Assembly: GCA_048937405.1 (NCBI GenBank)
Contig: JBHLNF010000006.1
Coordinates: 199,819-263,818 of the forward strand
DNA: 64,000 bases
Source of the DNA: Promethearchaeota archaeon
Lineage (GTDB): Archaea; Asgardarchaeota; Lokiarchaeia; Sigyniarchaeales; SOKP01
Direction: 5' to 3'
Position 1 is the first letter of the stretch, and each line of letters starts with the position of its first letter. A program made the translations under genes and the position numbers. A model generated the notes under the pieces. That model had not been told where the DNA came from. It saw only the letters and a list, made by a program, of their open reading frames with translations, and did not search any database. Of the stretch, positions 1-64,000 are shown piece after piece.

Positions 1-1202
1 GTTGCGAAAGATCCACACACATAAATTCCCGGTCTTGAAGTTTCTACTGGGCTAAAAGTACCCGTTTTACAAAATCCATATTCATTTAACTGAATATCTA
101 ATTTTTGTGCTAATTCGTTTGCTTTCTGTTTAGGTTGCATCCCTACAGAGAGAACGACTAGATTAAAAATTTCTTCAATTACTTTACCATTTTCTGTTTC
201 ATAATAAACCTTTAAATCTTTAGAGTCGGGAATCTCTTTAATGGAAGAAATTCTACGCCTGATATATCTTACACCATATTCATCTTTTGCTCGTTCAATA
301 TATTTGTCAAAGTCCTTTCCGTATGCTCTGATATCCATCGTAAAAATTGTTGGTTTAATAATATTCATATGTTCTTTTGCTATTACTGCTTCTTTGGTAG
401 TATACATACAACACACAGAAGAACAGTAATCAATTCTATGTTTTCTATCTCTTGAACCTATACAATGTAGAAAAGCAATTTTTTTAGGGATAATTCCATC
501 GGAAGGGCGAAGTATTAAACCTGAATGTGGACCACTAGCACTTAATATACGTTCAAACTCAATACTGGTAATCACATTTAAATGCTTACCGTAACCTAAT
601 TCAGTCAAAGGAGTAGGATTATATTCATCAAATCCAATTGCGAGTACTACAGCTCCCACATCTAAAGTTATTAATTTATCTTGAAGTTCATATTCTATTG
701 CTTTTGCTTTACATATACCTTTGCAAATACCACATCCTATACATTTATCTTTATTAATTGAGAACACTAGCGGAACTGCTTGAGGAAATTTTACAGAAAT
801 TGCTGCAATATTAGAAAGTTTCTCATTAAAGAAATCAATAGCTTCTATAGGACATTGTCGAGCACATAAACCGCACCCTGTACATTTATTTTGGTCCAAA
901 CGAAGGGTTCTTTGAGTTAAATCCACTTTAAAATTACCTGGAACACCTTCGATTTTTTCGAGTGATGAATTGATTAGAATTTCGATATTTTCATGTCGAC
1001 CAGTTTGTACTAATTTAGGGGCAAGAATACAAATAGCACAATCATTAGTTGGAAAAGTTTTATCTAATTGAGACATAACTCCCCCAATACTAGTTGTAGA
1101 TTCAGCAAGGTATACTTTATAGCCAGAATCAGCCAAATCTATTGAAGCTTGAATACCAGCAATTCCACCACCAATAACAAGGACAGCTCCCACTTTCTCC
1201 AT
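1..1202 (-). CDS. hdrA: HdrA-like FAD/[4Fe-4S] protein, Cys-type paralog; 3' part runs off the window
   Basis: Hand translation from ATG 1202, which overlaps the upstream stop (TAATG): MEKVGAVLVIGGGIAGIQASIDLADSGYKVYL...MSQLDKTFPTNDCAICILAPKLV. The same frame at the window edge reads PVETSRPGIYVCGSFA. Absent from the ORF track because it has no stop in the window. Confidence 0.9.
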   Translation of the reverse strand, partial: MEKVGAVLVIGGGIAGIQASIDLADSGYKVYLAESTTSIGGVMSQLDKTFPTNDCAICILAPKLVQTGRHENIEILINSSLEKIEGVPGNFKVDLTQRTLRLDQNKCTGCGLCARQCPIEAIDFFNEKLSNIAAISVKFPQAVPLVFSINKDKCIGCGICKGICKAKAIEYELQDKLITLDVGAVVLAIGFDEYNPTPLTELGYGKHLNVITSIEFERILSASGPHSGLILRPSDGIIPKKIAFLHCIGSRDRKHRIDYCSSVCCMYTTKEAVIAKEHMNIIKPTIFTMDIRAYGKDFDKYIERAKDEYGVRYIRRRISSIKEIPDSKDLKVYYETENGKVIEEIFNLVVLSVGMQPKQKANELAQKLDIQLNEYGFCKTGTFSPVETSRPGIYVCGSFA

Positions 1203-2479
1203 TATTTCTCCTCAACGATTTGATTAGGTTCTATTACCTTTATAATATCAACTAAAAACTCGGAAAAATCTAAAATATCAATAGATGAAAAATCATCATA
1301 ATCTTTTTTTAGACAAGTCAAATGCATTCGACATTTTGGACAAGATGTAATCATTTTTGTTCCAACAGCTTTAGCTTCTAAAAGGCGTTTATATCGTAAA
1401 GCTTTAGATTTTTCATTACAATTCATCCAAGAATTCACACCACAACAATAAGAATTTTCTTTATTATGCTCCATTTCTTTAAAGTTAAATCCTATTTTCT
1501 TTAAATATCTAAAAATTTCTCGGACTTTCTCAGTTATGTTATTATGTTTAGGTAAAAATCTACTTAACCTACAAGGATCATGATAAGTAAAAGGAATGAT
1601 ATTATTAGATTCATTAGGATTTTCAAATTGAACTTTACCTTGTTTCCATTTATCATAGATATATTCAATAATATGACTGACTTCAAATTTCACATCAAAA
1701 TCCTCAAATAATTTTGGATAATCAATTTTAAAGGTTCTATAACATTCAGCACATGCGGTAATAATTTTTGTGATCCCAGCATTTTCAAATCGATTTACAT
1801 TTTTCTTAGCTAATTCAATAAAACTTTCGAATTTTGCTTGACCCCAATATAAATCATGTCCACAACATATCTCATCTTTAAGAACTACTATAGGTTCTTT
1901 TTCCAATTTACAGATAATCTTTAGAGTGCTTTCTGCTATAGATAGTGAATCTTGAAATTCATAATTAAAAAAGGGTAAGCATCCTACGTAATATAATACA
2001 TTTCCCCTATCTGAAATATTACATCCATTTGGAATCCAATCTAGAGGTCTATTAACTGCAAAATTATCTTGACCCATCATTTCAGACATTAAAGGATAAA
2101 TACCTTTATGAGCAATAGAGCGATCAGGATTTTGAATATCTTTTATTCGCATTTTATATCTTGCAATTCTGACAATATCAGCAAAATTAATGTCTTTAGG
2201 GCAGTTTTGCAGACAACTATTGCACATTAAACAATCCCATAAGACTCGGCTATTAATTATCTCATCTTCAAAGCCTTCTAATATCATTTGAATAATTCTA
2301 CTGGGCGTAAATTTTTGCACTTTACTAACTTGGCATACTCCTGAACAACGGGCGCATTGATAACATTTTTTTAATAAATTAGTTAAGTCTGGTTCAAATA
2401 TTTTTCTTAAATATAAATCAAATTCATTTTCTTTTTGTTTTATCTTTTTAGATTCTTCTATCTCTATTATAGGATTCAC
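1202..2479 (-). CDS. HdrD-like (HdrC-HdrB fusion) Fe-S oxidoreductase with CCG domains
   Basis: N-terminal CYQCARCSGVC and CLMCNSCLQNCP clusters, then YYVGC, CCG, TACAEC, YHDPC, CCG and TSCPKC motifs. Confidence 0.88.
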   Translation of the reverse strand: MNPIIEIEESKKIKQKENEFDLYLRKIFEPDLTNLLKKCYQCARCSGVCQVSKVQKFTPSRIIQMILEGFEDEIINSRVLWDCLMCNSCLQNCPKDINFADIVRIARYKMRIKDIQNPDRSIAHKGIYPLMSEMMGQDNFAVNRPLDWIPNGCNISDRGNVLYYVGCLPFFNYEFQDSLSIAESTLKIICKLEKEPIVVLKDEICCGHDLYWGQAKFESFIELAKKNVNRFENAGITKIITACAECYRTFKIDYPKLFEDFDVKFEVSHIIEYIYDKWKQGKVQFENPNESNNIIPFTYHDPCRLSRFLPKHNNITEKVREIFRYLKKIGFNFKEMEHNKENSYCCGVNSWMNCNEKSKALRYKRLLEAKAVGTKMITSCPKCRMHLTCLKKDYDDFSSIDILDFSEFLVDIIKVIEPNQIVEEK

Positions 2480-2483
2480 TTCC

Positions 2484-3596
2484 TTATCTTAGATCCTTCA
2501 TAAATTCTTTTCTACGTTCTATTTTTAATTCTGAAAACTTGGAGATTAAATTTTTCATAGTTTGTTTTGTATTTTTATCAAGTTTTAAATTCATAATAAT
2601 ATTTTTATCTAATGCATTTTGGAATAACTCAATACCTTTTTCGGTTCGAGGAATTACAGTAGTATATTTATCTGGCGATCCAAGTCCTCCAAAGGAAATA
2701 TCCGAATAAATATTAGTAAAATCAATACAAGATTTACATGCGGGACGGATATAATTAATTAATTTATTAAAAGGAATATGGATAATATTTTCTTTTGAGT
2801 TCCTACCTTCAATCTTTAGAATTAAATCTTCTTTAATATTAATTTTTTTTATATCTTCAAATTTTATTTTAAACTCTTTTTCAAATTTCTCAATTTGAGA
2901 TTTTTCAAACAAAAAATTATGATAACAGAATAAACCTAAACAAATTTCAATATGTTCTGAAGGGGTAACACCCAAATTTTCCATACATCTAATAGTATAA
3001 ATTTGGCAAGGTGTCCCCACAATTGCTAGCTTTTTAAATTTATAATGACTTAATTGAGGAATTGAACGTGTATATGTACTAAATCTTTGTACTTCATCAA
3101 CTTGTGGAGATATATTTAATATAATTCCTGATGATTTAATTAGATCTTCTTTAGTCTCAGCAAACATTGCTTTTCGTGAAAATGGGCCCTCTGCTTTAGA
3201 CACAATTGCCCCATCAATTATTCTTTTTTCTAATAAGTAATTTAAAAGGGTATTAACTACTCCTCCATCTGTCCCATACTTTAGAAACTCCTCATCTTTA
3301 GTTTGACAAGAATAGATATCTTCAGCAAATCCATATGGCATTGATGAAAAATCAGTGAAATGGTAAGTCTTATTGAGTTCATCATCTAAAATATGTGTTT
3401 GAGGGCATAAATAATAGCATATACCACACTCGAGGCATGCATCCTTATTTATATACTCTGGAGGAGAATTAGGGTTTTTAAAACCTATTACATTTTCAAA
3501 TGCAGCTGAACAGAAAGAAGTGCATCCTCCACATTCTTGACAGATTCCTTTTTCATGAACTTCTTTAATTAAATCTTGAAAGGTTTTTATGCTCAT
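2484..3596 (-). CDS. FrhB/FdhB-family F420-binding subunit with N-terminal 2x[4Fe-4S] ferredoxin domain
   Basis: CQECGGCTSFC, CLECGICYYLCP, DGGVV, IVGTPCQI, GLFC and CKSCIDFTNIYSDISFGGLGS motifs. Confidence 0.88.
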   Translation of the reverse strand: MSIKTFQDLIKEVHEKGICQECGGCTSFCSAAFENVIGFKNPNSPPEYINKDACLECGICYYLCPQTHILDDELNKTYHFTDFSSMPYGFAEDIYSCQTKDEEFLKYGTDGGVVNTLLNYLLEKRIIDGAIVSKAEGPFSRKAMFAETKEDLIKSSGIILNISPQVDEVQRFSTYTRSIPQLSHYKFKKLAIVGTPCQIYTIRCMENLGVTPSEHIEICLGLFCYHNFLFEKSQIEKFEKEFKIKFEDIKKINIKEDLILKIEGRNSKENIIHIPFNKLINYIRPACKSCIDFTNIYSDISFGGLGSPDKYTTVIPRTEKGIELFQNALDKNIIMNLKLDKNTKQTMKNLISKFSELKIERRKEFMKDLR

Positions 3597-3611
3597 ATTA
3601 ATAATTTTTTA

Positions 3612-5108
3612 TTACTTCTTTTCCAATTTGATGGATTTACAATTTTTTCTCTTGATACCAGCAATCCTTTCTAATAAGGGTTGTCCTGGTTTAACATCCT
3701 TTAAACTTTTGGATTCTATTAATCCTGCTTTTATTGCTTCTTTATAGATTTTCTCACCTTTTTTATTTCTTGTAATCACTGTAGACCAGCCACTGGGGGA
3801 CCCAATTGATCCTACAGAGATATCGGCATAATCAGCAGTCAAATCTTCGCAATAATGACAGTTGTGGCGTGTATAAGATTTAACATCATTCAAGGGTACC
3901 TTTAAATCTTCACCTGAATCTAAGTAAATAATGAATTTACCACCACTTATGTCCATTTTTGTAACTTTTTTAAAATCTGTTTTAAATTGTTCGCTAATTA
4001 AGGTAAGGACACCTTCATAAGGAAAGGACTCCATACAAAAAAGCCCTATTCTATATTTTATATTTTTGAAAAAACTCTGTCCACCTGGAAACCAAGTACC
4101 TTTTTCTAAGGCATTCATCATACATGGAACACCAACAACAGCAATATTTTCATAATTTTTTGTTTTATCTATGATTCTTAATGTTGAGGCATTAGCATAT
4201 TTAGTTCCACTTGTCTTATAGAGATCTTTAATATCATCTATAATTACTGGTTCTGGTTTCCATAAATCCTCTGAATGTTTTACAGCTACAACCGCATCAA
4301 CTAGTTTTTTTGTGAGTAGATATTCTGATAAAGAAGTTACTATCCCTCCATCTTGTCGTACACTTTTAATTTCATCTTTAGTGGTCGAAGCAGAATATGT
4401 ATTGATATAACCATTTATTTTTTCTGAAAATTTTAAAGATTTATTAAGTTTATTTATAGTCTTGCCTGCTTGCTCAATTGAAAATGATCTTGGACAAACA
4501 GAATAACATAAACCGCATTTCATACAAGTTTCATCATCAATCTCTAAAATATCTGCTGTTACAGTAATTGCATTAACTGGACAAATTGAGGAACACCAAC
4601 CACATTGACAGCACACTTTAGAATCAAACACTATAGATACGGGCTCAAAAAAATGCTCAATGAAATCATTAGGTAAATCTTTAACTTGATATCTATAGAA
4701 ATATTCTTTTTCCTCAACTTCTTTCTCTTCTCCCTTAACTTTTTTAATTATTGTTTTAGTTTGGATCTCAACAATTTCTTCAATATAGCCTTGTTCTTTA
4801 AGGTAAAAAATATCGCGAATTATATTTTCAGGTGGAAAATCTTTTACTCTTTTAACAATTTCTTCTAAAAATAACGGTTCCTCACCTTTTAGTCTTTCAT
4901 ATAATAATTTGCGCTCTGTTTCAGCATCAATCATAGAATCTAATGTTTCATAAAATTGCTCTTCGGAATATTTTCCAGCTTTTAGAATTTCATCTTTTGC
5001 TTCAAAAAATGCTCTAATTTGAAAGTTCTCAACTGCTTTATAGGTAGCATCCATTAGATTTCTTGGTGATATTCCATTAAAATTGTTGCTTTTTGAAATT
5101 TGAACCAT
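3612..5108 (-). CDS. FrhB/FdhB-family F420-binding subunit with N-terminal helical/winged-helix extension
   Basis: CCQCGWCSSICP, CMKCGLCYSVCP, QDGGIVT, SGTKY, VGVPC, GLFCME and CHYCEDLTADYADISVGSIGS motifs. Start moved to ATG 5108 (MVQISK) because the track's TTG at 5192 lies inside the SECIS. Confidence 0.88.
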   Translation of the reverse strand: MVQISKSNNFNGISPRNLMDATYKAVENFQIRAFFEAKDEILKAGKYSEEQFYETLDSMIDAETERKLLYERLKGEEPLFLEEIVKRVKDFPPENIIRDIFYLKEQGYIEEIVEIQTKTIIKKVKGEEKEVEEKEYFYRYQVKDLPNDFIEHFFEPVSIVFDSKVCCQCGWCSSICPVNAITVTADILEIDDETCMKCGLCYSVCPRSFSIEQAGKTINKLNKSLKFSEKINGYINTYSASTTKDEIKSVRQDGGIVTSLSEYLLTKKLVDAVVAVKHSEDLWKPEPVIIDDIKDLYKTSGTKYANASTLRIIDKTKNYENIAVVGVPCMMNALEKGTWFPGGQSFFKNIKYRIGLFCMESFPYEGVLTLISEQFKTDFKKVTKMDISGGKFIIYLDSGEDLKVPLNDVKSYTRHNCHYCEDLTADYADISVGSIGSPSGWSTVITRNKKGEKIYKEAIKAGLIESKSLKDVKPGQPLLERIAGIKRKNCKSIKLEKK

Positions 5109-5170
5109 TTTTCTATCCTTTTGGATTAGATTTTCTAAAAATTTTACTTTTTGATTAAATACTATTTTAA

Positions 5171-5240
5171 TACCCCTTCCCTTGCAAGGCAAGTCCTCTT
5201 ATAACTACAATTTTTTTATAAGAATCATTCTGCAGGGGTA
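5171..5240 (-). promoter_or_regulatory. Eukaryote-like SECIS element (K-turn, AUGA/GA core, A-rich apical loop) overlapping the mvhD stop codon
   Basis: RNA 5240->5171: UACCCC UGCAG A AUGAU UCUUAUAA AAAAAUUGUAG UUAUAAGA GGAC UUGCCUUGCAAGGGAA GGGGUA. It has an 8-bp perfect upper helix, a UGAU/GGAC quartet with tandem G.A pairs, and outer UACCCC/GGGGUA pairing. Confidence 0.75.
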
Positions 5241-5686
5241 GTTATAACTTGTTTTGTTTCAATTTCTGGTAATTGATCCTGCAAATTAAGTAGATTTGGT
5301 CCGGCTTTTTCAACCTTCCTCAAAGCATCTTCTACACTTTTTACAAATTTCTCCGATTCTGCTGCACTTAACCAATACATATTTATTCTTTGACTACCAA
5401 AACCTCTAGATTCTAAGATTCGGTTTGCTAAATCTACATGTTTTTGGGCTGTGAAATTTCCAATTTTGAACTGACACTCATTAGGACGTCATCCAACAAC
5501 CATGACACCATCAGCTCCAGCACGAATACTATAGAGAATATGCTTAACATCGACCCTGCCAGTACATCTTACTTTAATGATTTTTACAGCTGGTGTATAC
5601 TTCATTCGGGAGACGCCAGCTAAATCAGCTGCACTATAGCCTCACTTTAAACAAGCAAAAACAATTAAGTTATAATTATATACCAT
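5225..5686 (-). CDS. mvhD: MvhD/VhuD [2Fe-2S] hydrogenase iron-sulfur subunit, selenoprotein (U15, U66), 153 aa
   Basis: Hand translation: MVYNYNLIVFACLKUGYSAADLAGVSRMKYTPAVKIIKVRCTGRVDVKHILYSIRAGADGVMVVGURPNECQFKIGN...WLSAAESEKFV. TGA at 5644-5642 and 5491-5489 fall on the conserved Cys of CxxC and GC-x4-C. Missed by the ORF track. Confidence 0.92.
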
Positions 5687-5692
5687 ATTTGT

Positions 5693-7670
5693 TTAACCAC
5701 CTCCTAAGATCCCATCAATTTCAGCAAATAATTGATGATCTCGATAATATCTGATATCAATAGCCTGTGTAGGACAACATGTAGCACAAATACCACATCC
5801 ATCACAATTTATCTCATCAATAAAAGCACCAATATCCTTCTTGATTCTAATTGCACTTTTGGGACATTCTTTTTCACAACGTCGGCATGAAATACAAAAT
5901 TCACTATCCACCTCAGCAGTAATTAGTTCCATATCAATTTTTCCTGGTACTGTTAGCTCGGCTACCTTACTCGCTGCTGCTCTGGCTTGAGAAACTGAAT
6001 AAGCAATATTTTTAGGTCCTTGAGCAAAACCAGCTATAAAAATACCTTTTGATTTCGTTTCTTGGGGCATGAGTCCAAAATGTAATTCCGTAAGAAAACC
6101 ATACATATTAGTATCCAGATTTAAAACGTTTACAATCTGTTGAGTACCTTTTGATGGAAGTGCCGCTGTAGATAATACGACTAAATCCGCATCAATTTTA
6201 ACTATTTTATCTGTTAGAGTCGAGTATACACGAACATTCACGTTTTTTGTTTCAGGATCTTCAGAAATTTCACCTACTTTTCCCCGAATCATTCTAATAC
6301 CAGCATCCTTAGCTCTTTCATAATACTCTTCAAATCCTTTCTCAGGAGTTCTTATATCAATATAGCAAATCGTAATCTTCGCGTCGGGAAATTCTTCAAG
6401 GAGTAATCGCCCATTTTTTAGTGCAAGCATACAACAAACACCACTGCAATAAGTCCGTTCTGTTTCTCGACTACCTACGCATTGAATAAATACAATCTCT
6501 TTAGGTTTTTTATTATCAGAGATTCTGTGCACATGTCCTTCAAGTGGTCCATTTGGGGCTAATATACGTTCTAATTGGGCTTGCGTTATAACATTTTCAA
6601 TTTCCCCATATCCATATTCACCAAATGGTTCATGAATATCCCACCCCGTTGCAATTATAATTGTCCCAACTTCAATCTTAACTTCATTTGGTTCTTGGCT
6701 GAAATCAATAGCATCTAATTCACAGGCATCCACACATGAGAAACATTCTATGCAAGCATTTCTATCAATATCATACAAAAATGGCACCGCTTGACCAAAT
6801 GGTATATCAATTGCTTTTCGTGCGCCTAGATTTTCATCAAAATAATTTGTAGTATAAACAGGACATACTTCACTGCAGGCTCCACACCCATTACAATCTT
6901 CTGTTGTATAACGTGGTTTTTTCTCAACAATCACAGTATAATTACCTACGTAACCTTCAACTTTCTTTACTTCACTAAAACTTAATATTTCAATATTCTC
7001 ATTGCGGTTGACTTCTAACATTTTAGGACCACAAATTCATATAGCACAATCATCTGTAGGAAATGTTCTATCCAATTGAGCCATTCTTCCTCCAATCGTT
7101 GTTTTTTGTTCTACTAAATAAACTTTGATACCTTGATTTGCTAGATCAAGAGCTGCATTCATTCCACCAATCCCACCCCCTACTACTAATGTCGCTTTAG
7201 TTACTGGGACAGTTTTAATAGGAACTGGTTCTAATCGTTTTGCTCTTTCAATACCACTTTTTACTAAGATTTTTGCTTTTTCTGTAGCTTCTTCTTTAGT
7301 ATCCGTGCACCAATTTTGTGTCATTATGCTTTTGAGCATTAAAGACTCTACAATGTTCACGGACATTCACCATTTGAAAGTAATAAGGATTTAAATCAGT
7401 TTTAGCAATTGTCCCTCTATAAATCACTTCATGCGTTCGTGGAGTTCAAGCTGAAGCTACAATTCTATTCAAATTCTTTTCCTTGATATCTTCGATAATT
7501 TCATTTTGAGCATTATCAGTTCAAAGAAATGAGTTTTTCTTTGATAATATAATTTCCTCTCCAAGATTCTTCACATACTCGGTTAATTCATCACAATCTA
7601 CTTTTGTTCGAATATTTACACCTCATTGACAAGCATAGTATCCAATCCGATGATTTTCGTTATTACTCAT
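5693..7670 (-). CDS. hdrA: Heterodisulfide reductase subunit A, selenoprotein (U16, U50, U75, U200), spliced join(7670..7348, 7313..5693), 647 aa
   Basis: From ATG 7670: RIGYYACQUGVNI...SFLUTDNAQ...ASAUTPRTHE...LNPYYFQMVNVREHC-S-WCTDTKEEATEKAK...VVGGGIGG...TFPTDDCAIUICGPKMLEV. TGA codons at 7625-7623, 7523-7521, 7448-7446 and 7039-7037. Track ORFs 7037..7366 and 5693..7021 are fragments of this gene. Confidence 0.9.
7314..7347 (-). other. 34-nt bulge-helix-bulge (EndA-type) intron in the hdrA mRNA
   Basis: Minus strand: CA UUGU AG|A GUC...GAC ACAA AA|U UG. This gives a 4-bp central helix UUGU/ACAA, 3-nt bulges AGA and AAU, and flanking helices. Cutting after the 2nd nucleotide of each bulge joins CAU UGU AG + U UGG = H-C-S-W and restores the frame. 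Confidence 0.8.
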
Positions 7671-7834
7671 CTATTTTTACACATCCACCTCTAGCTTTTA
7701 CATAATTGTATAATTATTAATTTCTTAGATTTTTATTGAATGATTTTTATTGTCCAATATTGATCTTATTGTAACGATCGATATTAAATATTTTTTTTAA
7801 TAGTATTTACATTTTCAATACTTTTAATACTTAC

Positions 7835-7852
7835 TGTTTATCGATATAAACA
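7835..7852. promoter_or_regulatory. Inverted repeat TGTTTAT-N4-ATAAACA in the divergent hdrA/HEAT intergenic region; possible operator
   Basis: Perfect 7-bp arms about 165 nt upstream of the hdrA start. The AT-rich context lowers significance. Confidence 0.3.
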
Positions 7853-8194
7853 ATTATTTGTAAAGCAATCACAACATCACAACATTTTTGGCCAGATTGA
7901 AGATTTTTGACTAATTATTTTTGGAAACAGTCATATAAAGAGGAAATTATGATCGAAATAAATAATTTTATTATATAAATCTTTATATTGATAAAAAATT
8001 AGAAAAAAAGTATATCTCATCATAAAATATTTTTCAGTAATCTATCATAATCGGCTATTCTTATTAGTTTAATTAGGTTACTTCTAGCATTATGTTTAAT
8101 TTGGGAAATGTTTTTATAATTAGTGATCTATTTTGATAATTAATCATATTTTTTAATAACTTTTTAAATAAAACCTAATTCAAAGACACAGTAA

Positions 8195-9790
8195 ATGTTG
8201 AAGACGAAGATTCATCCTCGTGAAATTTACAAGAAAAGTAAGGAATTTGGAATTGAAAACTCAGCGAAGATGCTAACTGAGATAATAGACGAAGAGAAAG
8301 ATAACACAAAGAGGAAAGATGCAATTAAATATTTGGGGTTGATAACAATTAATTCAGAGATATTAAAAGATGAATGCTTTGAAATATTTGAAAATTTGAT
8401 AATTTCTGATGATACCATTGAAATTAAATGTGAAGCTGCTAAAGCTTTAGGTAGAATAAAGCATCAGAGAGCATTAAAACCCTTAAAATGGATATTAGAG
8501 AAAGAATCTGTAAATTACAAAGTGAAATTATCTGCTTTAAAGGCGATAAGAAAGACGAATTTCAATGATCCAGAAATAAAGTTATTTATTGATGAATTAG
8601 ATAGTAAATATAATTCCATTAAAGAATATGTTTCTATTGAATTATTAAGTTTAGAACCTAAAAAGCTAATAAGTCTTTTATTAGAAGCGTTAAAAGAAAA
8701 AAGATACTCAAAGTCTCATAAAGCGGAATTAATAAGACTTATTGGATATGAACTCTCAAGGCTCATTGTTTCTTTTGAAAACATTAATTCTATTAAATCA
8801 AAATATTCAGAAATTTTATCTAATTTAATTTATAATAAGAATGAGTTATTAAATACCGCAGCACATATATTGAAAGAGGAAGATTCAGCCTTAATGGATG
8901 CTATTATCACTATTTTTACTATATTAAAAAGTGAGACTGAAAATGACATTATAAAGCTATTATTAATTGATGATTTTATTGTTAGAAAAAATGCAAGTGT
9001 GTTATGCGGGAAATTAAAACTTAAAAATGCTGTAGATTTACTGATTTCTAATTTAGACAATATTTACAATGAGGTAAGTATAGCAGCCATTGAAGCTTTA
9101 GCGGAGATTGGAGACCTATCTGCTGTTCCTGAACTTTTAGACATTTTAGACATTGAGGATGTGAGTTTTGAATACACAGATTTAGACATGAAATTATATA
9201 TTGTAGATGCTATAAAAAGAATTTATCAGTATAATCCTAATGTTTCTTATGATTTTTTAAATAATTCTTTAGAGAGAGATAATAATGAAATTAAAGAAAG
9301 TGTAGCATTTATATTAGGCGAATTGGGTAAAGATGAGTTTGTAAAACCTTTAAGTAATTTACTCGATTTAAGAAATTTGGAAGTGAGAAAGAGTGCAATT
9401 ATTGCTTTGGGAAAAATTGGCAGTATTGAACCATTAGAAGATTTAATAAGGATCCTAAAGGATAGCACTACTTATTGGCTTATTAAGAAAGTCACGAGTG
9501 ATGCAATCTATAATATATTTCAAAATAATTGGTATAGAGTTAAAGATACCAAACAAGATATATCAAGAATATTAAATAAAAACCTGACAATTCTAGCGGA
9601 TTATTTAAAAAGTCAAGAATCTGAGAATTATAAGATAAAACTTAGTTTAATCAAATTATTAGAAAATTTCGGAGGACAAAACGTGCTAAATGCATTAATA
9701 AAAAGAGTAAATGATTTTCACAGAGTTGTGCGAATCTATGCTTCAAACGCCATTAAAAAAATTGAGGAAAGGCTAGAATTAGAAAATTAA
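8195..9790 (+). CDS. HEAT-repeat (PBS lyase-like) protein
   Basis: Repeated units such as EAAKALGRIK, AAIEALAEIGD, VAFILGELG and SAIIALGKIG. Confidence 0.85.
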   Translation: MLKTKIHPREIYKKSKEFGIENSAKMLTEIIDEEKDNTKRKDAIKYLGLITINSEILKDECFEIFENLIISDDTIEIKCEAAKALGRIKHQRALKPLKWILEKESVNYKVKLSALKAIRKTNFNDPEIKLFIDELDSKYNSIKEYVSIELLSLEPKKLISLLLEALKEKRYSKSHKAELIRLIGYELSRLIVSFENINSIKSKYSEILSNLIYNKNELLNTAAHILKEEDSALMDAIITIFTILKSETENDIIKLLLIDDFIVRKNASVLCGKLKLKNAVDLLISNLDNIYNEVSIAAIEALAEIGDLSAVPELLDILDIEDVSFEYTDLDMKLYIVDAIKRIYQYNPNVSYDFLNNSLERDNNEIKESVAFILGELGKDEFVKPLSNLLDLRNLEVRKSAIIALGKIGSIEPLEDLIRILKDSTTYWLIKKVTSDAIYNIFQNNWYRVKDTKQDISRILNKNLTILADYLKSQESENYKIKLSLIKLLENFGGQNVLNALIKRVNDFHRVVRIYASNAIKKIEERLELEN

Positions 9791-10006
9791 AACCATTTTT
9801 AAAGCCTTTTCTCCCTTTTTTTTACTTAAATTTCAAAAGGAGTTTGATTTTATTCTTCATTAATTAATCCTCTAAATAAATATAAAATTTCAGTATTTCA
9901 TAAATATAAAACGTTTAAATAGAATTATTGATAAATTAACTTAATTTATCAAAAAGGTATAAAAGAAAGTTAAATATTTAAAAAATAATCCTAAGGTGAT
10001 TAAACT

Positions 10007-10648
10007 ATAACAAAATTTAGTAAAAAAATATCTATTTTTTCTATAATTTTGATTTGCATAGTTTTATTTATTTATTTTTATCCATTAAATGCAGCAGGTG
10101 ATTATCTAGTGCAGGTTGGAGATGAATGGACGTATGGGATAAAAAGAAGTGGTATTTATAAAGGCTCTGAAGGAATAAACATAACTTCCATTTCCGATCC
10201 TTCAGATTACCCCCGTGGAACTTTCTATGAAAACGGTACAGCAGTATCTTTCAATCAAATAATAGATGAAGAGTATCTTTTAAATAAGACACTCTTAGAA
10301 GGGTTGGAAACAAATTTTACTACTAAAATGCGTAGTTATGCTGGTGTATCCTGCGAATGTATTTATATTCCCATAGAAGGAATAGGATATATGTATGTAG
10401 ATACTGCAACAGGTATAGTAGTGGAAACTTATGGTGTTTATCAACTTTTTTTCATTGAGGGAGAAATTAGAGTACATACTTGGGTTATCTCTTGGTCAGT
10501 TTCACAAATTCCAGAAAATCCTGAAGAACCTTCTACAGGTGGTGGTGGTAATGATATTCCCGGATATGATATTATACTCATTATCGGAATAATAACTTTT
10601 ATTTCAACTATATCGGTATTAGGATTTAAAAAAAGGATAAAAATTTAA
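10007..10648 (+). CDS. Secreted, C-terminally anchored protein with IPGY-TM-basic (Loki-CTERM/PGF-CTERM-like) sorting signal
   Basis: Signal-like N-terminus and C-terminal PEEPSTGGGGNDIPGYDIILIIGII...KKRIKI. The track starts at TTG 10049, but the frame is open back to ATA 10007 behind AAGGTGAT. Confidence 0.75.
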   Translation: MTKFSKKISIFSIILICIVLFIYFYPLNAAGDYLVQVGDEWTYGIKRSGIYKGSEGINITSISDPSDYPRGTFYENGTAVSFNQIIDEEYLLNKTLLEGLETNFTTKMRSYAGVSCECIYIPIEGIGYMYVDTATGIVVETYGVYQLFFIEGEIRVHTWVISWSVSQIPENPEEPSTGGGGNDIPGYDIILIIGIITFISTISVLGFKKRIKI

Positions 10649-10826
10649 AAAAATAATAACGTTCTAACAGTTCAAAATTAAATTAGAATTATTGGGAAAT
10701 TTTTTACTCCCTCCTTTCTTTTTGACTAAAAGTTCAAAAAAAATATAGAAATCACTAATTATAATAATGAAGATCCGTGATATATTCATTCCAACTATAT
10801 TTAATAACAAAAGCTTAATTAATTCT

Positions 10827-10901
10827 CATAGGATTATGCGAATATATGCCTCAAATGCTATTAAAAAAATTGAGGAGAGGCTTGAAACAGAAAAATATTA
10901 G
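10827..10901 (+). repeat. Diverged duplicate of the HEAT gene 3' end (9719-9790)
   Basis: Encodes HRIMRIYASNAIKKIEERLETEKY* versus HRVVRIYASNAIKKIEERLELEN*. Most differences are synonymous. Confidence 0.85.
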
Positions 10902-10954
10902 AGTTTTTTCATTTATGAAAAATTTAAAATATTAGAATATCATTACGTTCTAAT

Positions 10955-11596
10955 ATGGAAAATTTATCAGATATTGAATTAAGAGCCCATGAAAATTCAA
11001 TTATAGGGAAGAAAGAAATATCATTTGCGAATGAATTAAAAAAAATTGCTAAAGAAGAATTGAAGAAAGCAGAAAATAGAGAAGCCTTAATGCAAAGTCA
11101 ATTAATAATTGCTAAACTCAGAGAAGACTTAGCTGAGGAGAATAAAGAGTTAATTGACCATAAAGTAAAATCAAAACATCTAATAAAAGCATCAGAAATA
11201 GTTTTAAAGCATGACCAAGAATTTACACATTTCCATCAAAAAAAAGCAAAAGTTCAGAAAGAAATCGCAACAATTCATAAAGAGATCGCTCAATTAGAAA
11301 GAAAAATAGCTGAAAGACGGATAGAATTAGCAAAAGAGAAAATAGATATGGGAAAAAAAAGAATTCATCTTTCCAAAAAGCAATTGACGTTTGTTAAAGC
11401 TGTTAAAGCAGGAAAAGAAGAAGAGAAATTTAGTACCATCCAATATCAATATAAAACTGAGCAAAAAGAATTAAATGCAGCTCGAGATGATATTCTAAAT
11501 ATTGAAAAAGAGATCAGGAATAATGAAAATAAAATAGCAGGTTTAAAAGGAAAATTAGCACTTAAACTTGCTGAGACTGAAAAAATACTTTATTAA
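10955..11596 (+). CDS. Coiled-coil hypothetical protein
   Basis: K/E-rich heptad pattern throughout; 213 aa. Confidence 0.7.
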   Translation: MENLSDIELRAHENSIIGKKEISFANELKKIAKEELKKAENREALMQSQLIIAKLREDLAEENKELIDHKVKSKHLIKASEIVLKHDQEFTHFHQKKAKVQKEIATIHKEIAQLERKIAERRIELAKEKIDMGKKRIHLSKKQLTFVKAVKAGKEEEKFSTIQYQYKTEQKELNAARDDILNIEKEIRNNENKIAGLKGKLALKLAETEKILY

Positions 11597-11821
11597 TCAA
11601 AGTTTTTACATAAATTTTGTTTCCTTATTTGATCATAATTTCATCAAAAATTCGAAAATAAATTACTTTAAGTGAAAAGCATCGCTTTTTTTTTTCTTTT
11701 TTTTTCCAAAAATTGTCATTTTTTGTCTTAAAAATTTAATAATATTTTTTTTACAATACCTATTTTATTAAATTGAAGTATCAAATATTTAATAATCAAT
11801 TTAGAATTTGAAAATATAATT

Positions 11822-13312
11822 ATGACTGAAGATAAAACTGAACAAACTGAAACTCCTTATGAATATTCTTTTGAATATATTCAAAAGAAATTAGAGGGGA
11901 AGAAAGACAGTTTTGGGATGTTGATGAAAGAAATCGTACGAACTGGTATATGTACTCAGTGTGGTACATGCGCTGCAGTATGTCCAGTGCTAGAATGGGA
12001 TGATCTGGCTGGACAACCAAAATTAATTGGTAAATGTACTGGATGTGGAATCTGTTACAACCAGTGCCCACGAACAATCACTGATCCATACCAATTAATG
12101 GGCGATTTTAAAACAGGGTATGTTGCGAATACAAATATACCTGAGGTTATAGGAGGCCAAGATGGTGGAACAGTAACAAGTATCTTATGCTATTTATTCG
12201 ATGAACATTTAATCGATGCTGCTGTCGTTACAATGAAAGATCCTAAAAAACCATGGTATCCAGTGGCCCAAATCATTACAAGCAAAGATGATGCCATTAA
12301 GTCTTCAGGATCTATTTATAGTCACTCTCAGACTGTTGAGGCTCTCATGGATGCTGTTAGACAAGATTTTAGATCCATTGCATTTGTAGGTACGCCATGT
12401 AATATAGATGCCGTTGCCAAGATGTTCGACAGTCCAACAGGTATGTTGAAGTATTTTATGCGATGTCATGTACTTAAAATTGGCTTATTCTGTATGGATT
12501 CATTTGCTCCTGAAGCAATTTATCCATTTTTTGAAAAAGAAGGAATAAACTTATCAAAAGTTCAAAAAATGGATATAAATAAGGGAAAGTTCCACTTATA
12601 TTATGATCCACAAGGAGAACCGATAAAATCATACACTATTAGACAATTAGATAAATTTAAGTCCTCAAGCTGTAATTTTTGTACGGATCTTACTGCTGAA
12701 CATGCCGATATTTCAGTAGGCAGTGTAGGTTCTGGAACGAATAAAAATACCGTATTTGCTAGAACCGGAATAGGTACTGAAATAATAGAAGATGCTGCTG
12801 AAAAAGGTTATCTAAAAATTGAGCCTTTCAATGCTATTAACTTGAATGCTGTTCTTTTTTTAGCAAAACTGAAAAAAGTTTCTCAATACACGGTTCAAAA
12901 GAGGAAAGTGTTTATAGTTAGAGATTCTGAGGAAATTGAAGAACCTAGAATTGAAACCAAACCAGAAACAGAACAAGCAATCATTACTCCAACTCTAGGA
13001 GCAAGAAAATTCCTAAGTGTTACGAAAGATTTAAACGAAGATGCTAAAATAGTAAATATTTCATTAACAAATACTATTGGATATGTTTTAGAAGATATGA
13101 AAATCAGAATCGTAACAGTTGAAGAACTTTTTGAAAAAAGTCCATGGATTACAACAATAAGAGAACTATTTCCATTTGAAACAATTGAAATTGGATATCC
13201 ATTGGATATACCGGATGGAGAACCCGTAAAAGCTAATATTTTGATCGAAGCTTCAACTGAAGCATTTGGAAAAATCTTTTCTAGAACACTCAAAATAGCT
13301 CCAAAAGAATAA
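11822..13312 (+). CDS. FrhB-family protein with ferredoxin domain and extra C-terminal beta-sandwich domain
   Basis: CTQCGTCAAVCP, CTGCGICYNQCP, QDGGTVT, FVGTPC, GLFCMD and CNFCTDLTAEHADISVGSVGS motifs, plus a ~130-aa C-terminal extension. Confidence 0.85.
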   Translation: MTEDKTEQTETPYEYSFEYIQKKLEGKKDSFGMLMKEIVRTGICTQCGTCAAVCPVLEWDDLAGQPKLIGKCTGCGICYNQCPRTITDPYQLMGDFKTGYVANTNIPEVIGGQDGGTVTSILCYLFDEHLIDAAVVTMKDPKKPWYPVAQIITSKDDAIKSSGSIYSHSQTVEALMDAVRQDFRSIAFVGTPCNIDAVAKMFDSPTGMLKYFMRCHVLKIGLFCMDSFAPEAIYPFFEKEGINLSKVQKMDINKGKFHLYYDPQGEPIKSYTIRQLDKFKSSSCNFCTDLTAEHADISVGSVGSGTNKNTVFARTGIGTEIIEDAAEKGYLKIEPFNAINLNAVLFLAKLKKVSQYTVQKRKVFIVRDSEEIEEPRIETKPETEQAIITPTLGARKFLSVTKDLNEDAKIVNISLTNTIGYVLEDMKIRIVTVEELFEKSPWITTIRELFPFETIEIGYPLDIPDGEPVKANILIEASTEAFGKIFSRTLKIAPKE

Positions 13313-13390
13313 AAATCTAACTCAAATTTTATTAGAAAAGTTAAATGAATTAAATTATTATAAAAAGCATTAAAAAAAGGAAAATCAAAA

Positions 13391-14299
13391 ATGAAAATTA
13401 GTTTAGTTGGTCTAAGTGGATGTGGTAAAACAAGCGTATATTCTGTTGCTTTTGCTGCGAAACGACCCGAAGATACGAAAGGTTTAGCACCAACAATCCT
13501 TTATGAAACACGGAGACACCCTTTCTTGGGTTTACAGGTAGGTATCTTTGATTTCGGTGGCCAAGAAGAATTCAGGAAGGAATATATGGATAAACCTGAA
13601 GTTTTTCGAGGAACAGATATTCTTATTCCAATAGTTTCTCTACATGAACCTAATAATTTTGATGATGCGAAAGAATATTTTATAAATCTATTAGATCTAT
13701 ATAGAAAAAACAATGAGAAACCGAAAATCTTCTTGTTCCTTCATAAGTATGATACAGAGGATTACCAGAAAGAATTATTAGACACAAACGTAAAAAAAGC
13801 AAAAGAAATCTTTTTGGATTTATTTAAGGACTATGATTTCGATTATATGCTTACCAGTATTTATGAGGAAGACAAATTAGCAAAAGTTTTCAGAGATGTG
13901 TTGATCTCAGATTATGCTGAATTAAAAACACATGTAGAAAAAGCAGAAAAACAACTTGATGAAATTAAGGCAAAAGTAATTATCGCGGATATATCAGGTA
14001 ATGTTATAGTACATAATGTTCAAGGAGTTAGTAGTGGTTTAACATTACGTGGCGACTTACGAGATTTTATTAATGCGTGTAATACTGTAAGAGAAAACAT
14101 TTTTATGGCTGATTCAGCACGATTTTCAGGACGAGATGAAGATGGTAAGGAAATTGAATTACATATCTTTAAGTACATAATATCTGTACTCATAATGAAG
14201 CAAACTGAATTAAGCAGAGAATCTCAAGATAAATTGAACATGCTCCTTAATGATATGAAACTATTTGCTGATCTAATTATTTCAGCTCATACAGATTAA
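13391..14299 (+). CDS. Rag/Arf-like small GTPase with C-terminal roadblock/longin-like domain
   Basis: G1 GLSGCGKTS, G2 APT, G3 DFGGQ, G4 HKYD (HK-type as in Rag/Gtr) and TSIY, followed by a ~110-aa alpha/beta domain. Confidence 0.8.
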   Translation: MKISLVGLSGCGKTSVYSVAFAAKRPEDTKGLAPTILYETRRHPFLGLQVGIFDFGGQEEFRKEYMDKPEVFRGTDILIPIVSLHEPNNFDDAKEYFINLLDLYRKNNEKPKIFLFLHKYDTEDYQKELLDTNVKKAKEIFLDLFKDYDFDYMLTSIYEEDKLAKVFRDVLISDYAELKTHVEKAEKQLDEIKAKVIIADISGNVIVHNVQGVSSGLTLRGDLRDFINACNTVRENIFMADSARFSGRDEDGKEIELHIFKYIISVLIMKQTELSRESQDKLNMLLNDMKLFADLIISAHTD

Positions 14300-14522
14300 A
14301 ACATTAATTAATACTTTTTTTACTCTTTCTATTTATTTCAATGAAAATATCTCTCCATTCCCATTTTCATTTAGTATCCAGTGAAAGAATGAAGAATTCA
14401 ATAGAAATCTTATATTCCAAGCAGTAGTTTTAATTTTTTACAAAATTTTTATTAACTTTTGTTAATTTGGAAATTCATTAAAGTCTCAATTAAAAAAAAG
14501 AGAATAATCTGAGGTAAAAAAT

Positions 14523-15410
14523 ATGCCTAAGGCAAAAGTAAATAATATCGAACTTGAATACGATACTTTTGGAGATCCCTCATCAAGACCATTATTATTA
14601 ATTATGGGATTAGGAGCGCAAATGATAGGATGGGATGAGGAATTCTGTAAAAAACTATTAGAACAAGATTTTTTTGTAATCCGATTTGATAATCGAGATG
14701 TTGGATTATCCACTAAATTTGAAGAAGCAGGGGTACCTAATCTACAAAAACTTATCGTGCAAAGAGAAAAAGGAGAATCAATATCAGTACCATATAAAAT
14801 AGAAGATATGGCTGATGATGCTGTTGGGCTTTTAACAGCACTTAATATTGATAAAGCACATATATGTGGAGCATCTATGGGAGGAATGATTGCTCAAGTT
14901 ATTGCATATAAACACCCTTCTCGAGTTTTATCTCTTACTTCTATTATGAGTAGTACAGGTAATCCTGATTTACCCCCTCCAAAACCAGAGGCAATGCAAG
15001 TATTATTAACCCCTCCACCCCAAGGTCGTGAAGCAATTATTGAAGCAACGGTGAAAAATCGACGAATTATTCACGGCTCAGGACTACCTTTTGACGAAGA
15101 AAGGGCACGGAAATTAGCTATTGCTGCATATGATCGTTCATACTATCGAGAAGGATTTTCACGTCAACTAGCGGCTATATGGGGTAGTGGAAATCGAAAA
15201 GAAGCTTTGAAAACAATTTCATCCCCTACTCTTGTAATTCATGGAGATATTGATCCTTTAGTACCTGTAGAGGGGGGAAAAGATACAGCAGAAGCTATAC
15301 CAGAAGCAGAATTATTTCTTATTGAAGGAATGGGTCATAGTTTGCCTGTGCAAGTATGGCCAATGGTTATAAATGCAATTACGGAAAATGCCGTAAAAGC
15401 ATACAAATAA
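14523..15410 (+). CDS. Alpha/beta hydrolase
   Basis: LLIMGLG, FDNRDVGLS, nucleophile GASMGG, HGDIDPLV and GMGH motifs. Confidence 0.9.
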   Translation: MPKAKVNNIELEYDTFGDPSSRPLLLIMGLGAQMIGWDEEFCKKLLEQDFFVIRFDNRDVGLSTKFEEAGVPNLQKLIVQREKGESISVPYKIEDMADDAVGLLTALNIDKAHICGASMGGMIAQVIAYKHPSRVLSLTSIMSSTGNPDLPPPKPEAMQVLLTPPPQGREAIIEATVKNRRIIHGSGLPFDEERARKLAIAAYDRSYYREGFSRQLAAIWGSGNRKEALKTISSPTLVIHGDIDPLVPVEGGKDTAEAIPEAELFLIEGMGHSLPVQVWPMVINAITENAVKAYK

Positions 15411-15490
15411 ATTTTTTTTTTTTTAATTTTAAATTCATTATATAGAATTATTCAGATTTCTAAATAAAAAAGATTTTACATTAAAGAAAC

Positions 15491-16075
15491 ATGGTTAGAA
15501 CTGTAAAAAGGTGTGTATGGGCGAATCATGATCCACAGATGAGAGAATATCATGATAAAGAATGGGGTAATCCGATTCATGATGAGCAACTTCTTTTTGA
15601 GTTTTTAATTTTAGAAGGTACCCAAGCAGGTTTGAGTTGGAGTACAATTCTACAAAAACGAGAGAACTTCAGAAATGCTCTTGATAATTTTGATTATGAT
15701 AAAATTGCACAATATTCTGAAGGGAAAATTGAAAATTTAATGGATAACAAAGGAATAATAAGAAATCGACTGAAAATCGAAGCTATAATTGCCAATGCGA
15801 AGGCATTCCTAAGAGTTCAAAAAGAGTTTGGATCTTTTAATAAATATATCTGGAAATTTGTCAAATATAAACCAATAGATCACAAATTTAAAGAGCTCTC
15901 AGAGTTACCTTCTAAAACTGAAATCTCTGAAAAAATGAGTAAGGATTTGAAAAGAAGGGGATTTAAATTTGTAGGTCCCACAATCTGTTATGCTTTTATG
16001 CAAGCTGTTGGAATGGTCAATGATCATATAATTGAGTGCTTTAGATATGCTGAGATAAGTAAGAGGAAAGATTGA
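15491..16075 (+). CDS. tag: DNA-3-methyladenine glycosylase I
   Basis: RCVW, YHDKEWG, LEGTQAGLSW, IIRNRLKI and GFKFVGPTICYAFMQAVGMVNDHIIEC motifs. Confidence 0.95.
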   Translation: MVRTVKRCVWANHDPQMREYHDKEWGNPIHDEQLLFEFLILEGTQAGLSWSTILQKRENFRNALDNFDYDKIAQYSEGKIENLMDNKGIIRNRLKIEAIIANAKAFLRVQKEFGSFNKYIWKFVKYKPIDHKFKELSELPSKTEISEKMSKDLKRRGFKFVGPTICYAFMQAVGMVNDHIIECFRYAEISKRKD

Positions 16076-16171
16076 TTAAAAATTAAGCGTTTTAGCAGGA
16101 ATCTTTACTCCATTGAATTAGAAAAAGAGAATGGAGTTCTTCCTTAGCATTTTTTCAAATATGACTCAATC

Positions 16172-16546
16172 TTAATGACTAATTATTAATGCATTTTCAA
16201 TTATTTTAACCAATTTATTAAATTTGATTGGTTTTTCTAAAAAATCAATTGCTCCAATTTCTAGAGCTTTATTTCTAACACTATAATCAGCACTTATAAA
16301 AATTATTTTACAATGCGGATTTATAGCTAAAATCTCTTTTGTTGTTTCTAGTCCATTTTTCATGGGCATTCTATGATCCATTAGAATTATGTCTGGAGGA
16401 TTCTGAAAGCTATTATAAAGTTCTAATGCTTGTTCACCATTGTAAGCCTTTCCAATTATTTCATGCCCTTCCATTTTTAAGAAACTTACAAAAAGATTAA
16501 CAATATCTTTATCGTCCTCAACAATTAGGATCTTGGCGAAACTTAT
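16172..16546 (-). CDS. Stand-alone response-regulator receiver protein (start codon non-canonical or mutated)
   Basis: DIILMDHRMP, ISA and FLEKP motifs. The essential KILIVEDD strand lies upstream of ATG 16474, in frame back to TTC 16540 or ATA 16546. Confidence 0.8.
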   Translation of the reverse strand: MSFAKILIVEDDKDIVNLFVSFLKMEGHEIIGKAYNGEQALELYNSFQNPPDIILMDHRMPMKNGLETTKEILAINPHCKIIFISADYSVRNKALEIGAIDFLEKPIKFNKLVKIIENALIISH

Positions 16547-16575
16547 CCCTCAGTTCTGTAATTCTCGTTCAATTT

Positions 16576-17391
16576 TTAGAGATTTCTTATTTCATTAATT
16601 AATTTAGAAGCTTCTTTACATTTTCTTTCTATTAAATTCAAATTATCTTTATCAATATTCTCTTCCTTGATAATCCTTTTAAAAAGATCTGCGGAGCTGT
16701 AAATTACTTGCATAATATTTCCCAAGTTGTGAGAATATTTATCTTTCAATTGATTCTGTTGACTATTAGATATAGTATATTCTAAATGAATAAGAAGAAC
16801 GATTATAAGAAATTGATTAACAATAGCAATAATATAATTTAAAATAATAACCAAAATATCATTTGTATAATAAAGTCCATAAGCATAGCCTTGATTTGCT
16901 ATATAGATTGAAATTGGTAAAAAACCAAAAAGGATCACAAAACCAACAAAGTACCATCTAATACTACTCCTCATAATTTCCCTAACTATATTTAGTTTAA
17001 AGAGAGGAATTATAAAAAAAATTATAATTACTGAATTCAATACTATGACTGAAAATGATATTGAAATATTATAATCAAGAAAAATAAATAATAACATAAC
17101 AGTAAATATTATAGCTATACAACTTAAAATGATATATAAAGATTTTATTTCAAGGAAGTAGGAAAATATACCAATCATTATTAAGATACCGCATAGTGAG
17201 ACTAAAAGAGCGTTCAATACTAAAATAAGTTCCAGAAGAAAGGTATTTGACATAAAGTCTAATATTAGAGGTAAGACATTTCCACTAATTGCAAGCATCC
17301 ATCCAACTATTAAATATAAATATCTTTTTTTCCTTAAATCATAATAAAAATTAAGAGAGGTTCCCAATCCAATTGAACGTAGGAAGAGCAT
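16576..17391 (-). CDS. Multi-pass membrane sensor ending in a HisKA/DHp-like helix pair, with no ATPase domain
   Basis: About 6-7 hydrophobic segments, then KYSHNLGNIMQVIYSSADL...EASKLINEIRNL*. Confidence 0.7.
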   Translation of the reverse strand: MLFLRSIGLGTSLNFYYDLRKKRYLYLIVGWMLAISGNVLPLILDFMSNTFLLELILVLNALLVSLCGILIMIGIFSYFLEIKSLYIILSCIAIIFTVMLLFIFLDYNISISFSVIVLNSVIIIFFIIPLFKLNIVREIMRSSIRWYFVGFVILFGFLPISIYIANQGYAYGLYYTNDILVIILNYIIAIVNQFLIIVLLIHLEYTISNSQQNQLKDKYSHNLGNIMQVIYSSADLFKRIIKEENIDKDNLNLIERKCKEASKLINEIRNL

Positions 17392-17799
17392 AATTATTAG
17401 ACTAAAATAAACAACAGGATTCGCTCAAAATCACCCTAAAAAGTTACTATCTGTAATAAAAAATTATACTTACAAAAATGTTATTTTCTATGATAAAAAT
17501 TAAAAAGATTTTATATTTAATCTTAATTTTTATAAAAAAAATATCTAAAGTAGAATTATGGACACTAATCTATTGTAAGTTTAATCCCAAGTTTATTTAT
17601 TTCTTTTTTGATATCGTGTAATGTATATATGATAAGATATGAAAAATATCTTCGTTATTTTCTTCTTATGAAAAATAAATATTTTTATTATATGGAAATA
17701 TTTTGACAAGAGGTTATTAAAAATATTTGCTCCATAGTTACATCGTATATTATGAGTAAACTTACCTGTACATTGAATAAGGAGAATAATAAAAAAAAA

Positions 17800-18516
17800 T
17801 TACACTATAGATTTTAATTCATATAATGAGCCTTTATAGGTAGGTTCTGGTATTTCAGGACTTAATTCTTTATTTCTCTCATTTATTAGAAATGTTTGTA
17901 ATCCTAACCTTTTTGCAATCATGTCTTTATCATCATCTCCTACCATCAAGCATGCCTCCGCAGGGTATCCAATCTTGTCTATAATCTGCTCATAATAAAG
18001 CAAATGAGTCAGAGATTTTGTAGCATGACTATTTTCAGTTGTCGTTATTAAACGATAAGGAAAATCGGCAATCCCTGCCCATTCTAGACGTTGATCAATA
18101 GCAGTCGCTGGGAGTAAAGGTGTTGTTGCAATTACTACATCATACCCTCTATCGAAAACTGTTTGAACTATATCTCTAGCTTCTGGTTTTCTTTCTGTAT
18201 ATTCTCGTAGTTTTGAAAAGTCTTTTTCATAAAATTTATCAAGAAAGGGTTGAATTTCTTTTCGTGAATAACCGTCTAAAGGAAAACAAATTTTTGTATA
18301 AATATCATCATTAATATATTTACCATTATTTTCTTCAATAGCTTTTGACGCCATAAGTGTTTTGGAGATAAATTTCTCAGGTGGAATAATATGTGCTACA
18401 CTTTGAGCTAATAACCTTAAATATTGTGAAGTAAATTTATCAAAATCAATATCTAATAATGTTCCATCGAGATCAAATAATATAGCCTTGATTTTACCGT
18501 TAAGTTTATCTTTCAT
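17800..18516 (-). CDS. HAD-superfamily hydrolase
   Basis: FDLDGTLLD, IATT and MVGDDDKD motifs. Confidence 0.9.
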   Translation of the reverse strand: MKDKLNGKIKAILFDLDGTLLDIDFDKFTSQYLRLLAQSVAHIIPPEKFISKTLMASKAIEENNGKYINDDIYTKICFPLDGYSRKEIQPFLDKFYEKDFSKLREYTERKPEARDIVQTVFDRGYDVVIATTPLLPATAIDQRLEWAGIADFPYRLITTTENSHATKSLTHLLYYEQIIDKIGYPAEACLMVGDDDKDMIAKRLGLQTFLINERNKELSPEIPEPTYKGSLYELKSIV

Positions 18517-18738
18517 TGCTTAAGTTTATATTCGATTTGATCTTAAATGGGGATAATTAAAAGTGATTCAAATTATTTACTATTTAGATTTTTACTATTG
18601 ATAAAAATATTGACATTCTTGAACAAATAATATTCTAATAATAGGGAAAATAGTAATTTCCATACTTCTTATTTAATAATAAAAAGTTTTTATAAAATTC
18701 AATCTTTTTATAAAATTAATAGAATAAAAACATGATAT

Positions 18739-19959
18739 TTGTTTGGATTGGTAAAGTTAGAATTAACAGCCTTAAATAAAGGAAGTGTCTATCTAGGGGA
18801 TAAACTTAATGTAAAGGTCAATTTTAACTTTGAAGAAAAAACAGATATTCTCTGGAGTGGGATTAGATTAATTACTAATCCACCTTGTGCCAAAGAACTT
18901 CAGGTTTCTAAAGAGGAGATCTTTAGTAAAGGAACTTTTGAACCTGGAGAATATATACGTGAAAAATCGATTTTAATAAAAAATAATATTGTCCCTACTA
19001 TAGAAAATAGAAATCTCAAATACTTTTTAAAATTAATTTTAAGACAACCAAATCCAATCAATCCAGAAGAAGATTTGATTATTAACAAGTCCCATGATGT
19101 TGAGATAAAAGCCAGAAATTCTGGACTTCAAGTTAAAACACCAAAACCAATTTCATTTTCAATATCAGGACTTAATATACTTCTTACTAAAGATATTTAT
19201 AAACCTGGAGAGACTATAAAAGTTGGTTATACTTCAGAAGAACTTAAACAAATCGAAATCAGATTACTCCAAAATTCAAACTTGGTTTGTTTTTGTGAAG
19301 CCTATGGTGATAATTGCAGTAAGGTTGAGGAACTTCCACCTGCAATTGCGGGAGATGCTAAAACACAGAATTTTGACAAAGATTTTTTACTTTTAAAGGT
19401 TCCTGAAGTAGCCGAACCAAGTCATAATTATTTATGGTCACCATCTGAAAAAGAGCAATTTGGTTTTAGATTTGGTGCTTATACAAAATGGAGTTTACTG
19501 GTAATCGGAAAGAAAAAACCAGAGTATGGTCTAGAACCTATCAGGCTCGAAGTTCCTATTACTATCTCTTCTGGTCCGATATCAACAGAAAAAACAGGCA
19601 TCGATTTATTCTCAGAAGGAACCGCTGGTGCTTCATCCTTGTTTGACGGTATTTCAAAATTCCAAAAAACCTACAAGATAATGTCAATTGATTCTGATAT
19701 TGATAAATATATCTTAAAGATAAAAAATATCTCAAAGGAAGATTTAAAAGGAGTTACAATTGTGGTTTCAGGACTTCAAGAGGGTTTGTTTGAAACCGCT
19801 CCTAATTTGACAGGTTTTAATATATGGAGAAGCGGAGAAGAAAAAGAAATTTTATATGAAACAAAACAAAATATTACCGCGCTTATTTCAATTTTTGAAG
19901 ATAATAGTCAACAACGTATTAGAATCCAATCTCCAGTAACGGTGATAAACTTTTTTTAA
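18739..19959 (+). CDS. Hypothetical all-beta protein, arrestin/Vps26-like tandem beta-sandwich plus C-terminal domain
   Basis: Two beta-sandwich-like repeats (GSVYLGDKLNVKVNF; KDIYKPGETIKVGY...IRLEVPITI). The fold assignment is inference. Confidence 0.5.
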   Translation: MFGLVKLELTALNKGSVYLGDKLNVKVNFNFEEKTDILWSGIRLITNPPCAKELQVSKEEIFSKGTFEPGEYIREKSILIKNNIVPTIENRNLKYFLKLILRQPNPINPEEDLIINKSHDVEIKARNSGLQVKTPKPISFSISGLNILLTKDIYKPGETIKVGYTSEELKQIEIRLLQNSNLVCFCEAYGDNCSKVEELPPAIAGDAKTQNFDKDFLLLKVPEVAEPSHNYLWSPSEKEQFGFRFGAYTKWSLLVIGKKKPEYGLEPIRLEVPITISSGPISTEKTGIDLFSEGTAGASSLFDGISKFQKTYKIMSIDSDIDKYILKIKNISKEDLKGVTIVVSGLQEGLFETAPNLTGFNIWRSGEEKEILYETKQNITALISIFEDNSQQRIRIQSPVTVINFF

Positions 19960-19961
19960 CT

Positions 19962-20555
19962 TCAATTTACAGTTGTAGCTAATTTATTTTCGTAGTATTT
20001 ATTTAATATTTGCACCAAAATATCTTCAAAGCTCTCTAATATTCCTTCTCCCTTTAAGGCACTTGTATATCTTGTATCAATATTTTTATATTTCTGGTAT
20101 CTTATTTCTTTTAGGAAATCTACAGAATTGAACTTATATTCTAAATCTTGTTTATTAAATGCAATAATAATTGGAAGACTGTTAATTGATTCCTTGAAAT
20201 ATGAAATTAATTCATTCCAAGAAATTAGATTTCTGTCATATACTTCCTCATCAGAATCTATTACAAATATTACCCCGTCTACAGCCCTTAAAGTAATAGC
20301 CCGTGTTACAAAATAGAAGTCTTGTCCAGTAGTAGTATATATATGAATTTTTAGATTCCATTCTTGATTTTGAAAGGTAATCGTGCCATAATCAAAAAAT
20401 AAGGTCCTTTCAACAGTGCTTTCAATGCTACATAGTGCATCTTCTTTTCCAAATTGCGAAAATAAAGATTTTATTGAGGTGGTTTTTCCTGACATTGCAG
20501 GTCCAAAATAGACAATTTTAATACTTATAGTTTTTGCCAAATAATCTATTATCAA
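19962..20555 (-). CDS. MglA-like small GTPase
   Basis: KIVYFGPAMSGKTT, ERTLFFDY, TTTGQ, DGVIFVIDS, NKQDL and SALKGEG motifs. Confidence 0.85.
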   Translation of the reverse strand: MIIDYLAKTISIKIVYFGPAMSGKTTSIKSLFSQFGKEDALCSIESTVERTLFFDYGTITFQNQEWNLKIHIYTTTGQDFYFVTRAITLRAVDGVIFVIDSDEEVYDRNLISWNELISYFKESINSLPIIIAFNKQDLEYKFNSVDFLKEIRYQKYKNIDTRYTSALKGEGILESFEDILVQILNKYYENKLATTVN

Positions 20556-20678
20556 TCTAATCTCGATACGCTTTTAATTGTTAATTTTAATATAGCTTTA
20601 AAAAAACCATGTTTTTCTATTATCATTTATAAAAATGAAATATAAGGATGGGAAAGGAAATTTCTTCTTTAGGATAGT

Positions 20679-21056
20679 TTAAAAAATGAGTCTATCTCCA
20701 TCAATTTTATATGGGATAAGATCTCTTAATATTAATATCTCAACTTCTCTTTTTAAAATATCAGTACTCAGATTAATTTCAGTTTCTTTTTGAAGAATTT
20801 TACTTAGTTTTTGGAAACTTATTGAATTATGATTAGTCGATAGTCCAGCAATAACTTTTAGTATATTTTGTTGGTTATATAGCGAGTGAATATTAGAATC
20901 TAACTGGTATAATCTATGAGTGAGATTATAATTAAAATTACTCTCTTTCTCTATGACTTTCAATTTTTCAATTTGAGAGAGAGCTTCTCGATACTTTTCG
21001 TTCTGCATTAATTTTTGAATCTGGTTTAGATGGTCTATGAAATCCTGAGTATTCAT
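20679..21056 (-). CDS. Small helical protein with PCI-like winged helix
   Basis: C-terminal ISFQKLSKIL...ILKREVEILILRDLIPYKIDGDRLIF resembles the PCI winged-helix pattern. Confidence 0.5.
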   Translation of the reverse strand: MNTQDFIDHLNQIQKLMQNEKYREALSQIEKLKVIEKESNFNYNLTHRLYQLDSNIHSLYNQQNILKVIAGLSTNHNSISFQKLSKILQKETEINLSTDILKREVEILILRDLIPYKIDGDRLIF

Positions 21057-21310
21057 ATAGAATCAACTTTAAATATATGCTATCTTAAATGATGTTTTAA
21101 AAAAATACTTAATCTAATAATATTTTTTCTATTATTATTTCTGCCTTAACTCCTATTTAAGTCCAATATCTTAGCAAGAGTACTTTTGAATGAATTAATC
21201 ATAAAGAATTTAACTATTAAATTTAATAAAATAGCAGAGATTTTTCATAAGTAATTTATACATATATCTTTAATTAAATTGAGAACTTATAAGAAAAAAA
21301 AAAATATAAA

Positions 21311-23191
21311 CTAATTTTGGAGTTTTTTAAATTGCTTGTTTTTTTTCGAAAGTATCAATATAATTCCAAAAGAACTTAATAATAGAATGATAAGACTATA
21401 TCCAGGAATTCCCCTTTCAGGTTCCAAGATTTGGACAATCACTGTATCGGAGATTCCAAAATTATATTGATCATCATAAAATTCAATAGTGTAATTGAAA
21501 TATCCAGGGTTTGTTCTGTTAATTGGTATATTCAAAGCTGTATTATTTGACCATGAACTCCAATCAACCCATGTATAATAATCCCCATTTGTATCATTCG
21601 CTAGAACTCGATAATTTCCGCTTCCAAAATCATCAATCAGAGTCCAATTAATCGTTTCAGAACCCCCCATAGAAGTTATAATTTCTAACGGATGATTTGA
21701 GGTTGGAGGGGGATTTTCTATTTTTTGGGCATAAATATCTTCATCTCCATTTCTATAATCTTCCCATACTATAATAACTGTTCCAGCACCGTCAGTGATA
21801 ATTTGAGGAGAATATTTGGTCTCATCTGCTACACATATAGGTAACCCATTAACCACCCATTTAAAGTCGCCATTTAAATCAACACGTTGGGCATATATAT
21901 CGTTCTTACTTCCAGATCGATAATCTTGCCATGTAATAATAGCTCCATCTGCTCCATCACTACAAATTTGAGGATTACCCTGACCATAATCTGCTGTACA
22001 TATTGCTTTTCCATCATGCACCCATGTAATTGTTCCATTTAAATTAATATGTTGAGCATAAATATCATTATTACTTCCAGTTCTAGAGTCTGTCCATACT
22101 ATAATCGCCCCATCCGTTCCAACACTATAAATTTGTGGTGCACCCTGATTTTCAATCGCAGTGCATATAGCTGTCCCATTAACATCCCAGCTTGTTGTTC
22201 CACCTGAATCAATGCGTTGAGCATAAATATCCCTATTAGTGGAGCCTTCTCTTTCATCTTCCCACGCAATAATAGCCCCTCCTGCCCCATCATTACAGAG
22301 TTCAATATAATGCTGATAGCGATTCTCTTTACAAACTGCGATTCCGTTACCCTCCCATTGCACTGCTCCATCTGAATCAATACACTGAACATAAATTCCT
22401 TCATCCCCATTTCTATCATCTTCCCATGCAATAATAGCACCTTCAGCTCCATCTTTATAAATTTGAGGGAAATTTTGATTATGGTTTTCTGTACAAATCG
22501 CTGTACCGTTTAAAGTCCATAAGCTTGTTCCGCTTGCATCAATACGTTGAGCATAAATATCAGTATTAGTTCCATGTCTATTATCTTCCCATGTTATAAT
22601 AGCTCCTCCTGCTCCATCACTGCAAATTTGAGGATTGTTTTGATTATCAATCTTATTACAAATAACTGTACCGTTAGCGTTCCATTGTACTGATCCATTT
22701 GAATCTATTCGTTGGGCATAAATATCATAAGTTGCTCCATTCCTTTCATCTTGCCATGTAATAATAGCCCCACCTGCTCCATCATTGCAGATTTGAGGAT
22801 TCCACTGGCCATAATTTGCTGTACATATACCTGTACCGTTGACTTCCCAACGTAAGATCCCATTTGAATCAATGTGCTGTACGTAGATATCCTCACCTGT
22901 TGTTAAATAATTAATATTATCTTGCCATGTGATAATAACTCCACCTGCTCCATCACTGCATATTTGATGGTTCTCTTGATCTAACGGTTTTACACAAACC
23001 TGACTGCCATTTTCATTCCATGCAATCTTTTGCGACATAAATGGTAATTCTCTAAAATTTTTATCCGAAGTTTTATAAATATCCGTGACTGTTGAGCTAC
23101 TAAATGAAGTAAAAGTGAAGATGGTTGTAATTCCAAGTAAAGTTATAGAAAACAATATAATATATAATTTATTCTTATAATTCTTTTTCAT
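21311..23191 (-). CDS. Cell-surface beta-propeller-like repeat protein with IPGY C-terminal anchor
   Basis: Signal peptide, about eight ~55-aa repeats (PQICSDGAGGAIITWxDxR...DIYAQRIDxxG...WxxNG), and C-terminal GIPGY-TM-KKNKQFKK. Confidence 0.85.
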   Translation of the reverse strand: MKKNYKNKLYIILFSITLLGITTIFTFTSFSSSTVTDIYKTSDKNFRELPFMSQKIAWNENGSQVCVKPLDQENHQICSDGAGGVIITWQDNINYLTTGEDIYVQHIDSNGILRWEVNGTGICTANYGQWNPQICNDGAGGAIITWQDERNGATYDIYAQRIDSNGSVQWNANGTVICNKIDNQNNPQICSDGAGGAIITWEDNRHGTNTDIYAQRIDASGTSLWTLNGTAICTENHNQNFPQIYKDGAEGAIIAWEDDRNGDEGIYVQCIDSDGAVQWEGNGIAVCKENRYQHYIELCNDGAGGAIIAWEDEREGSTNRDIYAQRIDSGGTTSWDVNGTAICTAIENQGAPQIYSVGTDGAIIVWTDSRTGSNNDIYAQHINLNGTITWVHDGKAICTADYGQGNPQICSDGADGAIITWQDYRSGSKNDIYAQRVDLNGDFKWVVNGLPICVADETKYSPQIITDGAGTVIIVWEDYRNGDEDIYAQKIENPPPTSNHPLEIITSMGGSETINWTLIDDFGSGNYRVLANDTNGDYYTWVDWSSWSNNTALNIPINRTNPGYFNYTIEFYDDQYNFGISDTVIVQILEPERGIPGYSLIILLLSSFGIILILSKKNKQFKKLQN

Positions 23192-23623
23192 ATCTCACAC
23201 TTCTGTATAAGATTTCTTATGTATAAAGTGATTTAAGCATAAATGTATTTTTTTAATATTTATACCTTTTTGTTAGATAATTCCATGTAATACCATATCT
23301 CAAAATTATTTAATAATATAGTCAGAAAATCAATAGAAGAAAAGAGGAAACTTGGTCTTCATCCAAAAAAACACCTTTAATTTTTTAAAGAATAATGTTT
23401 TAGAGAGTGCAAATTTCAAAAAGGTTATGTAAAAATTCAAGTCTAAACTTGTTATTAGAAAAGAATGATATTGATATATTTTTTATCATTAGTTTTTAGT
23501 GGAAACTCCTTGTCAGAATTAACTGCAATTCGCAAAAATTAATAAAATATAAAAAGAATCCTTTAAAAGGTTATTTACCTTTTTTGTATTAAAGAATATA
23601 ATATTCAGAATTAAGTGAAAGTT

Positions 23624-23851
23624 ATGGACGAAGATAAGATAAAACAAGTTATTGATAAAATTAGGCCTCAATTACAGATGGATGGCGGGGATATCGAACT
23701 AATCAGTGTAGAAGATGATGGAATCGTAAAAGTAAAATTATTAGGTCATTGTGCTGGTTGTATGCATGCTCAACAAACTTTAACTTACGGTGTAGAGAGG
23801 GCTATAAAACAATTTGTTCCAGAAGTAAAACAAGTTGTAAACGTTGCCTAA
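23624..23851 (+). CDS. NifU C-terminal/Nfu-type Fe-S carrier
   Basis: IRPQLQMDGGDIEL and LLGHCAGCMHAQQTL motifs. ATG 23624 is preferred over GTG 23615. Confidence 0.9.
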   Translation: MDEDKIKQVIDKIRPQLQMDGGDIELISVEDDGIVKVKLLGHCAGCMHAQQTLTYGVERAIKQFVPEVKQVVNVA

Positions 23852-24061
23852 AACTATACTTTTTCTTTTTAATTTATTTTTTACTGTAAAGGATTCAGAA
23901 AAACAGACAATTTGATAAGTAAATATATTATTTTATGCTTTCTATTATTTTCAGTTTATATTTTTTGAGATTATTTTTGATACTAAGCATTATTACAAAA
24001 GTTAATTATCTATCAATAATTTCTTAGTTTATAATTTAAAACAAATATTTTTGTATAAATT

Positions 24062-25324
24062 ATGAATGACATTGAAAATAATAAAATAAAAAAATCTGAG
24101 ATTACGGAAAATCAAGAAGAGGAAAAGAAAAAATCAAAGAAAGAAGTGAGAAAAACCCAAGGTCAAATAATTCAAGAAGCACTTGGTTTAGGACCAAACG
24201 ACATCCAAGACGTTGAGAAAAAACTTTTTATTGTACGTTTTTTAGATTATTTTTCTGAAGAAACATTTGAATTTATATTCAATGATAGTGCATTAAATCA
24301 ATATATTAAACAAATAACAACCCATTTTGAAGATTTAAAAGAAAAAGGAGAAGAGGATCGTCTATTAACAAAAAGTTTTGAGTCAAAAAAGATTTTAGAT
24401 ACTGTTCATAAATTGAAAGGTAAAGGGGAAGAAATAGCCACTAGTAAAGGATTAAAAACTTCACTGCATAAACGGTTAAGAAATCTTTCTTTTTATCTTA
24501 CAATCCCTATGTTAGCTTTATTGGTAATCTCATTCATTGTACCGCCTGAGTATGCATTCTTTATTTTTCCAGTATTATGCATGTTCTGTATGATACCTCA
24601 ATTACTAAGAGGTCGAATTGTGAAAAAATGGCTTTATTTCAAGGAACAGAATAAGGATCAATTTTATACAGAAAATAGAGCAGATATAATGGTTTTAAAA
24701 AATTTTACTGGAGAAACTTTAGATCATATTAGAGCGAGATTATTGGAACTAAAAGTACCATTACAATTAATTAAATTTATGCTTTATAGTAGAGATTATG
24801 AAAATTTAAGAATAATAAATCAAAAGAATATAAGAGGCACGATGCAATATTTCTATACATTTGATTATCCGGAAGGAGTAGAACCTTTCCCAATACCTCA
24901 GAAACTTATGCAATTTCAAGGACCCATAATCCCAGAAAAAGAAAAGGAAGAAAGACCTGAGAAGAATTTTGTTGTACTTACTGAAATGAAGGGTAAGGGT
25001 GGAATAATCAATTCTTTTTTACCTACTCTCAAAGATAATCTAGCTGAAAAAATAAATGAAATGTTAAATAATTCTGAATTTAGTAAAGCTCCAAATAAAT
25101 TTAAAAATATCATACCTAATTATTCTGAAAGTATGGGAATTTATTGTATTTGTGGTGAAGTTGTTGAAATAAATAATGTACAAATATGCAACTGGAAAGA
25201 TAAATTTAGGTTTTATTTATTTGAAGCAGAACAATGCAAATGCGGAGAAACTGTATATGCCTTATCTATAATGGATGAAAGCGCTGAAGTACCTGATGAG
25301 TTAAAAGATATATTCTCAAGCTAA
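24062..25324 (+). CDS. Hypothetical membrane protein (two TM helices, C-terminal CxCG...CxCG zinc site)
   Basis: Hydrophobic hairpin around aa 143-182; CICG and CKCG near the C-terminus. Confidence 0.65.
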   Translation: MNDIENNKIKKSEITENQEEEKKKSKKEVRKTQGQIIQEALGLGPNDIQDVEKKLFIVRFLDYFSEETFEFIFNDSALNQYIKQITTHFEDLKEKGEEDRLLTKSFESKKILDTVHKLKGKGEEIATSKGLKTSLHKRLRNLSFYLTIPMLALLVISFIVPPEYAFFIFPVLCMFCMIPQLLRGRIVKKWLYFKEQNKDQFYTENRADIMVLKNFTGETLDHIRARLLELKVPLQLIKFMLYSRDYENLRIINQKNIRGTMQYFYTFDYPEGVEPFPIPQKLMQFQGPIIPEKEKEERPEKNFVVLTEMKGKGGIINSFLPTLKDNLAEKINEMLNNSEFSKAPNKFKNIIPNYSESMGIYCICGEVVEINNVQICNWKDKFRFYLFEAEQCKCGETVYALSIMDESAEVPDELKDIFSS

Positions 25325-25328
25325 ATTT

Positions 25329-26678
25329 TTATTTCCTTTTTATTTTTGAATACCATTCAAATAATAATTTATATCCTCTGACTGCTCTTTCAATTTCATT
25401 CTCAAAAGAAGGGATTTTAAGTTCTGAAGCAGATTTTATAACTCTTTTTGCACCCTCATGTTCTGCTTGTATTAGTATCGTTAATATTGGTTTATTTGGA
25501 AAGGCCTTTTTAATTTTATCAAAGATATTGAAATCGAACTCTATTTCTATAAAAAATTCTAGGGCTAATATTAAACCATCAACAGCCCTATCATTTAATA
25601 GTGTCTTTGAAGATGTGTTATAGATTTCACAAATTTTAGTACCAACAAATCGTTCAGGAGGCCAATAATCAACTGGATTACCTAACTTACACGTTGATCC
25701 TCCCACTTTATTAAGAATAATATCTTTATGTTCTTTACTTACTTTAGCTAGTGATAGACCTTGATTTCTCATTTCTTTAACAATTAGATGAATCGCTCCA
25801 GAACTCGGTCCAATTATCCCTAGGTTAGGTCCTTCTGGTTCTGGACACCATAAGAATATTTTTGCTAAATCAAATAGTTCTATATAATTTTGTACATTGA
25901 TTCCCCCTACCTCAATTAATCTTTTTTCCTTTAATTCATCTTTTCCTACATAAAAAAATAATATGGGTTTAAGAGGAGAAATATCTTTTACAGCATTAAT
26001 TATATCATTTGTGATTTCTCTTAAAAAGAGAGAAATAACTTTAGTGGTTTCATCCTCTTTAAAATACTCCAAAACATCAGCATCATTAATATCAAATCCA
26101 TACCCTAAATGGATTACTTTTGAAACAGGTAAATCCTGAGATGGTGCCCACCAACCCATAGCTCCAGCTAATCCTCCAGATTGAGCTATGAAACTAATCC
26201 CTTCTTTCAATTTCCTATGTTTTTGCATAAGATATTGCCTTACAGGGATTATGGATGTGGTAAAATTATTGTTAAAATTAATTATACCTAACATTGATGG
26301 GCCCATAAATGAAACACCATATTCCTTACTGATTTTATGTAATTTTTCTATTAAGATTGGGTCTTCATTTTCAACTCTCAATTCTGCCTCAATAGCTATA
26401 TTTCTTACACCAAACTTTGCTAATTTTTCAAAGATTTCTGCAATTTTTTTTCCCAGAACGATCACAGCTAACTCTGGAATCTCAGGTAACTCCTCTAAAG
26501 AGTGATATGATTGAATCCCTAAAATTTCATCTGCATTAGGATTTAATATAAAAAGTTTTCCTCGATAAAAAATCTCTAATAAGTTTTTCAGTATGGTATA
26601 ACTAAAGGTATAAGCTTTTCTAGAAACCCCAACTATCAAAATACTTTTAGGATTAAAGAAAGGTTCGAGATTTCTCAA
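25329..26678 (-). CDS. Acyl-CoA synthetase (NDP-forming) alpha-subunit homolog lacking the phospho-His loop
   Basis: FFNPKSILIVGVS CoA-binding domain, GPSMLG, IAQSGG and NPVD motifs. No SHTG motif. Confidence 0.8.
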   Translation of the reverse strand: MRNLEPFFNPKSILIVGVSRKAYTFSYTILKNLLEIFYRGKLFILNPNADEILGIQSYHSLEELPEIPELAVIVLGKKIAEIFEKLAKFGVRNIAIEAELRVENEDPILIEKLHKISKEYGVSFMGPSMLGIINFNNNFTTSIIPVRQYLMQKHRKLKEGISFIAQSGGLAGAMGWWAPSQDLPVSKVIHLGYGFDINDADVLEYFKEDETTKVISLFLREITNDIINAVKDISPLKPILFFYVGKDELKEKRLIEVGGINVQNYIELFDLAKIFLWCPEPEGPNLGIIGPSSGAIHLIVKEMRNQGLSLAKVSKEHKDIILNKVGGSTCKLGNPVDYWPPERFVGTKICEIYNTSSKTLLNDRAVDGLILALEFFIEIEFDFNIFDKIKKAFPNKPILTILIQAEHEGAKRVIKSASELKIPSFENEIERAVRGYKLLFEWYSKIKRK

Positions 26679-26898
26679 GATTAATTTCTCTTATTTCAAA
26701 TTATTTATTAAAATTCTAATTTTCTATAATCCTTCTTTTTTTAAGATATTTACTCAAGATTGAACAATATATTTTATTGTTTTAACAATAGTTTAATAAT
26801 TATTTTTCATTCGATTCTTTCTTTTTAAGTTAAAAAAGTATTTTTTCTATTAATTAAAAACTAGAACCTAATAAAAATAATCTAAAAGTTAAATTAAT

Positions 26899-27531
26899 TC
26901 ACGTTTTAGCAAATTCTAGTTCATACAAAGGAATTTCTCTTCTTTTCTTATCGTCATATAATGGTAATCCTGATTTTTTTAATAATTCTTGAGTTTTATA
27001 CTTCAAAATTACTATTTGACAAGAACTTGCGATTTTCATACTAGCTACTCTGAGACGATCTCTTACAAGGTTCAAATTTCTTAAGTAAGTACCTACTTCA
27101 AGCACTATTTGTCCTGCACGAACTCGAGCACAAACTCCAGTAGATCTTCCAAATGAATTTCTCATACCCGATTGAACTCTATCTGCTCCCGCAAATGCCA
27201 ACATTCTATTCTCTCTATATTTTTGAAATGGTTTAGGTCGAACTCGTAATCTAAAGTTTTGTCTGCCAAGTCTTTTTTGAAGTGCACCATTAACTGTAAT
27301 TCGAATGGCTTCGAGAGTATTTGAAGAGATTTGAATTTGGGAATTGACTTTTAAACCAACTACAAGTTCCCATTCTTCCCAAGGAATTGACTTATTCCCA
27401 CCCCAGTATCTTACAATCTTGCTCTGAGCTCCACCACGAGCAAACTCTCGTCTACGATTTGAGCTTCTCTTGTATTGAAAAGGTCTCCTGCTCCAATGCG
27501 AGTAACACCTCCATGGACGCTTATGTGCCAA
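26899..27531 (-). CDS. rpl10e: 50S ribosomal protein L10e (uL16)
   Basis: RPWRCY, LEAIRI and RENRMLAFAGADRVQSGMRNSFG motifs. Confidence 0.95.
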   Translation of the reverse strand: MAHKRPWRCYSHWSRRPFQYKRSSNRRREFARGGAQSKIVRYWGGNKSIPWEEWELVVGLKVNSQIQISSNTLEAIRITVNGALQKRLGRQNFRLRVRPKPFQKYRENRMLAFAGADRVQSGMRNSFGRSTGVCARVRAGQIVLEVGTYLRNLNLVRDRLRVASMKIASSCQIVILKYKTQELLKKSGLPLYDDKKRREIPLYELEFAKT

Positions 27532-27797
27532 AAAATCACCTTTCGAGTGAAGATATATAGTTGTTTTTCAAAATTTATATTATTAATAAGAGTTGAAAAT
27601 ATCGTATTTCTAATAAGTTTTATTATAATTGGAACTCTAAAAGGTTCTTTAAAAGTTTTTAAAGAGTATTTTGATATATGATTTATTTTAATAATAATCA
27701 AAATTAAATTACGTCTATATTTAAGTCTCATAGAGAATAACTAAAAAATACTTACTTAATAAAAATATAAAAATATTTGATTATTATTGAGAGATTT

Positions 27798-28934
27798 ATG
27801 ATTGATAGGGAAATAATCTTAAAACAGAAGACGGAATTACTGTGTAAAGGATTATACTTAGATAGTAAACTTATAACACAATATAAAAAACAAGGAATAA
27901 ATTTAGATTTTGGTCGAAAAGGTGGAGCAGGTCCACTTGGGGGAAGATACTTTATATTGGAGGATGGTAGGACTTTAGTAAATGTCGCTCTTTGGAATGA
28001 TAAAAATAAAAGCAATTTAGGATTAAAAGTAAAAAATAAACATTTATTTGAAGTATATGATATCCATGATAAGCAATTATTCGGTAATTTAACTCTGGTT
28101 AGGAATCCTAAGTTTTATGAGTTAAAAACTTCTGATGGAATTGATATGAATAGAATTGCTTTAGTTCATGGTGTTGATTGTTTGGCCAGTACTATTTATC
28201 AAAAATGTATCTATTGGGCTTGTGGAGAACCTTGTAAATTTTGTGGTATTGAATTGAGTCTGCAATATGACACAACAATAGAGGAAAAAACACCTAAACA
28301 AATGTTAGAAGTAATTTCAGCAGCGAAAAATGAAGGGCGATGCTCCCATATGACACTGACTAGTGGAACTGATGAAAATATTGATAAAGGTGCAAATCGT
28401 TACATTGAACTCTTAAAGAACATAAGAAATAGCTACCCAGCTCTCCCTCTACATGTACAAATCGAAGCCTTAGAGGATATGAGTTACATCGATAAGTTAA
28501 AAAAGGCTGGTGCTGACACGATTGGAATTCATATCGAAGTTTTGAATGATAAGCTAAGAAAGGAGATTACTCCTGGAAAATTTAGTCTTTCTTATGAATT
28601 GTATGAAATGAATTGGAAACATGCTCTTGATGTTTTTGGGGAAAATCAAGTTAGTAGTTATGTTTTAACGGGATTTGGAGAATCTAAAGTTGAGTTCATA
28701 GAGGATGTAGAAAAAATTATCTCAATTGGAGTTATTCCCTATATAACTCCTGTAAGGGCAATTCCTGGCAAAATGGATTTGCCTAATACCGACTACCATG
28801 ATTTATTGGAAATTTATAGAAGAAGTGGAAAATTGATGAGGAAATATGGAGTAAATCCTTTGAAAAATAAAGCGGGTTGTGTAAGATGTGGTGGTTGTTC
28901 GGCAATTAATGAAGCATATATAGAATCAAGATAA
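27798..28934 (+). CDS. Radical SAM protein, MSMEG_0568-like family
   Basis: RKGGAGP, LVHGVDCLASTIYQKCIYWACGEPCKFCGIE and C-terminal AGCVRCGGCS motifs. Confidence 0.8.
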   Translation: MIDREIILKQKTELLCKGLYLDSKLITQYKKQGINLDFGRKGGAGPLGGRYFILEDGRTLVNVALWNDKNKSNLGLKVKNKHLFEVYDIHDKQLFGNLTLVRNPKFYELKTSDGIDMNRIALVHGVDCLASTIYQKCIYWACGEPCKFCGIELSLQYDTTIEEKTPKQMLEVISAAKNEGRCSHMTLTSGTDENIDKGANRYIELLKNIRNSYPALPLHVQIEALEDMSYIDKLKKAGADTIGIHIEVLNDKLRKEITPGKFSLSYELYEMNWKHALDVFGENQVSSYVLTGFGESKVEFIEDVEKIISIGVIPYITPVRAIPGKMDLPNTDYHDLLEIYRRSGKLMRKYGVNPLKNKAGCVRCGGCSAINEAYIESR

Positions 28935-28985
28935 TGATAAAAAAAAGGAAAAAAATAAAATCTAACTTTTCTATAAAAAATTCTC

Positions 28986-29807
28986 TCAATCTCTTATCTG
29001 AGTTCCACATTCACCACAATATTTTCCTTCCCTTACTCTAGCCCCACAGAGTGGGCAAAAGTTAATATCATCTTCAGTACCTTGAATTGATGTTGAGATT
29101 GGTCTGGAAACAGGAGTAGAATTATTAACAGGAGCTGAAACATAGACATACTGAGGTTCTACGGGTTTAATTGGTTCTTTACTAATCACTCTTTCCTGAT
29201 CAGCAATCTTAGCAAATGTAAAATACCCAATTAAATTGAAAATCCAACCTATTATAATAGGAATGATGAGAAAGCCAAGAACCCAGAATGTAGCCGCTAA
29301 TTTTAATTTTTCAGCACCTTCGATTGCATCATTGCCGTTCTTTGGAAATAAATCTCTATTTTGTTCAATGAAAGATTTTAAATTTTCCCATGCACCCATA
29401 TCTATACTGGATCCAACTATCATAAGAACAAAACCAACAATGTATAAGATTATAATGGGAATAAATCTTAAAAATGGACTAATGGGTGCTACTGGAAAAA
29501 TGGAGAAATAAGCCTTAAAATACATTAGACCAACCAATAATGCACCTGCAATATTAAGGATAATAGCTCCAATAAATTTCACTATACTTCCAGCTAAATA
29601 TCTTGAACGAAATTCCTCGAGTTGTGGATTCATCAGCTCATGATTGATTTCATTCAAATCGATTATTACTGTTATTATTAAAATCAATTGGATTGTAAGA
29701 GCGGCAAATGCTACATAAGGAATTATAATTAGAATGAAAAGTCCACCTATAGCCCTAAACTTTCTTCCAATTTTCTTCCATATCATCTCTAAATTCGAAC
29801 TTGACAT
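28986..29807 (-). CDS. Membrane protein with C-terminal double zinc ribbon
   Basis: Several TM segments and C-terminal FCPLCG...YCGECG. Confidence 0.75.
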   Translation of the reverse strand: MSSSNLEMIWKKIGRKFRAIGGLFILIIIPYVAFAALTIQLILIITVIIDLNEINHELMNPQLEEFRSRYLAGSIVKFIGAIILNIAGALLVGLMYFKAYFSIFPVAPISPFLRFIPIIILYIVGFVLMIVGSSIDMGAWENLKSFIEQNRDLFPKNGNDAIEGAEKLKLAATFWVLGFLIIPIIIGWIFNLIGYFTFAKIADQERVISKEPIKPVEPQYVYVSAPVNNSTPVSRPISTSIQGTEDDINFCPLCGARVREGKYCGECGTQIRD

Positions 29808-30143
29808 TTATATTTACCAATATTTGGATGTTATTTTTTAATTATTATAACTTTAACATAATTATTATTACTTGAGGGGACCAATTTTTAATATCAATAA
29901 ATCTTAGGGAAAATATTACATTTCAAGTAAGAAGAGATTGAAAAATCCAAATTTTGATAATTCTTTAATTTTAAAAAAAAATACATGAGATTATATTAGT
30001 ATGATTATGAAAAATATTATTAGATTTATTAGGGAAGACTCAAAATCTTAATTACATTAAGTTTAAATATTGTTTATAATCTATTTACAAATACAATTTC
30101 AAATATTATATGAAAAAATAATTGATATAACTTAGTAAACAAA

Positions 30144-31070
30144 ATGATTGAACTAATCTTTAAGATCGGATTCCCTATTGTACTCATTATATTAATCATC
30201 ATAATAATAATAAGTAGCCGATCAAATAAGAAACCAGACCAAGAATTTATGAGTTGTGATGATTTTATCAAAGATTGGTTAAAAGATCATGGACAAGCAC
30301 ATAAATTAGAGGAACAATTTACACAAATGAAAAAAGATCCAGCTGGATTATTATATATGCCGATGACTTACAAAGGGGCCAAATTTTTTATAAAATTGGG
30401 TTTAACTCCAAATAAAGTTTCATTTATAAATTTAATACTATCTTTCTTCATTTTTTATAGCGTAATAATGGTTGGTGAAGGGCATACATTAGAGTTATTT
30501 GAGGAACAACCCTTTTATGGAGCTTGGTTCTTTGCAATTGCCTTATTAGTGATATTTACTGGAATTATAGATGGGATTGATGGTGCCATTGCAAGGTTAT
30601 TAGATATAAAATCGAAAAGTGGAGCTTGGTTAGATAATGTAATAGATCGAGTAAGTGATACTTTAATGCTAGTATGTTTAATTCCGACTAGTCTTTCAAT
30701 ATTCATAAATTATGATTTCAAATGGATAATCTGGACTAATATTTTTTTAATTTTTATTTATGAATATATGAGAGCTAGACATGAAGGATTAGGGATGCAT
30801 GAAACAAAACCATTTATTGGGGAAAGAATAACCAGAATATTGGTACTTGCCTCATTTTTTGTAGTTTATGGAGTTTCAAGTCTTACAGTATTAATAACAT
30901 ATTTAATTGATTCCTCTGCTACCTCAATTTGGACTGCTTCGCATACTGGAGTAATAATATGGTCAATGTTTATTTGTCAAATTAGTTTATTGGGTATTAT
31001 GATATATTCTGTAATTGGATTTGGGAAATATATATGGACAAACTTAAAAAAAATGGATAAAGAAATGTAA
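30144..31070 (+). CDS. CDP-alcohol phosphatidyltransferase family protein
   Basis: DGIDGAIAR...GAWLDNVIDRVSD signature and TPN motif. Confidence 0.9.
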   Translation: MIELIFKIGFPIVLIILIIIIIISSRSNKKPDQEFMSCDDFIKDWLKDHGQAHKLEEQFTQMKKDPAGLLYMPMTYKGAKFFIKLGLTPNKVSFINLILSFFIFYSVIMVGEGHTLELFEEQPFYGAWFFAIALLVIFTGIIDGIDGAIARLLDIKSKSGAWLDNVIDRVSDTLMLVCLIPTSLSIFINYDFKWIIWTNIFLIFIYEYMRARHEGLGMHETKPFIGERITRILVLASFFVVYGVSSLTVLITYLIDSSATSIWTASHTGVIIWSMFICQISLLGIMIYSVIGFGKYIWTNLKKMDKEM

Positions 31071-31085
31071 AAAAGGTATAATAAC

Positions 31086-32438
31086 ATGAAACTTTCAAAA
31101 CTACTATTGTATGGTTCAATATGTGCTGCAATTTTTGTTCTTTTTCATATGTATTTTCCACCTATTTTTTCATCTGGAGTGAAAAGAGCAATTGATCGAT
31201 TTCTTCTTGATCCTTTAACTTATTGGTGGTTTATATTTCCATTAATTGGCTTACTCATGCTACTTGGTTTTATAATTTTTTATGGTATGCATTTCTTTGC
31301 ATCTTTTGGTAGAGGTTATCGAGCTAAAACACCATATTATGCTGATATAAGCATTTTAATTGCTTCTAAAAATGAAAAAATATTATTAGAAAGAACTTTA
31401 AATTCAATTGTTGATTCTGATTATCCTAAGGAGAAAATACAGGTAATTATAATAACTAGCGGTTCAACTGATGATACTACAGAATTCTGTAATATTTTTG
31501 CTGAAAAGCACAGAACAATCGATATAAAAGTACTCTCAGAAAATCTCCCTAAAAAAGGAAAACCACCTGCCTTAAATTTTGGTTTAAAATATGTAAAAAA
31601 TGAGATTGTTGTTCTTTATGATTCTGGGTGCATATTACAAAAAAATACCTTAAAAAATCTTATATCTCCATTTCAGAAGTCCAAAATTAATGCCGTTATT
31701 GGACCTGTCTTAGTTAAAAACTGGAAGGATAACAATTTGACAAGAGGAATCGTTCTCGATTATGCAATTGTATCTGGTGGTGGATTACTTTTTGAAATAA
31801 AAAATAGATTAGGTGCATCAGCCTATTCATTTGGACGAAATTTCGCAGTTAGTACGAAGTATCTATTGAAATATGGTGGTTTTAATGAAGATTCAATGAC
31901 AGAAGATCTTTATCTTTCAGCACTTTTAAATTTAGATGGAGTACAAATATATTTCTCACCAAAAGCAAAAGTATATGAATATGTGCCCAATACTTGGAAA
32001 ATTTTAACTAAACAACGGACACGATGGTTAGCAGGATTTATTTTTGATATGCCACAGTTAATGGCAATGAAGAGCGAAAAAAAGAATGGAAAAACATTAA
32101 TCATATCAAGAAATATGACTATGATGCTTATCGGAAATATCGATACATGGATCCCCATTGTAATTGGATTCTCGATCCTTCATTTTTTAATTAAAGAATA
32201 CTATTTAATGATTTGGGATCTTACTCTATTATTCTTTCAAGTAGGCTTTTTATTTAATTCAATAAGGAAGTATGGAGATAAGCATTATAGTGTATTGCTT
32301 TTATTTCTAATTAGTGGTTATATCCATCTATACATGTTTTTACGGCAATTTTCTCTTCCTAAAGAAATAAGCTGGGAAAAAACACCAATGATCTTGGAAA
32401 AACAAGAAATTGAGATAAAAGCTTTATCTGCTATATAA
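31086..32438 (+). CDS. Membrane GT2 glycosyltransferase (processive-type motifs)
   Basis: GSTDDT, KGKPPALN, TEDL and QRTRW motifs, with flanking TM helices. Confidence 0.88.
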   Translation: MKLSKLLLYGSICAAIFVLFHMYFPPIFSSGVKRAIDRFLLDPLTYWWFIFPLIGLLMLLGFIIFYGMHFFASFGRGYRAKTPYYADISILIASKNEKILLERTLNSIVDSDYPKEKIQVIIITSGSTDDTTEFCNIFAEKHRTIDIKVLSENLPKKGKPPALNFGLKYVKNEIVVLYDSGCILQKNTLKNLISPFQKSKINAVIGPVLVKNWKDNNLTRGIVLDYAIVSGGGLLFEIKNRLGASAYSFGRNFAVSTKYLLKYGGFNEDSMTEDLYLSALLNLDGVQIYFSPKAKVYEYVPNTWKILTKQRTRWLAGFIFDMPQLMAMKSEKKNGKTLIISRNMTMMLIGNIDTWIPIVIGFSILHFLIKEYYLMIWDLTLLFFQVGFLFNSIRKYGDKHYSVLLLFLISGYIHLYMFLRQFSLPKEISWEKTPMILEKQEIEIKALSAI

Positions 32439-32567
32439 CCTCTTAATCTAAATTGACATTTTTTTCTTAAAAATTATAATTTTTTTAAGAATTTATTTAT
32501 GTAATTTTGCATTATTTAATTAAACTAATTGGTAAGTCTAAATATAGCTCTTTATTGATGACAAACT

Positions 32568-33065
32568 ATGTATTGCCCTAATTGTGGCATTAAAATTGAA
32601 AATCTAAAATAGAGATTTTGTAAGAACTGTGGAGAAGAACTTCTTTCCATTTCAGGAGCATTAAGAGAAAAATCTACTCAACATCCAATAACCCTAGAGC
32701 CTAATATTCAATTTAATGAACAAAAACGGATTGATAAAAAAAGCCCATATTCAAAAAAATCTTTAGGATTTGGAATTGCATCTCTTGTAATAGCAGGAAT
32801 GGCTCTCCAGTTTGGTGTTAATCTTATACAGTCCCCCTATAAAGATTCTTTTCCTCGATTTCTCCCTGCGGTATTTATAATGATGTGCATTTTCAATTTT
32901 ATAGGTTTAATCTTTGGAACTACATCTACAATGAATAATCAACAAGCAAGAGAGTTAGAGTCTTTGAATACTTTCATAAAAGTTGGAACCATGTTGGGAA
33001 TTATTGGTATTATCCTTAATTCAATACTTATGTTAATTTCTCTTGTGATGATTGGTTTAGTTTAG
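32568..33065 (+). pseudogene. Zinc-ribbon + membrane protein interrupted by in-frame TAG at codon 15
   Basis: MYCPNCGIKIENLK*RFCKNCGEEL... continues in frame into track ORF 32799..33065. TAG is at 32610-32612. Confidence 0.75.
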
Positions 33066-33069
33066 TAAT

Positions 33070-34185
33070 TTAATATTTTTTACTTACCGTTTTTTTTTCA
33101 TCTTCTGTTAATTCCCTTATAACTTTAGCAGGAGATCCAAAAGCTATTGAAAATGGTGGAATATCTTCACTTATTAAAGAATTTGCACCTATAATTGAAC
33201 CTTCACCGATTGTGACTCCAGGCAACACTACAGAATATGCTCCAATTCTCGCATTTTTGCATATTTTAATTGGGCCAAAACTAAAACTTCCATGTTGTAT
33301 ATTCATAGCATTATGAGTTAATAATTTTACTCCTATACCACAACCACTGCCATCTTCAAACTCTATTAAATCAGGTAAAATTGGGTCAGGTATTGCCTTT
33401 TGAGAAATATGACAGTTGTTTCCTATTTTCATTCCTGTTAATCGAAATAATTTGTTTCGAGCTCGAGGCCATCCTGTCAAATAGGTAATGATTAGTGAAA
33501 TTAAATGATTAAAGGCACCTCTTACAAACCATGATACCGAAAAACCTTTCGATTGAAGATATTGAGCGATAATTAACATCGGCACAGGGGTAAAAATGAA
33601 TTCATCAGTATCTATATTGATATAGGTTATTTTCCCTTTAACCTCAATATTAAATTTTGGTTTATTCTTCCTCCATATTTTCCTAGCTTTTACTAAATCC
33701 TTAAAAAAAATTAAAAAATCCGCATTAATTAAGAATAGGAATAATCCTAATGCAAAGATTATAGGTAAAAAGAGTATAAAGAACATCAATCTTGTATTAA
33801 GAGTTAGATCTTGATTAAATAATATGCTAAAGTAAGAATAATGACTAGCAAAAAACGTACAAAGCACAAATCCTAATAAACTAAAGACATAAATAATTGA
33901 TCCTGTCATATGTTTGATCTTTGCTAGATTATAGCCAAAGACATATATTATCAACAAAAAGGCATAGCATATTAAAACTCCAGCATAAATTAAGATAGCA
34001 TAATCATAGAAGTATTTTAATAGCCAAGGTCTTAAGAAAGTGTATAATAAATTGATCCATGGAATAGTAAAAAAAATACGACTTATGATTATTAATACCA
34101 ATAATATAGTACTTAAAATTAAGAAACTAAATGAAAATATAAATCCCTTCGTCAAGAATTTCATTTTACCTGAAACTTTGGACAT
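33070..34185 (-). CDS. Membrane-anchored hexapeptide-repeat acyltransferase
   Basis: Four N-terminal TM helices and a C-terminal left-handed beta-helix (RIGAYSVVLPGVTIGEGSIIGANS, GSPAKVIR). Confidence 0.85.
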   Translation of the reverse strand: MSKVSGKMKFLTKGFIFSFSFLILSTILLVLIIISRIFFTIPWINLLYTFLRPWLLKYFYDYAILIYAGVLICYAFLLIIYVFGYNLAKIKHMTGSIIYVFSLLGFVLCTFFASHYSYFSILFNQDLTLNTRLMFFILFLPIIFALGLFLFLINADFLIFFKDLVKARKIWRKNKPKFNIEVKGKITYINIDTDEFIFTPVPMLIIAQYLQSKGFSVSWFVRGAFNHLISLIITYLTGWPRARNKLFRLTGMKIGNNCHISQKAIPDPILPDLIEFEDGSGCGIGVKLLTHNAMNIQHGSFSFGPIKICKNARIGAYSVVLPGVTIGEGSIIGANSLISEDIPPFSIAFGSPAKVIRELTEDEKKTVSKKY

Positions 34186-34277
34186 TCTCTTATTCGAAAA
34201 TCAATTAATTATATAATTAATCTACTACTTGTATAGAATAATAAAACATCATCTTCTAATAATTTATAGATTTTGAG

Positions 34278-35072
34278 ATGGCAGATAACCTAGTTTACAA
34301 AAAACAAAAGAATATGAATCCAAAGATCTCTGTTATAATTCCAACATATAATGAGGAAAATATCATAAAAACCTCATTGAAAGCTGTAAAAAATCAAATT
34401 TGTAATATTCCCTATGAAATTATCGTTGCAGATGGACAGAGTTCAGATAAAACAGTATCAATAGCAAAAAAATTTGCGAAAGTGCATATATCACCAAAAA
34501 GAGGTAAAGCAAATCAATTGAATAGCGCGGTATCTATAGCTTCAGGGGATTTATTTGTATTTTTGGATGCTGATACATTGATAGATCCTAACTTCTTACA
34601 AAAAATTTATAATATTTTTGAAAAAAAGAAAAAGCTTATAGCCTGCAGTGCTAGAGTTAAATATTATAATGGTAATTCAATTTCATTTAATTTTGGCTCC
34701 CAAAGATTCATGTTGACGAGTTATTTTTTTCTAAACATAAGTATGCATCTTTACTATTTTTTAAAAACTCTTTTTAGGTATCCTGAACTTATTGGTTGCA
34801 ATATCATAGTTAGAAGAGATATATTTTTAAGAATCGGTGGATTTAAACAATTACCAACGAATTTAATTGGAATAGATAAAGTTTTTTCAGATTCTTTAGT
34901 ATATTTAAGGAAGAAGATAAAGAAAGCTAAAATTAGAACTTTGAATTTTATTTCAGTGCTAACTAGTGGAAGATCATTAAGTGTTCGTAGGAGCTTAAAA
35001 CGGATTAGTGATTATCGTTCTAAAAAAGACATATTTTATGGCTTAGCGAAAGATCTCAGATGGAAGGATTAA
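34278..35072 (+). CDS. GT2 glycosyltransferase
   Basis: ISVIIPTYNEE, DGQSSDKT, FLDADT and TSGR motifs. Confidence 0.9.
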   Translation: MADNLVYKKQKNMNPKISVIIPTYNEENIIKTSLKAVKNQICNIPYEIIVADGQSSDKTVSIAKKFAKVHISPKRGKANQLNSAVSIASGDLFVFLDADTLIDPNFLQKIYNIFEKKKKLIACSARVKYYNGNSISFNFGSQRFMLTSYFFLNISMHLYYFLKTLFRYPELIGCNIIVRRDIFLRIGGFKQLPTNLIGIDKVFSDSLVYLRKKIKKAKIRTLNFISVLTSGRSLSVRRSLKRISDYRSKKDIFYGLAKDLRWKD

Positions 35073-35090
35073 AAATAAGTTTTAACCAAA

Positions 35091-36212
35091 TCAGATACTA
35101 TTTAATAAATCTTTAATTTCAAAATATCTTTTTTTTGGGCTAAGCTCCTTCCACACCTCTATTAAAGGAACGATATTCATTGCTAAAGATATAGCTTGAC
35201 TCATCTCCATGTATTTATACAATCCTAATCGACCAACAGGAATAATTTTTTCAGATCTGCAAGCTTCTATAAGATATTTATCAAATAGAGCAATGTTTCG
35301 TTTTGTATAGATTGGATATAGTGGTAAGTTATTTTCATTAAAAGAAACAGGTTCTTGATATTGAATCCAGTTGTTTTCTAAATTGACTTGATAATAAACT
35401 TTGAAATTAACTTTACGTATGTATTTTTCATGTTGTGGTAAGTTTATAGAACCATATTGAGGATTCTCCCATTTCTCCTTCTCTACATAATCAAAATTTA
35501 GAGATCTATGTTCTAGATTACCATATTTAAAGTTAAGCAACTCATCAATTCGACCAGAATATAGAATAAGATCACTTACTGATTCATCAAAATCAGTACT
35601 ATTCAATTTAAGGGGGATTCCATTAATCATGCTACTAAGCAATTCAGTATATCCATTTATAGGTAAACCTTGAAAATTATCTTCAAACAACTGATTATCA
35701 GAATTATTCAATTTAATACGATTATGAATATATTCAGGTGTCAATTCTCTTGGTTCAATCCCCCACATTTTCTTGGAATAATTATAAATAAATAATTTGT
35801 ACAATGTTTTTCCAAATTGAGATATCGAATATGCTTCGAAATTAGTTAAATCAGGCTTTGATGGTCTTTCATCTAATTCTTTAATGATTTGTTTATAGTT
35901 ATTCATTTTTAGTATTGACTCCATACTAAGTGGAAAATGCCATAATTTTCCATTAATATAAATACCCTTTCTATGAGTATAGTTATTGAATTTTGAAAAA
36001 CTAAGAACAAAATCTCTTATGCGAATTTCCTTAGTATGAAAAGCGTGTCCACCATAAGGTTCATATAATAGACCATTTGGACTTTTTTTGGTATAACATA
36101 GACCCCCAATATGATCTTCCTTTTCTTGTATTAAAACATTATGTCCTTTGTTTTTCATTAGTCGTGCTAAGGTACATCCTGTTAAACCAGCTCCGACGAT
36201 TAATACTTTCAT
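35091..36212 (-). CDS. glf: UDP-galactopyranose mutase
   Basis: GAGLTG, HIGGLC, YGGHAFHT, YSKKMWG, FQGLPINGYT, YPI and GRLGLYKYMEM motifs. Confidence 0.88.
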   Translation of the reverse strand: MKVLIVGAGLTGCTLARLMKNKGHNVLIQEKEDHIGGLCYTKKSPNGLLYEPYGGHAFHTKEIRIRDFVLSFSKFNNYTHRKGIYINGKLWHFPLSMESILKMNNYKQIIKELDERPSKPDLTNFEAYSISQFGKTLYKLFIYNYSKKMWGIEPRELTPEYIHNRIKLNNSDNQLFEDNFQGLPINGYTELLSSMINGIPLKLNSTDFDESVSDLILYSGRIDELLNFKYGNLEHRSLNFDYVEKEKWENPQYGSINLPQHEKYIRKVNFKVYYQVNLENNWIQYQEPVSFNENNLPLYPIYTKRNIALFDKYLIEACRSEKIIPVGRLGLYKYMEMSQAISLAMNIVPLIEVWKELSPKKRYFEIKDLLNSI

Positions 36213-36315
36213 CCTACTTTATTGTGTCAAAGATTCACTTTAATATATAACAATTCACTATAGAATAATAAGAAATCATATTCTTATACTAAATAAATTT
36301 TCTTTTCAAATTGGC

Positions 36316-37065
36316 ATGAAAATAACATTAACTTTTGATATTGAAAGAGATCTTCCTAATGTTTTGGATACTTACTATGGAATAAAAAATGGGTTGCCAA
36401 AAATCTTAGATCTTTTAGACATGTATAATATTCAAGGTACTTTTTTTTTTACTGGAAGCATAGCAAATAAATTCCCCAACTATGTAAGATTAGTGGAGAG
36501 AAAAAATCATGAAATTGCATGCCACAGTCTCAACCATAGAAGATTGAGACATATGAATTTCAAAGAATGTCAAGAAACGATTTCAACAAATAAAAAGATT
36601 CTTGAGGAAATTTGTGTTCAATCAATAATTATAGGTTTTCGAGCCCCGTATTTAAAACCTCATAAATTTTTATTCAGAATATTGTATGCATTAGGTTTTA
36701 AATATGATTCTTCTATTAAATTTAACCATAAAAATGATTTAAATATATTAAATTCATATCCTATTCGAGAATTTCAACCATTAGATATATCTTTAAGAAT
36801 GCCCTTTGGTTATAATATTTTAAAAAGATGGATCTTGAAAAATGAATTTACAATTTTATATTTTCATCCTTTAGAAATAATAGATACAAAGAATTTAATG
36901 CTAAAGCAAAAATCTAGACTTAGATTATTTAGAGATTTTTTTTTACGCCCAGATCGTTGGATTAAAACGGGAGAAAGGTTTATTAAAAAATTTGATAGGT
37001 TTATTCAATATGCGCTTATGAAAAATGCTGAATTTGTTACTTTAAGGGATATGATTAACGAATGA
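36316..37065 (+). CDS. Polysaccharide deacetylase (CE4/NodB-like)
   Basis: TFDIE, TFFFTG, HEIACHSLNH, GFRAPY, YDSS and YFHP motifs. Confidence 0.88.
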   Translation: MKITLTFDIERDLPNVLDTYYGIKNGLPKILDLLDMYNIQGTFFFTGSIANKFPNYVRLVERKNHEIACHSLNHRRLRHMNFKECQETISTNKKILEEICVQSIIIGFRAPYLKPHKFLFRILYALGFKYDSSIKFNHKNDLNILNSYPIREFQPLDISLRMPFGYNILKRWILKNEFTILYFHPLEIIDTKNLMLKQKSRLRLFRDFFLRPDRWIKTGERFIKKFDRFIQYALMKNAEFVTLRDMINE

Positions 37066-37134
37066 AATAGAAAACTATATCCTTGAATTAAAATACAATC
37101 AAATGTACGTGATCACATTAATTCTATATATATA

Positions 37135-38295
37135 TCATGGATTTTTTATTTCGAACCAATTAGCTGTTGATTTTGTAACTTCATAAACTTGATTACGTTC
37201 TTGTTCAGTGAAGTTAGAGGTATAATAAGAAGGTTTATGTAAATTTTTAATATATTGGTTTTTGATTTTCTCAAATTTAGAGGATGATAACTCAGTATGC
37301 TTAAGAATTTTATCTATCACTTCTGCGGGAGTTTCACATAAATCGTCATATCTAACAATATGAGTCGCTTTTCTAAGTTTTTTATTTGTATCAAGGCATT
37401 TAGCAATGTAACTATAGATAGAATCCCAATAATAAGCCCACCCTTCTACATAAGTTTCTTTATGTTTCCATAACTTTCGAATCTTACGGATAATATTTGT
37501 ATCACCCGAATTAATACATACCTGTTGAGAACCAAATTCATAATGTCCCACAATTTTTAACCAATCTATTAAAAGTGGGGCTTCTCGTTCCATTTTCATA
37601 AATAATCCCGTTTGTTTAATTAAAGATGCTATATGTTCCACTGGATTTCGGATAGTAAGTAAAAATTTACAATCTGGAAATAATTTTAATAAATATTCTA
37701 GTCTTGTAATATTGTAATTGTTTTTTGCCAAATAACGAGATCGATTTTGATTTACTAGAAGTTTACTAATATGGGTTCTATAAAAATTTTCAAACTTTAG
37801 ATTAAGAATATCCTTCTTTATTATATTTGAGATATTCTCGTTATGAACATCTTCAAAAAACTGTTGCCAAATTATTTCTTCAACTACTTCAGGACTATCG
37901 CGGGTTACGATTATACCATCCTTATGTACTCGTTCGGAAGGTTTTGAGAGAAAATTTTTTAAGAAGAATCTTGATAGCCTATTTAAAATTAGACTAAACC
38001 AATGGGGTAAATAAGGCAGTAAAAGGTGACTATAGCGGTGAGTAGCTAAATCAGGATGCTGATGTAACATTTCTAAAATAATAGTAGTTCCGCTACGGGC
38101 TAAACCTGTAATATATACGGGTTGATTAATAGAAATATTACTTAAATCATTTTTTAATGAAATACTTTCTAATTTATCAAGTAAATATGAGAGAGGTTTA
38201 ACTGTATCAAAAAATTTTGTAAAAAAATAGCCAGGATATCCCAATAGTGGAAATTTAAAATCTTCACTTTTAGAGTTGTAGATAATCTTTACCAT
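37135..38295 (-). CDS. PAPS-dependent sulfotransferase
   Basis: 5'-PSB loop ITGLARSGTT, 3'-PB motif IRNPVEHIASL, and RYDDL. Confidence 0.88.
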   Translation of the reverse strand: MVKIIYNSKSEDFKFPLLGYPGYFFTKFFDTVKPLSYLLDKLESISLKNDLSNISINQPVYITGLARSGTTIILEMLHQHPDLATHRYSHLLLPYLPHWFSLILNRLSRFFLKNFLSKPSERVHKDGIIVTRDSPEVVEEIIWQQFFEDVHNENISNIIKKDILNLKFENFYRTHISKLLVNQNRSRYLAKNNYNITRLEYLLKLFPDCKFLLTIRNPVEHIASLIKQTGLFMKMEREAPLLIDWLKIVGHYEFGSQQVCINSGDTNIIRKIRKLWKHKETYVEGWAYYWDSIYSYIAKCLDTNKKLRKATHIVRYDDLCETPAEVIDKILKHTELSSSKFEKIKNQYIKNLHKPSYYTSNFTEQERNQVYEVTKSTANWFEIKNP

Positions 38296-38342
38296 TTTCT
38301 TATATTAAGATATCTGTTATTTAATAAATTGAAATTGAAAAA

Positions 38343-39806
38343 TTAATTAAATCTAATAGGTTGCATAGCAATTTCATCTCTATTATTTTTCATCCTTCTA
38401 ATATCCCTAAAAAAGTTCATAAGATCTCTTAATGCGTGTACATTTCTGGGATTTAAAAATAATCTAATTCCTTTCCTTCTAAAAATCCTTAACATCGTTT
38501 CCTTCCATCCTCTGTGGAAATATCCATAATAATATGCTTTCGATAATAGTTGTTCTACTTTTTCTTTTGATAAATTATTTAAGGAATTTACTGCTGTTGT
38601 AAAATTATATTCACTCCAATTTTTAGATATCTCAATTTTTTTTTCAATTAGATGTTTCCTGAATTGAGTTCCTGGTAGAGGTGTCATAATTGAATAGAGC
38701 GGAAAATCAATTCTTAATTTTTTTACAATATTTATCATTTGATCAATATCTTCCTCTTCTTCTTCAAGTTTAGCGCCTACAAGCATACTTCCAATTATTA
38801 GTATATCATTTTCATGAAGAATATCTATTGCTTCAAGAATATCTCTAAATTGAACTTGTTTCTGAATATTATTGAGTGAATGTTGACTAAAAGATTCAAT
38901 ACCAAGGAAAAATAACCAGAATCCCGCCTTAGACATCTTTTTAATAATTTGAGGATTATTCTTAATTACATCAATTCTACTTTGACAAATAAAATCCAAT
39001 TGAATTCCTTCTTCGATTATTCGATCACAGATTTTCTCTACACGTTTTATATTAGCTGTGAAATTATCATCCACAATAAAAACATTTTTATGTTGATTTT
39101 TGTTTGCAATAATCTTTAACTCTTTTATCACTCTTTCTGGACTTTTTGTTCTATAAGTCCCACGATAAAATAAATGTATATTACAGAAAATACATCGATG
39201 AGGACATCCTCTCGAAGTCTCTATTACATCTATAGGCATTTGAAATGCTTGGAAATATGATTTTTTGTGTCTTAGATTCCTAGCAGAAAATGGTAATTTA
39301 TCTAAATCTTTAAATAAAGGACGATCTGGATTATTGAATAATTTTCCATTATTTTTATATGAGATACCTTTAATATTTTCTAAATCCCTATTTTCAATAA
39401 TTTCCCTAAAAGTTACTTCACCTTCTCCCCTTACTATAATATCTACAAAAGGATATTTCAGAATTTCAGCATATTCAAAATTAGGATGCCAACCTCCTAG
39501 TATAACAAAATAACCTAGATTTTTCGATTCTTTAGCAATCTTTAATGCAAAGTTTATCCCTATTGTATAACAACAAGAAATTCCTACAATATCTGGTTTA
39601 AAAGCTATAAGTTCTCTCATAATTTGAGAGATTTTTAAATTTCTAACTTTCCCATTAATAATCTTCACATTAACTAAGTCTAAAATATTTGCTGCAATAT
39701 ATTCTAATCCTAATGCAGGGAGTGTAAATTTATCTGTAATACTCTTAGTAATAAAATTTGGATTTACTAATGCTACTCGTTGGATTTTTTTGTCAACCAA
39801 TTTCAT
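38343..39806 (-). CDS. Cobalamin-binding radical SAM protein (class B-like)
   Basis: N-terminal B12 domain (PALGLEYIAA, GGWHP, RGEGE), SRGCPHRCIFC and DDNF motifs. Confidence 0.9.
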   Translation of the reverse strand: MKLVDKKIQRVALVNPNFITKSITDKFTLPALGLEYIAANILDLVNVKIINGKVRNLKISQIMRELIAFKPDIVGISCCYTIGINFALKIAKESKNLGYFVILGGWHPNFEYAEILKYPFVDIIVRGEGEVTFREIIENRDLENIKGISYKNNGKLFNNPDRPLFKDLDKLPFSARNLRHKKSYFQAFQMPIDVIETSRGCPHRCIFCNIHLFYRGTYRTKSPERVIKELKIIANKNQHKNVFIVDDNFTANIKRVEKICDRIIEEGIQLDFICQSRIDVIKNNPQIIKKMSKAGFWLFFLGIESFSQHSLNNIQKQVQFRDILEAIDILHENDILIIGSMLVGAKLEEEEEDIDQMINIVKKLRIDFPLYSIMTPLPGTQFRKHLIEKKIEISKNWSEYNFTTAVNSLNNLSKEKVEQLLSKAYYYGYFHRGWKETMLRIFRRKGIRLFLNPRNVHALRDLMNFFRDIRRMKNNRDEIAMQPIRFN

Positions 39807-39979
39807 TTAGTAGACTAATTCACCTATTGTTAGTGGTTTATATAATATTTATTTTAATTTTATAAATTTATATCTCTCTTAACAGAATCGTCAAAATAAA
39901 ATGAAATGAAACAGTGAGATTTTAATTATTAGAACAAATTTCTTAGTTATTAACTTTAATTAAATACTATCATAATTCT

Positions 39980-41443
39980 TTGAAAATATCTTTAATTTTT
40001 CCAAAACCTCCAGAACAAGCAACATTTTGTGGTACGGTTAAAGAGGCTGAGAACTACAATGAGGAAAAAATTAATTTCTATGGATTTCCCCCTATGGGAA
40101 TTCTTTATCTAGCTACATATCTAAGTGAAAATAATTTTGATGTATCTATATTTGATCAATTCGCTAGAGGAGCTTCATTTGAGAGAACTCTAAATTGGAT
40201 AAAACGCGAGGATCCTGACATTTTGGGATTTTCAACAATAACTACAGCTGGAACAGGGATTACATCCGCAGAAATTGCCAGACGTGTAAAGGAGGAAATA
40301 AACCCAAATGTTAAAATCTTATTTGGAAATTATCATGCAACTTTCAATGATACTAGAATCTTAAATAAGTATCCATTTATTGATGCTTGTGTTAGAGGAG
40401 AAGGAGAAAATACCTTATTGGAAATTGCTGAAAAAACAGAAAAAGGTAAAAACTTTCAAGATATAAGAGGTTTGACATATCGTGATAATGGTAGGATTAT
40501 TAGAAATAACGATAGACCTCTCATAGAGAATATAGATATACTTCCCTTTCCAAATAGGAAATTTTTAGGGAATGTAGAGTATAAGAGTGAAGTGGAGGGG
40601 CTTGATATTTCTCTCGGTAATTTTACAACTGCAGCTTCTTCAAGAGGTTGTGCTTATCAATGCACTTTTTGCTCAAGTTCTATGTTTTGGCATAAATGGC
40701 GTCCAAGATCCCCTAATAATATAGTAGAAGAACTCTCTCTCCTTGAGAGTCAAGGCTATCAAAATTTGTATTGGATTGATGACAACTTTACAATAAATAA
40801 AAAAAGGTTGATGGAACTCTCATATTTAGTGAGAAAAGAAAAAATAGATTTGAATTGGATGGCTGAAGGTAGAGTAACTCAGAGTTCAAAAGAATTATTG
40901 ACTGCAATGAAACATATGGGCTGTAGAATAATAAGTTATGGGATTGAAAGTGGTTCACAGAGAGTTTTAGACTGGTATAAGAAAAATATAACATTAAATC
41001 AAATTTATAACGCATTAGAAAATTCTAAAAAAGTTGGAATGGATGTTGTTTTAGGAAACTTCATAGTAGGTGCGCCAATTGAAACACGCGAGGATATTAT
41101 TCAAACATTCAATTTTGCTATTAAATTAAATATAGATTTTCCGCAATTTCATGTTTTAGGGATAATTCCTGGAAATTGGATTTGGGATCAAATGGTAGAA
41201 GAAAAAAGAATTAATCCTGATGAGTGTTGGGAGGTTGGTACAGCAGTTCTTCCTATTCCTTTGAGTGAGATAATGGCAGGAATAAGATATGCTCATAGGA
41301 AGCTTATGCAGCGACCTCGTTATATATATCGCCAAATATTTAAGTCTTTAAAAAGCAAATATAGATTAAAAGCCGTCCTCTATAATATCAAACATATTGA
41401 TAGGTGGGACGTATGGAATCGCTGGAAACCTTTCTGGGGATAA
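39980..41443 (+). CDS. Cobalamin-binding radical SAM protein (class B-like)
   Basis: PPMGILYLA, GNYHAT, RGEGE, SRGCAYQCTFC, DDNF and GIESGS motifs. Confidence 0.9.
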   Translation: MKISLIFPKPPEQATFCGTVKEAENYNEEKINFYGFPPMGILYLATYLSENNFDVSIFDQFARGASFERTLNWIKREDPDILGFSTITTAGTGITSAEIARRVKEEINPNVKILFGNYHATFNDTRILNKYPFIDACVRGEGENTLLEIAEKTEKGKNFQDIRGLTYRDNGRIIRNNDRPLIENIDILPFPNRKFLGNVEYKSEVEGLDISLGNFTTAASSRGCAYQCTFCSSSMFWHKWRPRSPNNIVEELSLLESQGYQNLYWIDDNFTINKKRLMELSYLVRKEKIDLNWMAEGRVTQSSKELLTAMKHMGCRIISYGIESGSQRVLDWYKKNITLNQIYNALENSKKVGMDVVLGNFIVGAPIETREDIIQTFNFAIKLNIDFPQFHVLGIIPGNWIWDQMVEEKRINPDECWEVGTAVLPIPLSEIMAGIRYAHRKLMQRPRYIYRQIFKSLKSKYRLKAVLYNIKHIDRWDVWNRWKPFWG

Positions 41444-41571
41444 AAGTCTATAAATCACTAAATAAAATTTTCTTATAATAAAATCACTTTAATATAAAAT
41501 AAAAATGTTTATTGATAATCTTTCAATTATTCTTACATAATTTGGTTTTAATCAATTAACCGATTTTCCAT

Positions 41572-42465
41572 TTGGTTTTTGAAATGTTATTAAAAGAAAA
41601 AAATGTGATAATAACCGGCGCAGGGAGAGGTATTGGAAAAGAAATTGCGATAGCCTGCGCTAAAGAGGGAGCTAACGTTGGAATAACCTCCAGAACAATA
41701 AAACAATTAAATAGTACAAAAGAGAAAATAGAAGAATTAGGGCTAGAAGTAAAGGTTGTTGTTAAACCAGCAGACATAACTAAATTTGAGGAAGTTGAGG
41801 AAATATTTAAGGAATTTCATAATGAATTAGGTTTACTGAATGGTGTAATAGCAAACGCTGGTTATTCCAGAATGTGGGCAACTCATGAATTCATTAATGA
41901 AAAATTCGTTGAAATTTTGAATGTTAATGTACTAGGAGTATTTTATACTTTCAAAGCAGCATATCCATATCTGAAAAAAGATGATAAGAAAGATAAAGCA
42001 AGATTTATTATTACTGGTAGCGAAGTATATCCAAATGCCCCATCAAGACTTACTGCTTATGTAGCAAGTAAATATGCTATTGTAGGAATGCAGAAAGCAA
42101 TGGCAGCAGAATATAGGAAAGAAAATGTTAATTTTACAATGATTTTACCTACACAAGTTGATACAAGTCTATTGAGAGGGAAAAATGCTGGAGATGGAAA
42201 CAAACCGGAACATGTTTTAGATCCTTGGGACTTAAATGATTTTTATCTTTTTCTCTTATCTGAATTTGCTAATAAAGTTGATAATGGTTTAATCTTTATG
42301 TATGACTTTCAAGAAGTAAAAAGATTGTTAGCTGAAGCACCTCCAGAAAAGAAAAAGAATTGGGAGGTTTTTGAAGATTACTTTAAGTTAAATGCCCCAA
42401 AAAGTTATGAAAATGTGAAAAATCTCGGAAGTCTTGTTGATTTTATTATTTCTCGTAATCAATAA
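41572..42465 (+). CDS. Short-chain dehydrogenase/reductase
   Basis: TGAGRGIG, ANAG and YVASK motifs. Confidence 0.9.
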   Translation: MVFEMLLKEKNVIITGAGRGIGKEIAIACAKEGANVGITSRTIKQLNSTKEKIEELGLEVKVVVKPADITKFEEVEEIFKEFHNELGLLNGVIANAGYSRMWATHEFINEKFVEILNVNVLGVFYTFKAAYPYLKKDDKKDKARFIITGSEVYPNAPSRLTAYVASKYAIVGMQKAMAAEYRKENVNFTMILPTQVDTSLLRGKNAGDGNKPEHVLDPWDLNDFYLFLLSEFANKVDNGLIFMYDFQEVKRLLAEAPPEKKKNWEVFEDYFKLNAPKSYENVKNLGSLVDFIISRNQ

Positions 42466-42539
42466 TTTCAATATAATGTTTTAAAAACGAAAAAGAAAAA
42501 ATTTTGTAAAAAAGACACTAAATTTTATTAAAAAAGGGA

Positions 42540-42776
42540 TTAAGATAAATTTAAACTTATATTAGTCAATTTTTCCTTTAATTCTTCTGATAGGTTTCCT
42601 AATTTATTTGCTGTAGAGGTGATTTCTTCCATTGAAGTCGTTTGTTGTTCTGTTGAAATACTTATTCCCTCCATAGAAGAGGAAGTTAGTCTTAGGTTTT
42701 CTAAGATTTGTCTAATAAATTCACATAAAAAAATCCCTAAAATAAGAATATATTAAATATTTTTGTTCTTGAGCAT
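42540..42776 (-). pseudogene. Internally deleted methyl-accepting chemotaxis-like gene remnant
   Basis: Hand translation: MLKNKNI*YILILGIFLCEFIRQILENLRLTSSSMEGISISTEQQTTSMEEITSTANKLGNLSEELKEKL...*. The EQQTTSMEEI segment matches the MCP C-terminal methylation helix. Confidence 0.6.
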
Positions 42777-43063
42777 TATTTAGAGCAGAAAATAATTATA
42801 AGATATATTGCCATTTAGTTCGTAGTGATTATTAAATCTTACTTATATTCTTTCCTCTTAATTTAAAGTGATTTAAGTTTTAAGATTTCAAGCTGTAAAA
42901 TTTAAATTTTATTATCAAGTGATCAAATAAATTCAAAATTGGAGGGTGAGATTATTGATATGCCTATTCTAGTGAGTTCTATATCTATTGGTAAAAGTTA
43001 ATAATTGTATTTTATTATCTTTATCGAGTGAAAATATTAATTTAAATCAAAAGATTGATTTTT

Positions 43064-44719
43064 ATGACAGAATTTGATAATATTGAACAAGAGAAGAAAG
43101 AATGGCAAAAACTTTCTAATCTCAAGCAAGAAAGAAAAAAAAGTTTCAAAAATTTATCAGAAATTGAAATTAATAGATTATATACACCCAATGATATAAA
43201 AGAACTTAATTATGCACTTGATTTAGGATTTCCTGGTCAATATCCTTTTACTCGAGGTGCATATCCTAATATGTATAGGGGTCAACTGTGGACAATGCGT
43301 CAATTTGCAGGATTTGGAAACGCAGAACAAACAAATAAAAGATATAAATTTTTGATTAATCATGGAAATACTGGATTAAGTGTAGCTTTCAGTTTACATA
43401 CTATTTATGGCATTGAAGCAACTGATCCGAGAGCTTTAGGAGAGATTGGTAAAGAGGGAGTAGCGATAGATTCATTGAAAGATATGGAAATATTATTTGA
43501 TGGTATTGATCTTTCCAAGATAAGTACCTCAATGACTATTAATGGCCCTGCTTCAATCCTATTAGCATTATATATTGTGACTGCTGAAAAACAAGGTCAT
43601 ACTCCTGAACAATTGAGGGGAACTATTCAAAATGATATTTTAAAAGAATATATTGCTCAAAAATCTTGGATTTTTCCTCCTGAACCATCAATGCGAATCA
43701 TAATTGATACAATAGAATATTGTTCAAAATTTGTCCCTCAATGGTATACGATAAGCATCAGCGGTTATCATATTAGAGAAGCGGGATCTACAGCAGTTCA
43801 AGAACTTGCTTTTACACTAGCTGATGGTTTTGCATATGTTGAGGCTGCACTTGAAAGGGGATTGAATATAGATGATTTTGCACCCCGTTTATCCTTTTTC
43901 TTTAATTCTCATAATAATTTTTTCGAAGAAATCTGTAAGTATCGTGCAGCGAGAAGAATTTGGGCTAGACATATGAAAAATAAATATGGTGCAAAGAAAC
44001 CAGAATCAATGCGATTACGATTTCATACTCAGACTGCAGGTGTGTCATTAACGGCTCAAGAACCTGAGAACAACATAATTCGTGTTACCATACAAGGATT
44101 AGCCGCAGTGATAGGTGGAACGCAATCCCTCCACACTAATTCTTTTGATGAAGCTCTATGTCTTCCTACTGAAAAAGCTGTAAAAATTGCTTTGAGAACA
44201 CAACAAATAATTGCACATGAGTCAGGGGTAACTGATACAGTAGATCCATTAGCAGGATCCTATTATGTAGAATGGCTCACAAATAAGATGGAAGAAGAAG
44301 CAGAAAATTATTTCAGAAGGATTGATGATCTTGGTGGAGTTATCCCTGCAATTAAAGCTAATTTCTTTCAAAAAGAAATTGCTAATGCTTCTTATAAATA
44401 TCAACAAGAAATTGAAAATAGGGAAAGAACAATTGTAGCGGTAAATCAATTCGATCAAAGAGAACCTTGCACTGTTCCTCTCTTAAAAATCGATGAACAA
44501 ATTGCAAAGGAACACATCAGAAAATTGAATGAATTAAAAGAAGAACGAGATAATGATAAAGTAATAGAAAAATTAAATAGGTTAAAAGAAGCAGCTAAAG
44601 GATCTGAAAATTTAATGCCTTTTATTATTGAAGCTGTAAGGGAATATACTTCAATTGGAGAAATTATAAACGCTTTAAAAGAAATATTTGGAACTTATCA
44701 TGAAGATTCAATTTTTTAA
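43064..44719 (+). CDS. icmA: Acyl-CoA mutase large subunit, isobutyryl-CoA-mutase type
   Basis: PGQYPFTRG, WTMRQFAGFG (Phe), QNDILKEYIAQK (Gln), ISISGYHIREAG and HTNSFDE motifs. Confidence 0.8.
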   Translation: MTEFDNIEQEKKEWQKLSNLKQERKKSFKNLSEIEINRLYTPNDIKELNYALDLGFPGQYPFTRGAYPNMYRGQLWTMRQFAGFGNAEQTNKRYKFLINHGNTGLSVAFSLHTIYGIEATDPRALGEIGKEGVAIDSLKDMEILFDGIDLSKISTSMTINGPASILLALYIVTAEKQGHTPEQLRGTIQNDILKEYIAQKSWIFPPEPSMRIIIDTIEYCSKFVPQWYTISISGYHIREAGSTAVQELAFTLADGFAYVEAALERGLNIDDFAPRLSFFFNSHNNFFEEICKYRAARRIWARHMKNKYGAKKPESMRLRFHTQTAGVSLTAQEPENNIIRVTIQGLAAVIGGTQSLHTNSFDEALCLPTEKAVKIALRTQQIIAHESGVTDTVDPLAGSYYVEWLTNKMEEEAENYFRRIDDLGGVIPAIKANFFQKEIANASYKYQQEIENRERTIVAVNQFDQREPCTVPLLKIDEQIAKEHIRKLNELKEERDNDKVIEKLNRLKEAAKGSENLMPFIIEAVREYTSIGEIINALKEIFGTYHEDSIF

Positions 44720-44870
44720 ATTGGTGCTATTAAATTTCGTTACAAGTAAATACAAGGTAATAAATTATACTCTATATTTATTTAATATTTTTCAGGTTAA
44801 GATTTCAAAATTATTTAAAACAATTTAAAAACAAATTATTTTCATGTACAATTTTAAGAATTGAGAATAA

Positions 44871-46106
44871 ATGCCAAAACAACAGATTGAAAGAATTAAA
44901 TTAATTTCCAAATTTTTAGATAAAAACCAAGTGATTAACTTTGATAAATTAAACTCAATTGATGATATTATAAATCTCCCTATTTCTTCATTTAACTTTT
45001 TAAACAATGCCGATACTATTCTTATTTCTGATTTATTTCAAATTAATAGTATAGGTCAATTTATTTCCTTAGATCCAAGTGAACCTTTCAATATTCTATA
45101 TAAAGACAAAAAAAGTAAAAAAAGAATTGAGCACTTATTACAAACTGATTTAGAAATCGAAGATAAAGTAATAAAAGCAGTCACTATAAGTAAAATCATT
45201 TATAAAATAAAAGAAGAATCAATCTCATATTTTAGAAAAGAACAAAAAGTTATTGTTGTTGGTCTAAGTAATGCAGGGAAAACAACAATATTGAAGAAAT
45301 TCGGCGGAGAAATTGGATTAAAAGATTTAGCTAAATTAAAACCAACAAAAGGTGCTGAACGTCAAGAGATAGTAACTACTGATTTAATGTTAATTATTTG
45401 GGATTTTGGGGGTCAAGAAGAATATCGAGAAATGTATATTCAAGACTCACATAGATATTTTTTAAATATAGATTTAATAATTTATGTAATTGATCTTCAA
45501 GATCCACAGAAATACGAAGAAAGTATTGACTATTTCAAAAAAATTATTGCGATTCTTGAAAAATTGGAGGAAAATCCTCATATTTTAATTTTTATTCACA
45601 AATATGATCCTGATTTAAAGGATAATCCAGAAATATTGCTTAATATTGAATTTTTAAAAGATTTAATCAAAGAAACTTTCAAAAATAGGAGAAAATTCGA
45701 TTATGAAATTTATTTAAGTTCAATTTATTCAATATTAGCAAAAGAACCAAAATTTTCAAGATATCTTAAAGAAACTATGGAAAAAACAGCTACGTTAACA
45801 GATTACAAATTAGAAGGTATGTCTTCAGTTTTAGAGTCAACGTTAAATGGAATCATTCGATTATCAGAAGTTGTAATGGGACAATTCAATGAACTTGATA
45901 GGCGGTTAAAAAATCTTGAAGATAAAAAAGAAGACTCCACTGAAATACAAACCTCAATACCTTCTCCAGAATATTCATCACCTCCTAATTTAACTTCACC
46001 TCCAAGCAGTAAGAGATCAACATCAGTGTCACGAAAAGATATTCATAATGCGAAAGGAGCTGTACTTAGAGAATTGAAAGAATTATTAGAAAAAAGGTCA
46101 AAATGA
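44871..46106 (+). CDS. Arf/Rag-like small GTPase with N-terminal extension and C-terminal coiled coil/Pro-Ser tail
   Basis: GLSNAGKTT, KPTKG, WDFGGQ, HKYD and SSIY motifs. Confidence 0.85.
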   Translation: MPKQQIERIKLISKFLDKNQVINFDKLNSIDDIINLPISSFNFLNNADTILISDLFQINSIGQFISLDPSEPFNILYKDKKSKKRIEHLLQTDLEIEDKVIKAVTISKIIYKIKEESISYFRKEQKVIVVGLSNAGKTTILKKFGGEIGLKDLAKLKPTKGAERQEIVTTDLMLIIWDFGGQEEYREMYIQDSHRYFLNIDLIIYVIDLQDPQKYEESIDYFKKIIAILEKLEENPHILIFIHKYDPDLKDNPEILLNIEFLKDLIKETFKNRRKFDYEIYLSSIYSILAKEPKFSRYLKETMEKTATLTDYKLEGMSSVLESTLNGIIRLSEVVMGQFNELDRRLKNLEDKKEDSTEIQTSIPSPEYSSPPNLTSPPSSKRSTSVSRKDIHNAKGAVLRELKELLEKRSK

Positions 46107-46300
46107 ACAAAACATTTCAAACATAACTCAAAAATAAATTGAATTTCTTATTAAAAGAAATTTTCATTATTTTCTATGTTCTAAAAATGACCAAATTAAA
46201 ATAATTAAGAAATTTAGAATAGAAAACATTATTTTTATCTATTGTTTTATACAAATATAAATATTTTAATTTAATATATTGAATACGATGAAAATATAAC

Positions 46301-46702
46301 ATGACTGAAGCAAGAAAGATTAAGGTTTTAGTCTGCAAGCCCGGGCTTAACGGGCATGATAGAGGCGCAAAAGTACTCGCAAGAGCATTAAGAGATGCAG
46401 GAATGGAAGTAATTTATACAGGTATACATCAGACACCAGATGATGTTGTGAATACAGTCATTCAAGAGGATCCTGATGTTGTAATGTTAAGTATGCTATC
46501 TGGCTCTCATAATGCAATATGCCCAATTATTATGGAAAAATTAAAAGAACAGGGAATAGATGATGTTCTAGTTGCTGTAGGTGGAATTATCCCCGATGAG
46601 GATAAATCTTTTTTAGAAAGTCATGGTTTAAAAGGATTTTATGGTCCTGGAACAGATTTGAAAACAATTGTAGACTTTGTTAAAACCAATTTAAAAAGAT
46701 AA
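46301..46702 (+). CDS. Acyl-CoA mutase small (cobalamin-binding) subunit
   Basis: KPGLNGHDRGAK, LSMLSGSH and GGIIP motifs. Confidence 0.9.
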   Translation: MTEARKIKVLVCKPGLNGHDRGAKVLARALRDAGMEVIYTGIHQTPDDVVNTVIQEDPDVVMLSMLSGSHNAICPIIMEKLKEQGIDDVLVAVGGIIPDEDKSFLESHGLKGFYGPGTDLKTIVDFVKTNLKR

Positions 46703-46709
46703 TAACAGG

Positions 46710-47705
46710 ATGACACATTCTAATCTTATTTCTCAATTATTAGAAGGAAAACCTCGAGCTGCAGCACGTTTAATTACTTTTGTAGAAAATGATATAGTAG
46801 CTTCTGAAGAAATTATAAATTCTATTTATGAACATACAGGTAATGCTTATATTCTTGGTGTTACAGGAGCACCAGGAACAGGTAAATCTACATTTATCTC
46901 AACATTAACAAAAATCTATGTTGAACAAGGAAAAAAAGTTGGTATCATCTGTGTTGATCCTACTTCACCTTTAACTGGTGGTGCTCTTTTAGGAGATAGA
47001 ATTCGAATGAAACAAAATTTTTCACTTAATAATGTTTTCATTCGAAGCATGGCAAATAGAGGACAGTTAGGAGGTCTTGCAAGGGCTACAGAAGATGTAA
47101 TTAAAATCTTGGATGTTTATGGTTGTGATATTATAATCGTCGAGACGGTAGGTGTTGGTCAATCAGAGGTAGATATATTCAAGTCAGCTCAAACTGTAAT
47201 TGTTCTACTTGTACCAGGATTGGGAGATGATATTCAAGCTGTTAAAGCTGGTATTATGGAAGTTGTTGATTTATTTATTATAAATAAAATGGATTTTCCA
47301 GGAGCGGATAAAAAAGTAGCAGAAATAAAGCAAATGTTAGAATTTAGGAACAATTATAAATATGATTCAAAGGAACTAAGTGAAAAATATGCTAAAATAG
47401 AGCTATGGACTCCAAAAATTACTAAAGTAAACTCAAAATCGGGAGAAAATTTTAATGAACTTCTTGAATTAATAAAAGAGCATGAAGTTTTTTTGAAAGA
47501 ATCTGGAGTTATAGCAAATTATATGAAAAATAGGATTACAAATGAAACTCTTCAAATTTTAAAATTTAAATTAACAAAGAAAGTGGAGGAATTGCTAAAT
47601 TCTGACAAAGAAATAGGGCAATATATTAATCAAGCTATTCAAAAATCATTAGATCCTTATTCAATGGCAAATCTAATAATTAAAAACTTAGGACTTGAAA
47701 AATAA
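46710..47705 (+). CDS. meaB: MeaB/ArgK GTPase chaperone of B12 mutase
   Basis: GAPGTGKST, VDPTSPLTGGALLGDRIRM, ETVGVGQSE and NKMD motifs. Confidence 0.93.
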   Translation: MTHSNLISQLLEGKPRAAARLITFVENDIVASEEIINSIYEHTGNAYILGVTGAPGTGKSTFISTLTKIYVEQGKKVGIICVDPTSPLTGGALLGDRIRMKQNFSLNNVFIRSMANRGQLGGLARATEDVIKILDVYGCDIIIVETVGVGQSEVDIFKSAQTVIVLLVPGLGDDIQAVKAGIMEVVDLFIINKMDFPGADKKVAEIKQMLEFRNNYKYDSKELSEKYAKIELWTPKITKVNSKSGENFNELLELIKEHEVFLKESGVIANYMKNRITNETLQILKFKLTKKVEELLNSDKEIGQYINQAIQKSLDPYSMANLIIKNLGLEK

Positions 47706-47767
47706 TAGTGTTAATTATTTTTAAACTAAAATTCTACTTTCTTTATATTAGTTTAGTTAAAACTGAT

Positions 47768-48019
47768 TTACTTTTTCTTAGGGTTAACCCATTCAGAATA
47801 TATTTCAATAATAGTTAGAGATTTTGTTCGTTGGCATTTTTCGCATTTCTCCTCACTCAACTTCTTAAAGACAAAATCTCCAGGTTTAAATTCTCTTGAA
47901 AAATCCTCTCTACATTTTTCACATTTTATTACACTATACTTTCTTTCTACAAAGCTTTTCTTTCGATCCCAGTCATCAGTAATACTAGGGAGGGGAGGAA
48001 GTTGTGGTTCTTCAGCCAT
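47768..48019 (-). CDS. Small archaeal zinc-ribbon protein
   Basis: CEKC...REFKPGDFVFK...CEKC...IIEIY. ATG 48019 is preferred. Confidence 0.7.
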   Translation of the reverse strand: MAEEPQLPPLPSITDDWDRKKSFVERKYSVIKCEKCREDFSREFKPGDFVFKKLSEEKCEKCQRTKSLTIIEIYSEWVNPKKK

Positions 48020-48240
48020 TTTTAAATTCAACTCTAAGATAATATGTGATAGTTCTCAACTTTTTAATTATCGATCTTATGATATATAAAAAATCAAACC
48101 TATTAATCTTTTAGTTTATTTCTGATAAAAGTCAAATAAAGTTAAAAGAAAAACTGGTTTTAAAAGAAAAATCTATTGAGAGATTATACCAAATATAAAT
48201 TCATAAAATTAGTTAAAAAAATTTTGAAAAGTAGATAATT

Positions 48241-49044
48241 TTAATTCATTTCATCTTTTTTCTGTTGTTTCTTTTGCTTCTTCTCTTTATTTTTTACTTC
48301 TTTAATCTCTTTTTCTTTAATTACATCTTCGTCAGCTTTACTTTCTTCATTTGTTGGCTTTTCTTCAGGTTCGGGTTCAGGAGGTTTGGGTTTTCGTGAA
48401 ATTATCACTTTTGCATAACGGATAACCTCTTTACCATATTTGAAACCATCTTGGACAATCTCTAATATACTATTTTCAGGTACATCCTCTTTTTCAACTG
48501 TGGTTAATGCTTCGTGAAAATTATAATCAAATTTATCATTCACACTTACTTGTATAGGTTCAGCTCCATATGATTTGAAAATGTTCATAAATTGATTATA
48601 GAAACTGGTCAATACATCATTTTCTTTATCATTAGAGTGATCAATAGCCTTTTTAAAGGAATCATATAAAGGCAGGAAGCTTTTTAATACCGAAGCAGTA
48701 TATTCAATTCTTATATTTAGTCGGTTCTTATCCCATCTTTTTTGAGCATTTTCAAATTCAGCTTGCAGATGCATAAATTTCTTTTTAGATTCACCATTTT
48801 CTTTTTTTAATTTCTCACTATTTTCTTTTAATTCTTCTAATTGTTTTTCAAGTTTTTCCTTTTCTTTAACTAAATCTTCTTTGGAAAAAAAATCTAATTC
48901 ATAATGCTCCTTTTCTTCTAATTTTTTTACCTCTTCAGTTTCTCTTGTTTCTTTCATATTTTCTTGTTCTTCTGTTGATTTATTTTCAGAAGTTACATTT
49001 TGATCAACGCCTTCCTTTAAATCATTGTTATTACTTTCTTCCAT
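48241..49044 (-). CDS. grpE: Nucleotide exchange factor GrpE
   Basis: QAEFENAQKR, FLPLYDSF, FDYNFHEA and QDGFKYGKEVIRYAKV motifs. Confidence 0.92.
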   Translation of the reverse strand: MEESNNNDLKEGVDQNVTSENKSTEEQENMKETRETEEVKKLEEKEHYELDFFSKEDLVKEKEKLEKQLEELKENSEKLKKENGESKKKFMHLQAEFENAQKRWDKNRLNIRIEYTASVLKSFLPLYDSFKKAIDHSNDKENDVLTSFYNQFMNIFKSYGAEPIQVSVNDKFDYNFHEALTTVEKEDVPENSILEIVQDGFKYGKEVIRYAKVIISRKPKPPEPEPEEKPTNEESKADEDVIKEKEIKEVKNKEKKQKKQQKKDEMN

Positions 49045-49285
49045 CTTAGTTACCTCTTAATTCATTATTAAATATGATGATTTGAAACTATATGTTTTAA
49101 AATCGGTAAACTTTTTTTAATTTTATGACTTAGAGATCTTTATAAACAAAATTTATTATTGTATTTAAATTACCTAATAATAGTAATTTTACAATTTAAA
49201 ATAATTAAATTATTATATTCTAGAAAATCAATCAAAATTAATAGTATAAATACAAATAAATCTAAGAAAAGAAGATGAGATTACC

Positions 49286-51295
49286 ATGAGTGAAGAAAAA
49301 AGTGAAAAGCCAAAAAGGAAAGAAAAAATTATCGGAATTGATTTAGGAACATCTAATAGTGCTTGTGCTGTATTGACAGGTACAGGTAAACCAGAGATCG
49401 TTCCCGCTGCTGAAGGCAGAACTCTTGGAGGAAAGGCTTTTCCCTCATATGTAGCATTTGACGAGAATGGACGAAAAATAGTAGGAGAACCAGCACGAAG
49501 ACAAGCTGTTTCTAATCCAGATGGTACTGTTACCGCTATTAAACGCAAGATGGGAACCTCATATAAGGCTAAATTGAAAGTTGGGGATAAGATGCAGGAG
49601 TTTTCACCCGAAGAAATTAGCGCAATGATATTAAAAAAAATTAAAACTGATGCATCAGCATATTTAGGAGAAGAAGTCAAAAAAGCAGTAATAACTGTTC
49701 CAGCTTATTTTAATGATGCCCAACGAACTGCTACAAAAAATGCTGGTGAAATTGCCGGATTAGAAGTTGTAAGAATGATTAATGAACCGACAGCTGCTTG
49801 CTTGGCTTACGGTTTAGATAAAGATACTAAGGATAAATTAATGAAGATTTGCGTATTAGATTTAGGTGGTGGTACTTTCGATATAACGATCATGGAATAC
49901 GGAGAAGGAGTAGTTGAGGTCCTTTCCACAGCTGGGGATACTCAACTTGGTGGAACCGATATGGATAATCAAATAATTGATTGGGTAACAGAAGAATTTA
50001 AAAAGAAAGAAGGAATTGATTTAAAGGGGGATTCAAAAGCATGGATAAGAATTAAAGATGCCGCAGAAAAAGCAAAAATAGAATTATCTACAACTTTATC
50101 CTCTACGATAAATTTACCATATATTTCTCAAAAAGAAGGTAATCCCGTTCATTTAACAATGGACCTCACAAGAGCAAAATTAGAACAATTGATAGAGCCG
50201 ACTCTTAGGAGGCTAGATCCAATTATGCAAAGAGCAGTTTCAGATGCAAAACTGTCAGCTAATAATGTCGATAAAGTCATTTTAGTAGGAGGTCCAACAA
50301 GGATGCCTTCTGTCCAAGAAAGATTTAAGAAATTTTTTGGTGGAAAAGAGCCAGAACATTCAGTTGACCCTATGGAATGCGTAGCGATAGGTGCTGCAAT
50401 ACAAGGTGGGGTTATTGCTGGAGATGTCGAAGATTTATTGTTACTTGATGTAACGCCATTATCTTTAGGAGTTGAGACATTAGGTGGTGTATTTACTAAA
50501 TTAATTGAGCGAAATAGCACCATTCCAACAGAAAAAAGTCAAGTCTTCAGCACAGCAGCGGATAATCAACCAGCAGTAACTATAAATGTTCTTCAAGGAG
50601 AACGAGCAATGGCAAAAGATAATATTTCTTTGGGTATGTTTCATTTAACAGGGATTCCACCTGCTCCTCGAGGTATTCCTCAGATTGAAGTAAAATTCTC
50701 TATTGATGCTGATGGAATCGTACATGTTACTGCCAAGGATTTAGGAACGGGTAAAGAAACAGGTATTACTGTTACTGGTTCTCAAGGGTTAACCCCAGAG
50801 GAGATTAGACAAAAAGTTCAAACTGCGGAACAATTTGAAGAGGAAGACAAGAAAGTTAGGGAACTAGTTGAAGCTAAGAACAATGCGGATTCAATGATTT
50901 ATCAAACTCGAAAATTAATGGAAGATAATAAAGATAAACTTCAAGAAAATGAAAAGAATGAAATAGAAGCAGCGATAAAATCTTTAGAAGAAGATATAAA
51001 AACTGATGATGTTCAGCGAATTAAATTGGGAGTTGAAAACTTACAAAAATCTATGTATAGTTTCTCTCAAAGGATTTATCAGACACAAGCTCAGGATCAG
51101 GTGTATCAACAGGCTGCCGAACAAGCTCAACGTGCTGCAAGTGGTATGGGAGGTGCTCCTCCTGGTGGAATGGGTGATGTTCCTCCTGGTGGGATGGGAG
51201 GAGAAACTGGTGCTGGAGGTGCTTCTTATAAATCTGAGAAAAAAGAAGACAAAGATAAGAAGAAAGTTGTTGATGTTGACTGGGATGAGGATTAA
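49286..51295 (+). CDS. dnaK: Chaperone DnaK (Hsp70)
   Basis: [25 protein letters not shown] and [10 protein letters not shown] motifs, with a GGM-rich tail. Confidence 0.98.
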
Positions 51296-51402
51296 ATCCC
51301 GAAAAATGTTTTCATGAATAAAATTAACAACATTCCATTTTCTATAATTTTTTTATTAACTTTTTAATTTTTCTAGGTTCTATCGTTTTTAATATTGTAA
51401 AT

Positions 51403-52818
51403 TCACTTGCTATAATTAAGGGATTTTTTTTGAACGTTTTGTTTAGATTTAAGACGAGCATATAGAAAGATAGCTAATCCTAAAGCGGATGATAAAGATA
51501 TAATGCCTAATATTAGTGGAAGCAGATAATCCAACCCTCTATTTTTCGTTTCAATACAGTCATTATCTTGATAACTATTTCCAATACAATCATCAGTTTC
51601 GAAATAACATATCCTATTATGATGTAATGTATTTTGGAGGATATCAATTCCAATGGAAGAGTTAAGATATACTCCATAATGATTATGATTAATAGTGTTT
51701 TGAAGAATGTCACACGCTGCAGATTCTATCATCCTGATACCATAGTAATTTTTATTAATTTCATTAGTAGAAATATCGATTCTTGTGCTGCTATTTACAT
51801 CAATACCACAAATTTGATTGTTGCTAATGGAATTGTTAGTTACATCAGTATCTTGAGTTATATTCAATCTTATTCCGCAAAAATTATTATTAATACTATT
51901 TTGTGATATTAAATTATCATGACATGGAGAGGTGATACTATAATAACCATAGAAAATTGACCCTTTTAAATGAATTCCATCTTCTTTATTATTATTTATC
52001 TCATTTCTAACAATCTCACTATAAGATGCGGAAGATAAAATTGCAGTTCCATTATTATTACTGATATAATTATCAGCTATGGAAATATGATTTCCAAAAA
52101 CTATCCGTATGCCATACATCTTATTAAAACTCACATTATTTGATGATACAGTTACATTTTCATAACACGAAATTCCAACCATATTATAATTAATATCATT
52201 TTCTAAAATAGTACAACCTAGCATCGCCATAATACCATAATCATTATTAGAGACAGAATTATTATAAATTAAGATATTTTCACCGTCGGAAACAATTCCT
52301 CCCAAATTGTTGTCGATAATGTTTTGGGATATTGTGCTATTTGATCCGCTTATAACTATACCAGCCAGATTGTACATGAGATGATTTTTTTTAATAATGC
52401 CATTGGATACATTATTTAACGAGATACCAGCATCAATGATGAGGTAGCTATAATCACCGGAGTTAAAAAGCGTACAGTTTTCAATTCGAAAGAATACACT
52501 TGAATTTTCAATGTGTATACAACTTCCAGAACCTCCCCCATCAATTATTAAATCTTCAATGACATATGGATCAGAATAGGTTCCCGAACCTGTACAATTT
52601 CCCGCATTTCTAAAGTCAATCCAATCCGATGTACCATTTATAAGAATTTTATTGGTTATTTGTGATGTTTTAAGATTATTATTAATCAGAGTAAGTTGAT
52701 CATAGTTTATAATATTAGATTTAGAATTAGAAGTAAGTAAGGAAAAATATAATAAATTTAAGGTTATAGTAAAAATCAGAATAAGTTTAATTGAAGTTTT
52801 TACATTCAATTTATTCAT
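51403..52818 (-). CDS. Membrane-anchored right-handed beta-helix (NosD/CASH-like) surface protein
   Basis: Signal peptide, GSGTYSDPYVIE, many NNxYGI repeats and a C-terminal TM helix. Confidence 0.85.
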   Translation of the reverse strand: MNKLNVKTSIKLILIFTITLNLLYFSLLTSNSKSNIINYDQLTLINNNLKTSQITNKILINGTSDWIDFRNAGNCTGSGTYSDPYVIEDLIIDGGGSGSCIHIENSSVFFRIENCTLFNSGDYSYLIIDAGISLNNVSNGIIKKNHLMYNLAGIVISGSNSTISQNIIDNNLGGIVSDGENILIYNNSVSNNDYGIMAMLGCTILENDINYNMVGISCYENVTVSSNNVSFNKMYGIRIVFGNHISIADNYISNNNGTAILSSASYSEIVRNEINNNKEDGIHLKGSIFYGYYSITSPCHDNLISQNSINNNFCGIRLNITQDTDVTNNSISNNQICGIDVNSSTRIDISTNEINKNYYGIRMIESAACDILQNTINHNHYGVYLNSSIGIDILQNTLHHNRICYFETDDCIGNSYQDNDCIETKNRGLDYLLPLILGIISLSSALGLAIFLYARLKSKQNVQKKSLNYSK

Positions 52819-53073
52819 GGTACTTATTATATTGGATATTTCAAGATATAAAGAACTTTATTAAGGATAAATATTAAAGTTTTCTTATTATTTTAAGTAG
52901 TTTAAATACAAACTAAAGAATCTATAAATTAATTTATCTAAAACATTTTCTTTAAAAATATATTTGATTTAATTTTAAATTAGCTACCAAAGACCTAAAA
53001 AATTAAATTTTAGAAATAATTTTACATACTTGAGTTTTAAATATATTAGATTATTCTATGGGACTAAGATAGC

Positions 53074-54204
53074 ATGAGCTCTCAAAAAAGAGATTACTAT
53101 GAAGTTCTTGGTGTGAGTAAGGACGCGAGTTTGAATGATATAAAACTTGCATACAGACGTTTAGCCAGAAAACTCCATCCGGATCTGAATAAGACAGATC
53201 CACAAGCAAAAGAGAAGTTTATTGAACTTCAAGAAGCTTATGAAGTTTTAAGTGATGAACAGAAAAGACAGAACTATGATCGATTTGGATTTAGTGGTGT
53301 TCACGTTGATATGAGTGATTTCTTTAGTGGTGGAATACCTGGAATTGATGAATTACTTAGAAATATTTTTGGAGGATTTTCTTCTTTTGGGGGATTTGAT
53401 GATTTTGGGTTTGGAGGATTTGGTTCAAGAGCTAGAAGAAGAACAGCTCCTCGTAGAGAGGTTGGTCAAGATTTAGAGGAATATATTGAAATAACCTTTG
53501 AAGAGGCGATGTTCGGAGCGAAAAAGGATATACCTATAGAAAGATATACTCCTTGTGATGATTGTGAAGGAACAGGGGCAGCAGATCCTTCAAGCATAAA
53601 AGATTGTCCAGAATGTCAAGGAACAGGACGTATAAGGAAAATGACACAATCTGGTTTTGGTACAATAATCCGAGAATCAGAATGTTATACCTGTAATGGT
53701 ACAGGAAAAATAATTGGAAAAAAATGTAAAACTTGCGGAGGAAAAAAAGTAGTTCCTGAAAAAAAGACAATTCATATCACGATTCCTGAAGGTATTGAAG
53801 ATGGGGTTCACTTAAAAGTCCAAGGGGCTGGGCATGTACCCTCGACAAACGCAATTCCAGGAGATCTCTATTTAGGAATTAGAATAAGTGGTGATGAAAA
53901 ATTCATAAGACGTGGAAATGATCTTTATACTCCTATAGATGTGGATATTGTAACTGCTATAATTGGTGGAAAAATAACTGTTCCCACCTTAGATTATAAG
54001 CAAAAGAAATTAACAGAAAAGGAATTGGCAATTCCACCTGGAACACAACCAGGAACTGAATTCCGTATAAAAAATCGAGGAGTTTCATATATGAGAGGAA
54101 GAGGAAAGGGAGATCAATACGTAGTAGTGAATATTGAAATACCTAAAAAAATATCTGATAAACAAAAAGAATTATTATTAAAATTTAGAGAATTAGCTGA
54201 ATAG
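53074..54204 (+). CDS. dnaJ: Chaperone DnaJ (class A)
   Basis: HPD motif, G/F-rich region and four CxxCxGxG-type motifs. Confidence 0.97.
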
Positions 54205-54248
54205 AAATTTAAGTTAAAAAAAATGAATTTTTTTTAGTTAAATTAACC

Positions 54249-55196
54249 TTATAAGTGAGAATTCAACCAATTTATTACATCCTGAAAGACTTCTTCTCGA
54301 TTCGTTTCATTAAAAACTTCATGTCTAGCATTTTCATAGAATTTATATGTAACATCCTTGATTCCATACTCTTTATAGCGCTTTATATTGGATTGAATCC
54401 ATTTTGTTTTCTTTCCTATAGGGTCCATAGATCCCGCAATAAAAAATATTGGTAAATCTTTTGATATTTTTTGTTCATTTTTCGAATTATAAATCTTCTC
54501 AAACCCATTAAGAAATTCTAACCAAAGATTTGCAGGAGTTACAAAACCACACCATGGATCTTCGATATATTTCTGAACTTCATTTTTATCTCTACTAAGC
54601 CATTCATACCCAGTTGCTCCTTCTTCTTTATCCCAATCTTGATTATTGGATTTAAAATTTAAATCATGCATTTTTTGACTTGGTTGAGTCGAACTAAGTT
54701 TTTTCATCTCCCTTTTTACAATCATTTTTCCACCTTTAATTAAAGCAGCACTTATTTTTCCTCGAGTTCCACTTAGAATACAACCTTTGATTTCATTTCC
54801 CCATTCTTGAATATAATCTTGTAATAGCCAAGATCCCCAGGAATGACCTATTATGAATAATGGGAGATTAGGATTTTCTTTCTTTGTAATATTTGACAAT
54901 TCATGAAGCTCATTTACTACGCCTCTCCATCCACTAGGTCCTAAAACACCAGCATTTCCCTCCAACGTGGCTTCAGTAAGATCACCAGCGGTTAGTCCAT
55001 GACCCGGATGATCATCTGCATAACAAACATATCCCTCTTTACATAAAACCTCTGCCAAACGAGTGTATCTTTTTGCGTGTTCCGCTAATCCATGAACCAT
55101 TTGTACAATTGCTTTATGTTCTGTTTCTGGTTCCCATTTATATACGAAAATCTCAATACCATCTTGATCTGTAAATGTAAATGTAGTACTTTTCAT
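54249..55196 (-). CDS. Lysophospholipase-like alpha/beta hydrolase
   Basis: HGLAEH, DHPGHG, GHSWGS, WLSRD and ARHEVFNE motifs. Confidence 0.9.
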   Translation of the reverse strand: MKSTTFTFTDQDGIEIFVYKWEPETEHKAIVQMVHGLAEHAKRYTRLAEVLCKEGYVCYADDHPGHGLTAGDLTEATLEGNAGVLGPSGWRGVVNELHELSNITKKENPNLPLFIIGHSWGSWLLQDYIQEWGNEIKGCILSGTRGKISAALIKGGKMIVKREMKKLSSTQPSQKMHDLNFKSNNQDWDKEEGATGYEWLSRDKNEVQKYIEDPWCGFVTPANLWLEFLNGFEKIYNSKNEQKISKDLPIFFIAGSMDPIGKKTKWIQSNIKRYKEYGIKDVTYKFYENARHEVFNETNREEVFQDVINWLNSHL

Positions 55197-55295
55197 ATTT
55201 TCATCTATATATAAAATTTTTAAAAACTAATAAATAATTGTGAGTTAATTTCATTTAGACTTTAGTTATAAATAAACCTTATATTTATTAAATCT

Positions 55296-55829
55296 ATGAT
55301 CAAAAAAATACTCATTACAGGACCGCCTAGATGTGGTAAATCAACACTTATCTCTAAATTGATTGATTATTATAAGAATGAGAAGAATTTTGTGACTTAT
55401 GGATTTTTAACTCCAGAAGTCAAAATGGAGGGTACTCGTATTGGATTTGATATTTTAGATATTTACTCTGGAAATATTTCTCCTCTCGCAAGAGTAGGGG
55501 ATTTTAAAACTAAATATAGAGTTGGAAAGTATAGTATTTTTATTGAAGAATTTGATAACTACATTGAAGAATATTTGAATCTAAAAGATAAAAGAGCTAA
55601 TCTGATTATAATTGATGAAATAGGAAAGATGGAATTATTTTCCAAAAAATTTCTTAATTTTGTAAAAAACATCTTCTCTTTAGAAATTTCTATTTTAGCT
55701 ACAATTGGTTTAAAGTTAAATCATCCAATTAAAGATTATCTTCAGAATCTTCTTTCGGTAAAATTTTTAAATTTAAATCGTCAAAATGTTCAAACTATTT
55801 TTAAAAAAATAGTTTCTTTACTTAACTAA
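55296..55829 (+). CDS. NTPase (THEP1/NTPase_1 family)
   Basis: ITGPPRCGKST, RIGFDI, RVGKY and IIDEIGKMEL motifs. Confidence 0.9.
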   Translation: MIKKILITGPPRCGKSTLISKLIDYYKNEKNFVTYGFLTPEVKMEGTRIGFDILDIYSGNISPLARVGDFKTKYRVGKYSIFIEEFDNYIEEYLNLKDKRANLIIIDEIGKMELFSKKFLNFVKNIFSLEISILATIGLKLNHPIKDYLQNLLSVKFLNLNRQNVQTIFKKIVSLLN

Positions 55830-55906
55830 TTAAAAATAATAATAATACTTCCAAACTTCAAATTAATCAATTATATAATTATTACAATATAAGCTATTAT
55901 TAATCC

Positions 55907-56425
55907 TTACTTATAATCTAATTTGGAATAATTTAATCTATTTTGATTAGCTAAAGCAATTTGAATTGCTCTGACTTCGGCTCTAGATCTTAACCTCATT
56001 TCATCTTGTAAACTTTCCAGAATTTTTTTTTCACTATATCCTTGTTCATATAATTCAGTGAAATTTTCAACACCTTTTTCATTTAAAAAGATATAACGAT
56101 TATTTGTAGATACAATTAACCATTTTTTCTTTTTTTGATTTTTAGATAATGCATTTAATATCTTTCTAATATCACTTATAGGGTGTTGCATTTTGTCAGC
56201 AATTTCTTTGTCGCTTATTATTAAAAAATCGTTTATTTCTCTCAGAAGTTTTCTCTTAGCAGATAAAGTAATTAAGTATGAGAGAAAATATATTATGAAA
56301 AAAATGCCTGCAAGCCAGATTGCTAATATTTGATCAAAGATAAAGATTATTATAATTATTCCCAATACTAAATAAAAACTAATAACCTTAAGTTTATTTA
56401 TCCATCGTAAATTAATATCAAGCAC
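55907..56425 (-). CDS. Hypothetical membrane protein with winged-helix-like cytoplasmic domain
   Basis: Two N-terminal TM helices, then SDKEIADKMQHPISDIRKILNAL. Confidence 0.6.
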   Translation of the reverse strand: MLDINLRWINKLKVISFYLVLGIIIIIFIFDQILAIWLAGIFFIIYFLSYLITLSAKRKLLREINDFLIISDKEIADKMQHPISDIRKILNALSKNQKKKKWLIVSTNNRYIFLNEKGVENFTELYEQGYSEKKILESLQDEMRLRSRAEVRAIQIALANQNRLNYSKLDYK

Positions 56426-56463
56426 CTGATATTGTTTTCCAATTATATATATTGTATCATAAA

Positions 56464-58482
56464 TTACATAATTGTTTTAAGAACTTCTTTTTGATCTTCA
56501 GTTATTTTAGTTTTATTTTTAGGTTTATTTAGGTTTTGAATTGCAGCTTCAATTGCTTCAAGCTTTATTGAGTATTTCTCATAAAGTTCAGTAAAACTAT
56601 TGATATCAATGTCATTATTATCATATAAAATCTTTAATTGTTTTAATGTTCGACCAATACCAGCTTTGTTATTTCGCAACTCTTGAATTTTGTTGAAGTC
56701 GATCAGCACATCTGACATTAAATTTTTATAACGTAAATAAGCATCAAAATTAAGATCTGTTTGTTTATATTTTGTTAGAAAATTTGTAGTTCTTGGAAGA
56801 AATGGTGCTAAATTTTCTGGAATGATAATAAGTGGTTCTGGATCTTGTATCTCCAAAGCTTCTTTTTCACTTATTATTTCTACATCATTTTCTATGATCT
56901 TTTCATTTACAACTGATAAATTATTCTTTATAGCTTTTATTTCAGAATCTGATAGTTTCTCAGATTGATTTATCATTGATTCCCAAATTTCTTCAGCTTT
57001 CAAATAATAATAGTTTGCTTTTTTCTGTAATTTTTCGATTTTCTCTTCATTCTCACCTTTAGGTGATAATTTTAATAAAGATTTGGCAATCAAATGACAT
57101 GCTCTGCCTATATCATAATTGTATTGTGCTTTAAAGTGCTTTTCCTTTTTATCATCATATTTTCTTAAAAACGCTAATCTTTTTGAAAGTGCACTTAATC
57201 CTGCTGATAAATTAGCTGCCATAGAATAATTTCCTTTCTGCTCTTCACTTAATGTAGCTAAATTCTGGGCAAGTATACGAGCTTCTTCAGAGTCCATTTC
57301 AAGATTCTCGACAGATAATATAATTCCTTTATCTTCTTGTCGAGTGCATGCCGCGCTAAAATATGCAGCAGTTTTATACATTTTGCTACACTCTACCATC
57401 GCTACTATAGCATTTTCCATTAAATTTTGTTCTTCAAATTTAGTAGAAAGGTAAGAATATGCTTGCGCTGAAATCCATAGCACTCGTGCACACTCAAAAA
57501 TTAAATCCCATATTTGAATTTCTCTTTTAGCGACATGATCATAAAATGAGGGTGTAATCTCTAATTCCTTAAATATCTTAATTTGACTTTGGGTTTTATA
57601 ATTCACATTTAATATTTTTATATATTCTATAACATCATTAAGTTCAGAAAAGGTAAAATTTTCATTTCTTGCTAATCTTTCCTCTAATTTTTTAATTTTA
57701 AAGTGTAATAATCGGATTTTTTGCATTGTATTAGGATGGAAAAATGGTTTTAACACTGAGGGTTTCTTTGTATCCAATTTTACTTGTTCTACGTTTGTAG
57801 ATTTTGCTTTTACAGGTTTCTTATATTTTGATTTTTCGAGTAAATTCTTATCAAGTATAGGTTTTTTAAGAGAATTAATGCTAAGTTGAGGTCTTTTTAA
57901 AGATGGTTCTTGCTTTTGTTTAGGTGGTGTTAATTGCTTTAAGTTCTTTATATTTAAATTATCCTCAAATTTTACAAAACCCAAAGCTTGGTTTTGTGAC
58001 GTTGATTTTGAACTAAACTTATTAATAAGTATTTCTTCATTCCTCATACGTTCTAGATACTTCTTTGCAATCTCAATATACCTTTGTGCTTCTGAAGGAC
58101 TCATACCTTTTATCTTGGAGAGATGATCAACACTCGTAGAAGCCAATTTTTTTATTGAGCTTATTGGGGCTTTACAACTACTGATCTTTTCATGTGGTTT
58201 TAGAATAGTTTCCATTTCAGTTGATTTTGAATCATTGGACGTTCTTGCTTGTTTAATTATGGAAGTTATTTTTTCCTTTGCCTTAATATTTTTAATATAA
58301 TTCTTTGCTAACAGGATATAATTTTTTGCTTTCGAAAGACCAATACCATCTATGGCTAATAAATTTTCTACTCTGGAAGATGCCAGCTTTTCTACTGAAT
58401 CGATTCCTATCTGTTTCATTCTTTCTACGGTTGATTTTCCAATACTATTAGCTACCTGCATAATTGATGTTATATTCAACAC
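56464..58482 (-). CDS. Protein with two helix-hairpin-helix domains and a large helical C-terminal region
   Basis: IGIDSVEKLASS...IDGIGLSKAK and LSKIKGMSPSEAQRYI, then a K/P-rich linker and a TPR-like C-terminal half. Confidence 0.7.
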   Translation of the reverse strand: MLNITSIMQVANSIGKSTVERMKQIGIDSVEKLASSRVENLLAIDGIGLSKAKNYILLAKNYIKNIKAKEKITSIIKQARTSNDSKSTEMETILKPHEKISSCKAPISSIKKLASTSVDHLSKIKGMSPSEAQRYIEIAKKYLERMRNEEILINKFSSKSTSQNQALGFVKFEDNLNIKNLKQLTPPKQKQEPSLKRPQLSINSLKKPILDKNLLEKSKYKKPVKAKSTNVEQVKLDTKKPSVLKPFFHPNTMQKIRLLHFKIKKLEERLARNENFTFSELNDVIEYIKILNVNYKTQSQIKIFKELEITPSFYDHVAKREIQIWDLIFECARVLWISAQAYSYLSTKFEEQNLMENAIVAMVECSKMYKTAAYFSAACTRQEDKGIILSVENLEMDSEEARILAQNLATLSEEQKGNYSMAANLSAGLSALSKRLAFLRKYDDKKEKHFKAQYNYDIGRACHLIAKSLLKLSPKGENEEKIEKLQKKANYYYLKAEEIWESMINQSEKLSDSEIKAIKNNLSVVNEKIIENDVEIISEKEALEIQDPEPLIIIPENLAPFLPRTTNFLTKYKQTDLNFDAYLRYKNLMSDVLIDFNKIQELRNNKAGIGRTLKQLKILYDNNDIDINSFTELYEKYSIKLEAIEAAIQNLNKPKNKTKITEDQKEVLKTIM

Positions 58483-58754
58483 CTAATATTGAATTTATTA
58501 CCTATATGTATACATATTCATTATTTTTTTTTAAAGTTAATCAATTCACTTTAACATTTTTGAATATATAAATAGAATATAAGCTTGTATACTTCGTCTC
58601 AAAAACGAAAAAGGGATCAAATAAATTAATTTTAACATTAAGAATTTAATATATAATCAACCAAATTTGAAAAAATCAAGCTCCTCAGACGTTTGTGAGT
58701 TTTTATAAAAACCATAAGATTTAAATATATTTGATGTGCTATAAACATTTGGTG

Positions 58755-59546
58755 ATGTTTCCAAATACAAAACCATGTCTCGATAAAGAGACCAATGACA
58801 GTTATTCTAGAGCTGTTATAGGGATTCTAGTATTTTCAACCCTACTAGTGTTCATGGTAATGGGAGTTACAGCTTTTAACGATTTTTCCGAACATTCCAA
58901 TAGAAGCATTCTGCCTATGAATTCAGAATCGACTTCTGTATTGGAATTCAATAACGCGGAAAATATCGATGATCAAGTCATAAAAGCTAAGCCGAGTCAT
59001 TACGAGCCGGCATATCAAACAGTTCGCGAAGACATAGTATACTATGCCGAACCGGGTTCAATAACTTTTGTTGAAGATAATTTTGAAAGCGACCTTCCTA
59101 TTTGTTTTGATATGGAATATGGTGCTGATAAATGGGTCGTCATTAAAGTTTGTGGAGGATATGATCCTCGCTTACAATTATATCCTGGTTATGGTTATTA
59201 TTATGGATTAATGATCTTAAGAGATGCCGACGGCAAAATAGTTATGAATGGTAATATGTATGTCGGTTGGCTTTTAGATAGTTATACAGATGTAAGCGAC
59301 CAGTATAGAAAACCTGGTTGTATTTGTTGTCAATGCTGCGTCTGGTATAATTTCACAATTGATCCTTATGCTTGTAACAATTGGGTCTGTTTAGATTCAA
59401 GTTACCAATTACATGATAAAGGAGAACCTACATTAAATGAAGATAAATTCTATACAATAGAATATAAAACCCATTGGTTTGGTTGCGAATTTGATAAAAT
59501 GCTGGCACACATTAATTGTGTCCCGGAATCCTATGCTCCCGACTAA
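58755..59546 (+). CDS. Hypothetical Cys/Tyr-rich membrane-anchored or secreted protein
   Basis: One N-terminal TM helix, a CICCQCC cluster and YPGYGYYYG. ATG 58755 is preferred. Confidence 0.65.
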   Translation: MFPNTKPCLDKETNDSYSRAVIGILVFSTLLVFMVMGVTAFNDFSEHSNRSILPMNSESTSVLEFNNAENIDDQVIKAKPSHYEPAYQTVREDIVYYAEPGSITFVEDNFESDLPICFDMEYGADKWVVIKVCGGYDPRLQLYPGYGYYYGLMILRDADGKIVMNGNMYVGWLLDSYTDVSDQYRKPGCICCQCCVWYNFTIDPYACNNWVCLDSSYQLHDKGEPTLNEDKFYTIEYKTHWFGCEFDKMLAHINCVPESYAPD

Positions 59547-59589
59547 ACATCGCCAGTGTAAAGTTAACAGTTTAGAATAACTGTTAAAT

Positions 59590-59621
59590 TGGCAAGAAAT
59601 CTTGCCATTTTTCTTTTTTTT
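59590..59621 (+). terminator. Hairpin + T-tract terminator
   Basis: TGGCAAG-AAAT-CTTGCCA followed by a long T-rich tract, 44 nt after the stop at 59546. Confidence 0.6.
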
Positions 59622-59861
59622 GTTGTTTAAACACCAGCTACTTTATAATGCTTTTATTCTAATATTAACACGAATATTATGATCAAAAGAATCAAAGGAA
59701 TAATGGTTGATATATTTTTCTAGATAGAAATATCTCTGGTTTATAGGATATCTAAAAAAATTTAAATAATACTATATAATTATTTATTGGTGTGTAATTG
59801 AGAGTATTCATGATTCAATGTTTTTTTGAATGAATATAAATTAATGACAATGATTTTTTAA

Positions 59862-60845
59862 ATGAGTGGCAAACAAAAATTTGATTTTAGCAATTATATA
59901 AAGGATGCGCAAAAACTTGCTAAAGAATATGTGGTTGAGAAAGATAAACTTAATAATAGTCTCAAAAAATATATTCTAAATTTGCAGAACATTGATTCGG
60001 AAATTTATAACTTGTTATTTGAAGCTAGAGAGTTTTATTATGAAAAGCGATCTACCTATAATATGAAATTAGCAAAATTGAAAAACAAAAGAATTGAATA
60101 TGAACGATCATGGAATAATATGGCTAAAAAAATAAAACATCTTCAAAAACCAAAATTAAATACTAACATTTCAGTCACGATTGATTATACTAAACGATCT
60201 ATTGAAGAAATAAAAAATAAAATAGATATTATGAAAAATAAACTTGAAGAACAAATTTTAGATATTGAGGAGGAAAATGAGACTATAGATAAACTTAGGG
60301 CGTTAGAAAGCAGCAGAAAAGAAAAAATTAATTTGTTGACAAAATTAGAACAAAAAAAAGTTACAAAATTACGGACTAGTGAATATTATATAACTCAAAA
60401 AAGAATTGAAACCCTTGAAAATAATTTGAAAGAAATTTATGAACAAATGATTGAATTATTTAATAAAAGGTTTAAAACACATAAAAAAATGCTTGAATTA
60501 TATAGGAATACGAGAGGATTTGAAAATATTAAAAAGGAAATAGTAAATGAATTAAAAGAAAATAAAATTATTGCAGAAGACTACTATTTTTTGTTCTTAA
60601 AATTGATGAACCAAAATAAAAAAATAATATTAGATAAGTTTTCAAATAGACCAAAAAGTATAATAAAAACAAGGAAAATAATTTCAACACCAAGAGTTAA
60701 AGCGATAATTACAATGAAAAAAAAGTACAAAAAACTTGAAAAAGAAAAATTAGCAATTGCGTTAGATAAAAAAGAGTCAGGAAAAAAGTTAGATTTCTAT
60801 GAGTTACAACTTATTTTAAAGCATTCAAAAAATAAGAGATTATAA
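59862..60845 (+). CDS. Archaeal long coiled-coil protein
   Basis: Continuous heptads and C-terminal GKKLDFYELQLIL, typical of archaeal coiled-coil proteins. Confidence 0.7.
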   Translation: MSGKQKFDFSNYIKDAQKLAKEYVVEKDKLNNSLKKYILNLQNIDSEIYNLLFEAREFYYEKRSTYNMKLAKLKNKRIEYERSWNNMAKKIKHLQKPKLNTNISVTIDYTKRSIEEIKNKIDIMKNKLEEQILDIEEENETIDKLRALESSRKEKINLLTKLEQKKVTKLRTSEYYITQKRIETLENNLKEIYEQMIELFNKRFKTHKKMLELYRNTRGFENIKKEIVNELKENKIIAEDYYFLFLKLMNQNKKIILDKFSNRPKSIIKTRKIISTPRVKAIITMKKKYKKLEKEKLAIALDKKESGKKLDFYELQLILKHSKNKRL

Positions 60846-60877
60846 ATTCAAAAAATAAATTATTATAATTAGAGATT

Positions 60878-63800
60878 TTAAAAAATATAGAATAATGTTG
60901 TAATCGATAGTAAAACGCCAGCTGCCAATAAAACCTTTTTTAGTTTGCCTTTTTCCTTTTTATTTAAATTTTGATAATATCGACTTCTTTTTAATTTTAG
61001 AGTTGTTGGAATTAATAAACCTATACCTAATGTTGAGAAAATAAAACCTGTAGGATTAGTTAAGATTTTTAGTTGCTTTTTAGGTTGATATTTTATAACA
61101 GTAATATCTTTATAATTAATATTTCCCAGATTATCCATTGAGTAAAATCGAATTGTTATTGTATCACCTATGGTCATATTATCCCAATAATGTTCCCATA
61201 TCTCATCATCAATTCTGCCTATCATTCCTGTAAATTCTATAGTGGTATTTTCCCCAACAATTGTATACCAACTAATACATATCCCACATATATCATAAAG
61301 TTCAAGTTCAAAAAAAGGAGCATTTCTATCTACCTTCTGATTTTCTTCTGGTAAAATTATGGTGATATTGGGGCCAATAGTATCTTTTATTAGGGATAAC
61401 TGAATTGAATTATTGAGATTACCTAAAATATCATCGGCAAAAAGTTCTAAAGTAAAAGTTCCTTCGGGTAAGTTATTCCATATAGAAGAGTCTAGAAATT
61501 GGGTTAAATTATCTGTTATGTATATTATTTCACCAGCAACTCTATACCAAACAGAATTTAAATTTGGCTCTATAATTGAAATATTTATAAATGGAGCTGA
61601 AGCAAAAAACTTCTGATCAAGAGGTTTATTAATTATGATACTTGGTGCATCTGGATCTTTTCTTAGGACGATTATGTCATATCCTATTTTTCCTACGGAA
61701 TTATTGATAAAAAATTTTATTGTAATCGATCCATATCCGTACTTATCCCATTCGGTCTGATTAATTATTCCATCTAATCCTTCAAATATATAAATCGTTA
61801 AACCATTATCTAAAGTATACCATGTTGCTTCAATTTCAGATCCAATTATACTTATTGTAAATGAAGGGGCATCAGTTCCAATTAATTTATCATTATCAGG
61901 TGAAATTATATTTATAACTGGAGAAATTGTATATTTTCTAACGGTAATATCAACAAATTCTAGATGACCTACAGTATCATTTGCATAGAATCTAATAGTT
62001 ACCGTTCCATTATAAAATTCTTGCCATGCTAATTGATCTATTATTCCCGTCCAATTTGTAAATGAAAAATTTTTAGGAATAAGAAGTCCAATTAAGGTAT
62101 ACCAAGTTGCATTTAAATTAGGTTCATTTATAGAAATATTAAAATTCGGAGCTATATTTCCAAAAAGTTCATTTGGCTCAGGTGAAATTATATTTATTTG
62201 AGGTTTGGTAAGATCTTTATATAAAGTGAGCAAAAGAGTAGTATTTTGACCGAAATTGTCAAAACATACAAATTCTATTTGGAAATATTGAGGTGACTCT
62301 GGTAATTGATTCCATATACCGTCATGTAAAAGCGCTTCACTATGGTTATACAATGGAATTGATGATGGGGAATAACCAATTACGGTATATACAAGAAAGG
62401 CGAAAGTATGATCAAAAACAGTGATATTGATTTTAGGACGTGATTTCCAGCAAGTATTATTAAGAGGAATATTAAATACTAAAACCGGATCTTCAGTATC
62501 TTTTTTCACATAAAAAGTATTATTTAAAATCTGAAAATTTCCCACCTCATCATAAACTCTAACAGATATGTAATTTATACCCTCTCTACACGCACTAAAA
62601 TCTATTAACCAGTTTGTTGTATAACTATATTGTCCAAGATTGTTAAAAATGTATGTCCATTCTTTTAAAATTGTACCCATTTGATTCGGTTCACTTGTAA
62701 TTATATATTGAGCATAACTTAGATTTGTACCTGATGATGAATCAGAAAAATCTACATCATATGTTGTACCACCAATATTTCGCCAAGTATCATCTCCGTC
62801 TTGGTAATCAGAAATTACAGGAATTGAATTATCTAAACACAAATATGTAATCGCATAATTTAAATAATTCACATTCCCTGCCGCGTCCACCAGCCATACA
62901 TATACCGAATGGTTTCCCTCTGAACCTACTTGTATTCCTGTAATCAATTCGATATCTGCCCCCGTGTTGTAAATTCCATCATCATTTGAAGTAGGCTGAA
63001 AATCAAGTTTATAATAGGCAGCAACAATACCTGAGAGATCTGAGGGATTAAACCAGAATAAAGTGAAATCATCATTATTCGTCCATGAAATTGGATCTGC
63101 TATTAAATCACTAGGAGCTAATGGTGCTACTACATCTTTTGTAACGATGACAAAATCAGAATATACATTCCCGGCAGAATCATTGACATAAAAAGTAATC
63201 TTGATATCGCCCTCTGGTACGCCTCCCCATCCCGTTAATGATCCATTACTCAGGAAGAAATGTTTTGTCGAAGTTGTATTGAAAATATACCATCTTTTAT
63301 CGATTATGTTATCATCCCAAATTTCCACCTCAAATTCTGGAACTGTATCATTATAATAACCACTAGTTGGGGATACTATCGTGATGGCGGGAGGGGTAAT
63401 GTCCTTTGTAATGATGACAAAATCAGAATATACATTCCCGGCAGAATCATTGACATAAAAAGTAATCTTAATATCGCCCTCTGGTACGCCTCCCCATCCC
63501 GTTAATGATCCATTACTCAGGAAGAAATGTTTTGTCGAAGTTGTATTGAAAGTATACCATCTTTTATCGATTATATTATTGTCCCAAATTTCTACCTCAA
63601 ATTTTGGAACTGTGGTATTATAATAACCACCTGTAGGTGAGATAATATTAAGAGTAGGAGGGGTAATATCCTTTGTAATGATGACAAAATCAGAATATAC
63701 ATTCCCGGCAGAATCATTGACATAAAAAGTAATCTTGATATCGCCCTCTGGTATGCCTCCCCATCCCGTTAATGATCCATTACTCAGGAAGAAATGTTTT

Positions 63801-64000
63801 GTCGAAGTTGTATTGAAAATATACCATCTTTTATCGATTATGTTATCATCCCAAATTTCCACCTCAAATTCTGGAACTGTATCATTATAATAACCACTAG
63901 TTGGGGATACTATCGTGATGGCGGGAGGGGTAATGTCCTTTGTAATGATGACAAAATCAGAATATACATTCCCGGCAGAATCATTGACATAAAAAGTAAT
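60878..64000 (-). CDS. Very large cell-surface protein with tandem Ig-like domains; 5' end beyond the window
   Basis: ~89-aa repeats (PxIxIISP...WY...W...ITFYVNDSAGN...KD) and a C-terminal double TM. The repeat continues to 64000, so the track's GTG at 63862 is internal. Confidence 0.88.
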   Translation of the reverse strand: MTFYVNDSAGNVYSDFVIITKDITPPAITIVSPTSGYYNDTVPEFEVEIWDDNIIDKRWYIFNTTSTKHFFLSNGSLTGWGGIPEGDIKITFYVNDSAGNVYSDFVIITKDITPPTLNIISPTGGYYNTTVPKFEVEIWDNNIIDKRWYTFNTTSTKHFFLSNGSLTGWGGVPEGDIKITFYVNDSAGNVYSDFVIITKDITPPAITIVSPTSGYYNDTVPEFEVEIWDDNIIDKRWYIFNTTSTKHFFLSNGSLTGWGGVPEGDIKITFYVNDSAGNVYSDFVIVTKDVVAPLAPSDLIADPISWTNNDDFTLFWFNPSDLSGIVAAYYKLDFQPTSNDDGIYNTGADIELITGIQVGSEGNHSVYVWLVDAAGNVNYLNYAITYLCLDNSIPVISDYQDGDDTWRNIGGTTYDVDFSDSSSGTNLSYAQYIITSEPNQMGTILKEWTYIFNNLGQYSYTTNWLIDFSACREGINYISVRVYDEVGNFQILNNTFYVKKDTEDPVLVFNIPLNNTCWKSRPKINITVFDHTFAFLVYTVIGYSPSSIPLYNHSEALLHDGIWNQLPESPQYFQIEFVCFDNFGQNTTLLLTLYKDLTKPQINIISPEPNELFGNIAPNFNISINEPNLNATWYTLIGLLIPKNFSFTNWTGIIDQLAWQEFYNGTVTIRFYANDTVGHLEFVDITVRKYTISPVINIISPDNDKLIGTDAPSFTISIIGSEIEATWYTLDNGLTIYIFEGLDGIINQTEWDKYGYGSITIKFFINNSVGKIGYDIIVLRKDPDAPSIIINKPLDQKFFASAPFINISIIEPNLNSVWYRVAGEIIYITDNLTQFLDSSIWNNLPEGTFTLELFADDILGNLNNSIQLSLIKDTIGPNITIILPEENQKVDRNAPFFELELYDICGICISWYTIVGENTTIEFTGMIGRIDDEIWEHYWDNMTIGDTITIRFYSMDNLGNINYKDITVIKYQPKKQLKILTNPTGFIFSTLGIGLLIPTTLKLKRSRYYQNLNKKEKGKLKKVLLAAGVLLSITTLFYIF
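63140..64000 (-). repeat. 267-bp near-identical intragenic tandem repeat (3+ copies, alternating A/B variants)
   Basis: CAAAATCAGAATATACATTCCCGGCAGAATC recurs at 63151, 63418, 63685 and 63952. Confidence 0.93.

What the first reader, a model, noticed from the sequence alone, without database searches (positions are those of the whole stretch)
7300..7366. Frameshifting 34-nt bulge-helix-bulge intron inside the hdrA selenoprotein mRNA (tRNA-type mRNA splicing in an Asgard archaeon)
Seen: after ...VNVREHC the HdrA homology jumps +1 in frame and resumes at WCTDTKEEATEKAK, with 37 nt where one codon is expected. The minus-strand RNA reads GUCCGUGAACA-UUGU-AGA-GUC UUUA AUGCU CAAA AGCAU AAU GAC-ACAA-AAU-UGGUGCACGGAU. 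It folds as an exon-exon helix (UCCGUG/CACGGA plus CA/UG), a 4-bp central helix UUGU/ACAA, two 3-nt bulges (AGA, AAU) each 3' of the central helix, and an intron hairpin (GUC/GAC, AUGCU/AGCAU). Known: this is the BHB substrate of the archaeal splicing endonuclease EndA, which cuts after the 2nd bulge nucleotide before RtcB ligates. Applying that rule removes exactly 7347-7314 and yields CAU UGU AGU UGG = H-C-S-W. That restores both the frame and the conserved HdrA REHCSW motif, giving a normal-length 647-aa protein. Three independent constraints (geometry, frame, residue identity) agree. To my knowledge, archaeal mRNA BHB introns are known mainly from crenarchaeal cbf5, and I know of none in hdrA or in Asgard energy-metabolism genes (not database-checked). 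Inference: making this enzyme needs both splicing and fourfold UGA recoding. A short frameshifting, non-spliceosomal, RtcB-ligated intron parallels the XBP1/HAC1 switch and could be a regulatory gate.
Basis: partly seen in the sequence, partly recalled or inferred. Interest (0 to 1): 0.96.

Follow-up and report, generated by a model that had tools for sequence, protein, structure and literature searches.

The report
tRNA-type intron splitting Asgard hdrA gene
A 34-base insert shaped like the introns that archaea cut out of tRNAs interrupts the heterodisulfide reductase gene hdrA of an Asgard archaeon, and comparison with relatives shows that the messenger RNA almost certainly has to be cut and rejoined before the enzyme can be made, which published work documents inside a coding sequence only for one other archaeal gene (cbf5).

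Summary
hdrA (minus strand, 5693-7670) is broken after ...VNVREHC by 34 nt (7314-7347). These fold as a canonical bulge-helix-bulge (BHB): a 4-bp helix UUGU/ACAA, 3-nt bulges AGA and AAU, an exon-exon helix and an intron hairpin. The BHB-constrained fold costs only 0.1 kcal/mol more than the free optimum.

Cutting after the second bulge base gives CAT TGT AG|T TGG, restoring REHCSW, which aligns without a gap to solved HdrA. About 50 orthologs lack the insert at exactly that point.

Five other contigs (Loki_b32 and four distinct metagenome alleles) carry a homologous 34-35-nt intron at the same site:
- 97.9% of helix cells pair, with two compensatory double changes.
- Exon 2 has dN/dS of about 0.05 at dS of about 1.
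- Two alleles have no start codon from which exon 2 could be translated on its own.

Orthologs carry further BHB introns at three other hdrA positions. Three other genes of this genome (mvk, rubredoxin, an AIR-synthase-like gene) obey the same rule. The genome encodes two EndA paralogs and RtcB.

No RNA data could be obtained, so splicing is inferred. The "regulatory gate" idea has no support. This scan has noted the same phenomenon before, in this genome and in other Asgard genomes.

The parts
7348..7670 (-). hdrA exon 1. It runs from ATG 7670 to the first two bases (AG, 7349-7348) of the split Ser108 codon. It holds three in-frame TGA (Sec) codons at 7625-7623, 7523-7521 and 7448-7446.
   Evidence: The translation aligns to 5ODC_A residues 2-103 at E 1e-28, and the TGA positions align to Cys.
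7314..7347 (-). 34-nt BHB intron (phase 2, length not a multiple of 3). Unspliced, the exon-1 frame reads on through the intron and stops at a TAA 17 codons after Cys107, at 7298-7296 in exon-2 sequence.
   Evidence: It is absent from about 50 orthologs. A homologous intron occurs in L061, L117, L123, L124, L133 and L134. It is not a repeat elsewhere in the genome.
5693..7313 (-). hdrA exon 2. It starts with T7313, which completes the Ser codon, then continues WCTDTK... to the stop codon at 5695-5693. The canonical Sec TGA lies at 7039-7037.
   Evidence: Aligns to HdrA structures (9SFI_A at E 1.6e-169; 5ODC_A residues 110-649). dN/dS is 0.044-0.054 against the other intron-bearing alleles.
7350..7353 (-). 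5' strand of the central 4-bp helix (UUGU, exon 1). It is followed by bulge 1, AG^A (7349-7347), with the cut after 7348.
   Evidence: Pair 7350/7319 is U-A here and C-G in the five other alleles.
7316..7319 (-). 3' strand of the central 4-bp helix (ACAA, intron). It is followed by bulge 2, AA^U (7315-7313), with the cut after 7314.
7320..7346 (-). Intron inner helix h' (GUC 7346-7344 / GAC 7322-7320) and the apical hairpin (AUGCU 7339-7335, loop CAAA, AGCAU 7330-7326).
   Evidence: The third inner pair is C-G here and U-A in the other alleles. The hairpin stems differ in sequence between alleles but all still pair.
7354..7364 (-). 5' strand of the exon-exon (outer) helix: GUCCGUG (7364-7358) and CA (7355-7354).
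   Evidence: Both strands of this helix occur together only in intron-bearing alleles.
7301..7312 (-). 3' strand of the exon-exon (outer) helix: UG (7312-7311) and CACGGAU (7307-7301).
5225..5686 (-). Downstream mvhD/vhuD gene (FlpD family) with two internal TGA codons. The last TGA (5227-5225) is probably the stop codon.
   Evidence: Pfam PF02662 at E 6e-42. The hdrA-vhuD tandem is described in PMC4989117.
5194..5228 (-). lokiSECIS-like hairpin that would serve both genes: AUGA (5228-5225), a 9-bp stem, an 11-nt loop beginning AAAAA, then GA (5195-5194).
   Evidence: Fold. It matches the description in PMC4989117 of a 9-bp stem, an 11-nt apical loop and an AUGA_GA core. It was not scored with a model.

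Best explanation
Window 7314-7347 (minus strand) is a genuine bulge-helix-bulge (hBHBh') intron inside the coding sequence of a four-selenocysteine hdrA gene of a Promethearchaeota (Asgard) archaeon.

Inferred mechanism:
- The pre-mRNA folds so that coding sequence on either side of the insert pairs (GUCCGUG..CA with UG..CACGGAU).
- This presents a 4-bp helix (UUGU/ACAA) flanked by two 3-nt bulges.
- The heteromeric splicing endonuclease EndA cuts after the second nucleotide of each bulge (after 7348 and after 7314).
- RtcB joins the 2',3'-cyclic phosphate and 5'-OH ends.
- The join gives CAU UGU AG|U UGG, that is H-C-S-W, and a 647-aa HdrA.
- The 34-nt intron is probably released as a circle.

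Shown here:
- the geometry of the fold;
- exact restoration of frame and motif;
- precise absence from orthologs;
- a homologous, structurally covarying intron at the same site in other lineages;
- purifying selection on exon 2;
- presence of the enzymes.

Inferred only: the actual cleavage and ligation in vivo, and the fate of the intron.

The intron is most likely a constitutively removed, polymorphic element of the same pool as the very abundant tRNA introns of this lineage, and not a regulatory switch.
For: 1. Geometry. Central helix 4/4, inner helix 3 bp plus a 5-bp hairpin, 10 outer pairs. The BHB-constrained energy is -18.4 against an MFE of -18.5.

2. Product. The splice restores REHCSWC, contiguous with 5ODC.

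3. Precise absence. About 50 unique orthologs read GAACAYTGY-TCN/AGY-TGGTGY with nothing inserted. Several use AGT, which is the predicted junction codon.

4. Same-site homologs. L061 (Loki_b32), L134, L117/L133, L124 and L123 carry 34-35-nt introns here.
- 97.9% of 96 helix cells pair, against 16-46% when the partners are slid.
- There are two compensatory double changes and two wobble-compatible single changes.
- In L117 and L124 the BHB fold is the MFE itself.

5. Exon helix. Both strands of the exon-exon helix occur together only in intron-bearing alleles. This was 2/2 against 0/50 among the MAG orthologs, and it holds in all four distinct metagenome alleles, with one wobble in L123.

6. 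Selection. Exon 2 stays open for 539 codons and keeps its Sec codon. dN/dS is 0.044-0.054 at dS of about 1 between G000 and each of the five other intron-bearing alleles.

7. No independent start. In L117 and L124 the exon-2 frame has a TAG 9 codons before the junction and no ATG, GTG or TTG after it, so exon 2 cannot be translated on its own.

8. Other introns in hdrA. Introns obeying the same cut rule sit at three other hdrA positions: L061 30 nt at Gln15|Sec16, L056 30 nt, and L009/L052 39 nt.

9. Other genes of this genome. The rule restores GKTILFGEHFVVYG in mevalonate kinase and CPVCGVGKDMFEKIEG in rubredoxin. It also joins an AIR-synthase-like gene whose PF00586 domain starts at profile position 43 on residue 3 of exon 2.

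10. Machinery. There are two EndA paralogs (197 and 200 aa, each with the N and C domains) and RtcB. Asgard EndA is reported as the (alpha-beta)2 type with the L1 loop that gives broad specificity (PMC5829648).

11. tRNA introns. aragorn recognises only 14 tRNA genes in a 4.47-Mb genome that is 100% complete, and 9 of them have introns. This fits a lineage rich in BHB introns (preprint 10.64898/2026.10.13.758758).
Against: - There is no RNA-level evidence.
- The unconstrained MFE does not draw the 4-bp central helix, although that is usual for BHB motifs.
- The outer helix has a 2x3 internal loop next to the 2-bp CA/UG segment.
- In L061 and L134 the first inner pair is U.U and the BHB fold lies 2.5 kcal/mol above the MFE.
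- The genome has many hdrA paralogs (19 matches), so loss of this copy could be tolerated.
- The intron-bearing alleles do not form a clade in the exon-2 tree. That requires repeated precise loss, or recombination, and neither is explained.
Confidence: 0.9

Rival explanations
1. Inactivating insertion: this hdrA copy is a pseudogene, and the BHB-like fold of the insert is incidental.
For: The genome has many hdrA paralogs that could compensate. There is no RNA evidence. A random insert of this composition gives a frame-restoring BHB in 0.4-1% of shuffles.
Against: - Exon 2 is open for 539 codons in the shifted frame and keeps its Sec codon.
- dN/dS is about 0.05 at dS of about 1 between G000 and the five other intron-bearing alleles.
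- The intron keeps its helices through compensatory changes.
- The same rule holds at three other hdrA sites and in three other genes.
Confidence: 0.03
2. Split gene: the two halves are translated as separate polypeptides (a 124-aa N fragment and a C fragment from an internal start) that assemble into HdrA.
For: In G000 the exon-2 frame has in-frame ATG codons upstream of the junction, at 7366 and within the intron.
Against: - In L117 and L124 a TAG lies 9 codons before the junction with no start codon after it, yet WCTD... is conserved.
- The break falls inside the REHCSW motif and inside a Ser codon.
- The model does not explain the BHB geometry, the covariation, or the non-triplet length kept in all alleles (34 or 35 nt).
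Confidence: 0.02
3. Recoding at the ribosome: translational bypassing (as in T4 gene 60 or yeast mitochondrial 'byps'), or a programmed frameshift within the insert.
For: The insert is short, hairpin-forming, and lies in an AT-rich gene, as byps do (from my own knowledge). In G000 the exon-1 frame stays open through the insert.
Against: - The junction that restores the conserved sequence lies within a codon (AG|T), so no matched take-off and landing codon pair flanks it. Hopping from AAT or TGT to a matching codon would delete conserved residues (read directly).
- Frameshifting would insert about 11 unrelated residues into REHCSW.
- The insert interior is not conserved between alleles, so no slippery site is kept.
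- In L134 and L123 the exon-1 frame meets a stop codon inside the insert.
Confidence: 0.03
4. Assembly or sequencing artefact: the 34 nt do not exist in the organism's DNA.
For: The genome is assembled from a metagenome. DNA reads could not be inspected.
Against: A homologous insert sits at the same site in six other contigs from independent MAG and metagenome assemblies. The sequence is unique in the genome and is not a repeat.
Confidence: 0.01

Closest known systems
BHB intron in the cbf5 pre-mRNA of Crenarchaeota (Watanabe 2002; Yoshinari 2006; Yokobori 2009, PMC2738675)
   Same: It is a short protein-less intron inside a coding sequence with a bulge-helix-bulge at the exon-intron boundaries. 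It is cut by a hetero-oligomeric EndA and ligated. It is present or absent among related species (gain and loss).
   Different: - The gene differs: an energy-metabolism selenoprotein, hdrA, against an RNA-modification enzyme.
- The phylum differs: Promethearchaeota (Asgard).
- Here it is one of several intron positions in the same gene and one of several interrupted genes in the same genome.
- Splicing is not yet shown experimentally here.
[quoted passage not shown]
   Same: The motif, the cut rule, the size range (about 30 nt) and the enzymes are identical. This genome's tRNA genes carry such introns.
   Different: The host RNA here is a messenger, so removal decides the reading frame. The exon-exon helix is built from coding sequence that is also under protein constraint.
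BHB intron in the 5' UTR of Haloferax volcanii HVO_1309 mRNA (PMC7714728)
   Same: EndA processes an mRNA, and this was confirmed in vivo and in vitro.
   Different: That intron lies in the untranslated leader and does not interrupt a reading frame.
IRE1-dependent unconventional splicing of XBP1/HAC1 mRNA
   Same: It is a short, non-spliceosomal, frame-changing intron. Ligation is by RtcB in metazoa.
   Different: The nuclease is IRE1, which recognises twin 7-nt loops, not a BHB. It is stress-regulated. No KEN-domain match was found in this genome (the control for that search was uninformative), and nothing here points to regulation.

Membership tests
Archaeal BHB (hBHBh') intron, substrate of EndA | Two 3-nt bulges on opposite strands, separated by exactly 4 bp, each lying 3' of its strand of the central helix | tested here: met
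   The motif reads UUGU-AGA ... ACAA-AAU, with the central helix 4/4 paired. The same holds in five homologous alleles.
Archaeal BHB (hBHBh') intron, substrate of EndA | Flanking helices h (outer, exon-exon) and h' (inner, intron) | tested here: met
   There are 10 outer pairs (7 + 2, plus one further pair in the constrained fold), with a 2x3 internal loop. The inner helix GUC/GAC is followed by a 5-bp hairpin. The constrained fold lies within 0.1 kcal/mol of the MFE.
Archaeal BHB (hBHBh') intron, substrate of EndA | Cutting after the second nucleotide of each bulge yields the functional mature sequence | tested here: met
   The splice gives HCSW in frame, contiguous with solved HdrA, and identical in form to intron-less orthologs that use AGT.
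Archaeal BHB (hBHBh') intron, substrate of EndA | Helices are maintained by covariation among homologous copies | tested here: met
   97.9% of cells pair against 16-46% when slid. There are 2 pairs with changes on both sides. 11/500 shuffles reach the observed score, with only six sequences.
Archaeal BHB (hBHBh') intron, substrate of EndA | The host encodes the splicing endonuclease and an RtcB-type ligase | tested here: met
   PF01974 and PF02778 are found in two genes of 197 and 200 aa. PF01139 (RtcB) scores E 1.8e-169.
Archaeal BHB (hBHBh') intron, substrate of EndA | The intron is actually excised from the RNA (spliced junction, circular or linear intron) | not testable with these tools
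No ORF of near-identical sequence that would mark a spliced transcript was found.
cbf5-type pre-mRNA BHB intron (intron within a CDS) | The intron interrupts an otherwise intact, selected reading frame, and intron-less orthologs exist | tested here: met
   dN/dS is about 0.05 on exon 2. About 50 orthologs lack the intron.
IRE1-type XBP1/HAC1 unconventional intron | Twin stem-loops with 7-nt loops cut by the IRE1 KEN-domain RNase; stress-regulated | tested here: not met
   The structure is a BHB, not twin 7-nt loops. There is no PF06479 match in the genome, although the control genomes for that search were uninformative. Regulation was not testable.
Translational bypass element (T4 gene 60 / mitochondrial byps) | Matched take-off and landing codons flank the skipped stretch | tested here: not met
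   The motif-restoring junction splits a codon (AG|T). No matching codon pair gives the conserved sequence.

The most novel reading that the evidence does not exclude
The hdrA intron may be one visible member of a polymorphic population of about 30-nt BHB micro-introns. On this reading they colonise, and are precisely lost from, protein-coding genes across Asgard archaea, at sites where the coding sequence can form an exon-exon helix. Routine EndA/RtcB splicing of messengers, and hence a delay between transcription and translation, would then be part of normal gene expression in the closest prokaryotic relatives of eukaryotes. For some genes, such as this Sec-dependent hdrA-vhuD operon, splicing efficiency might gate enzyme production.
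Probability: 0.15. Interest if true: 0.95.

Novelty: new member of a known kind. Interest (0 to 1): 0.8.

Why it matters
For more than twenty years the only archaeal coding sequence known to need BHB splicing has been cbf5 of Crenarchaeota. A 5'-UTR case in Haloferax is the only other mRNA substrate.

This report adds three things:
- A central energy-metabolism selenoprotein gene of an Asgard archaeon needs the tRNA-splicing machinery as well as fourfold UGA recoding.
- The intron is old enough to show covariation across lineages, yet it is present or absent among close relatives.
- At least four different positions in the same gene, and at least three other genes of the genome, are affected.

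If confirmed at the RNA level, the consequences would be these:
- Gene callers systematically break such genes in Asgard MAGs.
- Translation of these messengers cannot be strictly co-transcriptional.
- Protein-enzyme mRNA splicing that uses RtcB, as in XBP1 splicing, has a natural counterpart in the archaeal relatives of eukaryotes.

It also gives concrete, testable substrates (junction and circle sequences) for enrichment cultures and metatranscriptomes.

Tried and rejected
- Search for a protein marking a spliced transcript. I searched for an ORF starting MVNVREHCSW... with near-identity to G000 exon 2. The best hit was 93% identical, an intron-less relative, so nothing bears on G000 RNA.
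- Genome-wide scans for BHB plus ORF restoration. With lenient BHB criteria there was no excess over junction-shifted controls: 259 against 254-272, and 5140 against 5134-5396. With energy filters there was only a small excess, 13 against 4-9. Fusions of adjacent genes dominate the background. My thresholds also miss real cases: an ungapped outer helix, at least 50 codons on each side, and TGA counted as a stop. The hdrA site itself failed the first pre-filter. I therefore give no count of mRNA introns per genome.
- Strict energy scan. It gave 25 hits, of which one is a clear mRNA intron (the AIR-synthase-like gene) and a few are tRNA T-loop introns.
- Intron as a repeat or mobile element. There is no second copy in the genome.
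- Rfam at gathering thresholds found nothing in the window.
- Single origin with vertical descent. The six alleles with the intron at this site do not form a clade in the exon-2 tree; their MRCA spans 35 of 55 tips. I could not decide between repeated precise loss and recombination.
- An IRE1 KEN domain was not found, but the control genomes for that search were uninformative.
Full report
**Observation.** On the minus strand the hdrA frame that starts at 7670 reads ...YFQMVNVREHC and then runs into unrelated residues, stopping 17 codons later. The rest of HdrA (WCTDTKEEATEKAK...) follows in the +1 frame. The N part aligns to residues 2-103 of the solved HdrA 5ODC_A (E 1e-28). The C part aligns to HdrA structures up to about residue 650 (9SFI_A at E 1.6e-169; 5ODC_A residues 110-649). 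Removing 7347-7314 yields ...NVREHCSWCTDTKEEATEKAK..., which aligns without a gap to NIREHCSWVHMHEKEKATEKAK of 5ODC. The spliced product is 107 + 1 + 539 = 647 residues. The four in-frame TGA codons fall on Cys, or on the canonical Sec, of the solved enzymes. Multi-Sec HdrA has already been described for Lokiarchaeota (PMC4989117).

**Structure.** The RNA has these parts:
- a 4-bp helix UUGU (7353-7350) / ACAA (7319-7316);
- 3-nt bulges AGA (7349-7347) and AAU (7315-7313), each 3' of its helix strand;
- an inner helix GUC/GAC with a 5-bp hairpin;
- an exon-exon helix GUCCGUG..CA / UG..CACGGAU.

The free MFE leaves out the weak central helix. Forcing the BHB costs only 0.1 kcal/mol (-18.4 against -18.5) and gives 10 outer pairs. 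A relaxed BHB search of the whole window on both strands returns two hits, and this is by far the stronger. Shuffling the 37-nt insert gives a frame-restoring BHB in 0.36-1.1% of 200,000 trials.

**Orthologs without the insert.** The relatives are Promethearchaeota (Asgard) MAGs. Among 52 unique orthologous sequences, about 50 read GAACAYTGY-(TCN or AGY)-TGGTGY with nothing in between. Several use AGT, the codon the splice would create.

**Homologous introns at the same site.**
- Loki_b32 (L061) has a 35-nt insert at exactly this point, with UUGC AG^A ... GCAA AA^U.
- I then ran a pattern search of metagenome contigs. It fixed only exon sequence and left the insert free. It returned five more hdrA contigs with 34-35-nt inserts: L117 (identical to L133), L123, L124 and L134.
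- On the six-sequence alignment, 97.9% of the 96 cells of the outer, central and inner helices pair, against 16-46% when the partners are slid by 1-3 columns.
- Two pairs change on both sides (U-A/C-G in the central helix, C-G/U-A in the inner helix), and two change to wobble pairs.
- The apical hairpin stems differ in sequence in most alleles but always pair. In L117 and L124 the BHB fold is the MFE.
- Both strands of the exon-exon helix occur together only in intron-bearing alleles.
- Caveats: there are only six sequences, they are related, and parts of the exon strands were fixed by my search pattern. The intron strand of the central helix, the inner helix and the distal exon strand were not fixed.

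**Is the gene alive?** In every intron-bearing allele exon 2 stays open in the shifted frame for 539 codons, or to the end of the contig, and keeps its Sec codon. Between G000 and each of the five others, dN/dS is 0.044-0.054 at dS of about 1. In L117 and L124 the exon-2 frame has a TAG nine codons upstream of the junction and no ATG, GTG or TTG after it. Exon 2 therefore cannot be started independently there. This excludes a pseudogene and argues strongly against a two-polypeptide split gene. Bypassing or frameshifting cannot produce the conserved HCSW, because the junction lies inside a codon and the insert interior is not conserved.

**The rule generalises.** In hdrA orthologs, three further insertion sites obey the same cut rule with 4/4 central helices:
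- 30 nt at Gln15|Sec16 in L061;
- 30 nt two codons later in L056;
- 39 nt at Asn100 in L009 and L052, where the BHB fold equals the MFE or lies within 0.1 kcal/mol of it.

First-stage notes gave leads to other genes in G000 itself. I checked three:
- a 31-nt insert in mevalonate kinase, whose removal restores GKTILFGEHFVVYG;
- a 29-nt insert in rubredoxin, whose removal restores CPVCGVGKDMFEKIEG;
- a 29-nt insert in an AIR-synthase-like gene, where the BHB fold equals the MFE at -27.8 kcal/mol and the ORF is 162 + 302 codons.

Pfam shows a GHMP kinase in the first case. In the third, an AIRS N-domain starts at profile position 43 on residue 3 of the downstream exon, so the insert cuts a domain.

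**Machinery and context.**
- G000 has two EndA paralogs, each with the N and catalytic domains, and one RtcB. Asgard EndA is reported as the broad-specificity (alpha-beta)2 type (PMC5829648).
- aragorn finds only 14 tRNA genes, 9 with introns, in a complete 4.47-Mb genome. This fits the heavy interruption of Asgard tRNA genes reported in preprint 10.64898/2026.10.13.758758.
- Downstream of hdrA lie vhuD (FlpD, Sec-containing) and a lokiSECIS-like hairpin. This matches the published shared-SECIS arrangement.

**Evolution.** In an exon-2 tree the six same-site alleles are scattered among intron-less orthologs. For example, L117 is sister to L056 with support 0.996. The introns are recognisably homologous, so the pattern needs repeated precise loss or transfer by recombination. 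I could not tell which.

**Literature.** In the searchable library, BHB introns in archaeal mRNAs are reported only for cbf5 (coding sequence, Crenarchaeota; PMC2738675) and the HVO_1309 5' UTR (PMC7714728). Papers from 2025-2026 on EndA still cite only the cbf5 work. The Asgard tRNA-intron preprint and the two Asgard selenoproteome papers do not mention mRNA introns. Subscription journals are not covered, so this is not proof of novelty.

**Earlier notes of this scan.** They describe the same phenomenon in this genome and in other Asgard genomes. One cites an RNA-derived contig that lacks such an intron. I did not verify that claim.

[quoted passage not shown] It is a new member of the cbf5 kind in a new phylum and gene. 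The regulatory-gate idea remains speculation. RNA-level proof is missing.

Noticed in passing
window 5194-5228 (minus strand): Immediately at the end of vhuD there is a hairpin with AUGA, a 9-bp stem, an 11-nt loop beginning AAAAA, then GA. It fits the published lokiSECIS shared by hdrA and vhuD. Its UGA (5227-5225) is probably the vhuD stop codon.
   Followed up: partly
L061:1534-1570 (Loki_b32, NJBH01000004.1): The same hdrA ortholog carries a second BHB insert of 30 nt (UGCC AA^A ... GGCA AA^U), placed exactly between Gln15 and the first Sec codon. It is in frame and contains no stop codon.
   Followed up: partly
L056:1550-1586; L009:961-1006; L052:1802-1847: Further BHB inserts occur at two other hdrA positions: 30 nt after Gly17-Ile, and 39 nt at Asn100 with an in-frame TAA. 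In L009 and L052 the BHB fold equals the MFE or lies within 0.1 kcal/mol of it. L009 and L052 are not sisters in the gene tree.
   Followed up: partly
G000 C17:197207-197243 (L137); C7:432992-433027; C7:314151-314179 (L136, minus strand): Three other genes of this genome are interrupted by 29-31-nt BHB inserts: mevalonate kinase, rubredoxin and an AIR-synthase-like gene. Removing each insert by the same rule restores a conserved motif or a long ORF.
   Followed up: yes
whole genome G000: aragorn detects only 14 tRNA genes (9 with introns) in a 4.47-Mb genome rated 100% complete. Rfam finds no family at all in the 64-kb window. Most tRNA genes are probably too interrupted to be recognised.
   Followed up: no
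window 45665-45711 (plus strand): This is the second, weak BHB-like hit (AAUC AA^A ... GAUU AU^G, 34 nt, -3.1 kcal/mol). It lies just upstream of a 133-codon open frame. It is probably chance.
   Followed up: no
L023 (G023:C1, about 1503900): A one-Sec hdrA paralog reads ...REHCSFVS-TGA-GDKR..., with an in-frame TGA where relatives have His-Arg/Ala. It could be an extra Sec, a stop codon or a lesion.
   Followed up: no
exon-2 tree of hdrA orthologs: Alleles that share the homologous intron at the Cys107/Ser108 site are scattered among intron-less orthologs. The short flanking exon helix (GTCCGTG / CACGGA) travels with the intron. This suggests precise loss or gene conversion of a short tract.
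   Followed up: partly
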